A program made the position numbers and the translations under genes. Below, piece by piece: positions 1-64,000 of a stretch of 64,000 nt of DNA; the stretch's first letter is position 1, and every line of letters starts with the position of its first letter. The notes under the pieces were generated by a model. That model ran no database searches and was not told where the DNA came from. It saw only the letters and a list, made by a program, of their open reading frames with translations. This DNA comes from an uncultured Rhodanobacteraceae bacterium (GTDB taxonomy: Bacteria > Pseudomonadota > Gammaproteobacteria > Xanthomonadales > SZUA-5), in contig CALEZI010000117.1 in the NCBI GenBank assembly GCA_937928755.1, positions 21,541 to 85,540 on the forward strand. Reading direction: 5' to 3'.

Positions 1-1187
1 GCCTGATCCTGAGCCAGCGGCAGCAGCCGGTGGCCGAAACCCAGGCCGCATCCGGGGCGCTGGTGCCGGAACTGGCAAGCGCGCTCAACGATGTCAGCTC
101 GATCCGGATCAGCAAGGCGAAAGACGAGCTGATTGCGCACTTGAAGCGCGGCGAAAACGGCTGGACCGTGGCCAACCGCCACGACTATCCGGCCAACATC
201 GGCAAGATCCGCGAGTACCTGATCAAGCTGTCTGAAGCCAAGGTTCGCGAAGCCAAGACCAGCAAACCGGAAAACTACGCACGCCTGGGGGTCGAGGACC
301 TCGGCGCCGAGAGCGCCACTGGTCTCGGTGTCGAAGTGGGCGGGCTGAAGACGCCGGTCAAACTGATCGTCGGTGTCAGCTCTGGCGGCGGCTCCCCGGG
401 CACCTTCGTGCGTCGCGCTGCCGAAGCCGAGAGTTTCCTCGTCAGCGGCGACGTCATTCCGGACAAGGAAGGCGGCAACTGGCTGGCTCGCGAAATCTTG
501 AGCCTGCCCTCGGCTCAGGTGCGCGCCGTCGCGGTGACCGCGCCGGACAAATCGGTGCTGAAGATCGAAAAGTCTGACGCGAGCCAGGTCAACTACAGCG
601 TGTCGGGCATACCCAAAGGCCGCCAGTTGAGTTCCGAGTCGGTCGGCAATCTCACCGCAGCCGTGCTCGATGGACTCACTCTCGAAGACGTGCTGCCGGC
701 AGCAGATGCCAGCCCGGATGCCGCATCGACGTGGTCGGCGACTTACGCCGGTTACGATGGCCACGTGGTCGACGTGACACTGTGGGACAGCGACGGCAAG
801 AGCTGGGCGAAATTCGCCGCACGCGTCGACGAAGCTGCAGTGGACGCTTGGGTTGCGGCGGAGAAGGCCAAGGCTGATGCGGCGCGGGCTACGGCACAGG
901 CTGAAGCGGCGGCGAAATCGGCGGCGGCGGAGGACACGACTGCCGATGCAGCCCAGCCCAAGCCGGAATCGGGCGCAGCGACCGAGACCGTCGCCGACAG
1001 CGTGCCGGCAGCAGCGATTCCGGAGCCGTTCGACGCCGACAAGGCGCGCGCCGAGAAACTCGCCGAGCTGGAAAAACGCGTTGCCGAGTTGAATGCCCGC
1101 ACCAGTCCGTGGGCCTACGCCATTCCGACCTGGAAAGCCGCCAACATCAAGAAGAAGATGGACGATCTGCTGCAGCCAAAGAGCTGA
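1..1187 (+). CDS. DUF4340-like exported protein, 5'-partial (frame of ORF 30..1187 stays open to the window edge)
   Basis: The frame upstream of 30 reads LILSQRQQP with no stop, so the gene starts before the window. The body (GWTVANRHDYPAN..KIREYLIKLSEAKVRE..ENYARLGVED) resembles DUF4340 proteins as I recall them. The C-terminus is an Ala/Glu-rich low-complexity tail. Confidence 0.45.
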   Translation, partial: LILSQRQQPVAETQAASGALVPELASALNDVSSIRISKAKDELIAHLKRGENGWTVANRHDYPANIGKIREYLIKLSEAKVREAKTSKPENYARLGVEDLGAESATGLGVEVGGLKTPVKLIVGVSSGGGSPGTFVRRAAEAESFLVSGDVIPDKEGGNWLAREILSLPSAQVRAVAVTAPDKSVLKIEKSDASQVNYSVSGIPKGRQLSSESVGNLTAAVLDGLTLEDVLPAADASPDAASTWSATYAGYDGHVVDVTLWDSDGKSWAKFAARVDEAAVDAWVAAEKAKADAARATAQAEAAAKSAAAEDTTADAAQPKPESGAATETVADSVPAAAIPEPFDADKARAEKLAELEKRVAELNARTSPWAYAIPTWKAANIKKKMDDLLQPKS

Positions 1188-1258
1188 GCGAGGCACGCCG
1201 AGCCGAGCTCGGCGCTGCATGAATCGGCCTGCTGCTGCCTTCGGGCTTGCATGCGAGT

Positions 1259-1969
1259 TCAGTCGCCGATGGGCGTTGCCGCGACCAGGTTGATGTAGCG
1301 CGAAGGGGCCTGCTGCACATCGAGCGTCAATTGCAGGGACTGCCGGGTGCATTCGGCATCCCGGCCGGGAGCCACGCCCAGCGCCGCCAACACGGCGCCG
1401 GCGCCTGGCACGCCGTCGTAGTACAGAATCAGCTCCAACTCGAGACCCAACGCGTGACCAGCGTCCAGAGCAAAGTTGAATCGAACAGCGGCGCGACGCC
1501 AGCTGGTTGGCTCATGGCTGAGGCAGCGCGCGACGAACTTTTGGCGTCGGTACAGCAGTTGCCGTGCGGCGAGCCAGGATTCGAACGCCGATGACGAGCG
1601 ACGGTCGGGATCCCTGCCGCCCCATTGAATGTCGACGCGCGCACCCTGCACGTCGCCAAGGTCGATATATGCGCCCGACGGTGGCGCTTTGGCGTCGTTG
1701 CAGAGAAAGCGCCCGGGGTAACGCCTGTCGTCTGCCAGTTCGACGACAAAGCGCCTGGCGCAGAGCTTGTCCCGGGCGCGCAGCAATCGACCCTGGGCAT
1801 CGTAGTTCAAGTACAGCGAATGGGCGTTCGCGGTGTAGCCGCTGAGGTCGTTCGCGGTCAGTTCGAACACACCGGGCGGTTCACTGCGCAAATGAAATGG
1901 CGCCGCATCTGTTTGACTCATGCAAGCCAGTCCCCACAGCGAGATCGCCAATCGGGCGCAATTTTGCAT
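1259..1969 (-). CDS. hypothetical secreted protein
   Basis: 236-aa ORF with a signal-peptide-like N-terminus (MQNCARLAISLWGLACMSQTDAAP) and GC3-rich codons. I recognise no family. Confidence 0.4.
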   Translation of the reverse strand: MQNCARLAISLWGLACMSQTDAAPFHLRSEPPGVFELTANDLSGYTANAHSLYLNYDAQGRLLRARDKLCARRFVVELADDRRYPGRFLCNDAKAPPSGAYIDLGDVQGARVDIQWGGRDPDRRSSSAFESWLAARQLLYRRQKFVARCLSHEPTSWRRAAVRFNFALDAGHALGLELELILYYDGVPGAGAVLAALGVAPGRDAECTRQSLQLTLDVQQAPSRYINLVAATPIGD

Positions 1970-2169
1970 TCGAATTCCAGCAGTTCGTCAGGGGCCGAGC
2001 CATCGCATTCGCCGACGTGCTGCATTAGAAACGCCGCCCGGCCGGCAAATGCACGCAACGAGTTCCTTCCGTCCGCCTGTCGGTGACCGGTTTCAGTTCT
2101 CGAATACGCTGCCGAACACGGATCGGCGTCCGCCGCGCCCAGCCGCGCGGGGCGCAGGCAGCCGAAACA

Positions 2170-2457
2170 TCATGCGACGACGTCGAAGGACTCCAGCACC
2201 GGCGGTGCCAGCACCGCTGCGGCAATCCCGCCGAGGAAGGCCTGCGTGTGCGGCGCTGCCAGATGCGTCTCCATGTCGGCGCGACTGGCCCACTTCTCGA
2301 CGAACACGATGGTCTGCGGATCGCCGATCAACTGGTGGCCGTTGTATTCGATGCAGCCGGGCTCGCCGACGGTCTTCGCCACCATGTCGCGGCAGGCAGC
2401 GAGCACGCTGTCAAGCGCATCCGCGCGAACGCGCGCCTTGCCAAGAAAGATGACCAT
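2170..2457 (-). CDS. ABM (antibiotic biosynthesis monooxygenase / Dabb-fold) family small protein
   Basis: 95 aa. The pattern EPGCIEY....DPQTIVFVEKWASRADMETHLAAPH is typical of ABM-domain proteins. Confidence 0.6.
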   Translation of the reverse strand: MVIFLGKARVRADALDSVLAACRDMVAKTVGEPGCIEYNGHQLIGDPQTIVFVEKWASRADMETHLAAPHTQAFLGGIAAAVLAPPVLESFDVVA

Positions 2458-2633
2458 GCTGATTGCTCCTTTCGGTGTGTGAGCCGGCGACAGTGCGCTT
2501 TACGCATCGCGGGTGCGAGTCGGATGCACCACAGCTCGGAAACAAAGTGCCGTGCGCTGCTGCGAAAAGCGCCGCGCTCAATGCGTCGATCCGGAGATAA
2601 TCCCACCCATCCGAACCCGTGACGAGACCTTCC

Positions 2634-3956
2634 ATGTATCCGCAACGACCCCGCTTGATCGTCATCGGCGGCGGGTTCGCCGGTCTCTGGGCGGTACGCG
2701 CCCTGGCCCGCAGCGAGTTCGAAATCACGCTGATCGACCGCTGCAACCATCACCTGTTCCAGCCGCTGCTGTACCAGGTCGCCACTGGGGGCTTGTCGGC
2801 GCCGGCGATTGCCGCGCCGCTGCGGCACATCCTGCGCAAGCAGAAGAATGTGCGCGTGTTGATGGCCGAGGTCACGAGCATCGACCGCGACGCCCGCCGG
2901 GTGGGATTGGCCAGCGGAGATACCTTGGAGTTCGACTGGTTGCTGGTGGCCAGCGGCGCCACCCACGCGTATTTCGGCAACGAGAAATGGGCGCCCTGGG
3001 CGCCGGGACTGAAAACGCTCGACGATGCCATGTACATCCGCGCGCAGATCCTCGGCGCCTTCGAGCAGGCCGAATGCACCAGCGATCCCGATGTGCGCGC
3101 TGCGTGGCTCAATTTCGTCGTCGTCGGCGCCGGCCCCACCGGTGTCGAACTCGCCGGTACGCTGGCGGAAATTGCGCGGCACACGTTGAAGACCGAATTC
3201 CGCAGCATCGACCCGACCCGCGCGCGGGTGATGCTGGTCGAGGGCGGCCCTCGGGTGCTCAGCAGCTTCGATCCGGCCATGAGCGCGAAGGCGCAGATGC
3301 AACTGGAACGCCTCGGCGTCGAGGTGCGCACTGGCAAGCCAGTCAGTGCCATCGCCAACGATCACGTCATCGTCGGCGACGAGCGTATCGCCACCTACAC
3401 GGTGTTGTGGGCGGCCGGGGTGGCGGCCTCACCGCTGGGCGCCATGCTCGGCGCACCGCTGGACCGTGCCGGCCGGGTGCTGGTCGAGCCTGACCTCAGC
3501 CTGCCCGGCTACCCGCACATCTTCGTCGCCGGCGATCTGGCCAGCGTGAAGACCGAACGCCCGGTGCCGGGCACCGCGCCGGCCGCCAAGCAGATGGGCA
3601 AGCAGGTGGCAGCAGCGCTGCTGGCGCGCCGCGCCAATCGCCCTGCCCCGACCTTCGGCTACCGCGACTTCGGTTCGCTGGCGACCATCGGCCGCATGGC
3701 CGCGGTGATCCAGATGGGCCGCTTGCGCCTGTCCGGCCTGCCCGCCTGGTGGTTCTGGCTGGCCGCGCACGTGTTCTTCCTGATCGGATTCCGCAACCGC
3801 CTCGTGGTACTGATCGACTGGGCCTGGGCGTACTGGACCCATCAACGTTACGCGCGGATCATCGTGCGCGAAGTGCAGGCAGCCGGCCCCGATCCGCTGC
3901 TGGTTCCTCCTCCCGATGAGCGCGGAGAAGGTGGGGGCAAGACAGTGCCAGGATGA
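2634..3956 (+). CDS. ndh: type II NADH:quinone oxidoreductase (NDH-2)
   Basis: First dinucleotide fold RLIVIGGGFAGL, then HHLFQPLLYQVATGGLS, then a second fold NFVVVGAGPTGVELAG, and a C-terminal amphipathic/membrane segment. I chose the ATG at 2634. A GTG at 2619 is an alternative start. Confidence 0.85.
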   Translation: MYPQRPRLIVIGGGFAGLWAVRALARSEFEITLIDRCNHHLFQPLLYQVATGGLSAPAIAAPLRHILRKQKNVRVLMAEVTSIDRDARRVGLASGDTLEFDWLLVASGATHAYFGNEKWAPWAPGLKTLDDAMYIRAQILGAFEQAECTSDPDVRAAWLNFVVVGAGPTGVELAGTLAEIARHTLKTEFRSIDPTRARVMLVEGGPRVLSSFDPAMSAKAQMQLERLGVEVRTGKPVSAIANDHVIVGDERIATYTVLWAAGVAASPLGAMLGAPLDRAGRVLVEPDLSLPGYPHIFVAGDLASVKTERPVPGTAPAAKQMGKQVAAALLARRANRPAPTFGYRDFGSLATIGRMAAVIQMGRLRLSGLPAWWFWLAAHVFFLIGFRNRLVVLIDWAWAYWTHQRYARIIVREVQAAGPDPLLVPPPDERGEGGGKTVPG

Positions 3957-4139
3957 GCGGGCGCGCTGACGTGGCACTTGCACCGCAGAAGGGCCCCTCA
4001 CTTGCGGTGACTCGCAATCCCGTCGCCAACGGCCAGCCCGACGGGATGCTGGTTCGATCTTCCCGGCGCAATCGCGTTTGACCATCGCGATGGTCTTGCC
4101 GGCGTATGCTGCGTCCTCGTCCAGTGCGAGGAATCCGCC

Positions 4140-5018
4140 ATGCGCAATCCGATGCAGCGTCGATGCCTCGGCTTGTTGCTGGGCCTGACAGCGCTCGCCG
4201 CACACGCCGCGCAACCTGGCGACATCGTCGAGGTCTACGCCTACGGCAACTGGGGCACGGTCGGCAAGGTGGTGCGCGCCGACCAGTACGGCATTCTGGT
4301 GCTTTATCGCGGCGACGACGGCAGCTACAACGAGAGCACCGGGTTCACCCGCTACTTCGATCCCACGGATGTACGTCCGCTGGCATCGGCGGCGCAGGCT
4401 GCGGACAGCGGCGGTCAACGCAACGCGCCGGCCGCTCCCGCGAACGGCAATGATCCGCAACCCGCCACAGCCGGCGCCTTCAAGGTCGGCGACCGCGTGC
4501 AGGGCTGGAACATCGCCTGGTACGACGGTACCGTGGCCAAGGTGGGTGTCGGCAGTTACGCGGGTTATTACCTGATCAAACACGACGAGTATTCGCAGGA
4601 TTCGTATTACAGCGAGGCCAATGTGCGCCGGCTCGGCGATGCGCCCGCCGGCCGTCCCGGCAGCAGCGTTGTGGCGCCGACGCCGGATCCGGCGGCAGAG
4701 TCAGGTGGCGCTGCGACTGCCGCAGGCGGCCCGAAGGCCGGCACCTACGGCTGCGGTGTGTTTCTCAGCGGCCGCTACACGCCGACGCAGACCATCACGC
4801 TGGATGGCGGCCGCTACACCAGCAACCGCGGCGACGGCGGCAGCTATGCCTACGACGGGTCCAGCCTGCGCCTCGATTTCCGCGGCGGCATGCTGGCCGA
4901 TCAGGTGGGCCAGTACGAGCCGGACAACAACGCCATCATCCGCCTCACTCAGCGCAGCGACCTCAGCCAAAGCAGCTATACGCAGAAATGGCGCAGCCAG
5001 GTCTGCAGTCCACGCTGA
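4140..5018 (+). CDS. secreted hypothetical protein with two Tudor/SH3-like repeats
   Basis: Signal peptide MRNPMQRRCLGLLLGLTALAAHA. There are two GD.V......W..G.V.KV repeats (PGDIVEVYAYGNWGTVGKV and KVGDRVQGWNIAWYDGTVAKV). Confidence 0.5.
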   Translation: MRNPMQRRCLGLLLGLTALAAHAAQPGDIVEVYAYGNWGTVGKVVRADQYGILVLYRGDDGSYNESTGFTRYFDPTDVRPLASAAQAADSGGQRNAPAAPANGNDPQPATAGAFKVGDRVQGWNIAWYDGTVAKVGVGSYAGYYLIKHDEYSQDSYYSEANVRRLGDAPAGRPGSSVVAPTPDPAAESGGAATAAGGPKAGTYGCGVFLSGRYTPTQTITLDGGRYTSNRGDGGSYAYDGSSLRLDFRGGMLADQVGQYEPDNNAIIRLTQRSDLSQSSYTQKWRSQVCSPR

Positions 5019-5021
5019 GTC

Positions 5022-5951
5022 ATGCACCCGCGCAACCGCCACCAGGACCGCTACGATTTCGCACTGCTGACGCGTGCCTGGCCGCCGCTCAAGGCGCACC
5101 TGGTACGCACGCCGGACGGAGATTCGAGCATCGATTTCGCCGCACCGGCAGCCGTGCGTGCGCTCAATCGCGCGCTGCTGCAGAGCCAGTACGGCATCAC
5201 CGGGTGGCAATTCCCCGACGGTTATCTGTGTCCACCGATACCCGGGCGGGCCGACTATGTGCACGGCCTCGCCGACCTTCTGGCCGAGTGCAATGGCGGC
5301 GTCATCCCGCGCGGACCGGCGATTCGCGCGCTCGATATCGGTACCGGCGCCAGTTGCATCTACCCGCTGCTCGGTCACGCCGAATACGGCTGGAGCTTTG
5401 TCGGCTCGGAGGTCGACGCTGCTGCGCTTTGCGCCGCGCGGGAGATCGTTGCCGCCAATGCCGGCCTGGACAAGTCCATCGAATTGCGTCGGCAAGCCGA
5501 CCCTGGCTCGATCCTGAAGGGGGTGATCTTGCCCGGCGAACGCTTCGATGTGACGTTGTGCAATCCGCCGTTCCATGCCTCCGCCGCCGACGCCGCAAGC
5601 GCCAACGCCGAGAAGTGGCAGAAGCTTGGCCGCACTGCCGGGTCGCGCGCACGCCCGAAGCGCAACTTCGGTGGCCAGAGTCGGGAGTTGTGGTGTCGCG
5701 GCGGAGAAGTCGCCTTCGTGCGCCAGATCATCACCGAGAGTGCCGGACTGGCGACGTCGGCGTTCTGGTTCACCAGCCTGATCGCCAAGGCAGCCCATCT
5801 GGCGAGCCTCAAACAGCATTTGCAGAAAGTCGGCGCGCTCGACGTGCGCACGGTGACCATGGCGCAGGGGCAGAAGCAAAGTCGCTTTCTGGCCTGGAGT
5901 TTTCTCGATTCGGAGCAGCGCGCCTTGTGGAGGCGCGAGCACTGGGCCTGA
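5022..5951 (+). CDS. rlmF: 23S rRNA (adenine1618-N6)-methyltransferase
   Basis: HPRNRH..RYDF...DF..P.AV.ALN.ALL......W..PDGYLCPPIPGRADYVH.LADLL and the NPPFH catalytic motif match E. coli RlmF/YbiN as I remember it. Confidence 0.85.
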   Translation: MHPRNRHQDRYDFALLTRAWPPLKAHLVRTPDGDSSIDFAAPAAVRALNRALLQSQYGITGWQFPDGYLCPPIPGRADYVHGLADLLAECNGGVIPRGPAIRALDIGTGASCIYPLLGHAEYGWSFVGSEVDAAALCAAREIVAANAGLDKSIELRRQADPGSILKGVILPGERFDVTLCNPPFHASAADAASANAEKWQKLGRTAGSRARPKRNFGGQSRELWCRGGEVAFVRQIITESAGLATSAFWFTSLIAKAAHLASLKQHLQKVGALDVRTVTMAQGQKQSRFLAWSFLDSEQRALWRREHWA

Positions 5952-5952
5952 T

Positions 5953-6015
5953 GTGGGAGCGACCTTGCGTCGCGAGTTTCCACAGCCAAAGCTCGCGACA
6001 CAAGGTCGCTCCCAC
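5953..6015. repeat. REP-type palindrome (GTGGGAGCGACCTTGCGTCGCGA ... TCGCGACACAAGGTCGCTCCCAC)
   Basis: Imperfect inverted repeat directly after the rlmF stop. A near-identical copy lies at 24425-24487 and related copies at 9370-9433, 25284-25335 and 39805-39875. Confidence 0.8.
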
Positions 6016-6088
6016 CGGATTGTCACGGATGTCCAGCTTTGCCGCCGCGGTGTAGTTTCGCCTTTCCCGCAAGCGCCGCCGGAACCCG

Positions 6089-6979
6089 ATGACCCAGCCT
6101 CCCGACATCCTCTGCATCGGCTCGGTCCTCTGGGACACCATCGGCCGCGCCTCGGTGCACATGCAGCACGGGTCCGATGTACCCGGTCGCATCACGCGCC
6201 GGCCGGGTGGTGTGGCGATGAACATCGCGATGACCCTGGCGCGTTTCGGGCTGCGTCCGGCGCTGCTGTCGGCGATCGGTCGCGACGCGGACGGCGATGA
6301 ACTGGTCGCGGCGGCGCAGCGCATGGGGCTCGATTGCGATCACCTGTACCGCTCCGATGACCTGCCGACCGATCGTTACATGGCGGTCGAGGGTGCCAAT
6401 GGACTGATCGCCGCGATTGCCGACGCACATTCGCTGGAAGCCGCTGGCGACAAGATCCTGCGGCCGCTCGGCGATGGCCGGCTGGGCACTCTGGCTGAGC
6501 CATGGCCTGGCCCGGTGGCGCTTGACGGCAATCTGACCGAGGCATTGCTGGCGCAGATTGCACATTCGCCGCTTTTCGCAGCCGCCGATCTGCGCGTGGC
6601 GCCGGCCAGTCCCGGCAAGGCGGAGCGACTGCTGCCGCTGCTGGCGCGGGCGCAGTTGACGCTCTACGTGAACCTCGAGGAAGCGGGCATCCTGTGCCAG
6701 TGCAGCTTCGACCGTGCGCCGGACGCGGCGGCAGCGCTCATCGCGCGCGGCGCCAGTCGAGTGCTGGTCACCGACGGTCCGCGCCCGGCTGCGGACGCAA
6801 CCCGCGCGGGCGTCATCAGCCAGTCTCCACCGACGGTGCTGGAGACTCGTGTCACCGGGGCCGGCGATACCTTCATGGCCGCGCACTGGGTCGCCGAACG
6901 CCGCCACGCCAGTCGTGCCGAAGCGCTCGCTGCAGCGCTCGAAGCCGCAGCCCGGCATGTTTCCGGAGACAGTCCGTGA
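6089..6979 (+). CDS. psuK: PfkB-family carbohydrate kinase, probable pseudouridine kinase
   Basis: PfkB motifs are present (GGVAMNIA near the N-terminus, TGAGDTF near the C-terminus). A 4-nt GTGA stop/start overlap couples it to psuG. Confidence 0.65.
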   Translation: MTQPPDILCIGSVLWDTIGRASVHMQHGSDVPGRITRRPGGVAMNIAMTLARFGLRPALLSAIGRDADGDELVAAAQRMGLDCDHLYRSDDLPTDRYMAVEGANGLIAAIADAHSLEAAGDKILRPLGDGRLGTLAEPWPGPVALDGNLTEALLAQIAHSPLFAAADLRVAPASPGKAERLLPLLARAQLTLYVNLEEAGILCQCSFDRAPDAAAALIARGASRVLVTDGPRPAADATRAGVISQSPPTVLETRVTGAGDTFMAAHWVAERRHASRAEALAAALEAAARHVSGDSP

Positions 6980-7890
6980 GCCTGCCGCTCGAGTTCTCGC
7001 CCGAGGTTCGCGCCGCGCTGGATGCCGGCGCGCCGGTGGTCGCGCTGGAATCGACCATCATCACCCACGGCATGCCATTCCCGCAGAACCGCGACACCGC
7101 TCTGGCCGTAGAGGCGGAGGTGCGTGCGGCGGGCGCCACACCGGCAACCATCGCGGTGATGCATGGCCGTATCCACATTGGCCTCAGTGCCGATGCCCTC
7201 GATCGGCTGGTGATCGCACCTGATCCGTTGAAGCTGTCGCGCGCCGACCTCGCCGTATGTCTGGCGCAAGGTCGCGTTGGCGCGACAACGGTTGCCGCCA
7301 CCATGATCTGCGCACATCTGGCCGGCATCCCGGTGTTCGCAACCGGCGGCATCGGCGGCGTGCATCGCGGCGCCGAGACCAGCTTCGACGTCTCCGCCGA
7401 TCTTAACGAGCTGGCGGCAACACCAGTCAGCGTGGTCGCCGCCGGCGCCAAGGCGATCCTCGATCTGCCGAAGACGCTGGAGGTGCTGGAAACACTCGGC
7501 GTTCCGGTGATCGCGTTCGGGCAGGACGCATTCCCGGCCTTCTGGTCGCGGGATTCCGGCCATCGCGCGCCGCTGCGCCTCGACAGCGCCAACGCTATTG
7601 CCGCCGCGCATCTGATGCGCCGCCGGCTCGGTCTGCCCGGCGGCCAGCTGATTGCCAATCCGATACCGCCGGACGCTGAAATCCCGCGCAGCGAAATCGA
7701 TCCGACGATCACTGCCGCATTGATCGAAGCCAAAACGCAAGGGATCGCGGCAAAAGCGGTCACACCCTTCCTGCTCGGGCGCATCTTCGAGCTGACCATG
7801 GGCCGGTCGCTGACCGCCAACATCGCACTGGTGCGCAACAACGCACGGCTCGCGGCCGCAATCGCCATCGAGATCGTCCGGCAGCGTTGA
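6976..7890 (+). CDS. psuG: pseudouridine-5'-phosphate glycosidase
   Basis: VVALESTIITHGMPFPQN, ATTVAATMI.A.LAGI.VFATGGIGGVHRGAE.SFD.SADL.ELA and VVAAGAKAILDL match E. coli YeiN/PsuG. The track ORF (6694) is over-extended into psuK, and the GTG at 6976 fits the family's N-terminus. Confidence 0.9.
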   Translation: MSLPLEFSPEVRAALDAGAPVVALESTIITHGMPFPQNRDTALAVEAEVRAAGATPATIAVMHGRIHIGLSADALDRLVIAPDPLKLSRADLAVCLAQGRVGATTVAATMICAHLAGIPVFATGGIGGVHRGAETSFDVSADLNELAATPVSVVAAGAKAILDLPKTLEVLETLGVPVIAFGQDAFPAFWSRDSGHRAPLRLDSANAIAAAHLMRRRLGLPGGQLIANPIPPDAEIPRSEIDPTITAALIEAKTQGIAAKAVTPFLLGRIFELTMGRSLTANIALVRNNARLAAAIAIEIVRQR

Positions 7891-8048
7891 TCACCGGCAC
7901 TCAGGGGCAGCGCCGACGTCGGCGTTGAGGACGGGGATGCTGCTCAGGGCCGACCCGACACTTGCACATCCGCCGAGTCGCTGGCTTCGGTGCGCACATT
8001 GCGCGCACCAAACCGTCAGCGACTACGGAGTCTTTATTGGTCCGCAAA

Positions 8049-8180
8049 GGACCCTCTGAACAAGTCCCGCGACTCGTCATTGCGAGCGCAGCGAAGCAAT
8101 CCAGGCATTTGATTTTCAGAGCATTTCTGGATTGCCGCGTCGCTTCGCTCCTCGCAATGACGACTTGTTCAGAGGTTCCT
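8049..8180. repeat. MITE-like 132-bp palindromic element (CATTGCGAGCGCAGCGAAGCAATCCAG core)
   Basis: The left arm GGACCCTCTGAACAAGTC..TCGTCATTGCGAGCGCAGCGAAGCAATCCAG pairs with the right arm CTGGATTGCCGCGTCGCTTCGCTCCTCGCAATGACGACTTGTTCAGAGGTTCC. There is no coding potential. Confidence 0.7.
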
Positions 8181-8295
8181 GAAGGATGGAAGGGAAATTG
8201 ATTCAATGGCTTAGAGAATGTTCGTTGAGAGTCATGGTCGCCCCTGTCGGTGCGCTTGTTCGCGCATCAAACTGGTGGCGACCATGCGGTCTGCC

Positions 8296-8420
8296 TTTTT
8301 GTCCGCAAAGGACGCAAAGAGAGCCAAGAACCCAGGTGTTGATGTACTGCTTTCCTTTGCGTCCTTTGCGTCCTTTGCGTCCTTTGCGTCCTTTGCGTCC
8401 TTTGCGTCCTTTGCGGAAAA
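8296..8420. repeat. family-A k-mer-arm hairpin element, with 7 perfect tandem copies of TCCTTTGCG (8353-8415)
   Basis: The left arm TTTTTGTCCGCAAAGGACGCAAAGAGAGCCAAGAA has about 3 degenerate units. The right arm is (TCCTTTGCG)x7 followed by GAAAAA. The loop is about 20 nt. Confidence 0.85.
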
Positions 8421-8577
8421 AGCTTTTCTTTCAGATACTTGCGTATTGTCCGGCGAGAGTGGTCACTCGCACCGCTGAACATCCGTCCATGCGGCAGGTC
8501 AACAGATGTTCAACACGCATGCGGGTAAAATGTCGCCCATCGTTGTACTCACCTTGCCTCTTTCAGGAGTGGTCTCC

Positions 8578-9327
8578 ATGCGCCGTATCGTTCCGCTGCT
8601 CGTCGTCGCGACCGTCATGGCCGGTTGCGGCAGCAATGCCTCCGAGTCGGAAACTGCGCCGGTGGCTGCATCCGCCGCAAGCGCAGCCACGGCGCCTGCG
8701 AATGCGCCAGTCGGCGAAAACCTGACTGGCACGCTGCTGGAAAAGATTCCCGCGGCGCCCTACGTTTATCTGCGTCTGCAGACCGCCCGTGGCGAGATCT
8801 GGGCCGCAGTCTCCGATGCACCGGTTGACGTTGGCGCCGAGGTGACGGTTTACCAGTCGATGCGGATGGGCCAGTTCGCGTCGAAGACCCTGCAGCGGAC
8901 TTTCGAAGAGATCTATTTTGGATCGTTGACCGCTCCCGGCGCACCCGTCGCGGCCGGCAATCCGCATGCCGCCGTCGCGCAACCGACCGCGACCGCCGTC
9001 GACAAGGTCGAGGGAGCCAGCGGCGCCGATGCCCGCAATGTCGAGCAAACCTGGGCCGAGGGCGCCTCACTCTCGGGCAAGACGATCACCGTGCGCGGCA
9101 AGGTGGTCAAGTACAACCCCGGTGTGATGGGCAAGAACTGGATCCACCTGCAGGACGGCAGCGGCGACGCCGGCAAGGGCACCAACGATCTCACTGTGAC
9201 GTCCCTGGATGAAACGGCGATCGGCGATATCGTGACCGTCACCGGTACCGTTTCAGTCGACAAGGATTTCGGCGCTGGCTACCGCTACCCGATCATCGTC
9301 GAAGACGCCAAGGTGCTGAGACAGTAG
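8578..9327 (+). CDS. lipoprotein with OB-fold-like C-terminal region
   Basis: The ATG at 8578 is preceded by AGGAG. Lipobox signal MRRIVPLLVVATVMAGC. The C-terminal GKTITVRGKVVKYNPGVMGKNWIHLQDGSG is OB-fold-like. Confidence 0.55.
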   Translation: MRRIVPLLVVATVMAGCGSNASESETAPVAASAASAATAPANAPVGENLTGTLLEKIPAAPYVYLRLQTARGEIWAAVSDAPVDVGAEVTVYQSMRMGQFASKTLQRTFEEIYFGSLTAPGAPVAAGNPHAAVAQPTATAVDKVEGASGADARNVEQTWAEGASLSGKTITVRGKVVKYNPGVMGKNWIHLQDGSGDAGKGTNDLTVTSLDETAIGDIVTVTGTVSVDKDFGAGYRYPIIVEDAKVLRQ

Positions 9328-9369
9328 GTCAGGTTGCGCGCAGCGCGACCCGGACACTCGAACCCAACC

Positions 9370-9433
9370 GTGGGAGCGGACTTGTCCCGCGAGCAATGCG
9401 ACCTTGAAACTCGCGACCCAAAGTCGCTTCCAC
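9370..9433. repeat. REP-type palindrome (GTGGGAGCGGACTTGTCCCGCGA variant)
   Basis: Inverted repeat GTGGGAGCGGACTTGTCCCGCGAG ... CTCGCGACCCAAAGTCGCTTCCAC. Confidence 0.7.
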
Positions 9434-9772
9434 ACGCTCCCTGAGGGGGGCGCAGCCCATTCCTCCAACGCCGGCTGAACCGCCGACGCCGAATTCGCTG
9501 TATTTCGCACATTCATTGAAGACGCAACCGACCCGATTCGTGGATACTCCGCGACCGCGAAGCGTGTAGACCTGCAAAGGTGTGCGCATCCGCGCCACCT
9601 CGGCTTGAACGCCGCGTGCAAGGCGACGGCGAGCGCTCCGCGCAAGACCGACATGCGCGACCTTGACCGGTCGTACCGTTGTTTCCGAAAGATCGGCGCT
9701 GTTGCTGGGCGCGGCTTTTCGGGCCTCACGTTTCCAAGTTTTCTAAAAAACTTCCATTGAAGAGACCAGAAC

Positions 9773-11902
9773 ATGGCCAGGCAGAAAGAGCTCGCGCTGT
9801 ACCGCAACATCGGGATCATCGCGCACATCGACGCGGGAAAGACCACGACCACCGAGCGCGTGCTTTATTACACGGGTCGCAAGCACCAGATCATTGACGT
9901 CCACGACACCAAGGACGGCAAGAGCAGCACCACGACCGACTACCTGGAGCAGGAAAAGAAGCGCGGCATCACGATTCAGAGCGCCGCGGTCTCGACCGAG
10001 TGGAAGGGTTATCACGTCAACGTGATCGACACCCCGGGACACGTCGACTTCACCATCGAGGTGAATCGTTCCCTGCGCGTGCTCGACGGTGCCGTGGTGG
10101 TGTTCGACGGCGTTGCCGGCGTCGAACCGCAGACCGAGACCAACTGGCGCCTGGCCGACCAGTACGTCGTGCCGCGCATGTGCTACGTCAACAAGATGGA
10201 CCGCATCGGCGCCAACTTCGCCCATTGCGTGAAGGGCATTCGCGATCGCCTCGGCGCTACCGTGGTCATGTGTCAGGTGCCGCTGGGCAGCCAGGACGAA
10301 TTTGTCGGCATGGTCGACCTGGTCGCCGGTGCGGCCTACGTGTGGCACTCCAATGACAAGGACAGCCAGTGGGAAGTCATTCCGCTGGATCAGGTCCGTT
10401 CGCGCTTCAAGTTCACTGTGACCCGCGACGACGAGTACCTCGACAACCTGCAGAAGATGCGCGAAGAAATGATCGAGACCGCGCTCGCCATGGACGACGA
10501 TGCCTTCATGCACTACGTCGAAACCGGCGAGTTCGATGTCGCCAAGCTCAAGGAGTGCATCCGCACGGGAACGGTCGCTGGCAAGCTGGTGCCGGTGCTG
10601 TGCGGCTCCTCGTTCAAGAACAAGGGCGTGCAGCAATTGCTTGACGCAGTCGTCGACTACCTGCCCTACCCCGGCGAGAACGGCGGCATCTCGATGGTCG
10701 ACGAGGACGGCAACGTCCTCGGCAAGCAGGAAGTCCGCGACGACGCGCCGATCCGCGCGCTCGCGTTCAAGGTCATCAACGACCAGTTCGGCACGCTGAC
10801 CTTCACCCGCATCTACTCGGGCGTCATCAAGAAGGGCGACACCTTGATGAACGTCACGCGCGGCAAGAAGGAGCGCGTCGGTCGCATCGTGGAAGTCCAG
10901 GCGAATTCCACCAAGGACATCGAAGAGGCCCGCGCCGGCGACATCGTCGCTTTCGTGTCGATGAAGGACACCGAGACCGGCGACTCGCTGTGCGATCCGG
11001 CGCATCCGGTGCTGCTGGAGCGCATGCGCTTCCCGGACCCGGTGATCAGCGTCTCGGTCGAAGCCAAGACCCGCGACGACATCGACAAGATGTCGGCGGC
11101 GCTCTACAAGATGGCCAAGGCCGACCCGTCGCTGCGCCTGAATGTCGACCCGGAAACCGGCGAGACCGTGCTGCGCGGCATGGGCGAGCTGCACCTGGAA
11201 ATCACCATCGACCGCATGCGCACGGAACTCGGTGTCGAAGCCAACATGGGCAAGCCCAAGGTCAGCTTCCGCGAGGCCTTCGGCCGCACCGTCGAGCACA
11301 TCTACACGCACAAGAAGCAGACTGGCGGTTCGGGTCAGTACGCTGAAGTGAAGATGGTCTTCGAGCCGGGCGAACCGGGCACCGGTGTGGTGTTCGTCGA
11401 CGAGATCGTCGGCGGCCGCATCCCGCGCGAGTTCATTCCGTCGGTCGAGTTCGCGATCAAGACCGAGTCCAAGGCAGGCCAGATCGCCGGCTATGAAGTG
11501 CTCGATTTCAAGGCGCGCCTGATCGACGGCAAGTACCACGACGTCGACTCCTCGGCGCTGGCCTTCGAAATCGCCGGCCGCCATTGCTTCCGCGAAGCGC
11601 ACAAGATGAGCAAGCCCAAGCTGCTCGAACCGATGATGCGCATCGAGGTGGTGACCGAGTCCGAATTCCTCGGCGACGTCATCGGCGACATGAACCGCCG
11701 TCGTGGCCAGGTCATCGACCAGGGTACCAAGGGCACCGCAGCCTTCGTTCACGGCTTCGTGCCGCTGGCCGAGATGTTCGGCTACATCAACTATCTGCGT
11801 TCCGCCACCCGCGGCCGCGGCACCTTCTCGATGGAGTTCAACAACTACTCCGAAGTGCCGGCTGGCCTGGTCGACAAGTTGATGGAAAAAGAAGCGAAGT
11901 AA
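9773..11902 (+). CDS. EF-G family translational GTPase (stand-alone paralogue, not in an str operon context)
   Basis: G1 AHIDAGKTT, G3 DTPGHVDF and G4 NKMD are present, with full EF-G domain order through the C-terminal GRG.FSMEF. The region after G1 is atypical (VHDTKDGKSSTTTDYLEQEKKRGITI). Confidence 0.85.
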   Translation: MARQKELALYRNIGIIAHIDAGKTTTTERVLYYTGRKHQIIDVHDTKDGKSSTTTDYLEQEKKRGITIQSAAVSTEWKGYHVNVIDTPGHVDFTIEVNRSLRVLDGAVVVFDGVAGVEPQTETNWRLADQYVVPRMCYVNKMDRIGANFAHCVKGIRDRLGATVVMCQVPLGSQDEFVGMVDLVAGAAYVWHSNDKDSQWEVIPLDQVRSRFKFTVTRDDEYLDNLQKMREEMIETALAMDDDAFMHYVETGEFDVAKLKECIRTGTVAGKLVPVLCGSSFKNKGVQQLLDAVVDYLPYPGENGGISMVDEDGNVLGKQEVRDDAPIRALAFKVINDQFGTLTFTRIYSGVIKKGDTLMNVTRGKKERVGRIVEVQANSTKDIEEARAGDIVAFVSMKDTETGDSLCDPAHPVLLERMRFPDPVISVSVEAKTRDDIDKMSAALYKMAKADPSLRLNVDPETGETVLRGMGELHLEITIDRMRTELGVEANMGKPKVSFREAFGRTVEHIYTHKKQTGGSGQYAEVKMVFEPGEPGTGVVFVDEIVGGRIPREFIPSVEFAIKTESKAGQIAGYEVLDFKARLIDGKYHDVDSSALAFEIAGRHCFREAHKMSKPKLLEPMMRIEVVTESEFLGDVIGDMNRRRGQVIDQGTKGTAAFVHGFVPLAEMFGYINYLRSATRGRGTFSMEFNNYSEVPAGLVDKLMEKEAK

Positions 11903-11928
11903 CGCGCCGCACATTGCTGCACACTTGG

Positions 11929-11957
11929 ACGGCCGGGGAAACCCGGCCGTTTTTTTA
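11929..11957 (+). terminator. rho-independent terminator of the EF-G paralogue
   Basis: ACGGCCGGG-GAAA-CCCGGCCGT stem-loop followed by TTTTTTT, 27 nt after the stop codon. Confidence 0.8.
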
Positions 11958-12094
11958 TGGATGGCGCGGCTCCGGCGCGTGGCGAGCGCATGCACACCCC
12001 GCGGAATGCGAAGGCACAAATCGCGCATTCATGATGTCCATGTACCGTTGAACCGGCAGCGCGCAACTCGATTGCGCAGGAGTCCCCAGCGTCA

Positions 12095-12541
12095 ATGATC
12101 AACACGACAGGCCGCACCACGCTGCGAATCATCGCCACGCTGTGGGCGCTGCCGAACTCGCTCGTGGGTCTGGTCTATGGCGGCGTTGGACTTTGCTGCG
12201 GAGCGCGACACGAATGGGATGCGAGTGGCCGCATCCTGCGCTTTGTCGACATGCCGTCCTGGCTGATGCCGACAGCGATATCGCTCGGACATGTGCAAGT
12301 GTATGCCGGTGGTCGTTGCAAGCGAGCGGATGGCAGCCCGGCAGCGAACCGTTTCGGCGTTCCCGTGATGATCGAAGAAACCCTGCATACACGGCAGGCA
12401 GAAATTCTCGGCCCGTTGTACCTGCCACTGCATGGGCTTTGCATGCTTGTCTCGATCATCGCCGGTGGCGGCACGCACGATCGCAACCTGCTCGAAATCG
12501 GCCCCGAGCGCGGGCGAGGGCCGTGGCCATGGCAGGCCTGA
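12095..12541 (+). CDS. hypothetical protein
   Basis: 148-aa ORF with a hydrophobic N-terminal segment. I recognise no family, and coding status is not certain. Confidence 0.35.
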   Translation: MINTTGRTTLRIIATLWALPNSLVGLVYGGVGLCCGARHEWDASGRILRFVDMPSWLMPTAISLGHVQVYAGGRCKRADGSPAANRFGVPVMIEETLHTRQAEILGPLYLPLHGLCMLVSIIAGGGTHDRNLLEIGPERGRGPWPWQA

Positions 12542-12682
12542 CGGTAGGTTCAGACTTGTCCGTGCGCCGTTGGTTGACGTGAACGTGTTCAGACAAGTCT
12601 GGGCCCAGGAGCACAGCCACCCCTTGCAGCGACACCGGGCGCTCACGTAGCGTCGCGCATTCCCGCGCAATCGTAACCATTC

Positions 12683-13765
12683 ATGTCCGAACTTCGCCTG
12701 CCTGCCGAACTGAAATACGCCGCCGAATTGGCAGCGCTGGAAGCGAATGATGATGCGGCCCGACCGCCCCAGTGGCGGCTCAGCCCGAGGGCGGTCGAGA
12801 CCTATGTGATGGGCAGCGCCAAGCCGGTCGGCGGGGTTGCCATCACACCCAAGTATTACGGCGACCGCTCGCTGGTGCAGGTGGCCATCGCGACGTTGGC
12901 ATCGGACCGTGCACTGATGCTCGCAGGCGAGCCGGGCACGGCGAAAAGCTGGTTGTCCGAGCATCTGTCGGCGGCAATCTGCGGCACATCGTTGCTGACC
13001 GTACAGGGCACTGCCGGCACCAGCGAGGATCATCTGAAGTATGGCTGGAACTACGCATTGCTGATCGCCGAGGGTCCGAGCGAACGCGCGCTGGTGCCGT
13101 CACCGGTGTTGCGCGCGATGCGCCAGGGCAAGATCGCACGGGTCGAGGAAATCACCCGCACCAGTCCGGAGGTGCAGGACGCCTTGATTTCGATCCTGTC
13201 CGAGAAGCAGATCGCGGTGCCGGAGTTGAATGAAACCGTCAGCGCACAGCGCGGATTCTCGATCATCGCCACCGCCAACACGCGCGACCGCGGCGTCAAC
13301 GAGATGAGTGCCGCACTGAAACGGCGTTTCAACTTTGTCACCGTGCCGGTGGTGGATGACCTCGACCAGGAGATCCGCATCGTGCAGCAGCGTGAAGCGC
13401 AGTTGCGCAGCGACTATCAGGTCGGCGCGCCGCCACCGGACGATTTGACCCGGCTGTTGGTCACGGTCTTCCAGGAGTTGCGTGGCGGTGCCACCAAGGA
13501 CGGCAAGACCAAGGTGCGCGCGCCGAACGGCGTGCTGTCGACGGCAGAAGCCATCAGCGTGCTGTTCAACAGCGGCATCCTGGCGCAAAGCTTCGGCGAC
13601 GGCACGGTCAACGGCGCCGATCTGGCGCGTGCACTCACCGGCGCGCTGGCCAAGGAAGGCGTCGAGGATCTGAAAGTGCTGCGCGAGTACCTGGAGACCG
13701 TCGCCAAAGCACGCAGCGGCGCCTGGAAGGGATTTTACGCGGCGGCCAAGCAGGCGCTCACTTGA
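12683..13765 (+). CDS. AAA+ ATPase of the AAA_5 / MoxR-CbbQ-NorQ-dynein-like class (YehL-like)
   Basis: Walker A LAGEPGTAKS, Walker B-like KIARVEEI, sensor-1 IIATAN, and arginine-rich SAALKRRF. Confidence 0.8.
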   Translation: MSELRLPAELKYAAELAALEANDDAARPPQWRLSPRAVETYVMGSAKPVGGVAITPKYYGDRSLVQVAIATLASDRALMLAGEPGTAKSWLSEHLSAAICGTSLLTVQGTAGTSEDHLKYGWNYALLIAEGPSERALVPSPVLRAMRQGKIARVEEITRTSPEVQDALISILSEKQIAVPELNETVSAQRGFSIIATANTRDRGVNEMSAALKRRFNFVTVPVVDDLDQEIRIVQQREAQLRSDYQVGAPPPDDLTRLLVTVFQELRGGATKDGKTKVRAPNGVLSTAEAISVLFNSGILAQSFGDGTVNGADLARALTGALAKEGVEDLKVLREYLETVAKARSGAWKGFYAAAKQALT

Positions 13766-13822
13766 ATCTCCTGGACTCGCCATTGCGAGATCCCATTCCC
13801 GACCTGGAAATGAACACAGGCC

Positions 13823-13972
13823 GTGAACCGCTCATCCTGAGCAGAGCGTCCGCTTCATCAGGACGCGGCGTCGAAGGACGAGCAAGAGCCTCCAATTCGC
13901 CTCATTCACGGCCTGCCCTTCGACGCCGCATCCCGGTGGAGCCGGGATGCTCTGCTCAGGGCGAACGGTGCC
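13823..13972. repeat. MITE-like nested inverted repeat (GTGAACCGCTCATCCTGAGCA ... TGCTCAGGGCGAACGG)
   Basis: The outer arms pair, and the inner GCGTCGAAGGACGAG pairs with CCTTCGACGCCGC. A second copy lies at 21321-21478. Confidence 0.7.
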
Positions 13973-14022
13973 TTGTGGATTTCAATGGCGGGTATGAAAC
14001 CAACCCGTAGACTCCCTGACCC

Positions 14023-16377
14023 ATGAACCTCACCGGCGTGCATCTGTTCCCGGTGCGACATCACTCGCCGCGGGCGGCGATGTGCCTGCGGGCGCTGCTC
14101 GATGAGGTACGTCCGTCGCTGGTGTTGATCGAGGGACCGAGCGATGCCGATGCGTTGATCCCGGTTCTCACCGCGGCAGATTCGATTCCGCCGATTGCGA
14201 TCCTGGCCTATCGCACCGATGGCACGCCGCAGAGCGCGATGTGGCCGTTCGCGCGCTATTCGCCGGAGTACCAGGCCTTGCTGTGGGCGCGTGACCACGG
14301 GGTGACGGCGCGCTTCATCGACTGGCCGTCGGGTGTGGCATTGGCAGCCGACCTGCCGTGCGCGCCGGTTGCGGCGAGCGTGCCCGACGAGACGCCCGAC
14401 GACGCCGTCGAAGAGTCTTTCGAAGCAGACCGTGTGGAGCCTGCAAGTGAAGAGGAAGCGCAGGCGCCCCCGGTCGATCGCCATCAGGCGCTCGCTGAAC
14501 GCTTCGACTTGCGTCATTTCGACGAATTCTGGGACGCTTACTTCGAGACGCCGATCTACCAGCCGGAGTCCTTCCGTACCGCGCTCAACGCGTTCGCCGA
14601 GTGGGTCGCACCAGCCGCAGGACGCGACACCGAGAGTGCGCTGCGTGATCGCATCATGGGCCAGGCGATCGCCGATGCGGTGAACGCCGGCACGCCTCCG
14701 GAGCGCATTGTTGCCGTGCTCGGCGCTGCGCACGTGGCGGCGCTGCTGCGCGGCGATCCAGCGCCCGACGCCAACGTACCGACCGCATTGCCGACAGCGC
14801 TGGCGGTGGTGCCCTACTCCTATCCACGCCTGTCCGAACAGAGTGGCTATGGCGCTGGCAACCGCGCGCCGTGGTACTACGAGCGCGTGTTCGAAGGCGC
14901 CAACGATTTTGCCCGCGCATCGTTGGTGGTGTTGATCGAGTTCGCCGGCAACATGCGCGCGCGCGGATTTTCGGTGTCGCTGGCGGATGTGATCGAGGCC
15001 TATCGACTGGCGCTGACGCTCGCTGATATTCGCGGTAAATCGGCACCCGGCGTCGACGAACTCGCCGAAGCCGCGCAAGCCACATTGACGCGCGGCGAAG
15101 CGGCGCCGATCCGCGAGTTCCTCAACCCGCTGATGATCGGACGGCGCATCGGCAAGCTCGGCGCCAGCGCCGGTCGCAACTCGCTGCAACTCGAGTTTGC
15201 GCAAGGGCTGGCCACCTACGGCCTGCCGCAGGTCGACGAGCCGGAAACCGTGTCGCTGCGCCTGGCCGACGCCACCCAGGCCGGCGCCAGCCTGTTCCTG
15301 CATCGCTTGCGCGTCGCCGACGTGCCCTACGCCAGCTACGCCGGTTCACAATCGGTGGTCACGCGCGGCCGCGCCAGCGACGACGAAGCTGGCGGCTACA
15401 GCGCATTGAGCCGTATGCGCGAGCATTGGGACGTGCAATGGACGCCGGCGACCGAAGTCGCGCTGGCCGAACGCGTGATCTACGGCGAGCGCTTTTCCGA
15501 GGTCTGCGAGCGACGTCTGAACGAGGCCATCGGCAGCGCCGCACACGCGGCCGATGCCACCCGCTTGCTGATCGACGCGGTGCTCACCGATGCCACCCAG
15601 GCCACCGCGCGTGCGCTGGACGCCACCGAACGTCTGAGCAGTCTGGACGACGACGTCGGCAGCCTGAGTCAGGCGGCGCGCACGCTGGCCGCGCTGAAGA
15701 GCTACGGCAGCTCGCGTCCGGCGCTGACGCAGATCGCCGGCACCATCGAACGTTTGCTGGTCGGCACCTTCACTCGCGCGATGCTGCGCCTCGCCATCGC
15801 CAGCCGCGGCGATGTCGAAGCGACGCAGGACGCGCGCGCAGCGATGCGCGTGCTCAACGAACTGGCGTTGTCGCAAGCGCTGCTCGACCGCGGCGCCTGG
15901 ATGCAGACGCTGACACAAATTGCCGGCGACGAAGCCCTGGAGGCAACCGCCAGCGGCGTTGCCGCGGCCTTGTTGTACCTGGCGCGCGAGTTGCACGAAA
16001 ACGATCTGCGCGGCCTGCTCGAGCGCCGCCTCGGCGATGTCATCCGCCCGGCCCGCGCGGCCGATTTTCTCGCCGGTTTTTTCGAGGTCAACGCGCTGGT
16101 ACTGCTGAAGAACCGCGAGATCGTCGCTGCGATGAGCGGCTTTCTGTCAGCGCTGCCCGCCGAGCACTTCCGCGATGCGCTACCCGCGCTGCGCCGAGCA
16201 TTTGCCTTGCTCGGCGCCAGCGAGCGGCGTTTCCTGCTGGAACATCTGGTCGGCCTGCACGGGCGCGCCGCGCCAGCGGTTGCCGCGCAGGTGCTCACCG
16301 CAGCAGACCAGCAGTCGCTGACCGATCTCTCGGCCACGCTGGGACAGGCGCTCGACGATCTGGATGATTTGCTGTGA
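14023..16377 (+). CDS. large DUF5682-like protein (YehM-like)
   Basis: 784 aa. I recognise the N-terminal VHLFPVRHHSPRAA...LIEGPSDA as DUF5682/YehM-type. The rest is helical with no other known domain. Confidence 0.6.
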   Translation: MNLTGVHLFPVRHHSPRAAMCLRALLDEVRPSLVLIEGPSDADALIPVLTAADSIPPIAILAYRTDGTPQSAMWPFARYSPEYQALLWARDHGVTARFIDWPSGVALAADLPCAPVAASVPDETPDDAVEESFEADRVEPASEEEAQAPPVDRHQALAERFDLRHFDEFWDAYFETPIYQPESFRTALNAFAEWVAPAAGRDTESALRDRIMGQAIADAVNAGTPPERIVAVLGAAHVAALLRGDPAPDANVPTALPTALAVVPYSYPRLSEQSGYGAGNRAPWYYERVFEGANDFARASLVVLIEFAGNMRARGFSVSLADVIEAYRLALTLADIRGKSAPGVDELAEAAQATLTRGEAAPIREFLNPLMIGRRIGKLGASAGRNSLQLEFAQGLATYGLPQVDEPETVSLRLADATQAGASLFLHRLRVADVPYASYAGSQSVVTRGRASDDEAGGYSALSRMREHWDVQWTPATEVALAERVIYGERFSEVCERRLNEAIGSAAHAADATRLLIDAVLTDATQATARALDATERLSSLDDDVGSLSQAARTLAALKSYGSSRPALTQIAGTIERLLVGTFTRAMLRLAIASRGDVEATQDARAAMRVLNELALSQALLDRGAWMQTLTQIAGDEALEATASGVAAALLYLARELHENDLRGLLERRLGDVIRPARAADFLAGFFEVNALVLLKNREIVAAMSGFLSALPAEHFRDALPALRRAFALLGASERRFLLEHLVGLHGRAAPAVAAQVLTAADQQSLTDLSATLGQALDDLDDLL

Positions 16378-16446
16378 GCCGGCGTATTCGCTTCCAACAC
16401 TGTGCTGATCTGCACCTCGAACTGAGCGGCAATCTCGGGGGACTGG

Positions 16447-16582
16447 TTTTTTGTCCGCAAAGGACGCAAAGAACGCAAAGGAGAGCAAAGGCGTCAGGGG
16501 TGCGGCGCATGAACATCGAGCCCCAAAACGCTAACTTTCGCATGGCTTTCTTTGCGTCCTTTGCGTTCTTTGCGAACAAAGA
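16447..16582. repeat. family-A k-mer-arm hairpin element
   Basis: GTCCGCAAAGGACGCAAAGAACGCAAAGGAGAGCAAAGG ... CTTTCTTTGCGTCCTTTGCGTTCTTTGCGAAC, with a loop of about 55 nt. Confidence 0.85.
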
Positions 16583-16608
16583 CTCCTGCCCAATGAACAG
16601 CGAGAAGC

Positions 16609-17802
16609 ATGATGGAGCCTGAAGCCGCCGCCGCCCTGCTGCGCTGGCGACTGGTGCTCGGGGCTGAGGCCGAGCGTGCTGAGCCCTTGCTGGGTTTGAG
16701 CGCGCTGTGCGCACAGTGCGGGCCCGCGGCGGAAGACGTGGTGGCGATGACCGAGGCCGAACTTGAAGCGCTCGATGACACGCTCGACTTTGTCTACGGC
16801 GCCGGTCGCAAGAGTGGGCTGACTGCCTATCTGCCGCGCTGGCTGGAGCGCGTGCGCGGCTTCTTCACCGCCGATGTCGTCGCGTTGGTGCAGAAGGATG
16901 CAATCGAGAAGAAGGGGCTGACGCGCCTGCTGTTCGAGCCGGAGACCCTGCCGTACCTGGAGAAGAATGCCGATCTGGTCGCCACGCTGCTGTCGGCGCG
17001 CGCGCTGGTGCCGGACGAGGCGAAGGAAATCGCGCGGGGTATCGTGCGCGAGGTGGTCGAGCAGTTGCGCAAGAAGCTGGAGACGGCGACGCGTACGGCG
17101 CTGATCGGCGCGGTCAAGCGCCATTCGCGCAGCCCGTTCAAGGTCGCCCGCAATCTCGACTGGAAGCGCACCGTGCAGCGCAATCTGCACACCTACGACC
17201 ACAACAAGCGTCGGTTGGTGCCGGAGTCTTTCCACTTCCTCGCCAACCGGCGCAAGCGCCACGAATGGGAGGTGGCGATCCTGGTCGACCAGTCCGGTTC
17301 GATGGCGGTCAGCGTGGTCTACAGCGCGATCATGGCGGCGATCTTCGCCTCCATCGACGTGCTGAAGACGCGTCTGGCCTACTTCAACCACGACACCGTG
17401 GTCGACATGACACCGCATCTGGTGGATCCGGTCGAAGTGCTGTTCAGCGCGCAACTTGGCGGCGCAGAGAACTACAACCTGGCGCTCGATTACGCCAAGG
17501 AACATTTCCTCGAGCGCCCGGACAAGACCTTGGTGCTGCTGATTACCGATCTCTATCACACGGCCGGCAACAACGAGCGTTTTCTGTTGCAGGTGCAGGA
17601 GATGATCGACTCCAAGGTCAAGTTCATGGTCCTGCTCAAGCTCTCAGACGCCGGCCAGCCCAGTTACGACCATGACCTGGCAAAGAAACTGGTCGCCCTG
17701 GGCGCCCATTGTTTCGGCGCCTCACCCAAACAACTGGTGGAGATCGTCGAACGCATCATGAAGAACCAGCCCTACGATCACCTGGCGCAAAACCCGAAAT
17801 GA
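16609..17802 (+). CDS. VWA (MIDAS) domain protein (YehP-like / CoxE-type)
   Basis: MIDAS-type motif EVAILVDQSGSM in the C-terminal half, followed by a Rossmann-like alternation. The N-terminal helical region is of the kind seen in AAA-partner VWA proteins. Confidence 0.75.
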   Translation: MMEPEAAAALLRWRLVLGAEAERAEPLLGLSALCAQCGPAAEDVVAMTEAELEALDDTLDFVYGAGRKSGLTAYLPRWLERVRGFFTADVVALVQKDAIEKKGLTRLLFEPETLPYLEKNADLVATLLSARALVPDEAKEIARGIVREVVEQLRKKLETATRTALIGAVKRHSRSPFKVARNLDWKRTVQRNLHTYDHNKRRLVPESFHFLANRRKRHEWEVAILVDQSGSMAVSVVYSAIMAAIFASIDVLKTRLAYFNHDTVVDMTPHLVDPVEVLFSAQLGGAENYNLALDYAKEHFLERPDKTLVLLITDLYHTAGNNERFLLQVQEMIDSKVKFMVLLKLSDAGQPSYDHDLAKKLVALGAHCFGASPKQLVEIVERIMKNQPYDHLAQNPK

Positions 17803-17824
17803 ATCCGGCGTCGTTCCGCCGCTT

Positions 17825-18293
17825 TTGTAGGCCGCTGTGCCGCGTAGCGGCTCACCGGCGCAGCGATCAAAGCGCCGGTGAGCGCGATGAAACTGCGCAC
17901 ACGCGGCCTACAAAAGAACTTGCGCGTACACCCGTGAACCACAGCTCTGGTAGACCGCTGTGCCGCGTAGCGGCTCACCGGCGCAGCGACCAAAGCGCCG
18001 GTGAGCGCGATGAAGCTGCGCACACGCGGCCTACAAGAGCACTTGCGCATACACCCGTGAACCACAGCTCTGGTAGACCGCTGTGCCGCGTAGCGGCTCA
18101 CCGGCGCAGCGACCAAAGCGCCGGTGAGCGCGATGAAGCTGCGCACACGCGGCCTACAAGAGCACTTGCGCATACACCCGTGAACCATCGCTCTGGTAGG
18201 CCGCTGTGCCGCGTAGCGGCTCACCGGCGCTTTCCCTGCGGTCGTGACCAAAGCGCCGGTGAGTGCGATGGAGCTGCGCACACGCGGCCTACA
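17825..18293. repeat. tandem array, about 3.8 copies of a 123-bp unit, each unit a nested hairpin
   Basis: Units start at 17825, 17948, 18071 and 18194. Units 2 and 3 differ at only about 2 positions. Each has an inner stem GCTCACCGGCGC/GCGCCGGTGAGC and outer GTAGGCCGC...GCGGCCTAC. Unit 4 carries a small indel. Confidence 0.9.
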
Positions 18294-18328
18294 TTCGAAT
18301 CCACGACTTTTCGACCAAGGTCAACCCG

Positions 18329-21226
18329 ATGTCTGACATCCCGAATCTCCCCGTGAACCAGCTCAAGCTGGTCGTCAGCGACGCCCAGGAACTGGCCAAG
18401 GGCATGTCGATTGCCGACAAGGGCGGCATCCGCCATCTGGCGCGACATGGCAACAAGCTTTACGCCGAGGCCGATGGCAGCGGCGCGACGCCGTACAAGG
18501 CGCAGATCGTGCACGACGACAAGGGCTGGCGCGGACGCTGTTCGTGCATGGCAGCGCGCAGTCGGCCCTTCTGCAAGCACGCCGCCGCGCTGCTGGTGGC
18601 CTGGTCGCGCGACCCGGCTGCGTTCGCGGTGGCCGAGGCGCCGCCGGCGGTCGCAACTGGCGAACCCGGCAGCGAGGCCAAACGCGCCAAGCCGAAGACC
18701 GGCAAGGTCGATGCCAATGCGCTGATGCGCCAGGGCATCGAGCAGACCCTGAACCTGGTGCGTGAACTGGCGTTGTCTGGCATCAGCACGATCAGCGCCG
18801 AGCGTGTGGCGCAGATCCGCGCGCTGGCAGAAACCCTGCGCGCCGAACGCCTGCGCCGGATCAGCGCGCGGCTGCTGGAACTGGCCGGGCTGCTGGATAC
18901 CGCGGTCGCCGACTTCGGCCTGCTCGACTCAGAAGCTTACGCCGCAGCACTCACCGACATCAGCCTGAGCGCGCGACGAGTCAGCCGTCATCTGGACGGC
19001 AGCGATCCGCTCAAACCGGAATACGTCGAGACGCTGATCGGCAAGACCTGGACCAAAAAAGACCGTGCCGACGCGGGCAAGCTCGATCTGATCGAGTACG
19101 CCTTCATCCACGAGATCACCGCCGACGACTACGTCATCCGCGAGAGTCGTTTCGTCGACCTGGCGAGCGGTACGCACTACAGCGAGAAACAGATCCTGCC
19201 GGCCTTCCTGGCCAAGCGCACGGCGCCCAAGCGCAGTTACGCCGGATTCGTGTTGCGCGGCGCCGGCGGCGGGCGTTATCCGGGTTTCGCGCCGCTGCGC
19301 CTCGACCTTGCCGAGGAGGGTCGATTCGATGAACCGGCGGCTGGCGATTTCGCGGGCGTGCTCGCCAATGCGCTGCCGAGCGTAAGCGCGGCGCTTGCGA
19401 CGCTCGCCGAGGCGCGCAAGGACGTGTTCGGCGCCGACAGCGTGCCGGTAGCCATTCGCCTGGATTCGCTGTACGCCGAGGGCGAGCGCCTGTTTGCCGT
19501 GGATGGCGGCGGCGACAGTCTGTTGATCGGCGGCGGTACGGACACCGTGATGGCGGTGACTCAGGCGCTGACCCAGGCCGAGCTCAAGTGCGTGCTCGGC
19601 GATCTGCTGCTGCTTGGCGCGATGCCATGCCTGAATCCCCTGGCGCTGGTCATCGAACGCGCCGGGCAGGTGGAATTGGTGCCGCTGCCTGTCGTCGACC
19701 AGACCACGTTGCTGCGTCAACGCAAGCTCAAGCGCGTGGGCAAGCGCGAACGCTGGATCGACAGCGCGCGTGAGTTGGGTGTGAACGCTGCGGCGCTCGT
19801 TCTCGGCGAAGTGCGCGAGGAACTTGCCGATACCTTGAGCGAAGGCCTGAGTGCCTTGGGAACACGACGCGCTGACGGCATGGTCAGTCGACTGCAGGGA
19901 TTGGGCCTGGCGAAGCCGGCGGCCTTGCTCGCCGAAGTCGCCCAGCGCGCAGATCCGGCAGAGAAACTCGACGACGTGCTGCGTCTGCTGCAGGTGCTCG
20001 GCATCGGCCTGACGCGCCTCGCGGCCAGCAAGAAGATCGACCGTTCCACACTGGTGCGCTCGCCGCTGCACCCGGCCATCGAGGTACTGCCGCCGGATGT
20101 GCATCTGGAGCCCGCCGATCTGCTGGCCGAACTGGGATCGAGCCGATTGCAGGGTCACAGTCGCGCAATCGCCATCGATCGCGCACTGGCCGCTTACGAC
20201 TCCGATACGCTCGCGCAACTGGCGCCAATGCTGTTCGCCGATGGCAGTGTCTGCGGGTTGGTCGTCGGGCGTTATGCGGCGCATCCGGAGCTGGCCATGG
20301 AACTGGCGCAACACGCGCTGAGCGCCAATCCGTCGCGCATTCGCCGCTGGACCGTCGAGTCCGCGTACGCCGACCAGGCGCGTGTTGCCAAGTTGACCGC
20401 GATCCTGCTGCTGCAAACACTGGCAACGCCAGCGGCGCGCGAGGTGTTGCGTCAGTTCCGCGATCAGCGACGTCCGGATCCCGCGCTCAAGGCGATGGCC
20501 AACTGGGCGCTCGAACCCGCGCATGCGCCGGAAGTCCGCCCGGAGTTGCTTGCCGGGCTGAATGCCCCCAACCGCGACGAGCGCATCCAGTACCTGCAAA
20601 AGATCGGCCAGAACGGCGCGATCGCCGCAATCCATTCGGTACGCCTGGTTGCCGCCAGCGACGCCAGCATGCCGGTGCGCTACAGCGCCTGGGCGACGCT
20701 GGCGCTGCTGCTCGACGTCGGTGTCGTGCCGATGCTGATCGGCAAGCTGCAGGACCGCCGCAATGACGACGACGCGGCGCGCGAAGCGGCGCACGCGCTC
20801 GGTCTGCTCGGCGACAGTCGCGCGATCGGTCCACTGCTGGCGGCATTCACCGAAGCTTTCAAGCCGGCGATCATCGCCGACAGCTTGCGCGCCATTGGGC
20901 CCGCTGTGCTGCCCGCACTGGTCGACCATGTCGATCGTCAGCCCGAACTGGCGGAGCGCAAGGTCGCGCAGGAACTGGTCATCGGTGTCGGCGCGGAGCT
21001 GTCGCGCGATTTTCTCGCCGCGCGGCTGCAGCAGGTACCGCAAGGTGACCTCGTGGCGTGCGCGCAGCGCTATCTCAAGCTGGCCAGCGGTGCGACCCAG
21101 TTGAAGCTTTGGGTTGCCGATGCCGTCGAGGCACGCGTGACGGCAGACGGCGCCGAAGTCCCGGCCGAGCTCAAGAAGATCCTGAGTCGGGCGCGTGTTC
21201 CACCCAAGGCACGTGCGAAAGCGTAG
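18329..21226 (+). CDS. SWIM zinc-finger protein with long helical body and C-terminal HEAT/PBS-lyase-like repeats (YehQ-like, extended)
   Basis: SWIM motif CSCMAARSRPFCKHAAALL. The C-terminal repeats include AAREAAHALGLLGDSRAIGPLL. I chose the ATG at 18329 because the track start (18263) lies inside the tandem repeat. Confidence 0.7.
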   Translation: MSDIPNLPVNQLKLVVSDAQELAKGMSIADKGGIRHLARHGNKLYAEADGSGATPYKAQIVHDDKGWRGRCSCMAARSRPFCKHAAALLVAWSRDPAAFAVAEAPPAVATGEPGSEAKRAKPKTGKVDANALMRQGIEQTLNLVRELALSGISTISAERVAQIRALAETLRAERLRRISARLLELAGLLDTAVADFGLLDSEAYAAALTDISLSARRVSRHLDGSDPLKPEYVETLIGKTWTKKDRADAGKLDLIEYAFIHEITADDYVIRESRFVDLASGTHYSEKQILPAFLAKRTAPKRSYAGFVLRGAGGGRYPGFAPLRLDLAEEGRFDEPAAGDFAGVLANALPSVSAALATLAEARKDVFGADSVPVAIRLDSLYAEGERLFAVDGGGDSLLIGGGTDTVMAVTQALTQAELKCVLGDLLLLGAMPCLNPLALVIERAGQVELVPLPVVDQTTLLRQRKLKRVGKRERWIDSARELGVNAAALVLGEVREELADTLSEGLSALGTRRADGMVSRLQGLGLAKPAALLAEVAQRADPAEKLDDVLRLLQVLGIGLTRLAASKKIDRSTLVRSPLHPAIEVLPPDVHLEPADLLAELGSSRLQGHSRAIAIDRALAAYDSDTLAQLAPMLFADGSVCGLVVGRYAAHPELAMELAQHALSANPSRIRRWTVESAYADQARVAKLTAILLLQTLATPAAREVLRQFRDQRRPDPALKAMANWALEPAHAPEVRPELLAGLNAPNRDERIQYLQKIGQNGAIAAIHSVRLVAASDASMPVRYSAWATLALLLDVGVVPMLIGKLQDRRNDDDAAREAAHALGLLGDSRAIGPLLAAFTEAFKPAIIADSLRAIGPAVLPALVDHVDRQPELAERKVAQELVIGVGAELSRDFLAARLQQVPQGDLVACAQRYLKLASGATQLKLWVADAVEARVTADGAEVPAELKKILSRARVPPKARAKA

Positions 21227-21320
21227 CAGTGCCCACTGGCCATCAACCGCCAAATCGTCATTGCGAATCAGCCTTGGCGATTGTGGCAAACGCTCCATCC
21301 GCGCAGCGCATCCAGCGACA

Positions 21321-21478
21321 TTGAACCCGCTCATCCTGAGCAAGGCATCCAACGCTCCATCAGGATGCGTCGTCGAAGGACGAGCAGGGCCTCCAGGACG
21401 TCGCACACCGATCGCCCCGCGGCACCCTTCGACGCCGCATCCCGATGAAGCCGGGATGCCCTGCTCAGGGTGAACGGC
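21321..21478. repeat. MITE-like nested inverted repeat, second copy of the 13823-13972 family
   Basis: TTGAACCCGCTCATCCTGAGCAAGGCATCC ... GGGATGCCCTGCTCAGGGTGAACGG, with the same inner GTCGAAGGACGAG/CTTCGACGCCGC pair. Confidence 0.7.
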
Positions 21479-21544
21479 TCACAAATTCAATAACTTACGA
21501 TATCGGCTCTTGGAGAGCTGAGCTTACTCGGCTGGGAGAGCGAC

Positions 21545-23170
21545 TCAAGTCCCCGGCTGCAAATACGCCACCGGCGCGAACAGCAGGCGTTCGCGACGAC
21601 GTGGGTCGAGCTCCACGCGGGTCTCGGTGTCGAAAATCATCGCCGGGCGTTGCGCGAGTTCGAACTGCGGCCACTGCGGTAATCCTCGGACGTTCGGATC
21701 GCCCGTGCGCGCAAATGCCAGCAGCGCATCGCTCATCCGGTCGGCGAGTGCCTGGGCGGAAACGTCACCGGCGGTGTACGGGCTTGCATCCACCGTGTTG
21801 AACAAGAGCGGGATGTCGACCATGTGCGGCGCGCCCCAGCGGCCGCCGTCGAGCGGTGACTGCCAGTGCACGTAATAGGTCCAGGTCGGCGCGCCCTGTT
21901 CGGCACGGCGTTCGGCTTCGATCAACATGCCGCGCCAGGAACGCGCCGCGGTGGTGATGGAAAAGAACAACTCGCTCGGTGAGGCCCGTGGATACCAGCG
22001 GCGATAATGCTCGACGATCGCTTCGGCGCTGAGTGGCCCCATGAACTGCGCGATGTGCTGCTTGAGCTTGTCCGGCAGGCCAATCCAATCGAGTTCAAAC
22101 GTGGTGGGATCGGCCACCCCGATCAGGCTGGTGGTCTCCTGCAGTGTGTTGCCGAGCACCATCGGGATGTGGCGGGACTGGGCCGGCGCGTCCGGAGAAA
22201 ACGGGTCGCGCGGCAGTGCCTTGCCATCGACGACTGGCGTCCAGACGCCGCCCTGCATGGCCTGCAGTACCTGCGTCAGCGGCATCGTTTCGATCTCTCG
22301 CACACGGTCAGGCGACAACTGCAGCGCCGCCAGCACCGCCTGCGCGGTCTCTCGGCCATGCGCCCGCGTGCGCCCGGTCACTTGCTGCCCGCTCATGGTC
22401 CAGACGCGGTGGAACAATCCTCTTGCCGCAGGCATGGCCATCAATGTTGCGCACTTGGCGCCGCCGCCGGACTGACCGAAAAGGGTCACCGACGCCGGAT
22501 CGCCACCAAACGTGGCGATGTTGTCGCGCACCCAGGTCAGGGCCAGCACCAGATCCAGCATGCCGGCATTGCCCGACTCGGCGTAGCGCTCGGCATCGAA
22601 ATCGGCCAGATACAGGAAACCGAAACCACCGATCCGGTGGTGCAGCGTCACTACCACGACATCGCCGCGTCGACTCAACGCTGCGCCGTCATACAGCGGC
22701 TCGCTGACGGCCCCATGGCTGTAACCGCCACCGTGGAAGTAGACCAGCACGGGGCGCTTTGGCGTATCCTCCAGTCCCGCCGTCCACACGTTGAGACGCA
22801 AGCAGTCTTCGCTGATCGTCGCCGGATCGATCGCTGAGGTCTGTGGGCACGCCGGTCCGTACTCGACGGCATCGCGGATTCCGGTCCACGGCGGCGCCGG
22901 CAGCGGCGCACGGAACCGACGGTTTGAGGTATCGGCGCCGTAGGGAATGCCCTTGAAGCTGTGGATGCCGTCCGATTCGACGCCGCGCAACAGTCCGCTT
23001 CTCGTTTCCACCAATACGCTGCCAGCTTCTTCCGTGTGCAGGAGCGCGCTTGCGCGCGATGGCCTTTGAAGGCCCTCGCTCGCAGGTGGCGAATCCTTCA
23101 TGGACTCCCGCTCGCTGCCGCAAGCCGCGAGCACCCATACCACCAGCAACAACGACCGTCGAGACCTCAC
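21545..23170 (-). CDS. type-B carboxylesterase/lipase family lipoprotein
   Basis: Nucleophile elbow FGQSGGG and oxyanion region YFHGGGY. Lipobox signal LLLVVWVLAAC. A GTGA overlap links it to the upstream gene. Confidence 0.85.
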   Translation of the reverse strand: MRSRRSLLLVVWVLAACGSERESMKDSPPASEGLQRPSRASALLHTEEAGSVLVETRSGLLRGVESDGIHSFKGIPYGADTSNRRFRAPLPAPPWTGIRDAVEYGPACPQTSAIDPATISEDCLRLNVWTAGLEDTPKRPVLVYFHGGGYSHGAVSEPLYDGAALSRRGDVVVVTLHHRIGGFGFLYLADFDAERYAESGNAGMLDLVLALTWVRDNIATFGGDPASVTLFGQSGGGAKCATLMAMPAARGLFHRVWTMSGQQVTGRTRAHGRETAQAVLAALQLSPDRVREIETMPLTQVLQAMQGGVWTPVVDGKALPRDPFSPDAPAQSRHIPMVLGNTLQETTSLIGVADPTTFELDWIGLPDKLKQHIAQFMGPLSAEAIVEHYRRWYPRASPSELFFSITTAARSWRGMLIEAERRAEQGAPTWTYYVHWQSPLDGGRWGAPHMVDIPLLFNTVDASPYTAGDVSAQALADRMSDALLAFARTGDPNVRGLPQWPQFELAQRPAMIFDTETRVELDPRRRERLLFAPVAYLQPGT

Positions 23171-24345
23171 GGCGCCGGCGCCGCGGCCTTTGGCGCCTGC
23201 GCGTACACGATCAGGATCGCCAGATCCTCACGACCCACTTGGCGCAGGCTGTGACTGGAACCATCGCGCGTCAGGATTGCCATCCCCGGTACCACCGCGT
23301 GCGCCTTGCCATCCAGCGTCAGCTCGCCGCGTCCGCTGAGCACGTAATAGACCTCATCCTTGCCATGCGCATGCAGACCAATCGACGCGCCCTGGTGCAA
23401 CACGCGCCGGCGCACTGCGAATCCGAAGCCCGGCGCGTCCTTGAAGAACGGCGACGCCACGGTGATGCCATCGCCTCCGTGGGGCGCGATCTGCACCTGC
23501 GCGATGCGCTCGGCGTGCTCGATCAAGGAGGGCAGCGGCTGGCCAGCGTGGCGCTGGCGCTGGTCGGCCGGCACGCCGCAATCCACGTCGCGCGTGGCAA
23601 TCGATGCCGGCAACAACTTCTGCGCGATCAGATCGCCGACCACCAGACAGGCGACAGCGATGGCGCCACGATGGTGAAAATGGGTGTCATCGGCGAGCCC
23701 GACGACCGGGTCATGCAAAAAGTAGGCTTTCGACGCTTCCGGGCCGAGCGCTTCGATCCAGTCCATGCTGCGCTGCGCCAGATCGATCAATGCCACCTTG
23801 TCCGCGGCGGCCACGTCGCGCACCGCCGCGGCGTATGCGCCGTGCGTGTCGACCGCACGGCCCTGTTCGTCAAAGGTTCCGCGCGCCACAGGCGTCAGCA
23901 GCACCGGCGTCGCTCCCGCAGCCCGTGCGGCACTGACGAATCGCCGCAGGCCAGCTGGAAAATCGACCGTGGCATCGGCGTAGCGCGCCGGATCCTCGGC
24001 CTTCTGATCGTTGTGGCCGAACTGAATCAGCAGCAGATCGCCGGCGCGCAGCTCCGCCATGGTGGTGTCGAAATGGCCGAGCGTCCGATAGTCGCGCGTG
24101 CTGCGCCCGGACACGGCACGATTGAGAATTTCGACGTCGTCGGTGACGAAACTGCCCAGCGCCTGACCCCAACCGGTACGCGGATAGCGCGCCTGCGGAT
24201 ACTCACTCGCCGTGGAATCGCCGACGATGACGATGCGCGGCGCGCCGTGGGCGTTGGCGGCGAGCGACAGACTCGCCACGACCAAGACGAGCGACCGACC
24301 CGATCGAAGCAAGCGCTGCAGTCTACCCATCGTCAGCGTTGGCAT
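23167..24345 (-). CDS. SGNH/GDSL esterase (rhamnogalacturonan-acetylesterase-like) fused to a C-terminal cupin domain
   Basis: Signal peptide, block I IVIVGDSTASEY, block III FGHNDQK. The C-terminal cupin motif is GLHAHGKDEVYYVLSGRG...PGMAILTRDGSSHSL. Confidence 0.7.
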   Translation of the reverse strand: MPTLTMGRLQRLLRSGRSLVLVVASLSLAANAHGAPRIVIVGDSTASEYPQARYPRTGWGQALGSFVTDDVEILNRAVSGRSTRDYRTLGHFDTTMAELRAGDLLLIQFGHNDQKAEDPARYADATVDFPAGLRRFVSAARAAGATPVLLTPVARGTFDEQGRAVDTHGAYAAAVRDVAAADKVALIDLAQRSMDWIEALGPEASKAYFLHDPVVGLADDTHFHHRGAIAVACLVVGDLIAQKLLPASIATRDVDCGVPADQRQRHAGQPLPSLIEHAERIAQVQIAPHGGDGITVASPFFKDAPGFGFAVRRRVLHQGASIGLHAHGKDEVYYVLSGRGELTLDGKAHAVVPGMAILTRDGSSHSLRQVGREDLAILIVYAQAPKAAAPAP

Positions 24346-24424
24346 TTCCCTGCACTCTCCGTCCGAGCCTTCGGCACATTGTAGCGACAACCTGTCTACC
24401 GGTGTCATTCAATGGTGCGGACCT

Positions 24425-24487
24425 GTGGGAGCGACCTTGCGTCGCGCGCTCTCACTTTCAGCGCTCGCGACACAAGGTCGCTCCCAC
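24425..24487. repeat. REP-type palindrome, near-identical to 5953-6015
   Basis: GTGGGAGCGACCTTGCGTCGCGCG ... GCTCGCGACACAAGGTCGCTCCCAC. Confidence 0.8.
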
Positions 24488-24621
24488 ATGGGCCATTGCG
24501 CGAACAAGCGCCGCAGCAGGGATGACCGGACCACTCAAGGATCTCCAACCGCGACACCCGAGCGCCGTTGGTCGTGTCACCATATCCGCCCGTCCCGATC
24601 GCCTGCCGAAGGAATCACCCG

Positions 24622-25275
24622 ATGAATCCGACTGCAATTTCGCGCCGCCAGATGCTGCAAGGGAGCCTGGGCACCATTGCCCTGGTCGCCACCAGCCCAC
24701 TGTTGTCCGAGACCCGTGGGGCAACGCCGTCGCAGACCGAGGGTCCGTTCTTCCCGACCCGCGACCAGGCCGACAAGGACATCGACATGACGCTGATCGA
24801 GGGTCATGCCGAGCATGCCCTTGGCGAGGTGGTCGAGATCAGCGGCCAGGTGTTGGCCGAGGACGGCACGCCGATCGCCAATGCACTGGTGGACGTCTGG
24901 CAAGCCAACAGCCACGGCCGTTACGCGCATGAACGCGACACCAATACGGCGCCGCTGGACCCGAACTTCCAGGGTTGGGCGCAGTTCACGACGGATGCGC
25001 AGGGCCGCTATCGGGTCAAGACGATCAAACCGGGTGCCTATCCGGTCGACAAGGGCTGGTCACGACCACCGCACATCCACTTCAAGGTGGCGCTGCGCGG
25101 CTATCACGAGCTGACCACGCAGATGTATTTCGCCGGCGACTCGCTGAACGACATAGACCGTTTGTTGCAGGCGTTGTCCGCCGATGAGCGCAGTCGCGTC
25201 GTCGTTGCCTTTTCAGCTGCAGCGGAGAAAAGCGCGCCGCACGGTCAGTTCGATCTGGTGCTGCGCAAAGTTTGA
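24622..25275 (+). CDS. intradiol ring-cleavage dioxygenase family protein with Tat signal
   Basis: Twin-arginine signal SRRQMLQGSLGTIALVA. TEGPFFP, ALVDVWQANSHGRY, and PPHIHFKV with the Y/H iron ligand pattern. Confidence 0.75.
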   Translation: MNPTAISRRQMLQGSLGTIALVATSPLLSETRGATPSQTEGPFFPTRDQADKDIDMTLIEGHAEHALGEVVEISGQVLAEDGTPIANALVDVWQANSHGRYAHERDTNTAPLDPNFQGWAQFTTDAQGRYRVKTIKPGAYPVDKGWSRPPHIHFKVALRGYHELTTQMYFAGDSLNDIDRLLQALSADERSRVVVAFSAAAEKSAPHGQFDLVLRKV

Positions 25276-25283
25276 CGCCCGCT

Positions 25284-25335
25284 GTGGGAGCGGGTTTATC
25301 CCGCGAAAGCTGTCGCGGAGTAAATCCGCTCCCAC
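25284..25335. repeat. REP-type palindrome (GTGGGAGCGGGTTTATCCCGCGA variant)
   Basis: Inverted repeat immediately after the dioxygenase stop codon. Confidence 0.75.
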
Positions 25336-25404
25336 TTGAAAATCAAGGCCTTACGGCATATTCGAAAAGAGTCCGTGCCTTGTTCGCGCAACGAACATCT
25401 TGAG

Positions 25405-25484
25405 GTAGGTCACCTTGGCCGCGTGGCGGCCTACGTGATAACGCCGACTGTCACGTAGTCTGCTGCGCAGACAACGTGACCTAC
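25405..25484. repeat. 80-bp nested palindrome (GTAGGTCAC...CTACGTGA..TCACGTAG...GTGACCTAC), copy 1
   Basis: Two nested stems, with the outer arm GTAGGTCAC pairing GTGACCTAC. It sits 28 nt downstream of the iorB-like stop. Confidence 0.8.
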
Positions 25485-25512
25485 TTTCAACATCACCGGC
25501 TCGCAAAGATTC

Positions 25513-27837
25513 CTACGACCCCAGCGTCCACCTCTGCGCCGCAAACGGCATGCTGCGCAGACGTTTGCCGGTTGCCGCGAACAGCGCATTGGCGAGCGCC
25601 GGCGCTGCGGTTGGAATGCCCATCTCGCCGGCACCTGAGGGAGCACGCTCGCTGTCGATGATTTCGACTTCGACATCCGGTGCGGCGGCCAACTGCAGCA
25701 ACGGATAGGTGTCGAAGTTGCCCTCGACGACGCGGCCCTTGTCGATGTGGATTTCGAGCGCTTGTGCGGTGCTGATGCCATCGATGGTGCCGCCCATCAT
25801 CTGGGCATCGATGCCCAGGCGATTGATTGGCCGGCCGACGTCGACCACGCAGACGCAGCGCTCGATCCGGTAGGCACCGCCCTCGCCCGCCGAGACTTCC
25901 ATGGCATGAGCGGCGTAACCGCCAAAAGTGAAGTGCGCGGCGATCCCCAGTCCGCGGCCTTTGGGCATTTCACGACCCCAACCGATGTTCTTCGCAGCGC
26001 GCCGCAGCACTTCACTCAAACGACCGGTCTCGAACATCGGGCCGCCGTGGCCGGAATACGGGATCTGCCGCGGCTTGCCGAGCAGTTCGAGCCGGAACGC
26101 CACTGGATCCTTTCCCGCAGCATGGGCGACTTCGTCGACGAAGCTCTGCACAGCAAACGCGTTGGCGGTGTGCGCGGGTGCGCGCCAGGAGCCGCGGGTC
26201 ATGCCGGACTTCACGCCAAACCATTCCATGCGCAGGTTCGGCAGCAACGCGGCCGGAAAATCGTCCGGATACAGTTCCGCCGCCCACATCTGGTCCTCGG
26301 GCATGTTCGGCCGCCGGTAATACTTGCTGGCGCTCGCCAGCCGATGCGCCCATCCGGTGACCTGCTGATCCTGGTCGAGAGTCGCCAGCATATGGTGATG
26401 GCCAAACGGGCGGAAATAATCGTGGCGCAGATCGTCCTCGCGCGTCCACAACAGCCGGATCGGGCGCTTGCTCAACTGCGACAGCAACACGGCCTCGGCG
26501 ACGAAGTCGTTGCTCAGGCGTCGACCAAAACCGCCGCCGACGCGGGTCATCTGCACCTCGATGTTGAAGCGGTCGACTCCGGTGATCTGGTTGGCCAAAC
26601 GCGAGGCACCGGCCGGTTGCTGCATCGGGGCGATGATGCGCACGCGATCCGCCTCGACATGCACGCAGGCATTTTGCGGCTCCAGCGGGCAGTGCGACAC
26701 GAACGGCACGCGATAGACCGCTTCGACCACCCGTGCGGCGCGATTGCGCGCGGCATCGAAGTCACCATCCTCGCGACAGCGAAAGCCCTTGCCCTTCAGC
26801 AACTCGGTGCACTGGGCGTCGAGCGCGGCGCTCGATTCGTCGCGCCAGGGTCCGTCGCTCCAGACGATCTTGAGTGCTGCGCGACCCTTCAGTGCCGACC
26901 ACGTGTCATCGGCCAGCACCGCCACGCCGGGCGCCAGATTGGCGATGATCGGCTCGCCGGATTTCGGTCCGGGAAGGGCAAGAACCTCGCGCACGCCGGG
27001 GATTTTCAGCGCTGCGCTGGCGTCGAAGGACACCAGCTCGCCGTCGAAATTCGGACATCGCGCGACCACCGCGACCAGCGCATCGGGCATGCGCGCATCG
27101 ATCCCGAACTGCGCCTTGCCAGTGACGATTTCGCGCAGCGCAACTTGCGGCTGGGCGCTGCCGATCAACCGGTAGTCCTTGGGCGCCTTGGTGGCCACAT
27201 CTTCGGTCGGCCAGGCTGCCCGGGCGGCCGCGCCGATCAGTGCCGCATAGTTGACGCGTCGACCGTCGCTGTGAATCACCGCTCCGGATTCGGTACGCAG
27301 ATTGTCGACGGCGGCGTTCCAGTGCGACGCGGCCGCGTGCAGCAACACCCAGCGCACGCGCGCGCCGACCTGACGCAGATCGGTCCATGCGTCCGGAATC
27401 GAGGTGCTGCCGCCGGCACCCTGCGGGCCGTATTTCCAGGTCACGCCGGGTTCGGCGTCGATCCTGACGATGCCGAACGGCAACTGTTCGACCTTCACCT
27501 TCGACCAGTCGGCATCCATCTCCTCGGCGATGATCATCGGCAACGAGGTGTTGACGCCCTGCCCGATCTCCGGCGCGCGCGCACCGATATGCGTGGTGCC
27601 GTCCTGATCGATGCGGATGAACAGGCCGATTGCGTTCGTTTGTCGTGGGTCCAGACTTGTCTGGACGCTTGTCGCTTCCGCACGTAGCACTCGCGGCACC
27701 AGACTCGCCGAAATCAGCAGCGCGCCGGTCGCCGTCAGCGTGGCGCGGATGAAATCGCGGCGGGTCAGGCCGGCCTGCACCGCTGTACCCCCATCGAACA
27801 GCGCCGGGCCCCAGTCATCGCGATCGAGCCTGCTCAT
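25513..27837 (-). CDS. molybdopterin-dependent oxidoreductase large subunit (aldehyde oxidase/xanthine dehydrogenase family, IorB-like), Tat-exported
   Basis: Tat signal [18 protein letters not shown] and the two-domain a/b hammerhead-like body typical of IorB-type subunits. The ATG at 27837 overlaps the small-subunit stop (ATGA). Confidence 0.85.
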
Positions 27838-28298
27838 GCGGACCCTCCCGACCGCGCCATCAGGGCAGCGCGCTTGATCGCCCGACGGATGCGCGGATAG
27901 GTGCCGCAGCGACAAAGGTTGGTCAGAGTATCGATGTCGGCGTCGGTCGGTTCAGGCTGGCGTTTCAGCAGGTCCACCGCCGCCATGATCTGGCCGGCCT
28001 GGCAATAGCCGCACTGAGGCACGTCCTCGGCGATCCACGCCTGCTGCACGACATGCAGCGAGTCGCCGGCAAGGCCCTCGATGGTCAGGACGTTTCGACT
28101 CTCGGCGGCGCTGATCGGAAAGCTGCATGAGCGCACGGCAGCGCCATCCACATGCACCGTACAGGCGCCGCACAGGCCGATTCCGCAACCGTACTTGCTG
28201 CCGGTCAGCCCGGCGTGATCACGCAGATACCACAGCAGCGGCATGCTGGCGTCGCCGTCGAAGGTCGCTTGCTTGCCGTTCAAGGTGAACCGGATCAT
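27834..28298 (-). CDS. (2Fe-2S)-binding small subunit (IorA-like)
   Basis: [11 protein letters not shown] and [10 protein letters not shown]....CRCGTY, the two [2Fe-2S] motifs of xanthine-dehydrogenase-family small subunits. Confidence 0.9.
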
Positions 28299-28424
28299 GG
28301 TCGGCCCTCGCGATGGCGAAGACCGATCGTAGCGCCGCCCGGTGGCGGGCGCACCGGTCGGAGGTCATGTGGGAGTCCCGGTCGCCCCTGTCGATGCGCT
28401 TATTCGCGCAAAGAACACACGGAA

Positions 28425-28504
28425 GTAGGTCACGTTGCCTGCGCAGCAGGCTACGTGACGCTGTCCATTGTCACGTAGCCCGCTGCGCAGGCAACGTGAC
28501 CTAC
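28425..28504. repeat. 80-bp nested palindrome, copy 2 (same family as 25405-25484)
   Basis: GTAGGTCACGTTGCCTGCGCAGCAGGCTACGTGACGCTGTCCATTGTCACGTAGCCCGCTGCGCAGGCAACGTGACCTAC. It sits upstream of the iorA-like start. Confidence 0.8.
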
Positions 28505-28565
28505 AAATAAATACTCTACAATCAAACGTTTAGAGGATGTTCTGTGAAAGGCGGAACAGCCAATA

Positions 28566-28676
28566 GTCCGCAAAGGACTCAAGGGACGCAAAGAAAGCAC
28601 AATCGTGGATGCGTTCAGCCGGAGCGATTCCCGTTCAACACTTCCCTTTGCGTCCTGTGTGTCGTGCGGACAAAAA
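28566..28676. repeat. family-A k-mer-arm hairpin element (degenerate copy)
   Basis: AGTCCGCAAAGGACTCAAGGGACGCAAAGAAAGC ... CCCTTTGCGTCCTGTGTGTCGTGCGGAC. Confidence 0.7.
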
Positions 28677-28775
28677 GAAGGGGAACGATATCGCCACTGG
28701 TCGAGTTGGCGACGCGTTCCCCGGGTAGACACCCAGCGCGCGACTGGAACAATCCAGTCGCGCGCCGGGAAACGC

Positions 28776-31613
28776 TTACGGCGTGAAGTTCAAGCGTGCC
28801 ACCTCACCAGCCACTGCAGCATCACGTCCGATCACCAGCGGCTTGTAGGCATTCACCAGCCAACGTGGCAACTGGCTGATGTACGCCGGGCTCAGCAGCG
28901 AACCACTCTGGCCACCCGGATAGATCTGCTGGGCGCTGATCGGGGTGCTCATGCTGCCGACGAAACGTCGCACCGGGCCACCGGTGAACATGAAACCGTT
29001 GAGTGTGTTGGCACGGACGCTGACATCGGAGTCGTCGACCACCTCGTAGTTGCCCGGACGAGCGACGCCGGGCAGGTTGGGCCCCAGATTGGTGATCGGG
29101 AACGGATTGTTGCCCGGGATGTTGAAGGGCTCGCCGAGTGGGTGACGGAACACCTTGCGGTGCAGCTTGCCCCAGCGGTAAGCGTCCTGATTGGTCGACT
29201 GCCCGAACGCCGGCGCGAATTCGGCGCTGGCGAGCAGATTCAGGCCATCCTTGAGGCTCTTCAGCAGCAGGAAGTCGCGCGCGGCCTCCGGATTGGGTGC
29301 GCCTGCAACCACGAAGAAGTCGAGCCCCGATGCACCTTTGCCACGCGCGGTCGGGAAAGTATCCAACAGGTTCTTGATCGCACGCAGGCTCTCTTCGTTG
29401 CTCGGAAGCTGCGACGACAACCCCACCCGCGCCAATGTCGCATCCAGCACGTTGCGAACGGTCTGGTTACGCCAGAAGGTGTACAACGTGGTCGCCACCG
29501 AGTTGGCTACCTCGGCCGCCGAGGGTTCGGGTAGATTGGCCGGGTTGTCGCCCGGATCGTAACCTTCGCGGATGCCGGTCGGCGTGGTGAGGTTCCAGTC
29601 GCGGATGCGTGTGACTGCCTCGACCACTGCCGGGTCGGCGCCCAGTGCCGCCAGTTGCGACCACGCGCCGCTGGCACCGGCGTTGGCGAATGCACTGAGC
29701 AGTGCCGGACGCAACAACTCGGCGTCGAGCGGCTGGTTGTTGGCCTGCCACTGGCGCATGTCGGCGAGCGACACCTTGACGTCGGCATCCAGCTTGGCGC
29801 GGATCAAGCGGTCGACGCGGCCCATGCGGAAATCCGCATATCCCGCATTCAGGTAATACAGACCTCCACCCGCGCGGGTCTGGTTCAGCGCGTTGTTGTC
29901 GCTGGTGGTTCCCACCGGGTCGTTGTTGGCGTTGGCAATGTAACCACTGGCCGGATTGGTCGCATTCGGCATCTCGGCGATCGGCAACAACTGGAAGGGC
30001 GTGGCCTGATTTGCCTGCGAAGTGGTGCGCGGCAACCAGTCGTGCTTGAGTGCGCCCGTTCCATCGCGGACCAGGAACGGGGGAATGTTGCCGTCGGCAC
30101 GGCCGAGCGTCTGCAGGTCGGTGCGCAACGGCAGCTCGCCGGGCGCCGTGTAGGCGATATTGCCATCGACATCGGCATAGGCGAAGTTCTGGCTGGCGCC
30201 GTCGAAGAAGGTCAGTGCCTCGCGGAACTCGGCCAGGTTCTGCGCCCGCGCGATGCGCCGGTAGGCCTCCAGTTCTTGCGTCGGACCCCAGCCGGTATAG
30301 GCGAAGCTGATGCCGGTATCGCCGGTGATCGAGACCACCGGGCCGTTGTTGCGCCGCGGCACGATGATGGTCACGCCACCGTTGGTGTAACCGATCGAAC
30401 TCACCCGGGAGACGTTGTCGTTCACCTGATCGCCGAGCGAATTGGCGAAATAGCTCTGGAAAATCCAGACCACCGGCTCGGCCACGCCACTGTGGATGGT
30501 GTGCGTCGGCAGTCCATAGGTATTCAGGCGGAATTTCTCGGAGAAGGCATCCGTCATGTCCATCGGATTGACCGTCTGCCCCCAGCAATGGCGCGTGGTG
30601 CAACCAAGCAGGATGTTCGGCGTCCCAGGTACCGAGACCCCCACCACGTCCATCGGCTGCGCAAATTGCGGGTCGGTGGACACCACGTGGGCCTCGTTCC
30701 ACAGCGCCGGCATGTCCATCGACAAGTGCGGGTCGTTGGCGAGAATCGCCTTGCCGTCGACGGTCTTGCTGCCACTGATCAACCACCAGTTGCTGCCGCC
30801 GCGCTTGGCGTTGAGCTGCATCGTCGGCGCCAGCCACGGATTGTCCTTGACCGCCTCGACATGCTGACGTGCCGCTTCCAGCGTCTGCGGATCGATCATC
30901 GGGATATTGCTTGTGTCCATGCCCGACTTGTCGGCCTCGGTGACGCCGATGCCGGCGAGGAAGCCCGGAACAGTCACCCGACCGTCGACCGGCTTCACGC
31001 GACTCAAATCCTCGAAAAACAGCCGGTTGCCATCGAAGCCGGCGGCTGCACCCGCCTGCTGATAGGCGCCCAGACGCACGGTCAGGCCGGTGTCGTTGTC
31101 GAAACCGAGCTGCCAGGCGAGGAATTTGCCGATCGCAAAGGTATCGACCGGCGACCACGGCTCGGCGCGCGTCAGTTCCAGGGCCGAATACTCGACCGGC
31201 AGGGGATTGCTGCGCAGCCAGGCGTTGACGCCATTGGCATAGGCCTGGGTGATGCCGCGCAGTTTGGCGTTGGTTTCGACATAGGTCGCCCAGGCCGCAC
31301 GGCGGATACCGAGCGTACGCAACTGCACGTCGTTGGCGAGCGCGGCAGGTCCAACCAATTCGGCATAGGTGCCACTGGCGACGCGGCGCAGGAAATCCAT
31401 CTGGAAGAAGCGGTCGCGCGCGTGACTGTAGCCGAGCAGGTAGGCGGCATCCTCGTCACTCGCGGCGAGCACCGTCGGCACGCCCTCCGCGTCGTACGAG
31501 ATCGATCCCGGCGCCTTCAGGCCGGGCGCGGAAATGGACTGGGCGGATGCCAGCGAAGCACCTCCCAGAAGGGCGACAACGAGCGCGGCAACCAGCGGCT
31601 TTTTGATCATCAC
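28776..31613 (-). CDS. penicillin acylase / acyl-homoserine-lactone acylase family Ntn-hydrolase, secreted
   Basis: Signal peptide. GYSHARDRFFQMD near the N-terminus and the internal RGGSNWW site typical of the Ser-nucleophile autoprocessing junction. Confidence 0.8.
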   Translation of the reverse strand: MMIKKPLVAALVVALLGGASLASAQSISAPGLKAPGSISYDAEGVPTVLAASDEDAAYLLGYSHARDRFFQMDFLRRVASGTYAELVGPAALANDVQLRTLGIRRAAWATYVETNAKLRGITQAYANGVNAWLRSNPLPVEYSALELTRAEPWSPVDTFAIGKFLAWQLGFDNDTGLTVRLGAYQQAGAAAGFDGNRLFFEDLSRVKPVDGRVTVPGFLAGIGVTEADKSGMDTSNIPMIDPQTLEAARQHVEAVKDNPWLAPTMQLNAKRGGSNWWLISGSKTVDGKAILANDPHLSMDMPALWNEAHVVSTDPQFAQPMDVVGVSVPGTPNILLGCTTRHCWGQTVNPMDMTDAFSEKFRLNTYGLPTHTIHSGVAEPVVWIFQSYFANSLGDQVNDNVSRVSSIGYTNGGVTIIVPRRNNGPVVSITGDTGISFAYTGWGPTQELEAYRRIARAQNLAEFREALTFFDGASQNFAYADVDGNIAYTAPGELPLRTDLQTLGRADGNIPPFLVRDGTGALKHDWLPRTTSQANQATPFQLLPIAEMPNATNPASGYIANANNDPVGTTSDNNALNQTRAGGGLYYLNAGYADFRMGRVDRLIRAKLDADVKVSLADMRQWQANNQPLDAELLRPALLSAFANAGASGAWSQLAALGADPAVVEAVTRIRDWNLTTPTGIREGYDPGDNPANLPEPSAAEVANSVATTLYTFWRNQTVRNVLDATLARVGLSSQLPSNEESLRAIKNLLDTFPTARGKGASGLDFFVVAGAPNPEAARDFLLLKSLKDGLNLLASAEFAPAFGQSTNQDAYRWGKLHRKVFRHPLGEPFNIPGNNPFPITNLGPNLPGVARPGNYEVVDDSDVSVRANTLNGFMFTGGPVRRFVGSMSTPISAQQIYPGGQSGSLLSPAYISQLPRWLVNAYKPLVIGRDAAVAGEVARLNFTP

Positions 31614-31705
31614 GGCACCTCCTCAGAGAAAACACCCGGAGCATCCTACGAGCAGCGTCCGAGTGCACGTTGCGCTGCGTCAATACGGTTACTTGCCCGA
31701 CTTGT

Positions 31706-32524
31706 TCAATCCCGACTGCGCGGTCCGATCGGCGTCTCCGGTACCGGATAGCCGGCCGCGGTGAACACTTCGACGATCTTGCGATTGGTGTCGAAATACA
31801 CCTGCCAGTAGTTGTCCGTGTGGGTGTACGGCCGCACACACAATTTTGGTCCCTCGGGCGTGAACTCCAATATGTCGATTTCCGGTGCCGGATTGCTGCA
31901 CACGTTGGCGATCGATGCGATGACCGGCTTCAGGCGGGCGATGGCATCGATCGGATCCACGCTGTTGGCGATCTTTGCCACGCAGTCGACGCGCCGATGC
32001 GGCAGCACGCTGAAGTTCTGGATGTTGTCGGCGAAGATCTTGTTGTTGCCCACCACCACGACGGTATTGTCCGGGGTCACGATGGTGGTCGCGAACAGTC
32101 CGAGCTCGCGCACGGTGCCAAGCGTGCCGCCGGCGCAGATGAAATCGCCCACGTTGTACGGGCGCAGCACCTGCATGAAGATGCCGGCGGCGAAACTGCC
32201 GAGCATGCCGCTCCACGCCGCGCCGATCGCCAGTCCGGCGCCGGCCAGCAAAGCGGCGAACGAGGTCGTCTTGACCCCGAACATCTCCATCAGCGCGAGG
32301 ATCAACACGATGTTGAGCAACACCGAGACGATCGACCGCAGGTAATTGATCAGCGTGACATCGAGCTTCTTCGCGCGCTCCATCACCGCGCCCATGGCGC
32401 GTACCGCCATGCCGATCAACCAGCGACCGACCACCCAGGCAACGATGGCACCGAGAATCTTGAGACCGATATCGACGCCCTGTGTGCTCAAGTAGGCCCA
32501 CGCGCCCTGCAATGTGTCGTTCAT
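31706..32524 (-). CDS. MscS-family mechanosensitive channel
   Basis: Three N-terminal TM helices, then GAAWSGMLGSFAAGIFM..RPY.VGDFI....GTV.E.GLF.T.....DN......NN.I. I chose the ATG at 32524, so the upstream part of the track ORF is non-coding leader. Confidence 0.8.
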   Translation of the reverse strand: MNDTLQGAWAYLSTQGVDIGLKILGAIVAWVVGRWLIGMAVRAMGAVMERAKKLDVTLINYLRSIVSVLLNIVLILALMEMFGVKTTSFAALLAGAGLAIGAAWSGMLGSFAAGIFMQVLRPYNVGDFICAGGTLGTVRELGLFATTIVTPDNTVVVVGNNKIFADNIQNFSVLPHRRVDCVAKIANSVDPIDAIARLKPVIASIANVCSNPAPEIDILEFTPEGPKLCVRPYTHTDNYWQVYFDTNRKIVEVFTAAGYPVPETPIGPRSRD

Positions 32525-32619
32525 GGCGGTCCTCGCGATTGTCAGTGATGTCGGCTCACGTTCTGCTGCGGTGTTCCCACAATTTGCGTTGAGCCCGTCG
32601 GCATAGCCGCCGGGCGTTC

Positions 32620-32745
32620 GACCGATCGCGCGGCATGCCGCGCAAACTTGATCGGTCTCACTTTCGCGATAACCTTGCCCGGCCCGCAACAAGTTGCGTG
32701 CGTTCAAGCCGGCGCGCGGCATGCCGCGCCAGCGGCCGGCTTTCA
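32620..32745. repeat. twin hairpins, each centred on the perfect 16-bp palindrome GCGCGGCATGCCGCGC (32628-32643 and 32714-32729)
   Basis: Both cores are flanked by further pairing (GACCGATC/GATCGGTC and AAGCCGGC/GCCGGCTT). They lie between the tail-fibre-like gene stop and the mscS-family start. Confidence 0.6.
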
Positions 32746-32883
32746 CCCTTCACGCGCCTTGCCTGGCGATGAAATCGATCGGAACTTTCTTCAAGTTACT
32801 TCTTGGACACCACACTAACGACTGCGCATGCGCGAAGCAATCGCGACATGCCGATAGTGGAACGCGGCGCCATCAGTGCAGTG

Positions 32884-35304
32884 TCACGGCGTCAGGCGCA
32901 CCTTGAGCAGCACCAAATCCAGTTGTGCCTGCATCGCCTGAATTTCGCGACGCAAAGTCGCGAGTTCTGCGCTCTGCGCGGCATCGGCGGGGTTGAGACC
33001 CACCAGCGCCCGAACGATTTGTGGACCGTCCCGCGTGCTGGCGCTCCAGGCACGACCGACGACGAGCGGCAGATCATCATACGCAAGCTCGCTGATCGGC
33101 ACGGCGCGCGCGCGGCCGCCACCGGCGGCGACCAGAAAATCACCGGCAGCGACATGGCCGACCACACGCACATCGACCTGGCCGATGAAGGCGATCAGTG
33201 CGTGCGTCGCGCGCCGGCTCTCGCCGGGATCGTTGCCGCTGATCGCCGGATTGCTCGATACGACCGCCAATTGCTGGGCACCGAGGATATCGAGACCGAC
33301 CATGCCATCTCGGATGCCGACGACGCTGCCCGGCGGCAATCCGGCGTTTGCATCGGCTTTCGGCAGGTACTCGGCGTAGTCACCGCCGCTGCTGTTGAAG
33401 ACAACGCCGCCGGAGCCGTTGCCCTCGACCGAACCGATCGCCGCGGCGCTGCCGTTCTGGAAGGTCAGGAAATTGTTGGAGGTCGTCGGCAGCGGGACGT
33501 TGACGCGGATCGCCAGCCCGTCCGGCGTCACGCCGCCGGATTGCGCGGCGTTGTTGCGGATCAGCGCCGCATGTCCGTTGCGCTCGGCCACCACATCGAA
33601 AGCGGTGATCGGATCGTTGGTATTGAAGCCAAACCCACCGCCGGCACGGATCAGGAACTGGTTGTCGCCGGAAGAAACGAAGTCGGTAGCGGTGCTGTCG
33701 GCCCACACAAAGGTGCCGGCATCGCCCAGGGCGTCTCCCGACAACGCGACGTCCTGGCAACCGAATCGCGGCAGACCCGAAGAAGTGCCAGGGCGCACTT
33801 TCGCGCTGCGTCCGGCGGCCAGCGAATAGGACCCGCCGGCGCAATTGTCGGAGCCGCCCGGGACCATGCTCAACCCGCCGCTGGCAGAGTTGATGTTGCC
33901 TCCGGCGACCGTGCTCCAGGGGCCACTGGCGGTGTTGACGCCACCACCGCCGACGACGCTGCGGCTGCCAACTGCCTGGTTGGCCTCGCCGCCGGAAACC
34001 GTGTCGTGGTCCGCGGCAGCGGTGTTGGCGAAGCCGCCGCTCACCACACTGCGTTGTCCGGTAGCGGCGTTGCCGGCGCCACCGGCGACGGCGCTGTTTT
34101 CGCCGCTTGCGCCATTGTTCGTGCCACCGGCAACAGTGCTGCCGGTCGCGCTGGCGCTATTACTGTCGCCACCGCCGACGCTGGCGAATGGCGCGCTCAG
34201 CGGATCCTCGCCGAGATCGCCAGCGCGATGGCCAAATCCACCGGCGATGGTGCCGTAGTGATCGCTGACCACGTGCGCGCGCTCGCCGGTGTAGCTGGGG
34301 TCGCTGTCGCCAGCCGGCACTCCGCCGCCAGAAATGGTGGCACCGCGCACGCTTGCGGGCGCAATCGTGTTGGCCGAACTGCCGAAGCGTATGTTGGCGG
34401 TCGCGCCGCCGGCTGGCCCGGTCAGAACCACACTCTGCAGCGAGGCCACGGTGGTGTTGTTGACGCGCAAGTTCAACGGCTGATTGTCGACGGTGCCGAG
34501 GAATGCAGACGCCGGATTGCCGGAATTGCCGCTCAACGACCAGGCCGGCGTCGCCACCGCCACGCAAACCGCGGCACCATCCGCCGCAATCGACTGCAGG
34601 TACTGGCCTGCCGGGCAACTCAACGGGCTGGCTGCGGTACGTCGCTGCACGCTCGCGTCGCTGCCGAGGGTGAGCGTGCGCGCGGCGATGCTGCCGGTGA
34701 TGCCACCGCCGCCGGTTACGGCGGTCACGCCGGTGTCGGCATCGCTGGCGCAATTCACGTTGCCGGTGGCCTGCACGCCCTGCATGAACTGGCCAGCGGC
34801 GCAGTTGCCGCTGACCCGCACCTGCACCTGGGCCGGGTTGATCTCGGCACTGCCGACGGTGCCGTTGACGATGCTGGTTGCATTCACCGAGTCCGGTCCG
34901 GCGACCAGCGCCAGATCGGCGCTGATCGCCTTGCTCGCATACGGCACCTCGCGCACATTGGTGCGCGGGTTCAGCGTGGTGTAGGCGCCGGTCGAGGCGC
35001 CATCGCGGATGCGGACTTCGAGCCAGCGCTGGTCGCTGGCGGAAAACGGCGACGGCAACCCGAAGTTCAGGTCGCGGTTGAGCAATCCCCCGGTCAACGC
35101 CAGGTCGGCGACCACCACGGTCTGGCCGACCTGGGCTCCTGCAGCGGACTGGTTGAACAGGCGGAATTCGAGATCGAAGACGCCATTCGCCGGCACCCCT
35201 GCCACGCGCAACTGACCCTGGTAGCTGAGCGTGCCGTCCACGCTTTGCGCCCGGGCGCCGCATGCCAGCGCAAACAGCGCCAGCCCAAGCAACCGCTGCC
35301 GCAT
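32884..35304 (-). CDS. secreted tail-fibre-like protein with YadA-head-like GG..N.ASG repeats and a Peptidase_G2/IMC-like C-terminal region
   Basis: The ATG at 35304 follows GAGGAG. Signal peptide MRQRLLGLALFALACGARAQS. The N-terminal YQGQL...NG.FDLEF.LF....WLEVRI module is common in 'tail fiber domain' proteins. There are about 8 repeats of S.VAGG..N.A.G, then GGDYAEYL...AVVSSNPAISGN, then a terminal coiled coil. Confidence 0.65.
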   Translation of the reverse strand: MRQRLLGLALFALACGARAQSVDGTLSYQGQLRVAGVPANGVFDLEFRLFNQSAAGAQVGQTVVVADLALTGGLLNRDLNFGLPSPFSASDQRWLEVRIRDGASTGAYTTLNPRTNVREVPYASKAISADLALVAGPDSVNATSIVNGTVGSAEINPAQVQVRVSGNCAAGQFMQGVQATGNVNCASDADTGVTAVTGGGGITGSIAARTLTLGSDASVQRRTAASPLSCPAGQYLQSIAADGAAVCVAVATPAWSLSGNSGNPASAFLGTVDNQPLNLRVNNTTVASLQSVVLTGPAGGATANIRFGSSANTIAPASVRGATISGGGVPAGDSDPSYTGERAHVVSDHYGTIAGGFGHRAGDLGEDPLSAPFASVGGGDSNSASATGSTVAGGTNNGASGENSAVAGGAGNAATGQRSVVSGGFANTAAADHDTVSGGEANQAVGSRSVVGGGGVNTASGPWSTVAGGNINSASGGLSMVPGGSDNCAGGSYSLAAGRSAKVRPGTSSGLPRFGCQDVALSGDALGDAGTFVWADSTATDFVSSGDNQFLIRAGGGFGFNTNDPITAFDVVAERNGHAALIRNNAAQSGGVTPDGLAIRVNVPLPTTSNNFLTFQNGSAAAIGSVEGNGSGGVVFNSSGGDYAEYLPKADANAGLPPGSVVGIRDGMVGLDILGAQQLAVVSSNPAISGNDPGESRRATHALIAFIGQVDVRVVGHVAAGDFLVAAGGGRARAVPISELAYDDLPLVVGRAWSASTRDGPQIVRALVGLNPADAAQSAELATLRREIQAMQAQLDLVLLKVRLTP

Positions 35305-35315
35305 CGGAGTTCTCC

Positions 35316-35585
35316 TCATTGCTCGAAGCCGTTGGCGAACAACGCATCGGGCGGGATTTCGACACCTGCCCAGAAACCGCCGGCCAATTCGAAGCTGCCA
35401 CCGGTCATCGGCGGACTGGCCTCGAACTGCCCAAGTGTATGGTCGACGAGGACACTGGCGCCGGCAGCGCTCCCGCTGCCCCCTTTCAAGGTCGACCAAC
35501 GCAGGTCATAGGAGCCACCCTGCTGCGCCGACAAGGGTGCGCCGACCACCAGTAGAAGAACCCAGCGCAAACGGCCAGCAGGCAT
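35316..35585 (-). CDS. small secreted protein (89 aa) with GG.Y.L / GGFW beta-hairpin-like repeats
   Basis: Signal peptide MPAGRLRWVLLLVVGAPLSAQQ. GGSYDLRWSTLKGG....GGSFELAGGFWAG. The stop codon abuts or overlaps the start region of the downstream large gene. Confidence 0.5.
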   Translation of the reverse strand: MPAGRLRWVLLLVVGAPLSAQQGGSYDLRWSTLKGGSGSAAGASVLVDHTLGQFEASPPMTGGSFELAGGFWAGVEIPPDALFANGFEQ

Positions 35586-35748
35586 GCGGCACCCGGAGGA
35601 AGCGACCCGATGAATGATGGTACGGGTTAAACCGCTCCAGCGGGCCAGCGCGGTCGCAGATTTTCTCTGCGGCGGGTTCTCCGGCCGGCCCGATGCAGCG
35701 AGGTCAACGTGGACAGGGTCAGCACGCCAAGCCTCGACCAGCAGGACC

Positions 35749-36741
35749 TCAACCGTAATCCAGCGGTTTCGCCGGACCGCGAAACACGCTGTAGGTGTAA
35801 GCCGAATAGCCGAGGATCATCGGCAGCGTCACAGCCACCCCGAACAGGATGATCCACAGCGATCCGCTCGCCGCCGCCGCCTGATGGATGGTGATGCGAT
35901 CGACCACCAGATACGGGTACAGGCTGTAGGCGAGACCTGCGAAAGCACTGGTGAACAATCCGACCGCGCAGGCGAAGGGCAGCTTCGGCGCACCGCTGAT
36001 GCCACCTGACAACCGGCGCAGGGATCGATCTGCCAACAACACCAGCGCCACGCTGGCCAGGGGTATCGGCATCAGCAACAGAAAGTTGGGCAGCGCGAAC
36101 CACTTGTCGAAGATCCGCGCACTGACCAGCGGCGTGGCGATCGACACCCCGGCAATGCCGAACGCGGTCAACCACAACGCCACGCGCGCCCAGCGCACCG
36201 CCTTCGCCTGCAGTTCGCCGCCGGTCTTCAGCATCAACCAGGTGGCGCCAAGCAGGCTGTAGCCCGCCAGCAGGCAGACACCGATGAAACCGGCGAAGGT
36301 GAAATTGGCGAGGCTCCACTCGAAGCCCAGAATGTAGGCGCCGAGCATGAAGCCCTGCGACAGCGCGGCGAGCGCCGAACCGGCGAAGAATGCGCGGTCC
36401 CACAGATGCTTGTGTTGCGCGCGCGCCTTGACGCGGAAGTCGAAAGCCACCCCGCGCAGGATCAGCGCAATCAGCATCAGCGTGACCGGCATGTAGAGCG
36501 CGCCGAGAATGACGCCATGAGCAACCGGAAAGGCGATCAGCAGGATGCCGACACCGAGCACCAGCCAGGTTTCGTTGGCATCCCAGAACGGTCCGATCGA
36601 CGCGATCATCAGGTCCTTCTGCGCCTCGTCGGCGCCGGGCAGAAGGATGCCCACGCCAAGGTCGAAGCCATCCAGGATCACGTAGGCGAACATCGCCACG
36701 CCCATCAGTGCCATGAAGATTTCCGGCAACCAGGCGCTCAT
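35749..36741 (-). CDS. cydB: cytochrome bd-type quinol oxidase subunit II
   Basis: N-terminal FAYVILDGFDLGVGIL...IGPFWDANETWLV is diagnostic. A 4-nt overlap links it to subunit I. Confidence 0.9.
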   Translation of the reverse strand: MSAWLPEIFMALMGVAMFAYVILDGFDLGVGILLPGADEAQKDLMIASIGPFWDANETWLVLGVGILLIAFPVAHGVILGALYMPVTLMLIALILRGVAFDFRVKARAQHKHLWDRAFFAGSALAALSQGFMLGAYILGFEWSLANFTFAGFIGVCLLAGYSLLGATWLMLKTGGELQAKAVRWARVALWLTAFGIAGVSIATPLVSARIFDKWFALPNFLLLMPIPLASVALVLLADRSLRRLSGGISGAPKLPFACAVGLFTSAFAGLAYSLYPYLVVDRITIHQAAAASGSLWIILFGVAVTLPMILGYSAYTYSVFRGPAKPLDYG

Positions 36742-38087
36742 GGCGTCACCGCCTGCAGCGACGGCGCCACGGCGGGCTGGTCATGACCTTGCATCGCCTT
36801 GCGCATCAAGTGAAACAACACGCTGATGAAGGCCAGCAGCAGAACCGCGTACACCATCAGGTACAAGGCGAGGCTGATGCCGATCATCGACGCTGGCACG
36901 CTGGAAGCGGCGTCCGCGGTCGCCAGGGTGCCGTAGACCAGCCAAGGCTGGCGCCCGATCTCGGTGACGTACCAACCGGCGAGCGTCGCCACCCAACCGG
37001 AAAAGGTCATCGCCACCAGCGCGTGCGCCAACCACGGTCGCGGCTCGCGACCCCGGCGCAACTGCCAGGTCGCAAGCCAGCTCAGCGCCAGCATCAACAT
37101 GCCGATACCGACCATCAGGCGAAAGCCGAAGAACAGCGGAGCCACCGGCGGATGATGTTCGAAATCGTTCAGCCCGCGCACCACCCCATCGGCATCGTGG
37201 GTCAGGATCAAGCTGGCCAGCTTCGGCACGGCGATCTCGAAATGGTTGCTGCGCGTCGCTTCGTCCGGCCACGCGAACAAACGCAGCGCAGCGCCCTGCT
37301 CCGTTTCCCAGATGCCTTCCATCGCCGCCACCTTGGCCGGCTGGTGCTCGAGCGTATTCAAGCCATGCAGATCGCCGGCGAGGATCTGCAAGGGAATCAG
37401 CAGCGCCGCGAGACGCACGCCGGTACCCAGCGTAACGCGCACTTCTTCGCCGCGATCGCCCTTCAGCCAGCGCCATGCCGACAAGCCCGCGATGAGAAAC
37501 GCCACGGTCAGGCCCGATGCCAGCAGCATGTGCGTCAGGCGGTACGGCATTGACGGATTGAACACGATGGCCAGCCAGTCGGTAGGGTGCGCCTGACCCG
37601 CGATCATTTCGAAGCCAACCGGCGTGTGCATCCACGAATTCAGCACCAGGATCCAGAACGCCGACAAGGTGGTGCCGAACGCGACCAGAAAGGTCGCCAG
37701 CGTGTGCACGCGGTCGGACACCCGGTTCTGGCCATACAGCATGATTCCGAGAAACGCCGCTTCGAGGAAAAAAGCAGTCAGCACTTCGTAGCCCAGCAAC
37801 GGCCCGGCAATGTTGCCGACGCTTTCCATGAAACCCGGCCAGTTGGTGCCGAACTGGAAGCTCATGGTGATGCCGCTGACCACGCCGAGCGCGAATGCCA
37901 GCGCAAACACCTTGACCCAGGTGCGATAGGCCGCCTGCCATTTGGGATCGCCGCTGCGGCGCCAGCGCAACTTGAAGTACAGCAACACCCAGCCAAGCGC
38001 GATGGTGATGGTCGGAAACAGGATGTGGAAGCTGATGTTCGCGGCAAACTGGATGCGCGCGAGGATCAGTGAGTCGATGCTGTCCAT
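36738..38087 (-). CDS. cydA: cytochrome bd-type quinol oxidase subunit I (short Q-loop, CioA-like length)
   Basis: LARIQFA..ISFHILFP..TIALG, GNIAGPLLGYEVLTAFFLEA and EIGRQPW. At 449 aa it resembles the cyanide-insensitive CioA form. Confidence 0.9.
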   Translation of the reverse strand: MDSIDSLILARIQFAANISFHILFPTITIALGWVLLYFKLRWRRSGDPKWQAAYRTWVKVFALAFALGVVSGITMSFQFGTNWPGFMESVGNIAGPLLGYEVLTAFFLEAAFLGIMLYGQNRVSDRVHTLATFLVAFGTTLSAFWILVLNSWMHTPVGFEMIAGQAHPTDWLAIVFNPSMPYRLTHMLLASGLTVAFLIAGLSAWRWLKGDRGEEVRVTLGTGVRLAALLIPLQILAGDLHGLNTLEHQPAKVAAMEGIWETEQGAALRLFAWPDEATRSNHFEIAVPKLASLILTHDADGVVRGLNDFEHHPPVAPLFFGFRLMVGIGMLMLALSWLATWQLRRGREPRPWLAHALVAMTFSGWVATLAGWYVTEIGRQPWLVYGTLATADAASSVPASMIGISLALYLMVYAVLLLAFISVLFHLMRKAMQGHDQPAVAPSLQAVTP

Positions 38088-38200
38088 GTTCCGGTTCTTC
38101 TCCTCACAATCATCCGACGGGACGAAGCTCTTGAGGGAGCGACGTGCACGTCGCGACCGATCGCCCGCCGGGGGCCGTGGTCGCGACGTTCACGTCGGTC

Positions 38201-38800
38201 CTACAAAATCGAGCTGTTCTTTGCGATTTGCCGATTGTCCAGCGTCGTGTCGGGTACCCTGCCCCCGAACACTCGCTCCTTCATCTCCAGCAACTTGACC
38301 ACCTTGCCGCCGAGCGCCATCAGCGACTGCAGGGTTTCCGGTGACAGCTTGCGTACCTCGGCGAACCAGTCGGTGATCTGCTCGATCAACTCGTGCATGC
38401 GCCGCATGCGCTCCTGCGCGTAGACGTCCTCCGGGGAACCGGCCGTCTCCAGCAAGGCATCGCGCAGCATCGACAGCGTTGGATCGACCTCGCGCCGCTG
38501 GCGTTCCTCGGCGAGCGTGCGGAAGATCTGCCACACATCCTCGGGCGCGCTGAAAAAGTCGCGACGATCGCTCGGCCGATGTTCCAGCTTGACCAGACGC
38601 CAGGATTGCAGCTCTTTCAAGCCCATGCTGACGTTGGAGCGCGACACGCCGAGGCGCTCGACGATGTCGTCGGCGGTCAGCGCATCGCGACTGATGTAGA
38701 GCACGGCGTAGATCTGCCCAACCGTTCGATTGATTCCCCAACGGCTGCCCATCTCACCGAAGTGCAGCACAAAGGACTGGCTCAGCGGATGCAGGTTCAT
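38201..38800 (-). CDS. GbsR/MarR-type winged-helix transcriptional regulator
   Basis: GINRTVGQIYAVLYIS...LTADDIVERLGVSRSNVSMGLKELQSWRLV matches the GbsR-family wHTH as I recall it. It is co-directional with and upstream of cydAB. Confidence 0.7.
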   Translation of the reverse strand: MNLHPLSQSFVLHFGEMGSRWGINRTVGQIYAVLYISRDALTADDIVERLGVSRSNVSMGLKELQSWRLVKLEHRPSDRRDFFSAPEDVWQIFRTLAEERQRREVDPTLSMLRDALLETAGSPEDVYAQERMRRMHELIEQITDWFAEVRKLSPETLQSLMALGGKVVKLLEMKERVFGGRVPDTTLDNRQIAKNSSIL

Positions 38801-38813
38801 ACCTTTCCCGTAA

Positions 38814-38831
38814 TTTCAGTAATTACTGAAA
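38814..38831. promoter_or_regulatory. perfect 18-bp palindrome TTTCAGTAATTACTGAAA, candidate operator
   Basis: It lies 13 nt upstream of the regulator's ATG (38800) in an AT-rich patch, which is a typical autoregulatory operator position. Confidence 0.5.
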
Positions 38832-38840
38832 CTTCGGAAT

Positions 38841-38859
38841 GAATAATGCGAATCATTGC
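38841..38859. promoter_or_regulatory. Fur-box-like sequence GAATAATGCGAATCATTGC
   Basis: About 13 of 18 positions match the GATAATGATAATCATTATC consensus by eye. It lies upstream of the palindrome in the regulator-cydAB promoter region. Confidence 0.3.
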
Positions 38860-38945
38860 GTGAACGGTTCGTGGATGACCTTCGCGACTCACGTCTTCGA
38901 CGTGCGTGCCGCAGATCGAACTATCCGGCAGTTTGGTGAGCCGTT

Positions 38946-39080
38946 TTCTTGTCCGCCAAGGACGTAAAGAACGCAAAGGAAGTCAAGGGCTTGCTCGGAG
39001 ATGCCGGCCAGTTGGCACTTGCTGACAACCGTTGTCTTTCTGCTCTCCTTTGCGTCCTTTGCGTCCTTTGCGGACCAAAG
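38946..39080. repeat. family-A k-mer-arm hairpin element
   Basis: GTCCGCCAAGGACGTAAAGAACGCAAAGGAAGTCAAGGG ... CTCCTTTGCGTCCTTTGCGTCCTTTGCGGAC, with a loop of about 50 nt. Confidence 0.85.
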
Positions 39081-39090
39081 CCTTTGACCC

Positions 39091-39774
39091 CTACCCGCCC
39101 GCCCAGCGCCGAAGCAGGTTGTGGTAAGTGCCCGTCAGAGCCACGACGCGTGAGTCGTCACCCGGCAAGTCGAGGCGCAATTGCTGGATGGTCTGGTCGA
39201 GGTCGAAAAGCAGCGCGCGTTCACCCGGATCGCGGACCAGGCTCTGGATCCAGAAGAAGGCAGCGTTGCGCGCGCCGCGGATCACCGGCGTAACCCGGTG
39301 CAGACTCGACGACGGATACAGCACCATCGACCCGGCCGACAACTTGACCGCCTGCGCACCGAAATCGGTCTCGATGGTCAGTTCGCCGCCGTCGTACTCG
39401 TCAGGTTCGCTGAGGAACACGGTTGCCGACACGTCGGTGCGCAGCAACTCGGGATCGTCGCCGTAGCGCATCAGCGAGCCATCGACATGGATGCCGAAAT
39501 GTCCGCCGTCGCGATAGCGGTTGAACCGCGGCGGATAGATCCGGTGCGGCAGCGCTGCGGAAATCACCCGCGGATGGGAATTCACCGCGCGCAGCAGCTG
39601 CGCACGCAGCGCGCGGCCGGTCGGACAGGCGTCGTCGACCTGTTCATTGGACTTGACCAGGCCGGACAGGCTGCCGGAGGTCACGCGTCCATCGATCCAG
39701 TCGGCATTGGTGAGGTGCTGGCGAAAATGGGCGACCGCCTCGGCGTCCAGCAGGTCGTCGATGATGATCAGCAT
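39091..39774 (-). CDS. piuC: Fe(II)/2-oxoglutarate-dependent PKHD-type hydroxylase (PiuC/YbiX family)
   Basis: N-terminal [12 protein letters not shown].....L....W.DG..T.G matches YbiX/PiuC. The HVD...H iron triad is present (FGIHVDG..., [10 protein letters not shown]). It lies downstream of a TonB-dependent receptor, as in fiu-ybiX and piuA-piuC. Confidence 0.85.
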
Positions 39775-39804
39775 GCGTGAACCCCCGCGTTCACCCGCTT
39801 CACT

Positions 39805-39875
39805 GTGGGAGCGGGTTCACCCCGCGATTTTTGCGTAAACCTGGCCAGAAGCTCGCGGGATGAACCCGCTCCCAC
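39805..39875. repeat. REP-type palindrome (GTGGGAGCGGGTTCACCCCGCGA variant)
   Basis: GTGGGAGCGGGTTCACCCCGCGA ... TCGCGGGATGAACCCGCTCCCAC, between the receptor stop and the piuC start. Confidence 0.75.
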
Positions 39876-39901
39876 AAGAGCAACCACAATCAACAGCCCG
39901 T

Positions 39902-42247
39902 TCAGAACTCCGCGCTGAAAGTGAGTTGCGCATTCCTTGCATCGCCGATGTAGGTGAACGAGCCGCTGCGGTAGGCCGCGAGATAGTAGTCGCGATCGAA
40001 CAGGTTGCCGACATTGAGCCTGGCCTTGAGCGTCTCGGTGAATTCGTAGTTGGCGAAAACGTCGACCGTGGTGTAACCGGGAATGCGGTAACTGTACTCG
40101 CCGGCGGCATTGAATCCGGCCGCGGTGTCGGGTTGGCCGGCATACATCTCGCTCGAATAGGTCACCGAGCTGCCCAGCGAGAACTTCGGCGTCGCCTGGT
40201 AGCGCAACTGGAGGAAGGCCTGGTCGTCGGCGAAGTTGCTGAGCACCTTGCCGACCTGATTGGCGACGAACGCCTCGAGAACCTCCGATTCCATCATCGT
40301 TGCCGAGAACTGCGCGCTCCACTTTTCCGTGAGATTGCCCGACAGGCCGAACTCGATGCCGCGCACGCGATTCTTGCCGGTGTTCAGCGTGCCCAACTGC
40401 GAGTAGGCGTCGCCGACGCTTTCCATGACGTCGTCCTTGGTGATCTGGAACACCGCCGCGGTCGCCAGAAGTTTCTCGCCCATCAGATTCCACTTGCTGC
40501 CAAGTTCGATGTTCTGCACGCGCTCCGGCTGGCTCAACACCACCTGATCCGGCGATCCGCACAACCCACCGTATCCGCAACTGCCGCCGACATCGGATTC
40601 CCCACCGTTGATGTCGCTGGCACTGGCCCACGCGAGATAGACATTGCCGACCTCGTTGATGCGCCAGGTGAGGCTGGCATTGCCGTTCCACAAATCGTCC
40701 GAATAGTCGTAGCGAGTGAGCGTTCCGGTGCCGCTGCGCAAGGTGTTCTGGTAGTCGAAGTCGTCCCAGCGCACGCCGATGCTCGCGCTCAGACGGTCGC
40801 TGATGTCGAAGCTGTCCATTGCGTAGAACGACCAGGTCTCGATGCGATAGTCGGAATCGAAGTTGCCGCGCACGATGTCTCGCTGCAGCAGCGAGCCTAT
40901 GTTGGGGACCACTGCGCCACTGCCATCGAGCAAACAGAAGTTCGGGCTGCCACCACCCCCGCCGGTCAGACAATTGCGCGCGCCATTGTTGACGACCGAG
41001 TAGACGCCGTTGAGTACGTCCAGATCCGAGTACTCGGCGCCGAATACGAGGCTGTGGTTGCGCCCGGCAAACACCGCGTCCTTGATGAGATTCAACTGGT
41101 CGACGAAATAGTCGACCTCCTGCCAACCCTGATGCGTCGACAGGGTCACCGTCGGCACCGCGCCAGCGGGATCATTGGCATTACGCGTGCCGCCGCGCGC
41201 ACCGGTCAGCACGTAGCCGTTCTCGGTCGAACCAAAGCGCGCGGCATTCTCGACGCGCCAGCCGTCGTTGCCCTCGAACTCGGTGCGTAACGTGGCAATG
41301 TTGACCGTCGACTCGAGGAAATCTTCCTTCTGCTGGTACACCGGCAGGTCGTCGACCGGATTCCCGCCGTTGGCTTCGATGTAGGTGCCGAGATCGGCGC
41401 TGCCGTCGGCATCGAGGAAATAGTAGTCGGCGGTCAGTGCGAGGCGGTCTGTCGGTCGCCACAGGTACGACAGTGCCGCGCCGTCGCGCTGGCGCTCGGC
41501 TGGCGCACGATCGGGGACTTCTTCGTCGGCGTGCAACAGATTGGCGCGCAGCGCGGCACGCTCGCCCAACGAAAGGTTGCTGTCGAGTGCAACCCGCACA
41601 TGATTGTCCGTGCCAAGGCCGACATCCACGCGGTTGAAGCTGTAGTCGCTGCTGGCGCGCTTGCTGATGCTGTTGATGATGCCGCCCGACGATCCACGCC
41701 CGGCAAAGCTCGATGACGGACCCTTGGTGATCTCCACCTGTTCGACGGCAAAACTCTCGCGCGTGGTCATTCCGGGGTCGCGCAGGCTGTCGATGAACAC
41801 GTCCGAGCGCGCCTCCTGACCACGAATCACGTAGCGGTCGCCGAAGGCATTGCCGTTCTCGCCGGTACCGATGGTGATTCCCGGCTGGCCACCGACGATC
41901 GCGCGCAGATCGGTTCGCCCGGACTCGCGGATCTGCGTTTGCGTCAACACGCTGATGGTGGCCGGAGTTTCGGCCAGCGTTTCGGTGCGCCGACGGTCTC
42001 CGGAAACACGCGCCTTGTAAGGCGCGCCCTTCTCTGCGTACGGGTTGGTGTCGAGCGTGCGGTCCTCGATCTGCAGCGTGTCGAGCACCAATTCTTCTTC
42101 GCCCTCCGACGGCGTCTGTTGCGCAGCGACAGCGCCGGCCAGCGACAGCGACACGCCGAGCGCCAGGGCGCCGCGAACGACCGGTGTGCGCAGGGACAGC
42201 GGGCGCCGGAGGTTGGTCGTTACGGGTACTTCAGTCAGGACGGGCAT
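39902..42247 (-). CDS. TonB-dependent outer-membrane receptor (catecholate-siderophore Fiu/PiuA-like)
   Basis: Signal peptide, TonB box/plug (LDTLQIED...), and a long beta-barrel ending in the canonical ...AQLTFSAEF terminal Phe. Confidence 0.9.
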   Translation of the reverse strand: MPVLTEVPVTTNLRRPLSLRTPVVRGALALGVSLSLAGAVAAQQTPSEGEEELVLDTLQIEDRTLDTNPYAEKGAPYKARVSGDRRRTETLAETPATISVLTQTQIRESGRTDLRAIVGGQPGITIGTGENGNAFGDRYVIRGQEARSDVFIDSLRDPGMTTRESFAVEQVEITKGPSSSFAGRGSSGGIINSISKRASSDYSFNRVDVGLGTDNHVRVALDSNLSLGERAALRANLLHADEEVPDRAPAERQRDGAALSYLWRPTDRLALTADYYFLDADGSADLGTYIEANGGNPVDDLPVYQQKEDFLESTVNIATLRTEFEGNDGWRVENAARFGSTENGYVLTGARGGTRNANDPAGAVPTVTLSTHQGWQEVDYFVDQLNLIKDAVFAGRNHSLVFGAEYSDLDVLNGVYSVVNNGARNCLTGGGGGSPNFCLLDGSGAVVPNIGSLLQRDIVRGNFDSDYRIETWSFYAMDSFDISDRLSASIGVRWDDFDYQNTLRSGTGTLTRYDYSDDLWNGNASLTWRINEVGNVYLAWASASDINGGESDVGGSCGYGGLCGSPDQVVLSQPERVQNIELGSKWNLMGEKLLATAAVFQITKDDVMESVGDAYSQLGTLNTGKNRVRGIEFGLSGNLTEKWSAQFSATMMESEVLEAFVANQVGKVLSNFADDQAFLQLRYQATPKFSLGSSVTYSSEMYAGQPDTAAGFNAAGEYSYRIPGYTTVDVFANYEFTETLKARLNVGNLFDRDYYLAAYRSGSFTYIGDARNAQLTFSAEF

Positions 42248-42259
42248 GCAGGCTCCGGG

Positions 42260-43084
42260 TCAACGGGTAATCAGCGAGTACTCGATCGGCACGGTGACCG
42301 TCAGGCGGTCGACACCGAGCGAGTCGGGGATGGGGGGCAGCGGATCGGCACTGCGCAGGACCTGCAACGCCGCTGTTTCGAGGATTTCGAAGCCGGCGCC
42401 GCGAGCGATGCTGGCCGCCAGCACGTGCCCTTCGCGATTGAGCGAGAAGCGCACATGCACGGTGCCGCGCGCACGCTGTTTGCGCGCCTCCGGCGGATAG
42501 CTGCGGTGCTGCAGCAGCGCTGCCATCAGCGCGCGCATGTAGGCGGCGCGATCGCTGCGAATCTGCTCCGTAGCACCATGCACCGATTGTTCTGCGACTG
42601 CAGCTTTGTCCTCGGTGCTTGCTTGCGGCGACGTCGTCGCCGGCGGCAACACAGTTTGTAGTGAAACTGGCGCCGGCAATTCGGTCGCCACGACTACCGC
42701 GGCCGGTGGCGTCCTCGCTGGCGCCTTCACGAGCGATGGAACCCGCAGGCGCTCGGGCAGCGGCATCGGCGGCAATGGCGGCGGCTGCGGCGGACTGGGC
42801 AACGGATCCAGTTCAACGAACAGCGTCATTCGATCGACATCGCGAAGCGCTGTTGCCTGTGCGTGGGGCTGCCGCCACGGCGCTGCGTTGTCGTCCGGCA
42901 GCGCCAACACTCCGACGCCGACGATGTGCCCGGTGAAAACCACAGCCAGCGATGCAACCCGCCACCCGTCGAGCCCTCCTGCGCGACTGGGCGTGAGCCA
43001 ACGCGACCGTGATCGCGACCGGTACGGCGCGGCAGCGTCTGCGGTCGCGATTGCCGCGTCTGAAAGGTCGGGTGCGGTCAGCAT
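42260..43084 (-). CDS. tonB: TonB-family energy transducer
   Basis: A Pro-rich spacer (PPQPPPLPPMPLPE) and a C-terminal TonB domain (YPPEARKQRARGTVHVRFSLNREG.V......G.GFE.L..AA...L). I chose the ATG at 43084. The track start at 43108 is a TTG. Confidence 0.75.
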   Translation of the reverse strand: MLTAPDLSDAAIATADAAAPYRSRSRSRWLTPSRAGGLDGWRVASLAVVFTGHIVGVGVLALPDDNAAPWRQPHAQATALRDVDRMTLFVELDPLPSPPQPPPLPPMPLPERLRVPSLVKAPARTPPAAVVVATELPAPVSLQTVLPPATTSPQASTEDKAAVAEQSVHGATEQIRSDRAAYMRALMAALLQHRSYPPEARKQRARGTVHVRFSLNREGHVLAASIARGAGFEILETAALQVLRSADPLPPIPDSLGVDRLTVTVPIEYSLITR

Positions 43085-43110
43085 GCTCAGGATTAAATCA
43101 CAAGACAAAG

Positions 43111-43129
43111 CTAAATGCTAATGATTCGT
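43111..43129. promoter_or_regulatory. weak Fur-box-like sequence CTAAATGCTAATGATTCGT
   Basis: It sits in an AT-rich patch 27-45 nt upstream of the tonB ATG. About 11 of 19 positions match the Fur consensus by eye, and the position fits an iron-uptake operon. Confidence 0.3.
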
Positions 43130-43240
43130 ACTTCACTTATTTGCACAAAATGAATGCCCTCCTTGCTCAAAGGGCTACGTGCCGGGCCTGCAGTGCGTCG
43201 GGCGACGCCTCAACCGGAAGCCCACCTGCGTCGTGGCGAC

Positions 43241-43594
43241 TCAGGCCTCCAGAAGGATGTCGAAGCCGCCAAAGATCATGCGCTTGCCATCGAACGGCAT
43301 GCTCGTCCCAAAGTTCTGCATGCGCGGGTCCTCGTGCGCGTGCTGCATGCCCGCGTCGCGGGTCGCCTTGTCCGGCCAGCGCACCCACGAAAACACCACG
43401 ACCTCGCCCTCTTCGAGTTTCACGGCCAGCGGAAAGGACGTCAGCTTGCCTTCGGGCACGTCCTCGCCCCAACACTCCACCACCTGCAGCGCGCCGTGGT
43501 CCTTGAAAACCTCGGCCGCCAGTTCTGCCAGCTTGAGGTATTGATCGCGATTGGCCGCGGGAACTGCCAGCACGTATCCGTCTACATAAGCCAT
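43241..43594 (-). CDS. DUF1428 family protein
   Basis: MAYVDGYVLAVP..N...Y..LA...A.VFK.HGAL..VE.WG.DVP.G..T.F ... FDGKRMI.GGF matches DUF1428/YbaA-like proteins as I recall them. Confidence 0.7.
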   Translation of the reverse strand: MAYVDGYVLAVPAANRDQYLKLAELAAEVFKDHGALQVVECWGEDVPEGKLTSFPLAVKLEEGEVVVFSWVRWPDKATRDAGMQHAHEDPRMQNFGTSMPFDGKRMIFGGFDILLEA

Positions 43595-43892
43595 GCGTTA
43601 ATCCTCCGGGTTGGTCCGGGTGGGAACCTGGGTGACACCCGCGCGGCAGCAGGCTTTGCGGCCGCGACGGCAAATTGGCGTTGAAACAATGACGGTTTCC
43701 CACGCTGCACGCCACTGTTGAGGCCTCACGAGCTTGCCTGCCGCGTCAATCGCGGCATGGAACCGCTGGTCTGCGCACTTTGCATTCGATGTTCGCCCCG
43801 GGTCTGGACCCGCGCAGGAAGCGTGTGGAGGCTCACTGCGTTCAGCCCTGGTCTGGTGTAACTTGCGTCGATCCGAGCGGGGAGACCTCCTG

Positions 43893-45980
43893 ATGCGTTT
43901 CTTGTCCATACCTTTGATTGCTCTCGCGCTTTGTTGCGGGATGGCGCTGTCCGTCGCGGCGCAATCGGAGCGCGACCCGGAGCCGGAACAGCCCGCCGTC
44001 GAAGCGCTGGAGATGGTTGAGGCTCCGATCACGGATACGCCGCTGCCGCTCGATGCAGCGGCAGTAGCGGCGCCGCCGACCGCCGACGCGACCACCAGTG
44101 CTGCATTCGACGGCATGGCCGCGGCGATTCCGGACGAGACCGCCCTCGCCGAAATCAGCGACCAGCGCGAGTTGCAGGCCTACATCGATGGTCTGGTCGC
44201 GAGCCTGCAGCGCGAGCACGGGCTCTCCGCCCTGACCTTGTCGGTGGTCAAGGACGATGCGCTGTGGATTGCCCGCGGCTATGGACAGGCGGATCTGGGC
44301 AGCAAACGTCCGGTGGTCGCCGACACCACCCTGTTCCGCATCGGCTCGGTCTCCAAGACCTTCATCTGGACCGCGGTGATGATGCTGGTGGAACGCGGCC
44401 AGATCGACCTCGATGCAGACGTCAACAGCTACCTGAAAACCGTGCGCATCGCAGACGCTTTCGGCGTACCGGTGACCATGCGCCAATTGATGCATCACCG
44501 CGCTGGTTTCGAGGACAGCATGCGGCTCTTTGCAGTGAGCGACGATGATCCGCGCGCGCTGGCCGACCTGCTGACGGAGCAACAGCCAAAGCGCGTTTAC
44601 GCGCCAGGTCTGCGCACGTCCTACTCCAACTGGGGATCGGCCCTGGCAGCGCAGATCGTCGCCGATGTCAGCGGCAAGCCTTATGGCGAGTACCTGCGCG
44701 GCGAAATCCTCGATCCGCTTGGCATGCATGCCACCAATTTCCTCGCACCGTCGAAGCTGGATGAAGCGCAACGCGCCAACCTGGCCGGCGGCTACAAGAA
44801 CGGCAAGGGCGCCCTTGCCGCACAGGGCTACATGCAAATCGGCGCCTACTGGCCAGCCGGCGGAATCGCCTCGACGGCCACCGAGATGGCGCGCTGGATG
44901 CGTTTTCACCTCAACGGCGGCGAACTCGAAGGCGTGCGCCTGATGCGCGCCGAGACCCACGCGCAAATGTGGACACGCGCATATGACGACCGCCCGGGCG
45001 CACCCGACCTCGCGCATGGATTCCAGGACCGAAGTTATCGTGGTCTGCGCGTGCTCGGCCACGGCGGCGCCACCGCAGCGTTCTACACCAACATGGTGCT
45101 GGTACCGGAGCTTGGCCTCGGTGTGTTCGTGTCGCAGAACAGCCGGCAGACACGGTTGCCGGTGAACCAGCTCCCCGACCAGATCATCGACCATCTCCAC
45201 GGTTTAGCCTATCAGGCAGCCTTGGAAGTGGGATCGACCGAGCCCGGAACGCTCGCCGAGCTGGCGGGCAGCTATCTGCAGAATCGCCGGGTGTTTTCCA
45301 GTTTCGCGGCGGTGTTGGGACTGAATTCGGTTGGCGCGGTCGCGCCACTCTCGCCCGACGCGCTGCTGGTGACGCTGAACGACCAGACCAGGCAATACCA
45401 ACGCGTCGACCAGCAGCGCGACCTGTTCGAAGCCGCCGATGGCAGCCGCATCGGCTTCGTGCGCGAGGGTGGGCGCGTGGTCGCGCTGGCCGACAGCAGC
45501 GGCGTACATACGCTGGAAAAGGTCAATCTGCTCAGCGCGCCGAGCACTGCGCTCGGTGCCGGCGGCGCTGCAGTGTTGCTGGCGCTGACCAGCCTGCTCG
45601 GATTCTGGTGGCGACTCGGTCGCGGCGCCGCATACGGCAAGGGTTACGCCGCCGGCTTCGCGGCGTTCGTGACTCTGATCAGTTCACTGTGCGTGCTCGG
45701 CTTCGCCGTGGCTGCGGGTTTGATGGTGATGGAGCTTTCGAAACTCGACCTGTCGACGATGGCCGGCAACTACCCGACGCCGATGATGCTGTACACCAGC
45801 TACGGCGGCTGGGCCGTGGCCGGTGCGGCGGGCGCCATGCTGATCGCACTGATCCCGGCATGGGTCGCGACCGGCTGGGGCCTGTGGCGACGTCTGCACT
45901 ACAGCGTCTTTACGCTGACGCTGGCGCTCGCTGCATTCCTGCTTTGGCAGTGGCGGGTGTTCGGCGCGCCCGTGTACTGA
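43893..45980 (+). CDS. beta-lactamase-fold serine hydrolase with C-terminal multi-TM anchor
   Basis: Signal peptide MRFLSIPLIALALCCGMALSVAAQ and the SxxK motif FRIGSVSKTF. There are about 4 predicted TM helices in the last ~170 aa. Confidence 0.75.
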   Translation: MRFLSIPLIALALCCGMALSVAAQSERDPEPEQPAVEALEMVEAPITDTPLPLDAAAVAAPPTADATTSAAFDGMAAAIPDETALAEISDQRELQAYIDGLVASLQREHGLSALTLSVVKDDALWIARGYGQADLGSKRPVVADTTLFRIGSVSKTFIWTAVMMLVERGQIDLDADVNSYLKTVRIADAFGVPVTMRQLMHHRAGFEDSMRLFAVSDDDPRALADLLTEQQPKRVYAPGLRTSYSNWGSALAAQIVADVSGKPYGEYLRGEILDPLGMHATNFLAPSKLDEAQRANLAGGYKNGKGALAAQGYMQIGAYWPAGGIASTATEMARWMRFHLNGGELEGVRLMRAETHAQMWTRAYDDRPGAPDLAHGFQDRSYRGLRVLGHGGATAAFYTNMVLVPELGLGVFVSQNSRQTRLPVNQLPDQIIDHLHGLAYQAALEVGSTEPGTLAELAGSYLQNRRVFSSFAAVLGLNSVGAVAPLSPDALLVTLNDQTRQYQRVDQQRDLFEAADGSRIGFVREGGRVVALADSSGVHTLEKVNLLSAPSTALGAGGAAVLLALTSLLGFWWRLGRGAAYGKGYAAGFAAFVTLISSLCVLGFAVAAGLMVMELSKLDLSTMAGNYPTPMMLYTSYGGWAVAGAAGAMLIALIPAWVATGWGLWRRLHYSVFTLTLALAAFLLWQWRVFGAPVY

Positions 45981-46136
45981 GCGCCGGGCGCCCGACGGCG
46001 CCCGCAACCGCCGACGGTGTCTGCTTTAGCTGCCGAACTGCTCAGGTGCCGGCAATCGCCTTTGCGCGGTCGCCGCACCGACCTTCGAGCACTCTCCATC
46101 CTAACTGCACATTCGGGCAGTAGGCTGTGTCGCAGG

Positions 46137-47822
46137 ATGAGATTCGGAAGCCCGACCATGCGCTCCCCCTTGCTGCCGCTTGCGCTGACGCTGCTCGCGT
46201 CATTCACCTTCGCCGCAACATCCGTGTGCGCCCAGGGTGGCCCGCCGCCACTGCCGCCACTCGGTCCGCCACCTGTTCCTGCAGAAAATCCGCAGACCGC
46301 GGCGAAGATCGCGCTTGGCCAGGCGCTGTTCTGGGATGAGCAACTGTCGATCACCGGCACGGTCGCCTGCGGCACCTGCCACATGCCGCGCGCCGGCGGC
46401 AACGAGCCGCGCACCGCACAGCCGAACGCCGCCAGCGTGCATCCCGGCGCGGACCAGTTGTTCGGCAGCGCCGACGATATCGTCGGTTCGATCGGCGTGG
46501 CCGTACACGACGCCAGCGGCCTGTACCAACGCCATCCTTTGTTCGGAATGGCGCCGCAGGTGGGCACTCGCCAGTCGCAATCGGCGATCAATTCGGCGTA
46601 TCCGCCGACCTTGTTCTGGGACGGTCGCGCTGGCGGCACCTTTCTCGATCCCGACACGCAGGCGCCAGTGATCGCCGTCGGCGGCGCCCTGGAGAATCAG
46701 GCGCTCGGTCCGGTGGTCAACAATGTCGAGATGGCGCATTCCGGCCGCACCCTGTCTGACGTTGCAGCGCGTATCGCCGACGTGCGCCGCTTGCGCCTGT
46801 CGCCGAGCATTCCGCCGGCACTGTCGGACTGGATCGCCAACCGCGACTATCCTGCCCTGTTCGCCGAGGTGTTCGGCAGCGCCGAGATCAGTTCGGCACG
46901 GATCGCGCTGGCGGTCGCCAGCTACCAACGCTCGCTGGTCGCCAATCAGACGCCTCACGACCTGCAGAGCGCCGGTCAACCAGCGATGACCCAGGCCGAA
47001 ATCGCCGGTCGCCAGGCATTCCTGCAGGCCGGCTGCGCGCGCTGCCACGGTGGCCCACTGCTCAGCGACAACAATTTCCACTACATCGGCGCGCGACCAC
47101 AGGGCGCTGATCCGGGCCGATTCGCGGTAACCGGCAACAACGCCGACCGTGGGCGCATGCGCACGCCGCCGCTGCGCAACGTCGAACTGTCACCGCCGTA
47201 CATGGCCGATGGCCGCTTGCGCACGCTCGAAGAAGTGGTCGACTTCTACAACCGCGGTGGCGACTTCACGGCGCCGAACAAGGACCCCCGCATCGTGCCG
47301 CTGGGCCTGACGCCGCAACAGCGCGCCGCCATCGTCAGCTTCCTGCGGCGGCCGCTCACCGATGTGCGCGCGCAGAACGAAACCGGACCGTTCGAACGCC
47401 CGATGCTGCTCAGCGAGTCGCCGTTCGCGCCGCAGCCTGCGACCGCAGGAACGCCAGGACAGGGAGGTATCGCACCGCGGCTGATCGCCATCGAACCGCC
47501 ACTCGCCGGCAGCAGCGAGTTCACCATCGGCGTCGACCTTGGCCGGGCATCTGCGAGCGCTCGCGCGCTGCTGGCGTTGACCGACCCTACCGAAGCGACC
47601 GCATCGGCGCTGTTGCAGCGGAACTTCACGCTCGCCGCGGATGGCAGCGCCTCGCTGAACCTGGATCTTCCGAATGACGAGGACCTTCGCGACCTGACCC
47701 TGTACCTGCGGGTGTTTGTCGAAGACCCGGCAGCGAGCGGCGGTTGGTCGTCGAGCAACAGCGTCCGTTTCCAGTTGCTCGAGATCAACGACGCCTTGTT
47801 CGCGCATGGATTCGAGGATTGA
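46137..47822 (+). CDS. di-haem cytochrome c peroxidase (CCP/MauG) family protein with a C-terminal extension
   Basis: Signal peptide. Haem motifs CGTCHMP and CARCHGG. PPLRNVELSPPYMADGRLRTLEEVVDFYNRGG is typical of CCP/MauG. An extra ~170-aa C-terminal region ends in ALFAHGFED. Confidence 0.8.
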   Translation: MRFGSPTMRSPLLPLALTLLASFTFAATSVCAQGGPPPLPPLGPPPVPAENPQTAAKIALGQALFWDEQLSITGTVACGTCHMPRAGGNEPRTAQPNAASVHPGADQLFGSADDIVGSIGVAVHDASGLYQRHPLFGMAPQVGTRQSQSAINSAYPPTLFWDGRAGGTFLDPDTQAPVIAVGGALENQALGPVVNNVEMAHSGRTLSDVAARIADVRRLRLSPSIPPALSDWIANRDYPALFAEVFGSAEISSARIALAVASYQRSLVANQTPHDLQSAGQPAMTQAEIAGRQAFLQAGCARCHGGPLLSDNNFHYIGARPQGADPGRFAVTGNNADRGRMRTPPLRNVELSPPYMADGRLRTLEEVVDFYNRGGDFTAPNKDPRIVPLGLTPQQRAAIVSFLRRPLTDVRAQNETGPFERPMLLSESPFAPQPATAGTPGQGGIAPRLIAIEPPLAGSSEFTIGVDLGRASASARALLALTDPTEATASALLQRNFTLAADGSASLNLDLPNDEDLRDLTLYLRVFVEDPAASGGWSSSNSVRFQLLEINDALFAHGFED

Positions 47823-47921
47823 CACATGAAACCCGGCAACGATGAGCGCCGGTTCGCGCTGCGCCGTTGACGCGAACTCGCGACAAGCGATGGTCGTGCT
47901 GGCGGCAGGAATCCAGGAAAC

Positions 47922-49430
47922 TCAGCCGCAGGGTCGCCACAGGACATACGGGCCGTGGTCGCGGAACAGCCCCAAGCGCCACAACATTGGCGACGGCACC
48001 GGACGCGGCACCAGATCGGGAGACACCGATCGCCCCTGCGCATCGATCCATTCACCTGGGCAATAGCCGGCACCCCGCAACTTGTCGTCGAGATCGTCGA
48101 CCAGCACCCAGGTGCCGGTCGAATCGATCGCGCGAATCACGACATCCGGAGCGAATCGCTTGAGCCACAGGAGCACCTGGTCCCCGCCATCGCCTGGGTA
48201 GGAGCGCACCATGCGCAGGCCATGGGAACGGCCGCTCTCGTAGAAATCCCAGCTGTAATCGGCCACGGCGGTACCAGCGGGCAGTTCACTCAACCAGGTC
48301 TGTCGGGGTGCGATGCGGACCTCGTTGACCAGGGCAAACCCGACTCGCAACACCATCAGCGCGATCGCAACGCCTACCGCAACCACCAGGTACCGCCGCC
48401 AGGCGTCGACCTGAAGCGAACTTCGACTCTGTCCTATCAGCAACGCCGTCGCAGCGACGCAGTACATCAGCAGGTAGGGAATGCGAAACGGATAAAAGCC
48501 ACTGGCGAAAATCAGGCAAATGCCGGTGAACAGCATCAGCGCCACCCAACGCGGGCGAATCAACATCAGGGCAACAAAGCCCGGAAGCACCAGGAACAGA
48601 CTGACCGCCAGCAACGACGGAATACTGCGCAGCGAGTCCCACGAGGTCCACGCCGTGAACAACGGATTCGACGCGTGAGCCTGCCGCACCGACCAGATAT
48701 GAGCAATGTCGATGGTCGCCAGTACCACCAGTATTGGCACTCCGAGAAATGCCGCCGACGCCTTGCCCGGAGCGGCGCCGCTGCGTCGCAGGCGAATCCA
48801 GTTCCACAGCCAGTGCGATGCCAGCAGCGGACCGAGCAGCACTGCGCTGATCCAGACCGAAGGCGCAAACGCGCATGCGGCATAACCGATGGCGACCAGC
48901 GTCCAGCCCGGGCGCGCCGCGAGCACCCGCGCGCCGCCAATGTCGGCAAGCAACAGGCCGCCGATCGCAAAAAACAGCGCCAGGGCGTCTGGTCGCCCCA
49001 GCACGACCGACTGGGCCAGCGTCGGATCCAACAGGACCGCTGCAGCCAGCAGCAGCGCCAAGCCGGTTCCCAAGCCGTGGTTCCTGGCCAACCGAAAGAT
49101 TGCTGCGGCCACCAGCATCATTGCCAGAATGCTCAGCCAGCGGAAGGCGACCACGCTTGCGCTCAGCCGAAACAGCAACTCGGACAGGATCGGACCGAAC
49201 CAGGCGACGATCCTGAGCGAGGTGCCGTCGGCGAACATGTACATCGAATGGGTCGTCGATGGATCGAGCAATACCCGGCCCCATTCGATCAACCAGATCT
49301 CGTCGATGAATACGCGCGTTCGCCACGCCAACCAGCCGGCAACGCACAGATAAAGCGCGCCGCCGAGCCCGATCGGCAGCGACCACCGTGGCGAATCTGG
49401 CGCCGGCGGCGCCCAGGTGCCTGCCGTCAC
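47922..49430 (-). CDS. polytopic membrane protein, GT-C-like (ArnT/PMT_2-like) glycosyltransferase candidate
   Basis: The GTG at 49430 is preceded by GGAGGA. There are about 11-12 hydrophobic helices, a DE pair in the first loop (VFIDEIW), and a C-terminal soluble domain. The longer track ORF (to 49862) would overlap the pmm gene. Confidence 0.55.
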   Translation of the reverse strand: MTAGTWAPPAPDSPRWSLPIGLGGALYLCVAGWLAWRTRVFIDEIWLIEWGRVLLDPSTTHSMYMFADGTSLRIVAWFGPILSELLFRLSASVVAFRWLSILAMMLVAAAIFRLARNHGLGTGLALLLAAAVLLDPTLAQSVVLGRPDALALFFAIGGLLLADIGGARVLAARPGWTLVAIGYAACAFAPSVWISAVLLGPLLASHWLWNWIRLRRSGAAPGKASAAFLGVPILVVLATIDIAHIWSVRQAHASNPLFTAWTSWDSLRSIPSLLAVSLFLVLPGFVALMLIRPRWVALMLFTGICLIFASGFYPFRIPYLLMYCVAATALLIGQSRSSLQVDAWRRYLVVAVGVAIALMVLRVGFALVNEVRIAPRQTWLSELPAGTAVADYSWDFYESGRSHGLRMVRSYPGDGGDQVLLWLKRFAPDVVIRAIDSTGTWVLVDDLDDKLRGAGYCPGEWIDAQGRSVSPDLVPRPVPSPMLWRLGLFRDHGPYVLWRPCG

Positions 49431-49485
49431 TGATCCTCCCGCGCGTTCATCCGCTCGCGCTTGCGCAGCCCGAGCCCGTGAGCCC

Positions 49486-50874
49486 TCAGTGCCCCGCCCC
49501 GACGTGCGCATCCGGCTTGACCGCCAGGACCTGCGCCATGAACTGCGCCTGGATGCGCGCCAGTGCCTCCGGCGTGTGGCCTTCGAAGCGCAGTACCAGC
49601 ACCGGGGTGGTGTTGGAGGCGCGCACCAATCCAAATCCGTCGGCGAATTCGGCACGCAAGCCATCGATGGTGATGACTTCCAGGGCACCCTCGAACGTCG
49701 CCGTCTGGCGCAGCTTCTCCACCAGCGCGTGATGCTCACCCTCGGCGCACGAGATGTTGAGTTCCGGGGTGCTGAAGCTGGTCGGCAATGCGTCGAGCAC
49801 GGCGCTCGGATCCGCTGATCGACTGAGGATTTCGAGCAGGCGCCCGGCGGTGTAAGTGGCATCGTCGAAGCCGTACCAGCGCTCCGAGAAAAAGATGTGG
49901 CCGCTCATTTCGCCGGCCAGCGGTGCGCCGGTTTCCTTAAGGCGCGCCTTGATCAGCGAGTGCCCGGTCTTGTACATCTCTGGAACGCCACCCGCCTCGC
50001 GAATTGCCAATGCCAGGCGCTGACTGCACTTGACGTCGAAAATGATGCGACCTCCGGGCACCCGCGACAGCACGTCGCGCGCAAACAGCACCAACTGGCG
50101 ATCGGGGAAAATGTTGTTGCCCTGGCGCGTCACCACCCCGAGGCGGTCGCCGTCGCCATCGAAGGCCAGACCCAGATCGGCGCCGCCGGCCGCGACCGCC
50201 GCGATCAGGTCGACCAGGTTTTCCGGCTTGGACGGGTCGGGATGGTGATTGGGGAAATCGCCGTCGACCTCCGAGTACAGTTCGGTCACCTCGCAGCCGA
50301 GCGCGCGCAGGATGCCGGGCGCAGACGCTCCCGGGATGCCGTTGCCGGAATCAACCACGATCTTCAGTGGGCGCGCCAGTTGGATGTCGCCGACGATGCG
50401 CGCGGTGTATTCGGCAAGCACATCGAGCTGCGTGTGGCCGCCCTGCCCGCTGGCATAGTCCTCGGTTTCGATGCGCGCGCGCAGGCCCTGGATGTCGTCG
50501 CCATAGATCGCCTTTCCGGCCAGCACCATCTTGAAGCCGTTGTAATCCTTGGGATTGTGGCTGCCGGTCACCTGGATGCCGCTGCGACAACCGATGTCGC
50601 CGCGAGTGGCCGCTACGTAGTACAGCATCGGCGTGGTTACCGCACCGAGCTCGATCACGTCGATGCCGCTGGCGCGCAGGCCCTTGATCAGCGCCGCGCT
50701 CAGGGACGGGCCAGATATGCGCCCGTCACGGCCGATGGCCACTGCGCGTTCGCCGAGCTTGAGCGCTTCGGTGCCGAATGCGCGCCCGAGATGCTCGGCG
50801 AAAGTTTCGTCGATCGTCTTGCCGACTACGCCACGAATGTCGTAAGCCTTGAAGATGGAAGCGTTGACGTGCAT
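49486..50874 (-). CDS. algC: phosphomannomutase/phosphoglucomutase
   Basis: FKAYDIRGVVG, the active-site TGSHNP.DYNGFK, metal-binding FDGDGDR, GEMSGH, and the C-terminal RASNTTPVLVLRFE. Colinear with P. aeruginosa AlgC. Confidence 0.9.
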   Translation of the reverse strand: MHVNASIFKAYDIRGVVGKTIDETFAEHLGRAFGTEALKLGERAVAIGRDGRISGPSLSAALIKGLRASGIDVIELGAVTTPMLYYVAATRGDIGCRSGIQVTGSHNPKDYNGFKMVLAGKAIYGDDIQGLRARIETEDYASGQGGHTQLDVLAEYTARIVGDIQLARPLKIVVDSGNGIPGASAPGILRALGCEVTELYSEVDGDFPNHHPDPSKPENLVDLIAAVAAGGADLGLAFDGDGDRLGVVTRQGNNIFPDRQLVLFARDVLSRVPGGRIIFDVKCSQRLALAIREAGGVPEMYKTGHSLIKARLKETGAPLAGEMSGHIFFSERWYGFDDATYTAGRLLEILSRSADPSAVLDALPTSFSTPELNISCAEGEHHALVEKLRQTATFEGALEVITIDGLRAEFADGFGLVRASNTTPVLVLRFEGHTPEALARIQAQFMAQVLAVKPDAHVGAGH

Positions 50875-51024
50875 GAGTATCCCCTGATGGGCATGTTCGA
50901 TGGTCGTCGATACTAGCGGCTGTGTTGGCGAGCCCCGTGACAGCGGACAAACTGCGCCGGGGCGGTGACCGGGAAGCAGAAGCTCGCGACTCAAGATCGC
51001 CGCCACAGATTGCCAACAGGAATC

Positions 51025-52803
51025 TCAACGTACGACGCCAGAGACTGCACCTTCGAAACCATCCGAAAACATCGGTGCGGCGTAGCGGACATCCAGAAAT
51101 GGCCGCGCGCTGCCGAGCACTTCGGCAATGCCGCGGTGCTGCAGCACGCTGCCGGTGACGCTGCGCGAACGGAGGGTTCCGTCGGGCTGCAACTCGTCCA
51201 CCACATCGACCGTTTCGGCAAATTCGGCGGGCGCCAGCAGCGCATCGCCATCCTTGAAGGCGACGCGATGAACGCCGGCATCCACCGTCGTGAACGCGAG
51301 CCGGAACTGGGTCAGCCCACTGCGGTTGATCGCCGCCAGCCCCGCAGGCGTCAGATCGACCCGCCAGGCGTAGTACTCGGCAGCCGCGCTTCCGACGAAA
51401 CAGCCGACATCCTGTGCATCGGCATCGGCCGTGGCGTCGCCGGGCTCGACTTCCGGCGCACCGAAGCTTCCAGTGGCCACATCGAGACGCGGCGGGCCGA
51501 GATTGCCGGCGGTGATCGGATTGGTTCCGCTGCGCGATTCCTGCAGCAGGTAGAGGCTCGCCGAGACGATCTCGGCGCCATCGGGAACGGCGCTGGTATC
51601 GATGGACACGATGCCGCGGGTCAGGCGCACACCGTCGTCGCCGACGATCACCGCGTTGGTGCCGCTGGCGACGCCGTCGGCCCAGCCGTCGAAGGCCCCG
51701 CCCTGCGATGGCAGGCTGGCCGAAATCTCACCACGAAACCGCGGAAAAAAGTGGGTTTCCGCCTGTACGCCGACCTTGTAGAGATAACCCTCGGCATCGA
51801 GATGGATTGGATCGGCCGAGATTCCCGAGTTCAGGCGAAAGTTCTCGCGCAGACTCGGTCGCGCCGGATTGCCGGCCGGGAACGGCAAGTAGGCGGGCGC
51901 CAGTTGCCCCGGTCGCGGCAGGATGCCGGCGGCTGTCTGGCCATCGCCGTAGTAGTGGTGCATCTCGCCGACGCCGTGATCGAAGGCCAGTCGCGGATCG
52001 CCGTTGGTCCAGGCCATGCGCCGCGTTTCGACATCCAGATTCATCGCATTGATCTCGGCGTCGGTCACCAGCGCATTGGCGGGATCGCGGCTGAGGTCGT
52101 TGCGCTTGGGGCAGGCGTAGATCCAGCACCACAGCGGCGACACGTTGAAATTGGGGTATTCGTAACTGGAAATGATGACGTCGATCTGCGGGCGGACGTT
52201 GACGAACGACTGCGCGATTGCGTCGCTGTGCTGCAACACGCGAGCGAACAGCGCCTCTTCCGCTCCCGGCACGTCGAGGTCCATGTCCTTGTACCAGCCG
52301 CCACCCGACCTGCCCGCCAGAATGTCATTGCCGCCGATGCTGAGAACCACGCTGTCGATGCTGGGAAGCGCCTGCAATTCGGATACCACGTTTGCCGCCC
52401 ACGGATAACTGGCGCCATTGACCCACTCGCGCGCCTCGCTGCCTGATATCGCGTACTCGGGACCGCTGTAACCGGGCCCGGGATTGCTGCCGAGCGAGCG
52501 ACTGACAGCGCGTTTGTCGGCATGCCCGAACTTGTCGAAGACCTCGTTGTGCGCATCGTCGTCCCACATGAACTGCGCCCAGCTGTCGCCGGCGATCAGC
52601 ACGCGTGGAAGCGGCGCGGTAACTGCGCATGCCCCCGCTATGGCCGTCGGCCGCTGGGCACGTTCGCGAACGCCCGAGTAGTTCCACGGATAGGTCCCGC
52701 CGCGCACCGCCGGCGCACTGACGGATGCATCGGTCGCTGCCACCGGGTTGGCCGATGCCAGCGCAATCACCACCAGCAAACACCGATGTGCGGTCAGGGA
52801 CAT
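51025..52803 (-). CDS. secreted SGNH/GDSL-family hydrolase with a large C-terminal domain
   Basis: Signal peptide MSLTAHRCLLVVIALASA, block I VLIAGDSWAQF, block III SIGGNDIL. An alternative start lies at 52830. Confidence 0.65.
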   Translation of the reverse strand: MSLTAHRCLLVVIALASANPVAATDASVSAPAVRGGTYPWNYSGVRERAQRPTAIAGACAVTAPLPRVLIAGDSWAQFMWDDDAHNEVFDKFGHADKRAVSRSLGSNPGPGYSGPEYAISGSEAREWVNGASYPWAANVVSELQALPSIDSVVLSIGGNDILAGRSGGGWYKDMDLDVPGAEEALFARVLQHSDAIAQSFVNVRPQIDVIISSYEYPNFNVSPLWCWIYACPKRNDLSRDPANALVTDAEINAMNLDVETRRMAWTNGDPRLAFDHGVGEMHHYYGDGQTAAGILPRPGQLAPAYLPFPAGNPARPSLRENFRLNSGISADPIHLDAEGYLYKVGVQAETHFFPRFRGEISASLPSQGGAFDGWADGVASGTNAVIVGDDGVRLTRGIVSIDTSAVPDGAEIVSASLYLLQESRSGTNPITAGNLGPPRLDVATGSFGAPEVEPGDATADADAQDVGCFVGSAAAEYYAWRVDLTPAGLAAINRSGLTQFRLAFTTVDAGVHRVAFKDGDALLAPAEFAETVDVVDELQPDGTLRSRSVTGSVLQHRGIAEVLGSARPFLDVRYAAPMFSDGFEGAVSGVVR

Positions 52804-52864
52804 CAGGCGGGATCTCGCGCAAATCGGCACCCGAGCATAACAACGTTGACCGTTTCGCCTGCCG

Positions 52865-53902
52865 TCAATGGCGCTTCAACACCCGCGGCTCGATCTCCAG
52901 CTCCACCCCGAAACGCGCCTGCACATCGACCTGGATGCGTCGCGCCAGCGCCAGGATGTCGCGACCGCTGGCGTTCCCGTAGTTGACCAGCACCAGCGCG
53001 TGCTGCTGGTGCACGCCGGCATCGCCGTCGCGGAAACCCTTCCAGCCGCAAGACTCGATCAGCCAGCCGGCAGCGAGCTTGGCCTGTCCGCGTCCAGCCG
53101 GATACAGCGGCAGGCCGGGGTATTCGGCCTTGAGCCCTTCCACGCGGTCGAGCGACAGCAGCGGATTCTTGAAAAAGCTGCCGGCATTGCCGAGCGTCGC
53201 CGGATCCGGCAGCTTGCGACGACGGATTGCGGCCACCGCGTGGAAGACGTCGACCGGCGCCGGCCTCGATACATCCATCGCCCGCAGTTCTTCACGCAAG
53301 CCGGCGTAATCGAGCCGCAATTCCGGCGTGCCGGACAGCGCAAATTCGACGGCCACGATCAGATGGCGTCCGTTTTCGTGCTTGAAGCGACTGTCGCGGT
53401 AGCTGAATCCGCAATCGGCGGCCTCGATGCGAACGAAGCGTCGCTCGACGCGATCGAACGCTTCGACCGCGACAACGAAACGCTCGAGCTCGACCCCGTA
53501 GGCGCCGATGTTCTGGATTGGCGCCGCGCCGACATTGCCGGGAATCAGCGCCAGGTTTTCCAGGCCGAACGCGCCGCGATCGAGCGTGGCGCCGACGAAC
53601 GCGTGCCAGTTCTCGCCGGCTGCGGCGCGCACCCGGATCCACCCGTCATCGCCCTGCCCGCGCCATTCAATGCCGCGCAATTGCGGCTGCAGCACCAGCG
53701 CATCGAGGTCGTCGACGATCAACACGTTGCTGCCGCCGCCGAGCACCTCCACTGGCAGACCCTCGCGATCGGCGTAGTCGAGTGCCGCCATCAGGCCTTC
53801 ATGCGAATCGATCCGCGCCAGCGCCCGCGCACGCGCCGCGACACCGAAACTGTTCAGCGGTCGCAGGTCGGCGTTGGGGGTGAGCGTGAAGGGTCTGGTC
53901 AT
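52865..53902 (-). CDS. murB: UDP-N-acetylenolpyruvoylglucosamine reductase
   Basis: L..LNSFG....A, the FAD-binding LGGGSN.L, GAAPIQNIGAYGVE, and the C-terminal GSFFKNP motifs of MurB. Confidence 0.9.
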   Translation of the reverse strand: MTRPFTLTPNADLRPLNSFGVAARARALARIDSHEGLMAALDYADREGLPVEVLGGGSNVLIVDDLDALVLQPQLRGIEWRGQGDDGWIRVRAAAGENWHAFVGATLDRGAFGLENLALIPGNVGAAPIQNIGAYGVELERFVVAVEAFDRVERRFVRIEAADCGFSYRDSRFKHENGRHLIVAVEFALSGTPELRLDYAGLREELRAMDVSRPAPVDVFHAVAAIRRRKLPDPATLGNAGSFFKNPLLSLDRVEGLKAEYPGLPLYPAGRGQAKLAAGWLIESCGWKGFRDGDAGVHQQHALVLVNYGNASGRDILALARRIQVDVQARFGVELEIEPRVLKRH

Positions 53903-53944
53903 CGCTCGTCGCTGTTCCGGGCGAATGCTGAAGAGGAGCAATCC

Positions 53945-54068
53945 TTATCCGCAAAAGACGCAAAAGACGCAAAGGACGCAAAGAAAGCAGGAACGCGAAC
54001 AGTGGCCATGTAACTTTCCCTGCTCCCCTTTGCGTCCTTTGCGTCCTTTGCGTCCTTTGCGGACAAAA
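53945..54068. repeat. family-A k-mer-arm hairpin element (best-preserved copy)
   Basis: ATCCGCAAAAGACGCAAAAGACGCAAAGGACGCAAAGAAAGCAGG ... CCTGCTCCCCTTTGCGTCCTTTGCGTCCTTTGCGTCCTTTGCGGAC, with a loop of about 28 nt. Confidence 0.9.
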
Positions 54069-54112
54069 CAGAAGGGTCGACGAGCGATCAACGCGCGGGT
54101 CTGCTCGCGTAC

Positions 54113-55138
54113 CTACCCACGCGCCCGCAGCGCCTCGACGCATTCGCCGATCAGCTCCGGGCCGCGGTAGATCATGCCGCTGTAGAACTGCACCAGTTGC
54201 GCTCCGGCATCGAACTTGGCCGCCGCGTCGACGCCGCTCAGGATGCCGCCAACGCCGACGATCGGCACGCGTGCGCCGATGCGTTCGTGCATGCCGCGTT
54301 GTACCTCGGTGGAGCGCGCCATCAGCGGCCTGCCCGACAGGCCGCCGGCTTCGCTCGCCAACGGGTGCCCAGCGATGACGTGGCGATCGATGGTGGTGTT
54401 GGTGCAGATCAGCCCGTCGATGCCGGAAGCCAGCAGCACCTCGGCGATGCCATCCATCTCGTTCATGGTCAGGTCGGGCGCGATCTTCAGCAACATCGGC
54501 TTGCGCTTTCCGTGCACGCCGGCCAGGCGCTCCTGGGCCTCGCGCAAGGTGCCGATGAAGCGCGCCAGCGCCTTTTCCTCCTGCAGGTCGCGCAGGCCTT
54601 CGGTATTCGGCGACGAGATGTTCACGGTGATATAGGTCGCCAGCGGATACACGCGCTGCAGGCACGCAAGGTAGTCATCGACTGCACGCTGGTTCGGCGT
54701 GTCCTTGTTGCGACCGATGTTGATGCCAAGTACGCCCTGGAAGCGGCTGCACTCGATGTTGCGTACCAGCGCATCCACTCCCTGATTGTTGAATCCGAGG
54801 CGATTGATCACCGCCTGGCGATCCGGCAGACGGAACATGCGTGGCTTGGCGTTTCCCGGCTGCGGGCGCGGCGTGATCGTGCCGACTTCGATGAAGCCGA
54901 AGCCGAGCGACCCCAGCGCATCGATGTGCGCCGCATTCTTGTCGAGCCCCGCTGCCAATCCGACCGGGTTCGGGAAATCGATGCCGAATACGCGTGTCGG
55001 CAAAGGCTGCGGGCGCGTGGCGAGCAACGGGTTCAAGCCGCTGCGGTAAGCCAGTTCGATCGCCTTCAGGCCCAACTCGTGAGCACGCTCGGCGTCGAGG
55101 GCGAACAACAACGGCTGCGCGAGGCGATAGAGCGACAT
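54113..55138 (-). CDS. pyrD: dihydroorotate dehydrogenase (quinone), class 2
   Basis: [40 protein letters not shown], and GGLSG.P, colinear with E. coli PyrD. ATG at 55138. Confidence 0.9.
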
Positions 55139-55143
55139 CGCGA

Positions 55144-55668
55144 TCAGTTGCCCAAAGGCTTGGCGTAGACCTCGAACCACAGGTCCTGACGCTTGGGAAG
55201 TCCGAATCGTTCGTCGCCGTAGGGAAACGGTGCACGCTCGCCGGTCGCCGTGTAACCGCGCCGCTGATAAAAGGCGATCAGCTCGCTACGCGTCCAGATC
55301 ACCGTCATGCGCACGCTGCCCACCTTCCAGCTTGCCGCAAGGCGCTCACATTCGCGCAGGATGGCATCGCCGATGCCCTGTCCCTGCAGGCCAGGTCGCA
55401 CCGCGAACATGCCGAAGTACGCCGCATCGCCCTGCCGCTCCAGATTGGCGCAGCCCAGCAACTCGCCATCGCGCTCCGCCAGCACGATGACCGAGCCATC
55501 CTTGTCGATGGTGGCGCGCAGCCCATCGCAATCCGTCCGCTGGCCATCGAGCAGATCGGCCTCGGTGGTCCAGCCCTGGCGACTGGCGTCGCCGCGATAA
55601 GCGGACTCGACCAGTTCCAGCAGGGCGGGAATGTCGTCGTGCGTGGCGGGGCGGAAGGCGAGGGTCAT
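55144..55668 (-). CDS. GNAT-family N-acetyltransferase
   Basis: The acetyl-CoA motif A is present ([17 protein letters not shown]), and at 174 aa the size fits the family. ATG at 55668. Confidence 0.75.
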
Positions 55669-55718
55669 GGGAGTGGGGTTGGTTCGGTGCGGACGGAGGT
55701 GGCGGGTGGCGGGGGGAA

Positions 55719-55830
55719 GTGAAACGTTAAATGTCAAACGTCAAACGTCAATTGAAAAGCACGGCGGGCAGCGCTTTTCGTTTCACGTTTCACGTTTCAC
55801 GTTTCACACCTTTCACCTTTCACGTTTCAC
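55719..55830. repeat. k-mer-arm hairpin element, type B (7-mer GTGAAAC/GTCAAAC arms)
   Basis: Left arm GTGAAACGTTAAATGTCAAACGTCAAACGTCAATTGAAAAGC, a 12-nt loop, and right arm GCTTTTC(GTTTCAC)x4 ACCTTTCACCTTTCACGTTTCAC. The right arm overlaps the last codons and the stop of ispG. Confidence 0.8.
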
Positions 55831-57091
55831 CAATGCTTGCCTCACGACTTCCGATCACCGGGTACTTCGCCGCCACGTATGCCTCGATCATCCCCACAAA
55901 CTCCTCGCTGATGCGCTCGCCGCGCAGGGTCGCCACCTTGACGCCATCGATGAACACCGGGGCCGCGGGACTTTCGCCGGTGCCGGGCAAGCTGATGCCG
56001 ATATTCGCCTGTTTGCTCTCGCCGGGCCCGTTGACGATGCAGCCCATCACCGCGAGGGTCAAATCCTCCACGCCGCGATGCCGCAGGCGCCATTCGGGCA
56101 TGCGCGCGCGCACATGGTCTTGCACCGTCTTGGCCAGTTCCTGGAAGAAGCTGCTGGTGGTGCGGCCGCAACCCGGGCAGGCGGTGACCATCGGCGTGAA
56201 CGCGCGCAGTCCCATGGTCTGCAACAACTCCTGGGCGACGATCACTTCGGTGCTGCGGCTTTCGCCGGGCTCGGGCGTCAGCGAAATGCGGATGGTGTCG
56301 CCGATGCCTTCCTGCAGCAGCACCGCCAGCGCCGCGGTGGAGGCGACAATGCCCTTGCTGCCCATGCCGGCCTCGGTCAGGCCAAGGTGCAAGGGATAAT
56401 CGCTGCGACGCGCCAGCTCACGGTAAACGGCGATCAGCTCCTGCACCCCGCTGACCTTGCACGAGATGACGATCCGATTGGCCGGCAGGCCGATTTCCTC
56501 GGCCTTCGCCGCGCTCAGCAGTGCCGACTGGATCAGCGCCTCGCGCCCGACCGCTGGCGCATCGAGCGGATGCGATGCCTGGGCATTGTGATCCATCAGG
56601 CGCGTCAGCAGGGCCTGATCCAGGCTGCCCCAGTTGGCACCGATCCGCACCGGCTTGTCGTATCGGCAGGCCTGTTCGACGATTGTCGCAAACTGCGTAT
56701 CGCGCTTCTGCCCGAAGCCGACGTTGCCCGGATTGATCCGGTACTTTCCGAGCGCCTGGGCGCAATCCGGATAGCGCGTCAACAAGGTGTGCCCGTTGTA
56801 ATGAAAATCGCCGATCAGCGGCACCGATACCGACATCCGATCAAGCTTCTCGCGGATGCGCGGTACGGCAGCGGCAGCCTCGTCGGTATTGACCGTGATC
56901 CGAACCAGTTCCGAGCCGGCACGCCACAACTGCGCGACCTGGCGCGTCGTCGCATCGACGTCGGCGGTGTCGGTATTGGTCATCGACTGCACGACGACCG
57001 GCGCGCCGCCGCCGACCTGCGTCGAGCCGATCTGCACGGCGACGGTATGGCGGCGGGGATGGGAGCCGTACGAGGGTAGCGAAGAAGTCAT
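55820..57091 (-). CDS. ispG: 4-hydroxy-3-methylbut-2-en-1-yl diphosphate synthase
   Basis: [16 protein letters not shown]......[13 protein letters not shown], the cluster ligands CPGCGRT, and [12 protein letters not shown] at 57091. Confidence 0.9.
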
Positions 57092-57095
57092 TTTT

Positions 57096-57292
57096 GAGAA
57101 GCGGGGCAAGGGGCAGGGGGCAAGGGAAATGGCGCAAAGCTTCGTTTGCAGCGTTGTCGCGGACCGGAGGCTCTGAACGGCACGTGCCCCGCGCAAGGTC
57201 TCAGGCTTGGCGCCCGAAATCGCACGCCGCGACGGTGCCCGTGCATGGCGCAACGGCTGGTCCCCTGCCCCCTGCCCCCTGCCCCGCTCTTC
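57096..57292. repeat. k-mer-arm hairpin element, type C (7-mer GGGGCAG/GGGGCAA arms)
   Basis: The 32-nt arm GAGAAGCGGGGCAAGGGGCAGGGGGCAAGGGA (57096-57127) pairs with TCCCCTGCCCCCTGCCCCCTGCCCCGCTCTTC (57261-57292). The arms are 28/32 complementary, with a 133-nt loop. Confidence 0.8.
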
Positions 57293-57356
57293 ACAGCCTC
57301 GACCTCGTCAACTGAAGTTCCACGCGCGCCTTGATGTCTACCGCGCGCATCACCCC

Positions 57357-59090
57357 TCACACCGTCGACCAGATCTCGTCGAGTTCAGCCGCAGGCGGCG
57401 CTTCCGGTGCCTCGAGCGAGCGACCGGAAATCGGCATGTTGCCGTAGCGGAATTGTTTGTAGGCTCCGGTGTTTTCCAGCAGCTCGAGTGCTTCCAGCGG
57501 CTCGGACAACACGCGAACTTCCATGCCGGTTGAATCGGGCAGACGCAACAACTCAAGGCCGCCGGTCGAATCCAGGATCGATGGAGCCAGCAAGGTCGGA
57601 TGCTGGCTGCCGTCGATCGCCAGTGGCGCCAGCAACAGACCGCGCAGGATCACGCGGCTGGTATGCGCCTCACCGGTGGCGCGAACGGCAACGGCCTCGA
57701 CACGACGGCTGAGCAACTGAACGCCGGCTTCCAGGCTGTCGTTGTTGCCGCCCTTGAGCCAGCGCAGAACTCCAACCATCCAGTCCGGCTGGTCGTCCGC
57801 GTCCTGCGCCGGCGTCGACAATGCCACCAGTTCTCCGACCTTGGCCTTCAGTCCATCGGCGTTCTCCCAGAACAACCGGTAGCCGCCAAGGCTCTGATCG
57901 ACGACGCGCACACGCAGCGGCAACGGCACTGCAGCATCCGAACTGGATTGCGCCCAAGCCGCAGAGCGGTCGCGATCGCTGAGCGTGACCCCGCCGCCCA
58001 GTTCCGATACGAATTCGTTGAAATCGCGCTGTTCGGCAGCCAGGTAGTGCACCGCATGCAGGCCTATGCAGGTGTTCATCAGGTGATTTGCGGGCAGCCG
58101 CGGATGACCCCGTTCGCCGCTGAAACTCCACGCCACGCTGAGTTTTTCGACCACCTCGCCGGACACCTCCGGCCCTTGGCCCAGGCGACCACGCACCGCG
58201 ATCGGGGCGTCGATCGCCGGCAGCACCCGCAACTGATTCTGCAGCGACTGTACCAAACCGCTGCTGTCCAGACGCCAGTAGGGGCCGTCGATCTCCGCGC
58301 GCGGCGACATCGGCGGCGCATCCGAGCGCGGATCGATGACGAACGACCCGATCGCGCCCTTGTGATCGATCTTGCAGTGCGTCGACCAGATCTTGGCGGC
58401 CGCCTCGATGTCGACGATCTCTTTCTGCGTCAGTCGGTACGGATTGCCGATGAAGGTCAGCAGCGTCTGCAGATAGACGCTTTCCGGCGTCAGCGTGATG
58501 CCGGGCACCTGCGGGTCGGTGATTGCCTTGTCCGACAACTGCGCCTCATAGGCAAATCCGGCGAGCCGATGCAGCAAGCCCCAAACGCCAGCCGGAATTT
58601 CGCTGTAGGCGATGTAGCACTTGCTCAGCAATTGCGAGCAATGACTGAGTGCGCGCACCAGCGCCAGCGCCGTGCTGCGGCCGCGCAGGAAAGGCACGCT
58701 GCCGCGCGGGGCGCAATAGTCGTGCACGCAGATCGCGAAACCGAGCGCCAGCTCGCGATGGAAGTCGCGCATCACCGCGCCGATCTGGCGCTTCTGCAGC
58801 GGCAACGGCAACGGCTGTCCGAGCACGTGACGTTCCATGCTGGAAATCACCACCGCCACCGGGTGACGCATCTGCTCGAGTATCTCGACGCGCTGGTTGG
58901 GCTCGACATCCAGCTGGTTGAGTTCCTTCAAGCCGTTGTAGAGCAGGCGGGCGGTGGCGCCGCTGTTGGCCATCGGCAGCGCCTCGATCCACGCCTTGAC
59001 GGCCTTGCCAGTCGTCGGAAACGCATCACGACCGGGTCGCTCGCGCCTGGGAAGTGCCCCCCTGAGCAACTCGAACGCGCTTTCGGCCAT
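57357..59090 (-). CDS. hypothetical 577-aa protein with a C-terminal PilZ-like beta-barrel (possible c-di-GMP receptor)
   Basis: ATG at 59090. The C-terminal third contains LRVRVVDQSLGGYRLFW...GELVAL....WMVGVLRW, which resembles the D.S..G strand pattern of PilZ domains. A canonical RxxxR is not obvious. Confidence 0.5.
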   Translation of the reverse strand: MAESAFELLRGALPRRERPGRDAFPTTGKAVKAWIEALPMANSGATARLLYNGLKELNQLDVEPNQRVEILEQMRHPVAVVISSMERHVLGQPLPLPLQKRQIGAVMRDFHRELALGFAICVHDYCAPRGSVPFLRGRSTALALVRALSHCSQLLSKCYIAYSEIPAGVWGLLHRLAGFAYEAQLSDKAITDPQVPGITLTPESVYLQTLLTFIGNPYRLTQKEIVDIEAAAKIWSTHCKIDHKGAIGSFVIDPRSDAPPMSPRAEIDGPYWRLDSSGLVQSLQNQLRVLPAIDAPIAVRGRLGQGPEVSGEVVEKLSVAWSFSGERGHPRLPANHLMNTCIGLHAVHYLAAEQRDFNEFVSELGGGVTLSDRDRSAAWAQSSSDAAVPLPLRVRVVDQSLGGYRLFWENADGLKAKVGELVALSTPAQDADDQPDWMVGVLRWLKGGNNDSLEAGVQLLSRRVEAVAVRATGEAHTSRVILRGLLLAPLAIDGSQHPTLLAPSILDSTGGLELLRLPDSTGMEVRVLSEPLEALELLENTGAYKQFRYGNMPISGRSLEAPEAPPAAELDEIWSTV

Positions 59091-59171
59091 AGGTCCAACT
59101 CCCTTCCCCTGGGCCGTGCATGATAACCCGCCGGCGACCCACCTCGAAGTTTTTGCGGTCAATGCGCGTGG

Positions 59172-59217
59172 CCCGATTGCGGCCGACCCGGTTGCATACC
59201 TACACTCCGCAATCGGG
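59172..59217. promoter_or_regulatory. 11-bp perfect inverted repeat CCCGATTGCGG-N24-CCGCAATCGGG in the divergent promoter region
   Basis: Located 24 nt upstream of the ATG at 59241, between the divergently transcribed 57357-59090 and 59241-61640 genes. Confidence 0.3.
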
Positions 59218-59240
59218 GATCAGCCACAGGCGGAACAACG

Positions 59241-61640
59241 ATGTCGGACATCGTCGAAATCGCAATCGTCGGCTCGGGGCCGGGCGGCATCAGTGCCGCT
59301 GCTCGTGCCGCCGAACTCAAAGTGTCGCACGTGTTGCTGGAAGCTGCGCCGCACCTGTCGAACACGATCTTCCGCTATCAGAAAGGCAAACACGTGATGG
59401 CCGAGCCCGAGGCTCTGCCGTTGCGCTCGCCGCTGACCTTCAGCGCCGGCAGTCGCGAATCGATCCTCGAGGCCTGGGACCAGGGCGTCGCCAGCCTCGC
59501 GGTGAACGTGCGCCATGGCGCAGAGATCACGGCGATCAAGAAGCTGGATGACCACTTCGAACTCAGCATCGGCCGCAAGGACAAGCTGCTGGCGCGCAAT
59601 GTGGTACTCGGCATCGGCCTGCAGGGCAACATCCGCAAACTGGGCGTACCCGGCGACGACGCGCCCTTTGTCCAGTACACCCTCGACGATCCAGACGAAT
59701 ACGAAGGCGAGACCATCATCGTGGTCGGCGCCGGCGACGCCGCGATCGAAAACGCCGTGGCGCTGGCCAGGCAGAATCAGGTCGTGGTGGTCAACCGCCG
59801 CGAGGAATTCGCACGCGCCAAGGAAGGCAACCTGCGCGCCATCAGCAAGGCCATCGAGGACGGCGTGATCGAGTGTTACTTCGGCGCTGCGCCAGAACGC
59901 GTCGACAAACTCTCGGTCGGCCGCAAGCCGGGTCGACTGATCCTGAACACGCCCAAGGGCCGCGCCCAGGTGCTCTGCGACCGCATCATCGGTCGCCTCG
60001 GCGCCAACCCGCCGCGCGCCTTCGTCGAGGCCTGCGGCGTGGTGTTTCCGAATGCCGATCCATCGGCAGTGCCGGCGATCAGCGCCAAGTACGAGAGCAA
60101 CGTGCCCGGCCTCTACATCGTCGGCGCCCTCGGCGGTTATCCGCTGATCAAGCAGGCGATGAACCAGGGCTATGAGGTGGTCGAGTACATCCTCGGCCGC
60201 AGCGTGGAGCCCGCCGACGAGCCACTGCTGCGCGCCAAGTTCCAGAGCATGCCAGGCTTCAGCTCAGTCGGCGCGGCGCTGGAGAAGGTGCAGTCGGCGG
60301 TGCCCTTGCTGGCGACCATCACGCCGCTGCAGTTGCGCGAATTCATGATCGATTCGGATATCCGCACACCGAAATCCGGGGAGATTCTGTTCAAGCGCAA
60401 CGACTACACCAACAGCTTCTACTGCATCGTTGCGGGACAGGTCGAGATTCTGGTCGACGAGGCGGCAGGCAAGCGCGTGGCACTCGGCCCCGGCGAGTTT
60501 TTCGGTGAGATGAGCCTAATCTCGGGGCGTCGTCGCAGCGCCACGGTTTTCGCTGGCGCCAACTGCGTGCTGATCGAAACCCCGCGACGGTCGATGACCA
60601 AACTGATCAACTCGGTCGACGCGGTCAAGAAGCTGGTCGACCGCACCTTCGTCGAACGTGCCATCCGCGCGCGCTTTGGCGACGAGGCGACCGTCGCGCA
60701 GATCAAGGAGGTGGTATCGGGCGCCTCGCTGCAGCGCTTCAAGGCCGGCGAGGTCCTGTTCCGCGAGGGCGACGACGGCGATTGTCTGCACCTCGTTCGC
60801 GTCGGATCGTTGACCATTTCCAGGTCGATCGGCGGTCGCGACATCGTCCTGTCCTACGTACCCGCCGGCAACTACGTCGGCGAAATGGCGATCATCGGCG
60901 GCAGCAAGCGTTCGGCGACGGCGAAGGCTGCGGTCGCGACCGAGACCATTCGCGTCGAGCGCGACGCATTTCGCAAGCTGCTCGGTCAGAATCCGCTGTT
61001 GCGCGCGAAGCTGGCGCAGGAGGTCAAACAACGCACCGCCGAGAACATCACCATGCAGGCGGCCGCCTCGGGCGGCGACATCATTTCCTTCCTCGTCGGA
61101 CAGGGCCTCGGCGAGGCCACCGACGTGCTGTTGATCGACGAGTCCTTGTGCGTGCGCTGCGACAACTGCGAGAAGGCCTGCGCCGAAACCCACGGCGGCA
61201 CCTCGCGACTGGATCGAGAAGCCGGGCCGACCTTTGCCAACGTGCACGTGCCGACCTCCTGCCGACACTGCGAGCACCCGCACTGCATGAAGGATTGCCC
61301 GGCGGACGCCATTCACCGCGCACCCAACGGCGAGGTCTACATTGCCGACAACTGCATCGGCTGCGGCAATTGCGAACGCAACTGCCCGTATGGCGTCATC
61401 CACATGTCGGCCAAACCGAAGAAGAAGCCGGGACTGCTGCAATGGTTGTTGCTCGGTGCCGGCCCTGGCCCCGGCGAGTCGCCTTATGACCCCGACAGCC
61501 ACGAAAAGAAAGCGGTCAAGTGCGATATGTGCAAGGACATCAAGGGTGGTGCCTCATGCGTGCGCGCCTGCCCGACCGGCGCGGCGATCCGCATCAGCCC
61601 GGAACAACTGCCTGAATACGCCTTTGCTCGGGGGCCGTGA
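59241..61640 (+). CDS. multidomain redox/signalling protein: FAD/NAD(P)-binding reductase + two cNMP-binding domains + 4x[4Fe-4S] ferredoxin domain
   Basis: IAIVGSGPGGISAA and IIVVGAGDAAIENA dinucleotide folds. Two CAP-type cNMP motifs (FFGEMSLISGRRRSATV, YVGEMAIIGGSKRSATA). Four Cys clusters (CVRCDNCEKAC, CRHCEHPHCMKDCP, CIGCGNCERNCP, CDMC...CVRACP). Confidence 0.8.
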   Translation: MSDIVEIAIVGSGPGGISAAARAAELKVSHVLLEAAPHLSNTIFRYQKGKHVMAEPEALPLRSPLTFSAGSRESILEAWDQGVASLAVNVRHGAEITAIKKLDDHFELSIGRKDKLLARNVVLGIGLQGNIRKLGVPGDDAPFVQYTLDDPDEYEGETIIVVGAGDAAIENAVALARQNQVVVVNRREEFARAKEGNLRAISKAIEDGVIECYFGAAPERVDKLSVGRKPGRLILNTPKGRAQVLCDRIIGRLGANPPRAFVEACGVVFPNADPSAVPAISAKYESNVPGLYIVGALGGYPLIKQAMNQGYEVVEYILGRSVEPADEPLLRAKFQSMPGFSSVGAALEKVQSAVPLLATITPLQLREFMIDSDIRTPKSGEILFKRNDYTNSFYCIVAGQVEILVDEAAGKRVALGPGEFFGEMSLISGRRRSATVFAGANCVLIETPRRSMTKLINSVDAVKKLVDRTFVERAIRARFGDEATVAQIKEVVSGASLQRFKAGEVLFREGDDGDCLHLVRVGSLTISRSIGGRDIVLSYVPAGNYVGEMAIIGGSKRSATAKAAVATETIRVERDAFRKLLGQNPLLRAKLAQEVKQRTAENITMQAAASGGDIISFLVGQGLGEATDVLLIDESLCVRCDNCEKACAETHGGTSRLDREAGPTFANVHVPTSCRHCEHPHCMKDCPADAIHRAPNGEVYIADNCIGCGNCERNCPYGVIHMSAKPKKKPGLLQWLLLGAGPGPGESPYDPDSHEKKAVKCDMCKDIKGGASCVRACPTGAAIRISPEQLPEYAFARGP

Positions 61641-62536
61641 CGATGCATGACTCGATTCTCGATTACCGCGGCTTCCGCTACCTCTGGGTGGCGCTGATCC
61701 TGTCGATCGGATCGATCGTCGCCTATGTCTGGCATGACCCGATAGGCGTGCCCAATGGCGGGTCCTGGCTCGGCTACACGCTCGGCACCATCGGCGCCCT
61801 GCTGATCTTGTGGCTGCTCTGGTTCGGTATCCGCAAGCGCCGTTATTCCGGCGGCAGCGGCACCGCTCGCGGCTGGTTGTCGGCGCATGTATACCTCGGC
61901 ACCACGCTGATCCTGATCGCGTTCCTGCATGCCGGCTTCCAAGTCGGCTGGAACATCCACACGCTGGCGCTGGTCTTGATGCTGCTGGTGATCTTCAGCG
62001 GCTTTTTCGGCGTTTATGCGTACTTGCGCTATCCCGCGATGATGACGCGCAATCGCGCCGACACCACGCGCGACGCGATGCTCGCCGAGATTCGCGAACT
62101 CGACCAGCAGACCCTGCAGCTCGCCGACAAGGTCGACAAGAGCATCCACGACGCCATTCTGAGCTCGATTCAGCACACCCAACTCGGCGGTGGTGTCTGG
62201 ACGCAACTGAGTGCGCGCGACGACTCCGGATTGGCTCTGGCCAAGCTCAAGGAAGCCGTACTCAAGTCGGAAACCGGGGAAAAGTCATCGAAATCCGGTC
62301 AGACCATGGTGATGATGGTCGATTTCCTCGCCAACCAGGCCACCGATGCACAATCGGAAAACCTGCGCAGACTGATCGATCTGGTCTCGCGCAAGCGCGC
62401 CCTGGCAGCGCGCGTCGCGCGCGACATCCAACTCCAGGCGCTGATGGAAATCTGGCTCTACATCCATGTCCCGCTGTCGCTCGGATTGCTCGGTGCGCTG
62501 ACGGCGCATGTGGTGGCGGTGTTTTTTTATTGGTGA
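61637..62536 (+). CDS. integral membrane protein with conserved His residues in TM helices (possible haem-b electron-transfer subunit)
   Basis: An ATGA overlap links it to the upstream gene. Four N-terminal TM helices contain WLSAHVYLG, IAFLHAGF and NIHTLAL, followed by a soluble helical segment and a C-terminal TM helix. Confidence 0.6.
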   Translation: MTMHDSILDYRGFRYLWVALILSIGSIVAYVWHDPIGVPNGGSWLGYTLGTIGALLILWLLWFGIRKRRYSGGSGTARGWLSAHVYLGTTLILIAFLHAGFQVGWNIHTLALVLMLLVIFSGFFGVYAYLRYPAMMTRNRADTTRDAMLAEIRELDQQTLQLADKVDKSIHDAILSSIQHTQLGGGVWTQLSARDDSGLALAKLKEAVLKSETGEKSSKSGQTMVMMVDFLANQATDAQSENLRRLIDLVSRKRALAARVARDIQLQALMEIWLYIHVPLSLGLLGALTAHVVAVFFYW

Positions 62537-62537
62537 T

Positions 62538-62660
62538 GAAGCGGGAAAAGGGGAAATGGAAAATGGAAAAGGGAAAGGCAACAGCAATGCGCGGGCGCAA
62601 GTCGCACTCTTCGCACCTCCTTTTTCCTTTTTCCTTTTTCCTTTTTCCCCTTCCCCGCCC
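62538..62660. repeat. k-mer-arm hairpin element, type D (7-mer GGAAAAN / CCTTTTT arms)
   Basis: Left arm GAAGCGGGAAAAGGGGAAATGGAAAATGGAAAAGGGAAAGG, and right arm CCTCC(TTTTTCC)x4-like run ending CCCCTTCCCCGCCC. It shares the terminal GAAGCGGG motif with type C. Confidence 0.8.
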
Positions 62661-62684
62661 TGACTCGGCCGAGGATCGCGCGCC

Positions 62685-64000
62685 ATGAAATGGTTCATTC
62701 GCCGCGTCATCAAGAAGGGCAAAGGCAGCCTGCAGTTCGAGGAAGAAATTCACTTCGGCGAGACGCTGACCGTTGGCCGTGCCGCCAATCAGGCCATTTT
62801 CATCAACGACCTGCGTGCCGCACTGGAGCATGCCCGCGTCGTCGCGCTGGGTAACGGTCGTTATCGTGTCGAGTCGCTGGTCGCCTCCGGAATACGCATC
62901 GATGGTCGCTTCGAGCACGCCGCGACGGCCACTTCCGGCTGCACCCTCGAAATTGGCAACGTGCGCATCACGCTGGTGGACCCGCCTGCCGACTTTGAAG
63001 CTGCGGTGGAAGTCGGGTTGGTCGACAAGGCTGAAGTCGCCGCGCGCGAAATATCCGAAGCGCTGCCGCAGTCATTGGCCGAAGCGGGACTTGGCAAACG
63101 CAAGCTGGCTTGGACTTTGCTGCTGCTGACGCTCGCATTCGGGCTGTTGTTGCCCGTTGCCGCGCATTTCGTCCCCACCTTCCGAGCGATCACCAAGGAC
63201 GTTCCAGCCGTCGGACTCAACGCTTGGGACAGTGGTCCACTGGCAGCCGCCCACCACACCATGGCGAACGATTGCCAGAGTTGCCACGGCGAGCCGTTCA
63301 ACGTGGTCGCCGACGACAAATGCATCGTCTGTCATGCGGGCACTGCCGCGCATGCGGATCCGGTGAAATATCCGTTGCCGGACATCGCCGATGCCCGCTG
63401 CGCACATTGCCATCGCGATCACAACGGCGACGACGGCCTGGTGCGCGCCGATCAGGAACTCTGCAGCGACTGCCATCGCAACCTGAGCGAACGCGTCAAC
63501 GGCGACACACTGCTGGTCGATGTGTCCGATTTCGGCAGCAACCACCCGCAATTCAAGATTCTGCTGCCGGCGTGGGATGCGCAGGGACGGTATCAGCCGG
63601 AACGGGTCAGCATGGACCAGATTCCGTTGACCGAACGCTCCGGCCTCAAGTTCCCGCATTCAAAACATCTGCCTGCCGCAGGCTTGAAGACTCCCGATGG
63701 CGTGCGCGTGCTCGACTGCGTCGATTGCCACAAACCCGAGCCGGGCGGTGCGCTGATCGCGCCGATCAATTTCGAACTGCACTGCCAGTCGTGCCATCGC
63801 ATTGATTTCGACCTGCGCATGCCGGACCGCCAGGTGCCGCACGGGAATGCCGCCGAAGTGCAGTACATGCTCGACGAGTTCTATTCCAAGGTCGCGCTGG
63901 AAGGCGGATACGACGACGTTCAGGCACCGGTGACGGTGCGCCAGCGCAGGCGCCCTGGCGAGGCGCCGCCCAATGCTCAGGAGCAACGCGAAGCACTGGC
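62685..64000 (+). CDS. FHA-like domain / single TM helix / multihaem c-type cytochrome, 3'-partial (not in the supplied ORF track)
   Basis: I translated from the ATG at 62685 and found no stop to the window end (438 codons). N-terminal LTVGRAANQAIFINDLRAALEHARVV..GNGRYRVE...GIRIDGR....LEIGNVRITL is FHA-like. TM helix WTLLLLTLAFGLLLPVAA. Six CxxCH motifs follow: CQSCH, CIVCH, CAHCH, CSDCH, CVDCH, CQSCH. Confidence 0.75.
   Translation, partial: MKWFIRRVIKKGKGSLQFEEEIHFGETLTVGRAANQAIFINDLRAALEHARVVALGNGRYRVESLVASGIRIDGRFEHAATATSGCTLEIGNVRITLVDPPADFEAAVEVGLVDKAEVAAREISEALPQSLAEAGLGKRKLAWTLLLLTLAFGLLLPVAAHFVPTFRAITKDVPAVGLNAWDSGPLAAAHHTMANDCQSCHGEPFNVVADDKCIVCHAGTAAHADPVKYPLPDIADARCAHCHRDHNGDDGLVRADQELCSDCHRNLSERVNGDTLLVDVSDFGSNHPQFKILLPAWDAQGRYQPERVSMDQIPLTERSGLKFPHSKHLPAAGLKTPDGVRVLDCVDCHKPEPGGALIAPINFELHCQSCHRIDFDLRMPDRQVPHGNAAEVQYMLDEFYSKVALEGGYDDVQAPVTVRQRRRPGEAPPNAQEQREAL

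Follow-up and report, generated by a model that had tools for sequence, protein, structure and literature searches.

What kind of element can keep one hairpin architecture while the sequence of its arms differs completely from site to site? This question is raised by the ispG locus of an uncultured Lysobacterales/Rhodanobacteraceae member, where the gene is bracketed by two hairpins whose arms are tandem repeats of different 7-mers. An earlier note on this DNA had suggested a generic process that creates inverted arms from arbitrary short tandem repeats. We analysed the whole stretch of 64 kb (the window) together with 0.7 Mb of DNA from the same lineage. Our best explanation, to which as a whole we give a probability of about 0.5, is that both structures are unexceptional representatives of a superfamily of intergenic palindromes found across the lineage, which would act as REP-like transcribed stem-loops setting segmental mRNA stability and would draw their arms from a satellite-like library of units. 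The proposed function is inferred from sequence, placement and comparison between species. The features discussed are collected in Table 1; gene calls in the loci analysed are crude, being GC3-based and taking the longest ORF.

Table 1. Positions of ispG, its flanking genes and the tandem-repeat-armed hairpins in the window
Feature	Position	Strand	Remarks
GNAT acetyltransferase gene	55144..55668	-	downstream of element B
Element B, arm adjoining downstream GNAT gene	55719..55753	.	3' arm in ispG-sense RNA
Element B, core	55754..55779	.	small hairpin GAAAAGC / 12-nt loop / GCTTTTC
Element B, arm overlapping ispG end	55780..55830	.	5' arm in ispG-sense RNA
ispG (GcpE)	55820..57091	-	423 aa; ATG 57089-57091, TGA 55820-55822
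Element C, ATG-proximal arm	57095..57127	.	GGGGCAA/GGGGCAG units on + strand; G4 motif on + strand
Element C, interior	57128..57260	.	133 nt, strongly structured on its own
Element C, distal arm	57261..57293	.	CCCCTGC units on + strand; G4 motif on - strand
FimW_N-type gene	57357..59090	-	upstream of element C
Element D	62538..62660	.	GGGAAAA/GGAAAAT versus TCCTTTT; between 297-aa gene and multihaem cytochrome gene
Family A copy	53945..54066	.	9-mer CGCAAAGGA arms; between DHO-dehydrogenase and MurB genes
Family A copy	38951..39075	.	arms of 9-mer type
Family A copy	16450..16580	.	inside AAA_5 / DUF5682 / VWA gene cluster
Family A copy A1, mosaic subfamily	8298..8421	.	conserved interior and flanks

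Both hairpins described in the earlier note are present. The downstream one, element B, has period 7 with 4.3 and 7.1 copies (TRF). Its arm next to the GNAT gene consists of the five 7-mers GTGAAAC, GTTAAAT, GTCAAAC, GTCAAAC and GTCAATT, and the opposite arm of four copies of GTTTCAC followed by ACCTTTC, ACCTTTC and ACGTTTCAC, which are variants of CCTTTCA. The arms are 29 nt long and 86% complementary, and the 3' terminus reads CACTTCCCCCC. The ispG-sense RNA folds at -42.9 kcal/mol (z = -4.66), which none of 200 shuffles equalled, and its 5' arm is near neutral in G-C, yet purine-rich. The overlap of the right arm with the end of the gene was borne out, as it spans the last three codons (G-E-T) and the TGA. 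The in-frame stop now ending ispG is supplied by the repeat. Since the ancestral TGA is not in frame in this gene, the product exceeds those of most relatives by 3-8 aa.

The upstream hairpin, element C, likewise has period 7 (3.4 copies in either arm, TRF). The G-rich arms, reported to lie 133 nt apart beside the ATG, are 33 nt long and 88% complementary at that very spacing. In ispG-sense RNA the ATG-proximal arm is the C/U-rich 3' arm and lies 4 nt upstream of the start codon, the terminus reading CTCAAAA-ATG; the ATG has no Shine-Dalgarno sequence. On the same strand the distal arm reads GAAGAGC followed by three GGGGCAG units, and this 5' arm has a strong excess of G over C (+0.54). The ispG-sense RNA folds at -125.9 kcal/mol (z = -7.29).

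These two structures are not isolated. The window holds seven tandem-repeat-armed hairpins in total, of which a rotation-aware scan for inverted pairs of tandem tracts with periods of 5-12 picked up five, compared with none in 100 dinucleotide shuffles; in the two further copies one arm is degenerate. The same kind of pair was absent from the ispG neighbourhoods of 80 other genomes (1.49 Mb), which were those of relatives at 67-78% identity among the matches listed by a genome scan with ispG. In the 0.7 Mb of lineage DNA we found 76 non-redundant elements with at least 13 unit types and periods of 5-9 nt. One architecture therefore does occur with very different units, and a single fixed selfish sequence, already judged inadequate, cannot account for them. 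Contigs found by exact-protein look-up were identical to the window and gave no polymorphism, no metagenome loci overlapped the window, Rfam 15 had no matches above the gathering score across its whole length, a tRNA scan returned nothing, and a literature query by unit sequence yielded nothing relevant.

The elements follow rules that do not depend on the unit. Of the 76 elements, 68 have more G than C in the 5' arm, and in 73 this arm is rich in purines. They lie between co-directional genes in 55 cases, between convergent ones in 6 and between divergent ones in 3, and the median distance from the stop of the upstream gene to the start of the arm is 37 nt. For periods 6-9 the arms have median lengths of 26-34 nt, usually with 3-5 unit copies; those of the sole period-5 element measure 20 and 25 nt. 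Loops range from 17 to 176 nt. A motif [AG]AGAGC stands at the arm boundary of 12 out of 27 independent non-9-mer elements versus 1.1 expected, where it should be said that AAGAGC was spotted first and tested afterwards. Two other roles for such motifs were considered and rejected. GAAGAGC appeared to be avoided like a restriction site (3 occurrences in the window, 10 in its dinucleotide shuffles), but its O/E was 1.01 under a Markov model of the 0.7 Mb; GAGAGC as a mark of transcription orientation in family A was symmetric (7 versus 6). The common polarity rule, the arm-length range and the AAGAGC junction point to a related superfamily rather than to independent births. Every unit type examined is multi-copy, and GTGAAAC, GGGGCAG/GGGGCAC, GGAAAAA, AGTGAGT, ACGAGGGC, GGTGTT and the 9-mer recur at unrelated loci.

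We compared four intergenic sites across 8 syntenic species, in which gene DNA identity is 74-91%. The element sites are fixed and intergenic and stay occupied across species, and the unit at a site can differ; usually something is found at each of the four, be it differing units or a REPIN, and sometimes nothing. Downstream of ispG all eight species are occupied, five by the GTGAAAC type and one each by AGTGAAT, AGTGAGT and a REPIN. Upstream of ispG, GGGGCAG-type arms are found in three species and GGGGCAY in three, one site is empty, and one species has a 9-mer-like arm opposite a C-type arm. The cytochrome site (element D in the window) carries GGAAAAA in 2 species and the GTGAAAC type in 6 of 8. 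The DHO-dehydrogenase/MurB site is empty in 3 of 8 and records the gain of a 9-mer family member.

Arms are far better conserved than loops. At the cytochrome site six species have a nearly unchanged sense 5' arm, conserved as sequence and not only as pairing, and a loop that is unalignable; between element C of the window and that of contig L083 the arms are nearly identical and the interior differs at many more positions. Copy number shifts by slippage, on each arm independently: in contig L086 the two arms have about 13 and 3 units, and the window copy A1 has 7 versus 2, compared with 3-5 versus 3-4 in its sister copies. Gains at new sites are seen for the 9-mer type, which can also lie nested within a different element.

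Several of these observations bear on the idea of a sequence-blind process, by which inverted arms would be built in place from any short tandem repeat, each site inventing its own unit, either through fold-back or template-switch copying of one arm or through selection on pairing alone. Template switching at quasipalindromes is well established as a source of mutations. Such a process would explain one architecture with many unrelated-looking units, and also why unit differences between species at one site are matched on both arms (GGGGCAG/CTGCCCC versus GGGGCAY/RTGCCCC, and likewise GTGAAAC versus AGTGAAT versus AGTGAGT). It does not explain why unrelated loci, other genomes and phages contain the same units, nor why one junction motif is common to different unit types. 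One-arm expansions of a non-pairing variant unit (L118, L086) run against it as well. Among the elements compared no de novo birth was seen, and the one clear gain is that of a 9-mer family member. At the cytochrome site, an origin of the D type in place from the GTGAAAC type via an inverted loop was tried and dropped, as the interior similarity was not significant (z = 1.8-2.1); with interiors lacking significant homology, replacement there looks the same as in-place change. The 9-mer family allowed a direct comparison of arms: over 36 anchored copies, complementarity was 28.3/36 within a copy and 28.6/36 between copies, and 82% of permutations were at least as good. The family thus shows no sign of arm-to-arm compensation or conversion, which argues against a structure-driven process blind to sequence, and we consider this account very unlikely. 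Of the generic process put forward in the earlier note, the diversity of units within one architecture stands; that the repeats are arbitrary does not, since units recur at unrelated loci and obey common rules.

The behaviour of the 9-mers is equally relevant to another idea, namely that the palindromes are purely selfish or neutral repeats of the REP/REPIN/MITE kind, copied by some enzyme and piling up where tolerated with no role for the host. The multi-copy nature of every examined unit type agrees with this, as do 9-mer arms that each resemble the consensus instead of their partner, the subfamily with conserved interior and flanks, the gain at the DHO-MurB site and the nested insertion. 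Furthermore, a REPIN takes the place of the hairpin at one orthologous site (L204), and REP-like palindromes are abundant in the window. Against it, arms are almost invariant where genes differ by 10-25% and loops decay, the site downstream of ispG is filled throughout the eight species, the rules of polarity and arm length are strict and common to the different units, and phage pairs bracket single structural genes. Signs of the copying machinery were sought too, and their lack likewise counts against it. Neither a transposase nor a RAYT was found among the 22 window genes of the Pfam scan, all housekeeping (some 15 other called genes lay outside the scan), and the aligned 9-mer copies gave no clear target-site duplication. 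Between same-type hairpin pairs no mobilising-enzyme gene was found, the genes there being nuoE/F, cobO, rlmH and rsfS. That the repeats are purely selfish or neutral is somewhat unlikely.

Details of the 9-mer copies bear on how they may have moved. The family A consensus ends in ...GCGGACAAAA with a T-run on its 5' side, and the 36 aligned copies are bordered by a T-run and an A-run complementary to each other, direct repeats being absent; a copy nested inside another element (L113) has GAAGC on both sides. BLAST of the A1 mosaic against plasmids and a search for the family A pattern in viral contigs gave no match. A conserved interior is limited to the one 9-mer subfamily, interiors of other copies being different, and most of the elements are hence not conventional MITEs, independent or otherwise.

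For the reading that we prefer, in which the hairpins act as transcribed RNA, the strand with the better fold is informative. Over the 55 co-directional elements the sense strand was the more stable in 32 versus 19 cases, by a mean of -1.9 kcal/mol (Wilcoxon p = 0.077), and G.U pairs numbered 211 in sense versus 180 in antisense. The preference is weak and non-significant, so RNA-level constraint is not established for the class. Element C is clearer: in three species tested the ispG-sense RNA is more stable than the antisense by 11-18 kcal/mol, and in the trio L085/L204/L205 seven of nine arm substitutions are kept as sense-strand G.U pairs and one as A.C. G.T is the mildest mismatch in single-stranded DNA too. 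Orthologous arms are almost invariant and leave few informative pairs for compensatory covariation.

It has to be considered whether the elements act as DNA, i.e. as G-quadruplex, i-motif, cruciform or arrays of protein sites that affect replication, supercoiling or nucleoid structure. In line with the suggestion that the G-rich arm could form a G4, each arm of element C has a canonical motif on its G-rich strand, so that the two lie on opposite strands. They are two of only six G4 motifs in a window that is depleted of them (12.9 +/- 3.6 in shuffles). The weak overall strand bias in folding, the conservation of arms as sequence, the symmetry of elements to gene direction and the lack of orientation bias in family A fit a DNA role, and (GGGAATC)4 forms a G4 in vitro (Rehm et al. 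2015, PMC4692102). However, a G4 is impossible for most units (GTGAAAC, CGCAAAGGA, GGAAAAA, AGTGAGT, GTCGTTG), periods of 5-9 bp mismatch the helical repeat expected of duplex binding-site arrays, and element C has its clear sense-RNA bias. An action as DNA is hardly probable.

Phage contigs carry such hairpins too, and those that bracket genes fit a role at the RNA level. In L219 GTGAAAC hairpins stand on both sides of the major head gene, and L218 and L213 have a same-type pair around one gene in the tail module, for which Pfam gave no assignment in L213. Phage contigs also have GTGAAAC in direct arrays, unpaired and placed immediately before SD+ATG. Like the almost invariant 5' arm at the cytochrome site, these arrays give a hint that the sequence itself is read by some factor and that the stem is not all that counts. 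A phage hairpin submitted to BLAST against isolate phages had no match.

The position of the hairpins, downstream of genes and near the stop codon, would also suit transcription terminators or attenuators that may work in both directions and have repetitive stems only by accident. They resemble intrinsic terminators in their purine-rich 5' and pyrimidine-rich 3' sides, the polarity of an A-tract / stem / U-tract pattern, and types A, B and D have a T-rich 3' arm. For GC-rich bacteria, termination at hairpins without a U-tract has been suggested. Nevertheless, no U-tract or terminator-like call was obtained at any element, the 3' flanks are A- or C-rich and not U-rich, loops are large over the whole range given above, and types C and F are devoid of T-runs. 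Additionally, the hairpins are often inside operons, e.g. the nuo operon, the AAA_5/DUF5682/VWA cluster and phage late operons. Termination or attenuation is very unlikely.

The same properties, i.e. missing U-tracts, placement inside operons and the bracketing of a phage major-head gene, are the reason why we favour a role in mRNA stability. An element transcribed with its flanking operon would fold into a long stem with no 3' U-tract, and this stem would then, like a REP, block 3' exonucleases and/or serve as a site of processing, so that a bracketed cistron, here ispG, would get its own mRNA stability. The G-first polarity may be selected, as the C-rich arm would never be free nascent RNA and would not load Rho inside operons. 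Element B, lying over the stop codon, may also slow terminating ribosomes, and the C/U-rich arm of element C, close to an ATG that lacks a Shine-Dalgarno sequence, may also gate initiation. The diversity of units would come from a library of related variants, spread by copying or ectopic conversion and homogenised by slippage as in satellite DNA.

The earlier note knew of no described class of this kind, and here it has to be amended: Rehm et al. 2015 (PLoS One, PMC4692102) reported, for Xanthomonas campestris/citri, arrays of the heptamer GGGAATC that form 70-75 inverted pairs in convergent orientation. Of these arrays 89-93% are intergenic, for the most part with co-oriented ORFs on either side and near the upstream one, and divergent genes seldom flank them; their position is kept in two species while length and sequence vary, and they are transcribed (PMC4692102). 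Our elements are the same kind and far more diverse. They share the tandem 7-nt units in about 4 copies on opposite strands, the G-rich 5' arm and the bacterial order, and follow the same location rules and the same pattern of constant position and variable sequence. The Xanthomonas study followed one unit and a G4 rationale, whereas here the 13 or more unit types (5-9 nt) coexist and most are not G4-capable, and density is about 8 times higher (7 elements per 64 kb versus about 70 pairs per 5 Mb). Unit turnover at orthologous sites, a common junction motif and occurrence in phage late operons were no part of that description. The units flanking ispG are GTGAAAC and GGGGCAG, not GGGAATC, and of the two elements only C has a G4 motif. 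A (GGGAATC)x5 array was met in contig L157, which was fetched by the family A pattern and probably comes from a related genome.

Other known repeats are alike in part. With REP, BIME and REPIN sequences the elements share their abundance as intergenic imperfect palindromes, their co-directional genes, occurrence inside operons and mosaic arrangements. The former are transcribed stem-loops that lack a U-tract, as do the elements here, and can stabilise upstream mRNA. Messages that contain REPs are among the substrates for which RNase R and PNPase are needed (PMC12320835). Unlike them, elements A, B, C and D have no GTAG/CTAC head, their stems are much longer, the arms are tandem repeats whose unit varies by family, and no RAYT gene was seen among the scanned genes of the window. 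True GTAG/GTGGGAGCG REPs are present in the window as separate elements. MITEs are comparable in being small, non-coding and multi-copy with terminal inverted repeats, and one 9-mer subfamily has their conserved interior; interiors are generally unrelated between copies, however, and a parent IS was no more found for the aligned 9-mer copies than a clear target-site duplication. The heptamer arrays of cyanobacteria and Beggiatoaceae (STRR; TAACTGA) are intergenic with lineage-specific units, often immediately upstream of starts, and almost always direct, with one inverted case per 170 sets (MacGregor 2015, PMC4679880). The direct GTGAAAC arrays of the phage contigs resemble these. Foldback (FB) elements of Drosophila have long inverted arms of short tandem repeats, being eukaryotic and of kilobase scale, and in the 'library' model of satellite DNA unit variants are amplified differentially between related species; to both of these the analogy is one of architecture and dynamics only.

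A bolder and rather unlikely possibility is that these are structure-defined, sequence-fluid cis-elements of bacteria and phages, in which the unit turns over in the manner of a satellite library while polarity (G-rich arm first), arms of about 26-34 nt and the AAGAGC junction stay constant. If true, this would imply dedicated machinery that reads or propagates the hairpins. Candidates would be a single-strand-binding factor measuring heptamers, with one protein per unit, as reported for CspB, or a hairpin-specific nuclease or transposase using the AAGAGC junction.

Xanthomonadales and cyanobacteria have an excess of heptamer arrays between their genes. We know of no function that has been assigned to them since 2015. 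The present lineage is a richer natural experiment, with many units per genome, a site comparison over eight species and gene-bracketing phage copies; polarity, arm length, position and junction motif are held constant, and unit sequence, copy number and loop are free. Annotators should be aware that genes such as ispG can take their stop codon from these repeats. If the elements are merely selfish, they would add to the REP-like repeats a new kind, whose dynamics are those of a satellite. If they set segmental mRNA stability, they would provide a tunable dial of expression, since slippage alters the length of the stem.

The ispG (GcpE) gene is bracketed by two hairpins with arms of short tandem repeats, one downstream (element B) and one upstream (element C). 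The coordinates and description in the earlier note, made from the sequence alone, were correct for both. The second arm of element B overlaps the end of ispG (its final three codons and TGA); the arms of element C are 88% complementary, 133 nt apart and 4 nt from the ispG ATG. Folded as ispG-sense RNA, element B reaches -42.9 kcal/mol (z = -4.66) and element C -125.9 kcal/mol (z = -7.29), with 0 shuffles as good in either case.

The ispG product has 423 aa in the window and 416-420 aa in seven syntenic relatives (window 55820-55860; contig L083 11232-11262). The ancestral TGA (L083 ...GGG ATG CCC TGA GGC AAA...) is retained in the window, out of frame via a 1-nt indel, and the ORF carries 7 extra codons and ends at a TGA within the first GTGAAAC unit. 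A heptamer repeat containing TGA gives a stop in each of the three frames within three units, and ispG of the relative L206 also terminates in its repeat, at a TAG within an AGTGAGT array. No Shine-Dalgarno sequence was recognisable before the ispG ATG in the four species read (window 57092-57100; L083, L085, L086), and the preceding 20 nt are C/T-rich in all four.

Coordinates of ispG, its flanking hairpins and related repeats in the window and in fetched contigs (L handles)
Feature	Position	Strand	Description
ispG (GcpE)	window 55820-57091	minus	
Element B, first arm	window 55719-55753		five 7-mers: GTGAAAC/GTTAAAT/GTCAAAC x2/GTCAATT
Element B, core hairpin	window 55754-55779		GAAAAGC-12 nt-GCTTTTC
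Element B, second arm	window 55780-55830		(GTTTCAC)x4 + CCTTTCA variants
Element C arms	window 57095-57127 and 57261-57293		33 nt each; GGGGCAA/GGGGCAG units
A1 mosaic repeat	window 8215-8470		also in L098, L126, L146, L149, L144, L096, L160
123-bp repeat array	window 17827-18230		x3.3, 96% identity; palindrome GCTCACCGGCGC...GCGCCGGTGAGC per unit
REP-like palindromes	window 5953-6015, 24424-24488, 25284-25335, 25405-25484, 28425-28504, 38131-38206, 39804-39876		
REPIN, ispG-downstream site	L204 7744-7907		two inverted GTAGGAGCGACG REPs ~110 nt apart; no tandem-repeat hairpin
Chimeric element, ispG-upstream site	L206 6181-6500		5' arm of 9-mer-family units GGACGCAAA, 3' arm C-type CCCTTGCCCCGCCTTGCC
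Nested element	L113 6590-6790		between nuoF and nuoG
(GGGAATC)x5 array	L157 10725-10760		Xanthomonas type
Paired hairpins	L113 4563-4705 and 6607-6770		around nuoE-nuoF
Paired hairpins	L095 4162-4252 and 6371-6539		around cobO...rsfS
Paired hairpins	L219 1083-1157 and 2129-2210		around phage major head gene
Paired hairpins	L218 696-785 and 1859-1953		single phage tail-module gene
Paired hairpins	L213 11100-11159 and 11805-11856		single phage tail-module gene
Direct GTGAAAC arrays	L208 10713, L209 9957, L211 8121, L215 12003, L221 3758		viral contigs

Abundance was assessed with a rotation-aware scan, in which TRF tracts of period 5-12 with at least 2.5 copies were paired with a reverse-complement tract at most 300 nt away. 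The window held 5 such pairs against 0 in 100 dinucleotide shuffles, an excess in line with the earlier note, and the ispG neighbourhoods of 80 other proteobacterial genomes (1.49 Mb) gave 0 pairs. The phenomenon is therefore real and lineage-specific. Two more 9-mer copies in the window each have one degenerate arm, and all seven window elements are flanked by co-directional genes.

Metagenome contigs identical to the window exist, and its ispG is nearest to that of MAGs labelled Rhodanobacteraceae/Lysobacterales. A scan of metagenomes with the 9-mer-family pattern yielded 80 loci (550 kb in total), many of them belonging to the same population or to sister populations. With the syntenic loci added, the set comprises 76 non-redundant elements, which represent at least 13 unit types. 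The units are a 9-mer (CGCAAAGGA), an 8-mer (ACGAGGGC), the 7-mers GTGAAAC, GGGGCAG/Y, GGAAAAA/GGGAAAA, AGTGAGT/AGTGAAT, GTCGTTG, CGGGACT, AGCCGGC, CGGTAGC and AGCTATC, the 6-mer GGTGTT and the 5-mer CGCGG. Several appear related by single changes, as in GGGGCAG / GGGGCAC / GAGGGCAC and GTGAAAC / GTGAAAG / AGTGAAT / AGTGAGT; the 7-mer CGCAAAG of a viral contig likewise seems related to the 9-mer.

Common rules hold across these units. G exceeds C on the 5' arm of 68/76 elements, and this arm is purine-rich in 73/76; the bias belongs to the element rather than to a strand, because an inverted repeat reads identically on either strand. Median arm length is 26-34 nt for periods 6-9 (20 and 25 nt in the sole period-5 element), loops span 17-176 nt, and the median distance from the upstream stop to the start of the arm is 37 nt. 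Co-directional genes flank 55 elements, convergent genes 6 and divergent genes 3. The motif [AG]AGAGC, tested post hoc, is found at an arm boundary in 12 of the 27 independent elements outside the 9-mer family, where 1.1 would be expected; AAGAGC is concentrated 6.5-fold in elements, with no global avoidance.

The earlier note had explained the differing arms by a generic, sequence-blind process acting on arbitrary short tandem repeats. The shared architecture was borne out, and with so many unit types and with variable interiors the elements are neither one fixed sequence nor conventional MITEs. The units are not arbitrary, since every type examined was found again at unrelated loci: GTGAAAC at two sites per genome in 6/7 relatives (one or none in the window and L204) and also in L131 and phage contigs, GGGGCAC at a second site in L207, GGAAAAA in L135 and L144, AGTGAGT in L151 and L164, and the 8-mer four times. 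The 9-mer family has the consensus end TTTTTGT|CCGC...GCGG|ACAAAA, and in one subfamily, which includes the 9-mer copy A1, the interior is conserved together with ~80-nt and ~35-nt flanks, giving a mosaic repeat of ~230 bp. Copies of this mosaic have ATGTTYGGTGAGAG on either side and are at some loci chained to REPs, BIME-like. Among 36 anchored 9-mer copies, arm complementarity was 28.33 of 36 positions within copies and 28.63 between copies, and 8230 of 10000 permutations were at least as good. This speaks against arm-to-arm conversion and against compensation driven by the hairpin; the favoured reading is that the arms descend from a family consensus or are selected toward one. With recurrent units and no within-copy excess in the 9-mer family, we saw nothing to indicate that arms are built by a sequence-blind process. 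Neither a transposase, a RAYT nor a clear target-site duplication was found among the window genes scanned, the element-flanking genes and the aligned copies. The loop of one CGGGACT hairpin in L113 has a complete 9-mer element (TGTCCGCAAAGAA...CCTTTGCGGACA) nested within it, with GAAGC on each side of the 9-mer element.

Orthologous sites were compared in seven syntenic relatives (L083, L085, L086, L204-L207), whose flanking genes share 74-91% DNA identity with the window and which are therefore different species within one genus-level group. The ispG-downstream site is filled in 8/8 species: by GTGAAAC-type elements in the window, L083, L086, L205 and L207 (the last as GTGAAAG/GTGAAAA variants), AGTGAAT in L085, (AGTGAGT)x6 in L206 and a REPIN in L204. 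The AGTGAAT element of L085 has a REP-like palindrome within its loop. The ispG-upstream site carries GGGGCAG in the window, L083 and L207, GGGGCAC/T in L085, L204 and L205, and a 9-mer-like arm opposite a C-type arm in L206, and is empty in L086. The chimeric element of L206 suggests exchange between unit families. Between the cytochrome gene and the 297-aa gene, type D (GGAAAAA) occurs in the window and L204 and GTGAAAC/GTGAAAG types in the other six; the two interiors show no significant similarity, and replacement and in-place turnover are indistinguishable. The DHO-dehydrogenase / MurB site has a 9-mer element in four species and a different palindrome in L085, and is empty or has abutting genes in L205-L207, so the 9-mer element has been gained.

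Across these sites arms are conserved far above loops. The sense 5' arm GGTAAAACGTGAAAGGTGAAACGTGAA is near-invariant in six species at the cytochrome site, where the loop is unalignable, and in element C the window and L083 have nearly identical arms and many more differences in the interior. Copy number slips independently per arm, with ~13 GTTTRAC units against 3 opposite in L086, and 7 against 2 in A1 (3-5 against 3-4 in its sister copies).

The statement that no described element class has this property is contradicted by the inverted GGGAATC pairs of Xanthomonas, the closest description to the present elements. X. campestris has 186 GGGAATC arrays, of which 70-75 form convergent inverted pairs; 89-93% are intergenic, mainly between co-oriented ORFs, near the upstream ORF and rarely between divergent ones (Rehm et al. 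2015, PMC4692102). Neighbour genes are the same in two species, array length and sequence vary, and the arrays are transcribed, their function not being known (PMC4692102). L157, a contig probably from a related genome, has an exact array of this type immediately next to a 9-mer mosaic element; the array has no inverted partner within 200 nt. REP/BIME/REPIN elements resemble ours in where they lie and in their likely role, but differ by their GTAG head and non-repetitive arms; MITEs also have terminal inverted repeats, but lack the variable interiors. For Drosophila Foldback elements and the satellite library model, the resemblance goes no further than analogy.

The window is rich in classical REP-like palindromes with two kinds of head (GTGGGAGCG... 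and GTAGGTCACG...); their abundance implies that the genome has a RAYT-type system in another region. The 123-bp array sits between a VWA gene and a 987-aa ORF without Pfam match. Cumulative GC skew declines monotonically over the full 64 kb, so the window lies within one replichore.

The earlier remark on G-quadruplexes holds for element C only, at sequence level, as both arms match G3+N1-7 x4, on opposite strands; most unit types are incapable of G4. Canonical motifs are depleted in the window (6 against 12.9 +/- 3.6 in local shuffles), the element C arms being 2 of the 6.

Canonical terminators were rejected as a role: the elements received no terminator-like call, their 3' flanks are not U-rich and they lie within operons, e.g. 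the nuoD/E and nuoF/G gaps in L113 and the AAA_5/DUF5682/VWA cluster in the window. The 9-mer family has a T-run on its 5' side and an A-run on its 3' side, and no Rfam family matched. The contexts resemble those of REP stem-loops or hairpins that control mRNA stability segment by segment along a polycistronic transcript; decay of REP-containing mRNAs requires RNase R and PNPase (PMC12320835). Direct evidence of constraint on the RNA is mixed. In each of the three species tested, the sense RNA of element C is more stable than the antisense RNA by 11-18 kcal/mol, and in the trio L085/L204/L205 7/9 arm substitutions stay G.U pairs on the sense strand against one A.C. Among the 55 co-directional elements, the sense strand is favoured by just 32 to 19 (p = 0.077). 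A role as mRNA stem-loops is therefore rated the best-supported reading, and unproven.

Three more specific actions are inferred. Element B, lying over the ispG stop codon, could slow terminating ribosomes, by analogy with REPs within ~15 nt of a stop, as reportedly described by Liang, Rudd and Deutscher in 2015. The C/U-rich arm of element C against the SD-less ATG could gate initiation. The G-first polarity would mean that the C-rich arm is never free in nascent RNA, which may avoid Rho loading inside operons.

Hairpin pairs of the same unit are often 0.6-2 kb apart and enclose one to three genes, a pattern that local copying could explain, as could a function in bracketing cistrons. A (GTGAAAC)x3 scan of viral contigs gave 15 matches. 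L219 is a genuine phage late region in which the major head gene (PHROG 212, E = 7e-37) has a GTGAAAC hairpin on either side, and a third lies ~1.7 kb on, inside the predicted 5' end of a minor-head-protein ORF beside the portal gene; L218 and L213 have a same-type pair around a single gene in the tail module. Unpaired direct (GTGAAAC)3-4 arrays in viral contigs finish with a purine run that resembles an SD and is followed 5-8 nt later by an ATG. They are reminiscent of the TAACTGA arrays of Beggiatoaceae, direct heptamer arrays 5' of start codons (MacGregor 2015, PMC4679880); the same paper notes a binding ratio of one heptamer per protein for CspB.

The elements are a new variant, and a far more diverse one, of a kind already known but poorly understood, and this lineage is a good system for assigning function to intergenic heptamer arrays.

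Follow-up and report, generated by a model that had tools for sequence, protein, structure and literature searches.

In sulfate reducers, the Hmc, Tmc and DsrMKJOP complexes link periplasmic multihaem c cytochromes, a membrane cytochrome b and a cytoplasmic FeS protein into one conduit, with membrane subunits of the NarI/HdrE or NrfD type. Other inner-membrane entry points feed periplasmic or extracellular multihaem or flavin carriers, i.e., CymA/NapC/NrfH, ImcH, CbcL, in which a dihaem b and a multihaem c domain are united, and the Ndh2-EetAB-PplA route of Listeria, where a dedicated NADH dehydrogenase serves electron export. All of these latter routes use the quinone pool. In the NADPH oxidase and ferric-reductase systems, especially the split bacterial chain Fre-MsrQ-MsrP, a cytoplasmic NAD(P)H flavoprotein sends electrons across the bilayer through two stacked bis-His b-haems to an extracytoplasmic partner. 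MsrQ is presented in PMC12525009 as a membrane-bound haemoprotein passing electrons specifically to the periplasmic MsrP, and bacterial NOX proteins are described in PMC5676040. A recent preprint also describes in Ferrigenium straubiae the "NHC" trio, made of a nonahaem cytochrome with a cytosolic FHA domain, one transmembrane (TM) helix and periplasmic haems, flanked by a five-TM protein without InterPro match and a cytosolic [4Fe-4S] protein; its function is stated as unknown, the TM protein is taken as a non-redox or scaffold component and quinone reduction is proposed (bioRxiv 10.64898/2026.01.22.701106).

Here, we analysed a 64,000-nucleotide stretch (the window) from an uncultured Rhodanobacteraceae bacterium, which ends with four open reading frames, g1 to g4. 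A preliminary description had placed these reading frames correctly and had read them as a wire from NAD(P)H to a periplasmic multihaem cytochrome. The core of this idea is supported by conserved cofactor signatures, gene linkage and a natural fusion. From their sequences, g2 to g4 appear to be the inner-membrane end of a widely conserved, uncharacterised system of 6-7 genes, and what looks like its core trio is mentioned in only one 2026 preprint (10.64898/2026.01.22.701106).

Proteins encoded by g2, g3 and g4

The g2 gene (59241..61640, plus strand) encodes a fusion protein of 799 aa, whose three parts, as announced by the preliminary description, were recovered by domain matches. Residues 1-330 (59241..60230) form a TrxR-like FAD/NAD(P)H module with two Rossmann folds (Pyr_redox_3, E=1.3e-26; Pyr_redox_2, E=4.9e-21), in which G11/G13/G16 and G163/G165/D166/E170 are invariant. 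The closest NCBIfam models are YpdA (112 bits, cutoff 340) and TrxR (53 bits, cutoff 343), and we rejected membership in either family, both scores being far under the cutoffs. Moreover, this thioredoxin-reductase-like module is devoid of the redox-active CxxC, and the alignment contains no invariant Cys ahead of residue 637. Without a disulfide centre, g2 would act like a TrxR-type ferredoxin reductase. Residues ~350-600 (60288..61040) carry two tandem cNMP-binding domains of PKA-R/PKG type (Pfam cNMP_binding, E=6.6e-39 in two stretches), and PDB regulatory domains of PKA and PKG match residues 378-593 with E=1e-25 to 1e-20. Both phosphate-binding cassettes follow the G-E...R-S-A-T pattern (FFGEMSLISGRRRSAT, YVGEMAIIGGSKRSAT). 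The key Arg of this cassette is lost in the g2 orthologues that are most distant, so cNMP gating may not be universal. Finally, residues ~625-790 (61113..61610) correspond to a HycB/DmsB-type ferredoxin, matching Fer4_6/7/9/11 and, in NCBIfam and PDB, HycB-, HydN- and ArrB-like proteins. Across 18 sequences, with identities as low as 30 %, sixteen Cys never vary (C637/640/643/647, C674/677/682/686, C705/708/711/715 and C761/764/773/777), and they suffice for the four [4Fe-4S] clusters predicted here.

The g2-g3 junction reads ...CCG TGA CG ATG CAT..., so that the TGA stop and the conserved ATG at 61643 are 2 nt apart or, with GTG 61637 as the start, the genes share a GTGA overlap; the ATGA overlap formerly reported is absent. 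The g3 protein (61643..62536, plus strand; 297 aa, five TM segments) is probably a two-haem-b transmembrane conduit. Indeed, His82 and His96 lie in TM3 and His275 and His289 in TM5 (codons at 61886, 61928, 62465 and 62507), with Hx13H spacing on both helices and, given the positive-inside RKRR loop, with the pairs at matching membrane depths. The histidines noticed earlier inside TM helices thus include four that are invariant in 21 sequences of 19-51 % identity, an alignment that takes in members of ~20 % identity adjoining other flavoproteins. The protein belongs to no database family and reaches no curated family threshold. Below threshold, its members consistently match two-haem cytochrome b families, i.e., Ni_hydr_CYTB (9 of 16 members, best 9.6e-5), DUF4405 (5/16) and Ferric_reduct (2/16), and one UniRef homologue bears the name "Ferric reductase like transmembrane component". 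AF2 predicts an all-helical structure, with a pLDDT of 72 that allows moderate confidence only. Compared by hhalign, g3 and E. coli MsrQ reached no better than E=0.099, and YodB gave no match.

Between g3 and g4, a 148-nt spacer holds a strong, though imperfect, hairpin (62541..62658, plus strand) with tandem arrays reported by TRF, in which GGGAAAA repeated 4.9 times faces TCCTTTT repeated 4.4 times. Its arms of 36 nt are 83 % complementary, and the spacer RNA folds at -66.6 kcal/mol (z=-3.7). This hairpin is not found in the other genomes, where g3 and g4 are ~10-120 nt apart. The tight linkage claimed for the three plus-strand genes is therefore seen between g2 and g3, and not between g3 and g4.

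The g4 gene (62685..64000, plus strand) is cut by the window end, with 438 of 570 aa inside. We distinguished an FHA-fold domain (aa ~25-100, 62757-62984), a single TM helix (aa 140-166, 63102-63182) and, from aa ~190 (63252 onward), a periplasmic multihaem c domain matching Cytochrom_c3_2 and Cytochrome_C7, whose haems all lie well beyond the helix. Six CxxCH motifs are located in the window, as first counted, and ten in the full protein, a number retained in all nine complete orthologues examined. Attachment of c-type haems is periplasmic; since g4 also has no signal peptide and a KRK ahead of its TM helix, its FHA domain is cytoplasmic. The single-sequence FHA match is weak (E=0.058), and a profile of 12 orthologues matches the FHA structures of GarA (E=6.7e-14) and OdhI, so that the fold suggested by the preliminary description is real. 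Two residues that canonically bind phosphothreonine are missing from g4, and most orthologues have other residues in place of the SxxH Ser and the NG(T) Asn, which makes the phosphothreonine input proposed with it doubtful.

Conservation of the locus beyond the window

Proteins identical to those of the window were found on several independent metagenome contigs, showing that these genes are real. Further components had been anticipated past the window end, and four conserved genes do lie there and travel with g2-g4, encoding a GlcG/HbpS-like lipoprotein, a putative barrel of the outer membrane, a decahaem protein that carries a beta-propeller and is very conserved, and a c554-like tetrahaem cytochrome. 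This operon layout fits each of the 13 genome loci where g2 is full-length: g2, g3 and g4 stand in a row in ten, and g2 lies at the 3' end beside the tetrahaem gene in three. The linkage is kept across Gammaproteobacteria, Alphaproteobacteria and Acidobacteriota, and it holds in almost every metagenome locus whose flank is long enough. Counting from the decahaem/beta-propeller gene, and only where the flank was sufficient, we found the barrel in 59/59 loci, the lipoprotein in 43/43 and the tetrahaem cytochrome in 41/58, together with g4 in 33/34, g3 in 27/28 and g2 in 15/17. Beyond these genes, the loci share no broadly conserved family. Conservation is highest in the decahaem/beta-propeller protein (62-70 % identity between phyla), and this, with its many invariant non-haem residues, suggests a catalytic site; its sole similarities are marginal, to octahaem nitrite reductase (E=0.036) and, partially, to ExtM.

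The association of flavin, FeS and g3-type modules extends further. In a Planctomycetota MAG, a single 743-aa protein joins Fer4, a TrxR-like FAD module and a g3-family domain (hmmsearch E=4e-35) that retains all four His. Membrane-anchored Fer4+FAD proteins also adjoin g3-like proteins in Bacteroidota, Holophagae, Gemmatimonadota, Hyphomicrobium and other genomes, and most of these loci have 16-28-haem cytochromes nearby. The hosts of the g2-g4 system belong mostly to soil, freshwater and wastewater lineages (Rhodanobacteraceae, Tahibacter, Steroidobacteraceae, Rhizomicrobium), which we take to be heterotrophs.

Comparison with described systems

The system resembles Hmc, Tmc and DsrMKJOP as a conduit joining periplasmic and cytoplasmic redox chemistry. 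However, the cytoplasmic subunit of these complexes is HdrD-like, with CCG domains, whereas g2 is a flavo-ferredoxin, and they have no NAD(P)H site, cNMP domain or FHA domain; g2 scores 38 bits against DsrO (cutoff 200) and 31 bits against HmcB (cutoff 420), through the generic four-cluster ferredoxin only. In contrast to the quinone-dependent entry points, the link here would be direct and independent of quinone, as suggested by the FeS chain and the dihaem protein. The decahaem models DmsE (19.5 bits, cutoff 192) and GSU2203 (18.3 bits, cutoff 325) gave no match at family level. The logic is that of NOX and Fre-MsrQ-MsrP, and the Planctomycetota fusion mirrors the fused NOX layout. Nevertheless, the flavin module of g2 is TrxR-type and theirs FNR-type, g2 interposes four [4Fe-4S] clusters and two cNMP domains, and the acceptor would be a decahaem cytochrome instead of O2 or a molybdoenzyme. 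Compared with MsrQ, to which it has no detectable homology, g3 has five TM segments and a cytoplasmic helical insert of ~135 residues. By sequence, the best structural relatives of the regulatory domains are the FHA of GarA/OdhI and the tandem cNMP domains of PKA/PKG, but here both are built into redox proteins, and most g4 orthologues differ from GarA/OdhI in lacking the phosphate-contacting Ser and the Asn. As described, the NHC trio fits g2-g4; it has nine haems where g4 has ten, and neither FAD or cNMP domains nor any of the four downstream genes are mentioned in the preprint.

Proposed direction, route and control of electron transfer

It is moderately probable that g2-g4 constitute the cytoplasmic-membrane module of a 6-7-gene trans-envelope redox system, i.e., a cNMP-gated, quinone-independent chain from NAD(P)H to the periplasm. 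NAD(P)H would be oxidised on the FAD domain of g2, whose own four [4Fe-4S] clusters would carry the electrons onward. In a presumed three-protein complex, these would cross the membrane through two b-haems of g3, one near the cytoplasm (His82/His275) and one near the periplasm (His96/His289), to reach the ten c-haems of the membrane-anchored g4, and then the tetrahaem cytochrome, the decahaem/beta-propeller protein, the putative barrel and the lipoprotein. The sequence itself sets no constraint on the direction of flow; we infer an outward one from the strongly reducing character of NAD(P)H and from the membrane potential, which favours the export of electrons.

The same architecture would also serve a reversed flow. 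The decahaem/beta-propeller protein would then take electrons from a low-potential donor, periplasmic or extracellular, and these would move inward through g4, g3 and g2 to NAD(P)+, either in a redox loop or to supply reducing equivalents directly. The strong conservation of the decahaem protein agrees with such a catalytic role, but inward transfer runs against the membrane potential as well as the -320 mV couple, so that the donor would have to lie at around -500 mV or lower. This, the presumably heterotrophic hosts and the absence of any recognised donor-specific enzyme among the proteins of the system make it unlikely, even though the trio of the preprint occurs in an Fe(II) oxidiser, with inward flow to quinone proposed (10.64898/2026.01.22.701106). 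We consider similarly improbable that g3 is a haem-free scaffold, g4 exchanging with the quinone pool like CymA, NapC or NrfH and g2 being a redox/cNMP sensor or accessory. The lack of an above-threshold redox family match for g3, in agreement with the InterPro result of the preprint, and the NapC/NirT-like plan of g4 (one TM anchor and periplasmic haems) fit this reading. Yet it hardly explains four invariant His with exact Hx13H spacing on two helices of very divergent sequences, nor the fact that g2 keeps its FAD/NAD(P) module complete, with all 16 Cys of the clusters, nor the fused Fer4-FAD-g3 polypeptide; moreover, the g4 haems are far from the helix, and no quinol-site motif was apparent on general inspection.

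The preliminary description had also counted g1 into a four-gene unit, and had placed cNMP, phosphothreonine (FHA) and possibly c-di-GMP (PilZ) on the wire as regulatory inputs. We judge this version, with all three inputs, highly improbable. The FimW-like g1 (57357..59090, minus strand; 577 aa from its ATG) is divergent from g2 across a spacer of exactly 150 bp (59091..59240), as described; the scan of this presumed promoter region, weak evidence either way, gave no sigma-70-like consensus match. The sole profile evidence on g1 is a precomputed Pfam match (PF27104, FimW_N); by eye, its DQSLGG motif looks similar to D/NxSxxG of PilZ proteins. Published work presents FimW as a c-di-GMP effector of the PilZ type, but one that acts on type IV pili. 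The predicted PilZ-like C-terminal barrel found no Pfam PilZ match, with the whole protein or the C-terminal 254 aa alone, and our scans returned no other Pfam or NCBIfam match and no PDB relative; profile searches bore out the domains assigned to g2, g3 and g4 only. The divergent layout is specific to the lineage of the window: a FimW_N protein also occurs ~2.4 kb from g2 in Tahibacter, with one gene between, but g1 is missing from 12 of the 13 genome loci and 79 of the 80 metagenome loci. Hence, g1 is a neighbour, unrelated to the conserved g2-g4 module, and the c-di-GMP input is unsupported. As for phosphothreonine, 3-4 metagenome loci have a gene for a PP2C phosphatase after the operon, but no Hanks-type kinase motif was present in any locus examined and the canonical FHA residues are mostly missing; the FHA-fold domain is more likely a docking or regulatory module than a classical phosphothreonine reader.

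For the outward NAD(P)H-to-periplasm chain, electron transfer through g2-g4 is probably under cyclic-nucleotide control. In g2, the tandem cNMP domains separate the flavin module from the FeS module, and they would most likely gate a quinone-independent, otherwise wasteful leak of reducing power.

Gene organization and conserved linkage

The end of the window contains four open reading frames. On the minus strand, g1, a FimW-like gene, lies at 57357-59090 (577 aa from its ATG) and is separated by a spacer of exactly 150 bp from three plus-strand genes: g2 (59241-61640, 799 aa), encoding a FAD/NAD(P)-cNMP-ferredoxin protein; g3 (61643-62536, 297 aa), encoding a membrane protein with four histidines in its helices; and g4 (62685 to the window end), encoding an FHA-TM-decahaem protein with 438 of its 570 residues inside the window. 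The full-length g4 gene was taken from an identical metagenome contig (L001). The reading of ORFs and sequence confirmed the four genes and the spacer as placed in the preliminary description, and corrected two of its details. The ATGA overlap proposed between g2 and g3 is absent: the junction reads CCG TGA CG ATG, i.e., the two genes are 2 nt apart, or overlap by GTGA should g3 start at the GTG at 61637. Moreover, g3 and g4, described as tightly linked, are separated in the window by a 148-nt spacer that carries a strong hairpin (GGGAAAA repeats opposite TCCTTTT repeats; fold of -66.6 kcal/mol, z=-3.7), and the GGAAA/TTTCC element has no further copy elsewhere in the window. The promoter and terminator scan was uninformative, returning 0 promoters and terminators at chance level. 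Four intergenic sites of the window (53950-54061, 55722-55830, 57103-57285, and 62543-62648) carry paired short-tandem-repeat arrays in inverted orientation, with units of 7 or 9 nt in 3-7 copies, each inverted pair being able to fold into a long hairpin. The architecture is common to all four, the unit itself being particular to each site (CGCAAAAGA, AAACGTC, GGGGCAA, and GGGAAAA).

Identical proteins are present on several independent assemblies, and the named relatives come from Rhodanobacteraceae, Xanthomonadaceae, Tahibacter, Rudaea, and Pseudomarimonas. We dismissed a defence or mobile-element context because the flanks carry housekeeping genes (ispG, pyrD, and murB). A c-di-GMP input had also been proposed, through a PilZ-like barrel in g1, and this found no support. 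Neither the whole g1 protein nor its C-terminal 254 aa matches PilZ, and no RxxxR motif stands at the usual distance, a DQSLGG motif being seen by eye. Our scans gave g1 no Pfam or NCBIfam family and no PDB relative, a precomputed FimW_N match being its sole profile evidence. The gene is missing from all other genome loci, and a single one of the 80 metagenome loci has it, at a distance of 8 kb and with 26 % identity. Tahibacter has a FimW_N gene close to g2, with another gene between the two. This proximity is ordinary local synteny among relatives, and g1 was excluded from the unit because its linkage is not conserved.

The three plus-strand genes, by contrast with g1, travel together. Scanning genomes with the g2 alignment retrieved 13 loci with full-length relatives, from Gammaproteobacteria, Alphaproteobacteria, and Acidobacteriota. 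In 10 of them, g2, g3, and g4 are consecutive; in the other 3, g2 lies at the opposite end of the same operon. Four further genes accompany them, and the earlier guess that components follow the window end thus proved right, the unit comprising 6-7 genes. They encode a lipoprotein with GlcG/HbpS-like domains (677 aa in L001); a putative outer-membrane barrel of about 596 aa, with a signal peptide, a C-terminal ...ILTY, and a weak porin match (596 aa in L001); a secreted decahaem/beta-propeller protein of about 1250 aa (1295 aa in L001), with ten CxxCH and a C-terminal LVIVD beta-propeller; and a c554-like tetrahaem cytochrome of about 430 aa. The first three lie at 16620-22400 of L001, beyond position 64000 (window coordinate = L001 + 49240).

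We also scanned metagenomes from the decahaem/beta-propeller gene, which has at least >570 relatives there, and counted linkage in the best 80 loci. Among those of the 80 with enough flank, the putative barrel gene was found in 59/59, the lipoprotein gene in 43/43, g4 in 33/34, g3 in 27/28, g2 in 15/17 (8 at the 5' end and 7 at the 3' end), and the tetrahaem cytochrome gene in 41/58. The linkage of g2, g3, and g4 put forward in the preliminary description is hence conserved in genomes and metagenomes alike. Clustering of all other ORFs in these loci revealed no additional broadly conserved gene. A CcmH/CycH cytochrome-c-biogenesis gene adjoins the operon in 8 loci (e.g., L095 1756-3081), and a PP2C Ser/Thr phosphatase gene is appended in 3-4 metagenome loci, directly 3' of the tetrahaem gene at L159 7508-8308, L152 9508-10329, and L125 12227-13045. 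No Hanks-type kinase motif was found in any locus. Some insertions are local. In this lineage alone, a Cys-rich DUF3011 gene is inserted between the genes for g4 and the lipoprotein (L001 15405-16424, minus strand); in Tahibacter, the position is occupied by two ClpS genes and a bPH_2 gene. In Tahibacter amnicola (CP104694.1), a 148-aa ORF without Pfam family lies between g2 and g3 (L165 12419-12865) and is absent from the window.

The decahaem/beta-propeller protein is 62-70 % identical across phyla, i.e., more conserved than g2, g3, or g4. That it is the most conserved component suggests an enzyme, with a catalytic role, rather than a passive wire. A phmmer search against the PDB returned nothing, and its outside similarity is marginal (profile E=0.036 to octahaem nitrite reductase, and also ExtM).

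A candidate electron path from NAD(P)H to haem c

From the sequences of these proteins, the best-supported reading of g2, g3, and g4 is a transmembrane wire running NAD(P)H -> FAD -> FeS -> haem b -> haem c. By this mechanism, g2 would take electrons from NAD(P)H onto its FAD and pass them through four [4Fe-4S] clusters; they would cross the membrane via two haems b in g3, reach the ten haems c of g4, and go from there to the periplasmic and outer-membrane partners, the cNMP domains gating g2. Thermodynamics and the membrane potential both favour outward electron flow, a direction that sequence does not show. The comparative evidence supports the core of the wire proposed in the preliminary description and widens it to a system of 6-7 genes.

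The domains attributed to g2 were all upheld by profiles. Residues 1-330 form a thioredoxin-reductase-like FAD/NAD(P) module (Pyr_redox_3, E=1e-26). We considered whether g2 could be a thioredoxin or bacillithiol reductase, with which it has the fold in common. It scores 53 bits against TIGR01292 (TrxR; equivalog cutoff 343) and 112 bits against TIGR04018 (YpdA bacillithiol-disulfide reductase; cutoff 340), and residues 1-636 contain neither CxxC nor an invariant Cys in the sequence and the orthologue alignment. As CxxC is missing and both scores are far under the cutoffs, we rejected a disulfide reductase; only the fold is common. More plausibly, the flavin module feeds the ferredoxin domain of g2 itself, like TrxR-type ferredoxin reductases. 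This ferredoxin, of the HycB/DmsB/NrfC type (residues ~625-790), matches Fer4_11, Fer4_7, and Fer4_9 above cutoff, and its 16 Cys, in four groups of the CxxCxxCxxxC(P) type, are invariant in 18 g2 sequences of 30-74 % identity. Between the two modules (residues ~350-600) lie two cNMP-binding domains, matched by PF00027 in two stretches (E=6.6e-39; score of 132 bits, cutoff 27.5), whose closest structural relatives are the tandem domains of PKA/PKG regulatory subunits. Both copies have a phosphate-binding cassette reading GE...RSAT (expected G-E...R-[ST]-A). As read from the alignment, about 11-12 of the 18 g2 orthologues retain the cassette Arg, which the most distant sequences no longer have.

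The membrane protein g3 has five predicted TM helices and, in profile scans, no Pfam or NCBIfam family. The preliminary description had pointed to histidines within its helices as possible haem-b ligands, and this idea gains from the alignment: four His are invariant in 21 sequences, including proteins from other phyla that are about 20 % identical. His82 and His96 are on TM3, and His275 and His289 on TM5, each pair spaced Hx13H. If the RKRR loop is cytoplasmic, each pair would have one His close to the inner side of the membrane and the other close to the outer side, from which we infer the geometry of two stacked bis-His haems. Sub-threshold matches, mostly on the last helix, point the same way: 9 of 16 members match Ni_hydr_CYTB (prokaryotic cytochrome b561), 5/16 DUF4405, and 2/16 Ferric_reduct, with best E-values of 9.6e-5 (PF01292) and 8.4e-4 (PF14358), all, PF01794 included, under the gathering cutoff. 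These cytochrome-b-like matches are suggestive and agree with one another, and they fall short of family membership. Alignment of the g3 family to E. coli MsrQ by hhalign is likewise suggestive and not significant (E=0.099, the H82/H96 helix falling on MsrQ residues 117-165), and alignment to YodB gave nothing. Foldseek searches of the PDB with two AF2 models of g3 (pLDDT 63 and 72) found nothing better than E=0.3, and the g3-family profile against PDB sequences gave coiled-coil noise alone, on the cytoplasmic insert of about 135 residues.

In g4, the single sequence matches FHA (PF00498) weakly (E=0.058), as does the Tahibacter orthologue in a precomputed match. A profile built from 12 orthologous N-termini, however, finds the FHA structures of GarA, OdhI, and Rv0020c with E-values from 7e-14 to 1e-10. 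One TM helix and ten CxxCH follow, the same number being found in 9/9 complete orthologues, and the full protein matches Cytochrome_C7 (45 bits) and Cytochrom_c3_2 (38 bits), both above cutoffs. The architecture first proposed (FHA-like domain, one TM helix, and multihaem domain) is thus borne out. Attachment of c-type haem is periplasmic, so that the FHA domain must be cytoplasmic. The phosphothreonine input once attributed to this domain is doubtful in view of its residues. G31 and H49 are invariant and R32 nearly so, i.e., the Gly-Arg and His are kept; in 11 of 12 orthologues, the Ser of SxxH has given way to a different residue (e.g., Ala, Leu, or Asp), and most of the 12 lack the Asn of NG(T). 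In a 749-aa Thermoanaerobaculia orthologue (L013 13331-15580), there are two TM helices and an additional FHA domain at the C-terminus, whose motifs are fully canonical (GR...SKRH...STNGT), unlike those of the N-terminal one.

A sister system and a natural fusion

A sister arrangement with shorter flavoproteins occurs in Bacteroidota, Holophagae, Gemmatimonadota, Hyphomicrobium, Nitrospirae MAGs, and other genomes (loci L020, L025, L071, L017, L021, L026, L029, L031, and L016). Flavoproteins of ~450 aa, with an N-terminal TM anchor, 2x[4Fe-4S], and a TrxR-like FAD module, adjoin g3-like five-TM proteins, and neither cNMP nor FHA domains occur in the system. At most of these loci, cytochromes with 16-28 CxxCH lie beside the pair; L016 showed no such cytochrome, and the multihaem ORF closest to the pair in L031 has 34 CxxCH and is about 5 kb off.

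In a Planctomycetota MAG, a single 743-aa protein (L018 9476-11707) fuses the TM anchor, 2x[4Fe-4S], and TrxR-like FAD to a g3-type domain, which matches the g3-family HMM at E=4e-35 and retains all four His. The genes after it encode multihaem cytochromes of 23 and 25 CxxCH. This fusion, which recalls the fused dehydrogenase and haem domains of NOX, is the strongest evidence in this analysis that flavoprotein and g3 would act as one unit.

Relation to known systems and significance

The logic of the wire resembles that of NOX and of the split Fre-MsrQ-MsrP system, as well as that of Hmc/Tmc-type complexes; no window component qualifies as a member of these families. Hmc/Tmc complexes have a cytoplasmic HdrD-like CCG-domain FeS subunit, and there is no CCG/HdrD domain among the Pfam/NCBIfam matches of g2. 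The closest description is that of the NHC trio of Ferrigenium straubiae in a 2026 preprint (bioRxiv 10.64898/2026.01.22.701106), where the FHA-multihaem combination is stated to be previously unreported, and where the TM protein, showing no redox motif, is considered non-redox and the function is left open. Compared by published description, its architecture (FHA-1TM-multihaem, 5-TM protein, and cytosolic [4Fe-4S] protein) matches g2-g4, and it appears to be the same as our core trio. We found no description of the full operon in the literature on LVIVD, GlcG, or TrxR-like proteins with multihaem cytochromes, and all operon members bear 'hypothetical' or generic domain labels in databases.

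To our knowledge, the bacterial electron routes known to cross the cytoplasmic membrane to multihaem cytochromes all begin at the quinone pool. A direct route from NAD(P)H through FAD, FeS, and haem b to haem c would, if true, represent a different design principle, and its built-in cyclic-nucleotide switch would place a redox chain under allosteric second-messenger control. On the strength of its sequences, the g2-g3-g4 system would belong among the transmembrane redox conduits. Taken as a whole, the joint reading is more tentative, and we put it at somewhat below even chances: a previously unrecognised "split NOX wired to cytochromes", gated by a second messenger and independent of quinone, in which electrons from cytoplasmic NAD(P)H would leave by way of a new dihaem-b membrane family and the FHA-anchored decahaem protein and arrive at the highly conserved decahaem/beta-propeller enzyme and the outer-membrane barrel. 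The system is widespread among Proteobacteria and Acidobacteriota of soil, freshwater, and wastewater, and a sister family of larger size, in Bacteroidota, Gemmatimonadota, Planctomycetota, and further phyla, would serve cytochromes of 16-28 haems.

The four invariant His of g3 provide a directly testable prediction. The cluster is present in cultured Tahibacter amnicola (complete genome CP104694.1), and g2 and g3 homologues in cultured Tahibacter soli and Pseudomarimonas species; this occurrence in isolates makes genetics and biochemistry feasible. The metagenome relatives of the decahaem/beta-propeller cytochrome attest to the abundance of the system. If the reading is true, the system could provide the reducing power for chemistry in the periplasm or outside the cell (e.g., the detoxification of oxidants, the reduction of metals or humics, or the turnover of N-oxides) in organisms that are not counted as electroactive.

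Follow-up and report, generated by a model that had tools for sequence, protein, structure and literature searches.

What does a bacterium gain from a protein in which two cyclic-nucleotide-binding domains sit between a flavin-dependent reductase and an iron-sulfur chain? The question is raised by one gene of an uncultured Rhodanobacteraceae bacterium (GCA_937928755.1 CALEZI010000117.1:21541-85540), which we analyzed within the 64,000-nucleotide stretch of DNA that carries it (hereafter the window; positions are counted from its first letter, see Table 1). From the N- to the C-terminus, the encoded protein consists of an FAD/NAD(P) reductase, cNMP-binding domain A, cNMP-binding domain B, and a four-cluster [4Fe-4S] ferredoxin, an order that had been claimed in a first-pass annotation of the sequence and that is borne out by Pfam, well beyond chance. 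A full-text search of the literature found no characterised example of such a fusion. The reading toward which we lean, with little better than even confidence, is that the fusion forms the cytoplasmic, cNMP-sensing entry of a conserved and uncharacterised chain that takes electrons from NAD(P)H and passes them through the inner membrane to a periplasmic cytochrome with ten haems.

Table 1. Positions of the fusion gene, its domains and motifs, and the features downstream of it
Feature	Residues or size	Position in window	Strand	Basis or remark
Fusion gene	799 aa	59241..61640	+	one unbroken ORF; Pfam, NCBIfam, same-length homologues
Flavoprotein domain	~1-345	59241..60275	+	Pyr_redox_3, TIGR04018, Foldseek; thioredoxin-reductase / YpdA / TrxR-type FNR fold
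FAD motif GSGPGG	11-16	59271-59288	+	located in translation
NAD(P) motif GAGDAA	163-168	59727-59744	+	located in translation
cNMP-binding domain A	~352-475	60294..60665	+	PF00027; MloK1 and PKA-R matches over residues 351-474
Cassette A FGEMSLISGRRRSATV	421-436	60501-60548	+	phosphate-binding cassette
cNMP-binding domain B	~480-600	60678..61040	+	PF00027, best stretch residues 498-584
Cassette B VGEMAIIGGSKRSATA	546-561	60876-60923	+	phosphate-binding cassette
Four-cluster [4Fe-4S] ferredoxin, HycB/HydN type	~628-790	61122..61610	+	Fer4_11 and other Fer4 models
Cys motif 1 CVRCDNCEKAC	637-647	61149-61181	+	
Cys motif 2 CRHCEHPHCMKDCP	674-687	61260-61301	+	
Cys motif 3 CIGCGNCERNCP	705-716	61353-61388	+	
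Cys motif 4 CDMCKDIKGGASCVRACP	761-778	61521-61574	+	
Membrane protein	297 aa	61643..62536	+	ORF, conserved 'hypothetical protein'; candidate di-haem b electron carrier
Intergenic hairpin		62541..62658	+	purine-rich arm and pyrimidine-rich arm; between membrane-protein and cytochrome genes
FHA-multihaem cytochrome c gene	at least 438 aa	62685..64000	+	translation; continues past window end

The fusion is a single polypeptide, as had been proposed. The third-position GC content of its ORF (0.84) matches that of the real genes of the window, and the best 120 database homologues are likewise full-length (all 771–820 aa, with coverage of 96–100%). Full-length relatives were found down to ~30% identity, and these, together with the same-length homologues, rule out two ORFs fused by a sequencing error. 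The full architecture is common to at least 33 clusters (clustered at 50% identity), and every motif quoted earlier, i.e., GSGPGG, GAGDAA, both cassettes, and the four Cys motifs, could be located in the translation. Among 33 diverse full-length homologues (29–74% identity), both dinucleotide motifs and the 16 cluster Cys are invariant. No signal peptide was detected on the fusion, whose N-terminus is the beta-alpha-beta motif of the FAD site (MSDIVEIAIVGSGPGG), and we therefore place the protein in the cytoplasm. An AlphaFold2 model (47 homologues) reached a mean pLDDT of 68.9 and a pTM of 0.58, with a pLDDT of 30–50 in the ferredoxin domain, which is too low for usable cofactor geometry; a fold search with this model recovered the separate domains only.

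At the N-terminal end, the flavoprotein domain is matched by Pyr_redox_3 (Pfam, E = 1.3e-26, residues 9–295), and G11, G13, P14, G16, G165, and D166 are invariant in the 33 diverse homologues. A stretch further on, NRREEFARAK (59793-59822), is one that we take to be similar to the site binding the 2'-phosphate of NADPH in thioredoxin reductase (TrxR). Foldseek matched the domain to the bacillithiol disulfide reductase Bdr (7a7b) and to ferredoxin-NADP+ reductases (FNRs; 3ab1, 2zbw, 3lzw), and the matches to 3ab1, 2zbw, 3lzw, and 6gar had E-values of ~1e-19 to 1e-18 but TM-scores of just ~0.5. Neither disulfide reductase family of this fold accommodates the protein: thioredoxin reductase (TIGR01292) scored 53.4 bits against a cut-off of 343, and the redox CxxC is missing, while YpdA/Bdr (TIGR04018) scored 112.2 bits against 339.9, and the GSGPGG motif is without Cys, the active-site Cys of Bdr presumably lying in the FAD motif. 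No CxxC pair is found anywhere in residues 1–345, where Cys occurs at positions 212, 246, and 265 only. With no redox disulfide in the flavoprotein, single electrons would have to be handed on, as in the TrxR-type FNRs, and the lack of a CxxC pair and of the Bdr Cys, together with the FNR-like fold, points to a flavoprotein of the single-electron donor type. The TrxR-type FNRs (Bacillus subtilis YumC 3lzw, C. tepidum 3ab1, and T. thermophilus 2zbw) and YpdA/Bdr (7a7b) share the same fold with two dinucleotide sites, and the FNRs resemble the fusion also in having no CxxC pair and passing electrons to an Fe-S protein, which in the fusion would be the fused partner. In contrast to the fusion, these enzymes stand alone (~330 aa) and have soluble partners.

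The presumed recipient lies at the C-terminal end, where Fer4_11 (PF13247) scored 38.5 bits against a cut-off of 26.2 and further Fer4 models matched over approximately residues 630–790. The sixteen invariant Cys are arranged in four motifs of the CxxCxxCxxxC type, and the solved-structure matches of this part were HycB (7z0s_B, 2.9e-15) and HycB3/HycB4 of 7qv7. The clusters had been described as of the NrfC/HybA/DmsB kind. The four-cluster type is confirmed, but none of these orthologue families reached its cut-off in NCBIfam (NrfC, 42.3 bits against 378; HybA, 35.4 against 263; DmsB, 48.8 against 214), nor did AegA (62.7 against 1003) or HydN (51 against 260). A periplasmic subunit of the NrfC/HybA/DmsB type was also rejected on other grounds, as the protein has no Tat signal peptide and the ferredoxin is fused C-terminally to a cytoplasmic flavoprotein.

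The gene context, which the first-pass annotation had not noted, suggests that the ferredoxin chain runs on past the fusion into a membrane partner and then a multihaem cytochrome c. The stop codon of the fusion ends 2 nt before the ATG of the membrane-protein gene, and an alternative GTG start of the latter, at 61637, overlaps that stop codon. The predicted topology of the membrane protein has five hydrophobic helices, with the N-terminus inside, the C-terminus outside, and a cytoplasmic helical insert of 139 aa between helices 4 and 5. H82 and H96 in helix 3 and H275 and H289 in helix 5 form two H-x13-H motifs whose transmembrane His are invariant; all 25 diverse family members inspected have two such hydrophobic motifs, and the topology analysis places the pairs at matching depths in the two helices. 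The arrangement is the one that marks di-haem cytochromes b (two His pairs, two transmembrane helices, stacked-haem spacing), which makes the protein a candidate di-haem cytochrome b of an undescribed family, judged from sequence.

Searches for relatives of the membrane protein among known cytochromes were uniformly negative. It had no significant match in Pfam (E up to 10) or among PDB sequences. The ferric-reductase transmembrane domain (PF01794; NOX, MsrQ) gave no match even at E up to 10, and cytochrome b561/FdnI (PF01292) reached 14.2 bits against a cut-off of 30.1, over the last helix alone. Similarly, profile alignment of the family (hhalign) gave a probability of 0.5% with Escherichia coli MsrQ, equal to reversed-sequence controls, of 0.6% with E. 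coli FdnI, and of 0.2% with YodB. With all profile and sequence searches non-significant, the protein can be placed in no known cytochrome b family. Its structure model was poor (pLDDT 65.4), and Foldseek of this model against the PDB returned noise only (e.g., BAR domains and ABC transporters). One UniRef entry does bear the ferric-reductase name.

The third gene encodes an N-terminal cytoplasmic FHA-like domain, a membrane helix (63105-63173), and a periplasmic multihaem cytochrome c (Cytochrom_c3_2, 1.6e-6). Six CXXCH motifs are visible in the window (63273 to 63797), and complete orthologues carry ten in 12 of 12 loci. The FHA model (PF00498) scored 14.3 bits, below its cut-off of 20.7, and 33.4 bits, above it, on the orthologue at locus L014; the N-terminal regions of the orthologues align at 28–56% identity across loci.

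The order of fusion, membrane protein, and FHA-decahaem gene recurs at 12 loci from Gammaproteobacteria, Alphaproteobacteria, and Acidobacteriota, two of them seen in part (the contig of L003 stops short of the third gene, and of the fusion gene L038 contains just the 3' end). In this comparison the membrane-protein gene always adjoins the fusion gene. Two further loci (L007 and L009) have no adjoining membrane-protein gene, yet multihaem genes lie beside the fusion there. In relatives of the window cluster, a penta- or hexahaem cytochrome is encoded downstream, after a ~620-aa gene without Pfam match. The cluster is present in Xanthomonadales, including genera with cultured isolates (Tahibacter and Pseudomarimonas), and in Rhodanobacteraceae metagenome-assembled genomes (MAGs); that of Tahibacter amnicola was seen directly, and those of Pseudomarimonas species were deduced from protein matches.

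Natural fusions join the same parts in other combinations. ORFs of Planctomycetota fuse ferredoxin, flavoprotein, and membrane domain, and an ORF of Polyangia fuses a cNMP-like domain, a four-cluster ferredoxin, and the membrane domain. One sequence (P0244) carries the whole 799-aa architecture in frame with the membrane domain, though it was seen in one cluster representative only and may be an artefact of assembly or read-through. Shorter forms of 440–510 aa consist of two cNMP domains and the ferredoxin without the flavoprotein, and in P0254 an FHA domain (97.7 bits) is found at the N-terminus of the flavoprotein, while elsewhere it is on the decahaem protein. Loci of Bacteroidota and Gemmatimonadota encode the membrane protein, a ferredoxin-flavoprotein, and a cytochrome with 19–23 haems, and no cNMP domains.

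These neighborhoods bear directly on whether the fusion works with a membrane at all. It might instead be an AegA/YgfT-like oxidoreductase of the NAD(P)H:ferredoxin type, soluble in the cytoplasm, with a soluble substrate and with neighbors to which it is unrelated: ferredoxin-plus-flavoprotein fusions of that kind are cytoplasmic, and AegA, HydN, and YgfT are among the best NCBIfam matches of the ferredoxin part. All of these matches fall far beneath their cut-offs, however, and the gene order kept across phyla, the in-frame fusions to the membrane domain, and the tight coupling of start and stop codons argue for a membrane partner, so that we regard a soluble enzyme as highly improbable.

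What the cyclic-nucleotide-binding part contributes is the next question. Pfam detects cNMP_binding (PF00027) in two stretches (E = 6.6e-39, 132.2 bits against a cut-off of 27.5), and the Gly-Glu ... Arg-[Ser/Thr/Ala]-Ala pattern of the phosphate-binding cassette occurs twice, as FGEMSLISGRRRSAT and VGEMAIIGGSKRSAT. The best solved-structure matches were the tandem domains of the protein kinase A regulatory subunit (PKA-R) and PKG (5j3u, 9.5e-26; 5dyk, 5.9e-21), which share with the fusion two consecutive cNMP-binding domains with canonical cassettes; unlike them, the tandem here has no kinase partner, inhibitor sequence, or docking domain and is inserted in a redox protein. Arg-Ser-Ala is found in cAMP-binding as well as in cGMP-binding proteins, and because of this ambiguity the two ligands are indistinguishable from sequence. 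A transcription factor of the CRP/FNR type was rejected: the CRP model (PRK11753) aligns over profile positions 11–130 of 214 only (81 bits against a cut-off of 266), fitting the cNMP part alone, and the Pfam scan found no helix-turn-helix (HTH) family in the fusion and hence no C-terminal HTH. Pfam and NCBIfam detected no DNA-binding or other output domain in the fusion.

The conservation of the cassettes is uneven. The residues for ligand binding are present in this protein and in 47 of 47 close relatives (at least 71% identity), in which both cassettes are canonical, but roughly half of the distant relatives have degenerate ones: in the 33 diverse members, the Gly-Glu...Arg triad is kept in 20 for cassette A and in 17 for cassette B. 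Sensing of cNMP is therefore not family-wide, and many lineages of the family appear to work without cNMP. This allows a version of the proposed chain in which the cNMP-type domains gate nothing and are structural spacers or bind another ligand. The members lacking the triad (13 of 33 in domain A and 16 of 33 in domain B) retain all cofactor motifs, and within the CRP/FNR superfamily there are known domains that have another ligand or no ligand at all. We consider this version unlikely, though, as both cassettes are fully canonical and evidently constrained here and in the close relatives, and as versions of the module without cNMP domains exist, which makes spacers unnecessary. With relatives that possess the same electron-transfer core and no cNMP domains, the tandem looks like a regulatory insertion, i.e., an add-on to the redox chain.

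Taken as the electron-input subunit of a three-gene, and probably larger, transmembrane conduit, the fusion would act as follows. NAD(P)H would reduce the FAD of the thioredoxin-reductase-fold domain, electrons would pass to the C-terminal wire of four [4Fe-4S] clusters, and this wire would dock on the five-helix membrane protein, in which the four invariant His may ligate two b-type haems, one close to each membrane face. The outer haem would then reduce the membrane-anchored periplasmic decahaem cytochrome c, from which, in relatives, the chain may extend to more multihaem cytochromes and a probable outer-membrane component. Such a conduit would be independent of quinone and bypass the quinone pool.

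Thermodynamic reasoning favors outward flow, which would be downhill in redox potential and along the membrane potential, so that an open route would drain reducing power. The PKA-R-like tandem between flavoprotein and ferredoxin could provide a second-messenger-controlled switch, ligand binding moving the ferredoxin with respect to flavin or membrane partner and thereby opening or closing electron flow, and the FHA domain on the cytochrome may offer a second, phospho-threonine-dependent input or a docking point. A cAMP- or cGMP-operated electron valve to the cell surface with such phospho-threonine control, which is undescribed in bacteria, is a tentative proposal that we hold to be possible and still rather doubtful; if true, cytoplasmic reducing power could be dumped or delivered outside on command.

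Electrons might also run the other way, from donors in the periplasm or outside the cell, e.g., Fe(II), through the multihaem cytochromes, membrane protein, and ferredoxin to NAD(P)+ at the flavin, and so supply reducing power. TrxR-type FNRs are reversible enzymes, and related clusters have been reported from an Fe(II) oxidiser that is autotrophic and from Nitrospirales that oxidise nitrite. Against this stand the uphill step from typical cytochrome c potentials to NAD(P)+ and the opposing inside-negative membrane potential, with no proton-coupling subunit seen, as well as the presence of the cluster in Tahibacter, Pseudomarimonas, and Rhodanobacteraceae MAGs, which are heterotrophic. Inward flow is thus quite unlikely in our judgment. 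We think it less likely still that the system is a redox and second-messenger sensor, reporting the periplasmic redox state through its cNMP-binding and FHA domains, instead of a bulk conduit: these are two classic signalling domains built into the system, but a kinase, cyclase, GGDEF, HTH, or other output domain is lacking, and FAD, four clusters, two putative haems, and ten further haems would be excessive for a sensor.

The outward conduit that we prefer recalls parts of several known systems. Formate dehydrogenase-N (FdnH-FdnI) and HycB/HydN offer the logic of a 16-Cys, four-cluster wire feeding a di-haem membrane subunit, but the present ferredoxin lies on the cytoplasmic side and shares a polypeptide with the NAD(P)H-flavin unit that would supply it, and its membrane partner has no detectable homology to FdnI/b561. 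NOX5 and MsrQ-Fre likewise lead electrons from NAD(P)H via flavin to two bis-His b haems across the membrane (the haems being putative here), and NOX5 is activated by the second messenger Ca2+ via EF hands, a switch that parallels the proposed control by cNMP. The conduit differs from NOX/MsrQ in having no sequence relationship to them, an interposed Fe-S wire, and a multihaem cytochrome, not O2 or MsrP, as acceptor. To our knowledge, every well-studied inner-membrane protein through which electrons set out for the periplasm or the cell exterior (e.g., CymA, ImcH, CbcL, and NrfH-type proteins) draws on the quinone pool.

Two recently reported clusters come close, as compared by description only. 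The ptd cluster (PtdC, PtdE, PtdF, and PtdG), whose function is completely unknown according to its authors (bioRxiv 10.1101/2023.11.21.568154), shares an FAD/NAD(P) oxidoreductase, a cNMP-binding 4Fe-4S protein, a ferric-reductase-like inner-membrane protein, and a decahaem cytochrome. It also has a pentahaem cytochrome and a porin (bioRxiv 10.1101/2023.11.21.568154); the penta- or hexahaem cytochrome in relatives of the window cluster is similar to the former, and the ~620-aa gene there might correspond to the latter. It differs in encoding the flavoprotein apart from the cNMP/Fe-S protein, in its gene order, and in the description of PtdC, which is said to be flavohaemoprotein-like; an FHA domain goes unmentioned. 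In the 'NHC' cluster of Ferrigenium straubiae (bioRxiv 10.64898/2026.01.22.701106), a multihaem cytochrome anchored in the inner membrane has a cytosolic FHA domain, and its neighbors include a five-helix membrane protein without database matches and a [4Fe-4S] protein; the cytochrome differs in being reported as nonahaem, and flavin, cNMP domains, and conserved His are unmentioned by the authors. They state that the function of the cluster is unknown and propose that, in Fe(II) oxidation, electrons are delivered to quinone (bioRxiv 10.64898/2026.01.22.701106).

If true, a widespread wiring of NAD(P)H to periplasmic multihaem cytochromes via flavin, an Fe-S wire, and a new di-haem membrane protein would be a different bioenergetic solution, and it would give a functional frame to the clusters that these two preprints left as of unknown function. 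Direct allosteric control of an electron-transfer chain by cNMP, if true, would put cNMP signalling to a use that is new in bacteria, with Ca2+-activated NOX5 of eukaryotes as its closest parallel. The proposal is testable through named targets, i.e., the genes, the four His, the two cassette Arg, and the cultured hosts.

As for the surroundings, the hairpin ahead of the cytochrome gene has a predicted RNA fold of -61.4 kcal/mol (z = -3.07) and could affect transcript processing or stability; a promoter and terminator scan gave nothing above chance. A scan of eleven proteins encoded between 39.9 and 59.2 kb turned up neither a cyclase nor a Ser/Thr kinase; eight of them are recognisably metabolic, envelope, or transport proteins, and three have no Pfam match. 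The latter include the 601-aa protein encoded divergently upstream of the fusion, which we take to be unrelated; of the loci compared, Tahibacter alone keeps its gene in synteny. Its Tahibacter homologue carries a FimW_N domain.

The main interest of this region lies in the whole system around the fusion protein, in which an FAD/NAD(P) reductase, two cNMP-binding domains, and a four-cluster ferredoxin share one polypeptide. The third-position GC of its gene (0.84) is as in other real genes of the window. The best 120 database homologues are all 771–820 aa long with 96–100% coverage, so a sequencing artefact that joined two separate ORFs, a concern of the first-pass annotation, is ruled out. 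The domain order proposed there from motifs was confirmed by Pfam, with Pyr_redox_3 at residues 9–295 (1.3e-26), two stretches of cNMP_binding (6.6e-39), and Fer4_11 and other Fer4 models covering residues ~630–790. The quoted motifs were likewise recovered, namely GSGPGG (residues 11–16), GAGDAA (163–168), the phosphate-binding cassettes FGEMSLISGRRRSATV (421–436) and VGEMAIIGGSKRSATA (546–561), and four cysteine motifs (637–647, 674–687, 705–716, and 761–778). An exhaustive search matched the fusion to 948 clusters (50% identity) at E ≤ 1e-30, and at least 33 full-length relatives occur among the best 150 of these clusters, with identities down to ~30%; across 33 aligned homologues, diverse and of full length, none of the 16 cysteines varies, nor does either dinucleotide motif. 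Among named relatives, the closest are MAG proteins from Rhodanobacteraceae and other Xanthomonadales, labelled by NCBI only as “cyclic nucleotide-binding domain-containing protein”, and full-text literature searches found no characterised example of the fusion.

Features of the window in and near the cluster
Feature	Position	Strand	Details
Di-haem cytochrome c peroxidase/MauG-family gene	46017-47822	+	~11 kb upstream
Hairpin 1	55719-55830		arm units GTGAAACG/CGTTTCAC
Hairpin 2	57095-57293		arm units GGGGCAAGGGG/CCCCTGCCCC
Divergent gene	57357-59162	-	601 aa; no Pfam or NCBIfam match
Fusion gene	59241..61640	+	uninterrupted ORF, 799 codons
Second gene (membrane protein)	61643-62536	+	ATG start, 297 aa; 2 nt after fusion stop codon
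Hairpin 3	62541-62658		inside cluster; GGAAAA-type purine arm vs CCTTTTT-type pyrimidine arm; fold -61.4 kcal/mol, z = -3.07
Third gene (FHA/multihaem cytochrome c)	from 62685, beyond window end		FHA-like N-terminus, one membrane helix, six visible CXXCH motifs

The N-terminal domain of the fusion has a thioredoxin-reductase fold, and its best matches are YpdA/Bdr and TrxR-type ferredoxin-NADP+ reductases (3ab1, 2zbw, and 3lzw), although it scores far under the YpdA and TrxR family cut-offs. Neither a CxxC pair nor an FAD-motif cysteine was found in this domain by sequence and homologue alignment, which excludes a disulfide reductase and argues that the domain would have to pass on single electrons, as do the FNR members of the same fold. 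The segment NRREEFARAK, which follows the second dinucleotide motif, resembles the HRRDxFRA 2'-phosphate site of TrxR, and this likeness hints at NADPH as the donor. At the other end of the protein, the ferredoxin domain with its 16 cysteines comes closest to HycB and HydN, which are “wire” subunits of the cytoplasm. The four cysteine-cluster motifs, earlier described as of the NrfC/HybA/DmsB kind, are indeed present, but orthology to NrfC, HybA, or DmsB was rejected because no signal peptide is present and all scores fall far under the cut-offs. Over the ferredoxin, the AlphaFold model of the fusion cannot be relied on, and it yielded no usable cofactor distances.

Although Pfam, NCBIfam, and PDB sequence searches gave no match for the membrane protein encoded by the second gene, it is strongly conserved. 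Its five hydrophobic helices are oriented N-in and C-out by the positive-inside rule, and a cytoplasmic helical insert of 139 aa precedes the last of them. Helix 3 carries His82 and His96, and helix 5 carries His275 and His289; these form two H-x13-H motifs at matching membrane depths, and both motifs are kept in 25/25 membrane domains across all gene contexts compared. This histidine pattern makes the protein a candidate for haem binding. A fold search with a poor model found no structural relative, profile comparison with E. coli MsrQ, YodB, and FdnI gave scores at the level of the reversed-sequence control, and the protein cannot be placed in a known cytochrome b family. A spacer of 148 nt separates it from the third gene, whose complete copies elsewhere encode exactly ten CXXCH motifs in 12/12 cases; the FHA domain of the orthologue at locus L014 scores above the Pfam cut-off.

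The order fusion, membrane protein, and FHA/multihaem cytochrome was found at 12 database loci (L001, L002, L004, L005, L006, L008, L010–L014, and L022) from Gammaproteobacteria, Alphaproteobacteria, and Acidobacteriota. The locus scan, which used one genome per species, gave 13 loci with a complete fusion, a copy truncated at its 5' end (L005), and a fragment (L038); L001 was found by a separate route. Two loci are partial, as the contig of L003 ends after the fusion and membrane-protein genes, before any third gene, and of the fusion gene L038 holds just the 3' end, with the membrane-protein and cytochrome genes after it. At L007 and L009 the adjacent membrane-protein gene is absent and multihaem cytochrome genes lie directly next to the fusion. 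Further downstream, most relatives encode a lipoprotein in which an HbpS-like repeat occurs three times, a penta- or hexahaem cytochrome c, and a ~620-aa protein that lacks a Pfam match and may be a component of the outer membrane. The HbpS-like (haem-degrading-protein-like) lipoprotein is ~650 aa long, and these genes lie 3' of the decahaem gene at L002, L008, L010, L012, L014, and L022, and also at L001 (16005–18047); the window stops short of the corresponding region. Tahibacter amnicola (L001, 10419–10865) carries an extra 148-aa gene without a Pfam match between the fusion and membrane-protein genes, which is absent from the window. In the two Pseudomarimonas species, matches are limited to the fusion, the membrane protein, or both.

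The conserved core combines an NAD(P)H-flavoprotein and an Fe-S wire with the membrane protein, whose four histidines are invariant, and a multihaem cytochrome of the periplasm. Read most simply, it would be a conduit that takes electrons across the membrane and bypasses the quinone pool. In such a conduit the membrane protein would hold two bis-His b haems, one by each membrane face, and electrons would go outward from NAD(P)H. Outward flow is more likely than inward flow, because redox potential and membrane potential both favour it. Natural fusions tie the parts of the electron chain together: P0244 (1110 aa) joins the flavoprotein, both cNMP domains, and the ferredoxin in frame with the membrane domain, Planctomycetota ORFs combine a two-cluster ferredoxin, a circularly permuted flavoprotein, and the membrane domain in one chain, and a Polyangia ORF does so with a cNMP-like domain, the four-cluster ferredoxin, and the membrane domain. 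L016, L019, L024, and others among L015–L037 and L077 have a flavoprotein that is a circular permutation of the one in the window's fusion (C-terminal FAD “GD” piece, GxGxxG piece, then NAD(P) domain), with a membrane helix and a two-cluster ferredoxin ahead of it; its gene is flanked by genes for a same-family membrane protein and a 19–23-haem cytochrome.

Two preprints describe clusters that, judged from their parts, appear to be versions of the window's cluster. The ptdABCDEFG cluster (bioRxiv 10.1101/2023.11.21.568154), the function of which its authors termed “completely unknown”, by its description shares with the window's system an FAD/NAD(P) oxidoreductase, a cNMP-binding protein with 4Fe-4S clusters, a membrane protein likened to ferric reductases, and a decahaem cytochrome. 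Its other listed parts are tetra- and pentahaem cytochromes and a porin. The “NHC” cluster of Ferrigenium straubiae (bioRxiv 10.64898/2026.01.22.701106), of a function termed “unclear”, has a [4Fe-4S] protein, a nonahaem cytochrome with an FHA domain, and a membrane protein of five helices that matched nothing in databases. Each has a counterpart in the window's system, although the cytochrome has nine haems rather than ten. Neither of the two preprints mentions conserved histidines, fusions, or cNMP-free versions. We rate the system as a variation on known kinds, NAD(P)H-to-haem transmembrane electron transfer and multihaem conduits; unusual are its direct NAD(P)H input, its undescribed candidate di-haem membrane family, and its built-in second-messenger and FHA modules.

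An open conduit would waste reducing power, which offers a rationale for built-in control. In their tandem arrangement, the two cNMP-binding domains (A and B) match PKA regulatory subunits and PKG (5j3u, 9.5e-26), and Pfam and NCBIfam found no DNA-binding domain in the fusion. Some lineages have the tandem and others lack it, and wherever it occurs it is joined N-terminally to the four-cluster ferredoxin; it therefore behaves like a regulatory module added onto the electron-transfer core. Forms of 440–510 aa carry the two cNMP domains and the ferredoxin without the flavoprotein, and Bacteroidota and Gemmatimonadota clusters pair the membrane protein and a 19–23-haem cytochrome with a ferredoxin-flavoprotein that lacks cNMP domains. 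P0254 and P0251 bear N-terminal extensions on the FAD, cNMP, cNMP, ferredoxin architecture (two FHA domains by Pfam in P0254, none reported for P0251), and P0250 (1212 aa) has large insertions between its cNMP domains. The ligand-binding residues of the cassettes are canonical in the fusion and in 47/47 close relatives but not throughout the diverse set, where the Gly-Glu...Arg triad is kept in 20/33 (domain A) and 17/33 (domain B). With this pattern, the proposed allosteric control through the cNMP domains seems plausible for the fusion's own lineage and not universal in the family, and the first-pass interpretation is supported in part; sequence does not separate a preference for cAMP from one for cGMP.

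The scan of 5' neighbours, from 39.9 to 59.2 kb, revealed neither a cyclase nor a kinase gene. Those recognised there are IspG, PyrD, MurB, phosphoglucomutase, a GNAT acetyltransferase, a di-haem peroxidase, a TonB-dependent receptor, and a beta-lactamase-fold protein; three others lack a Pfam match. The peroxidase/MauG-family gene has the beta-lactamase-fold gene upstream and an unannotated ORF and the phosphoglucomutase gene downstream. The product of the divergent gene is 40% identical to a Tahibacter neighbour bearing a FimW_N domain, and because its synteny with the cluster is limited to Tahibacter among the loci examined, this gene is probably unrelated to the cluster. The three long intergenic hairpins of the window, with arms made of short tandem units, may represent a repeat-element family or transcript-processing signals.
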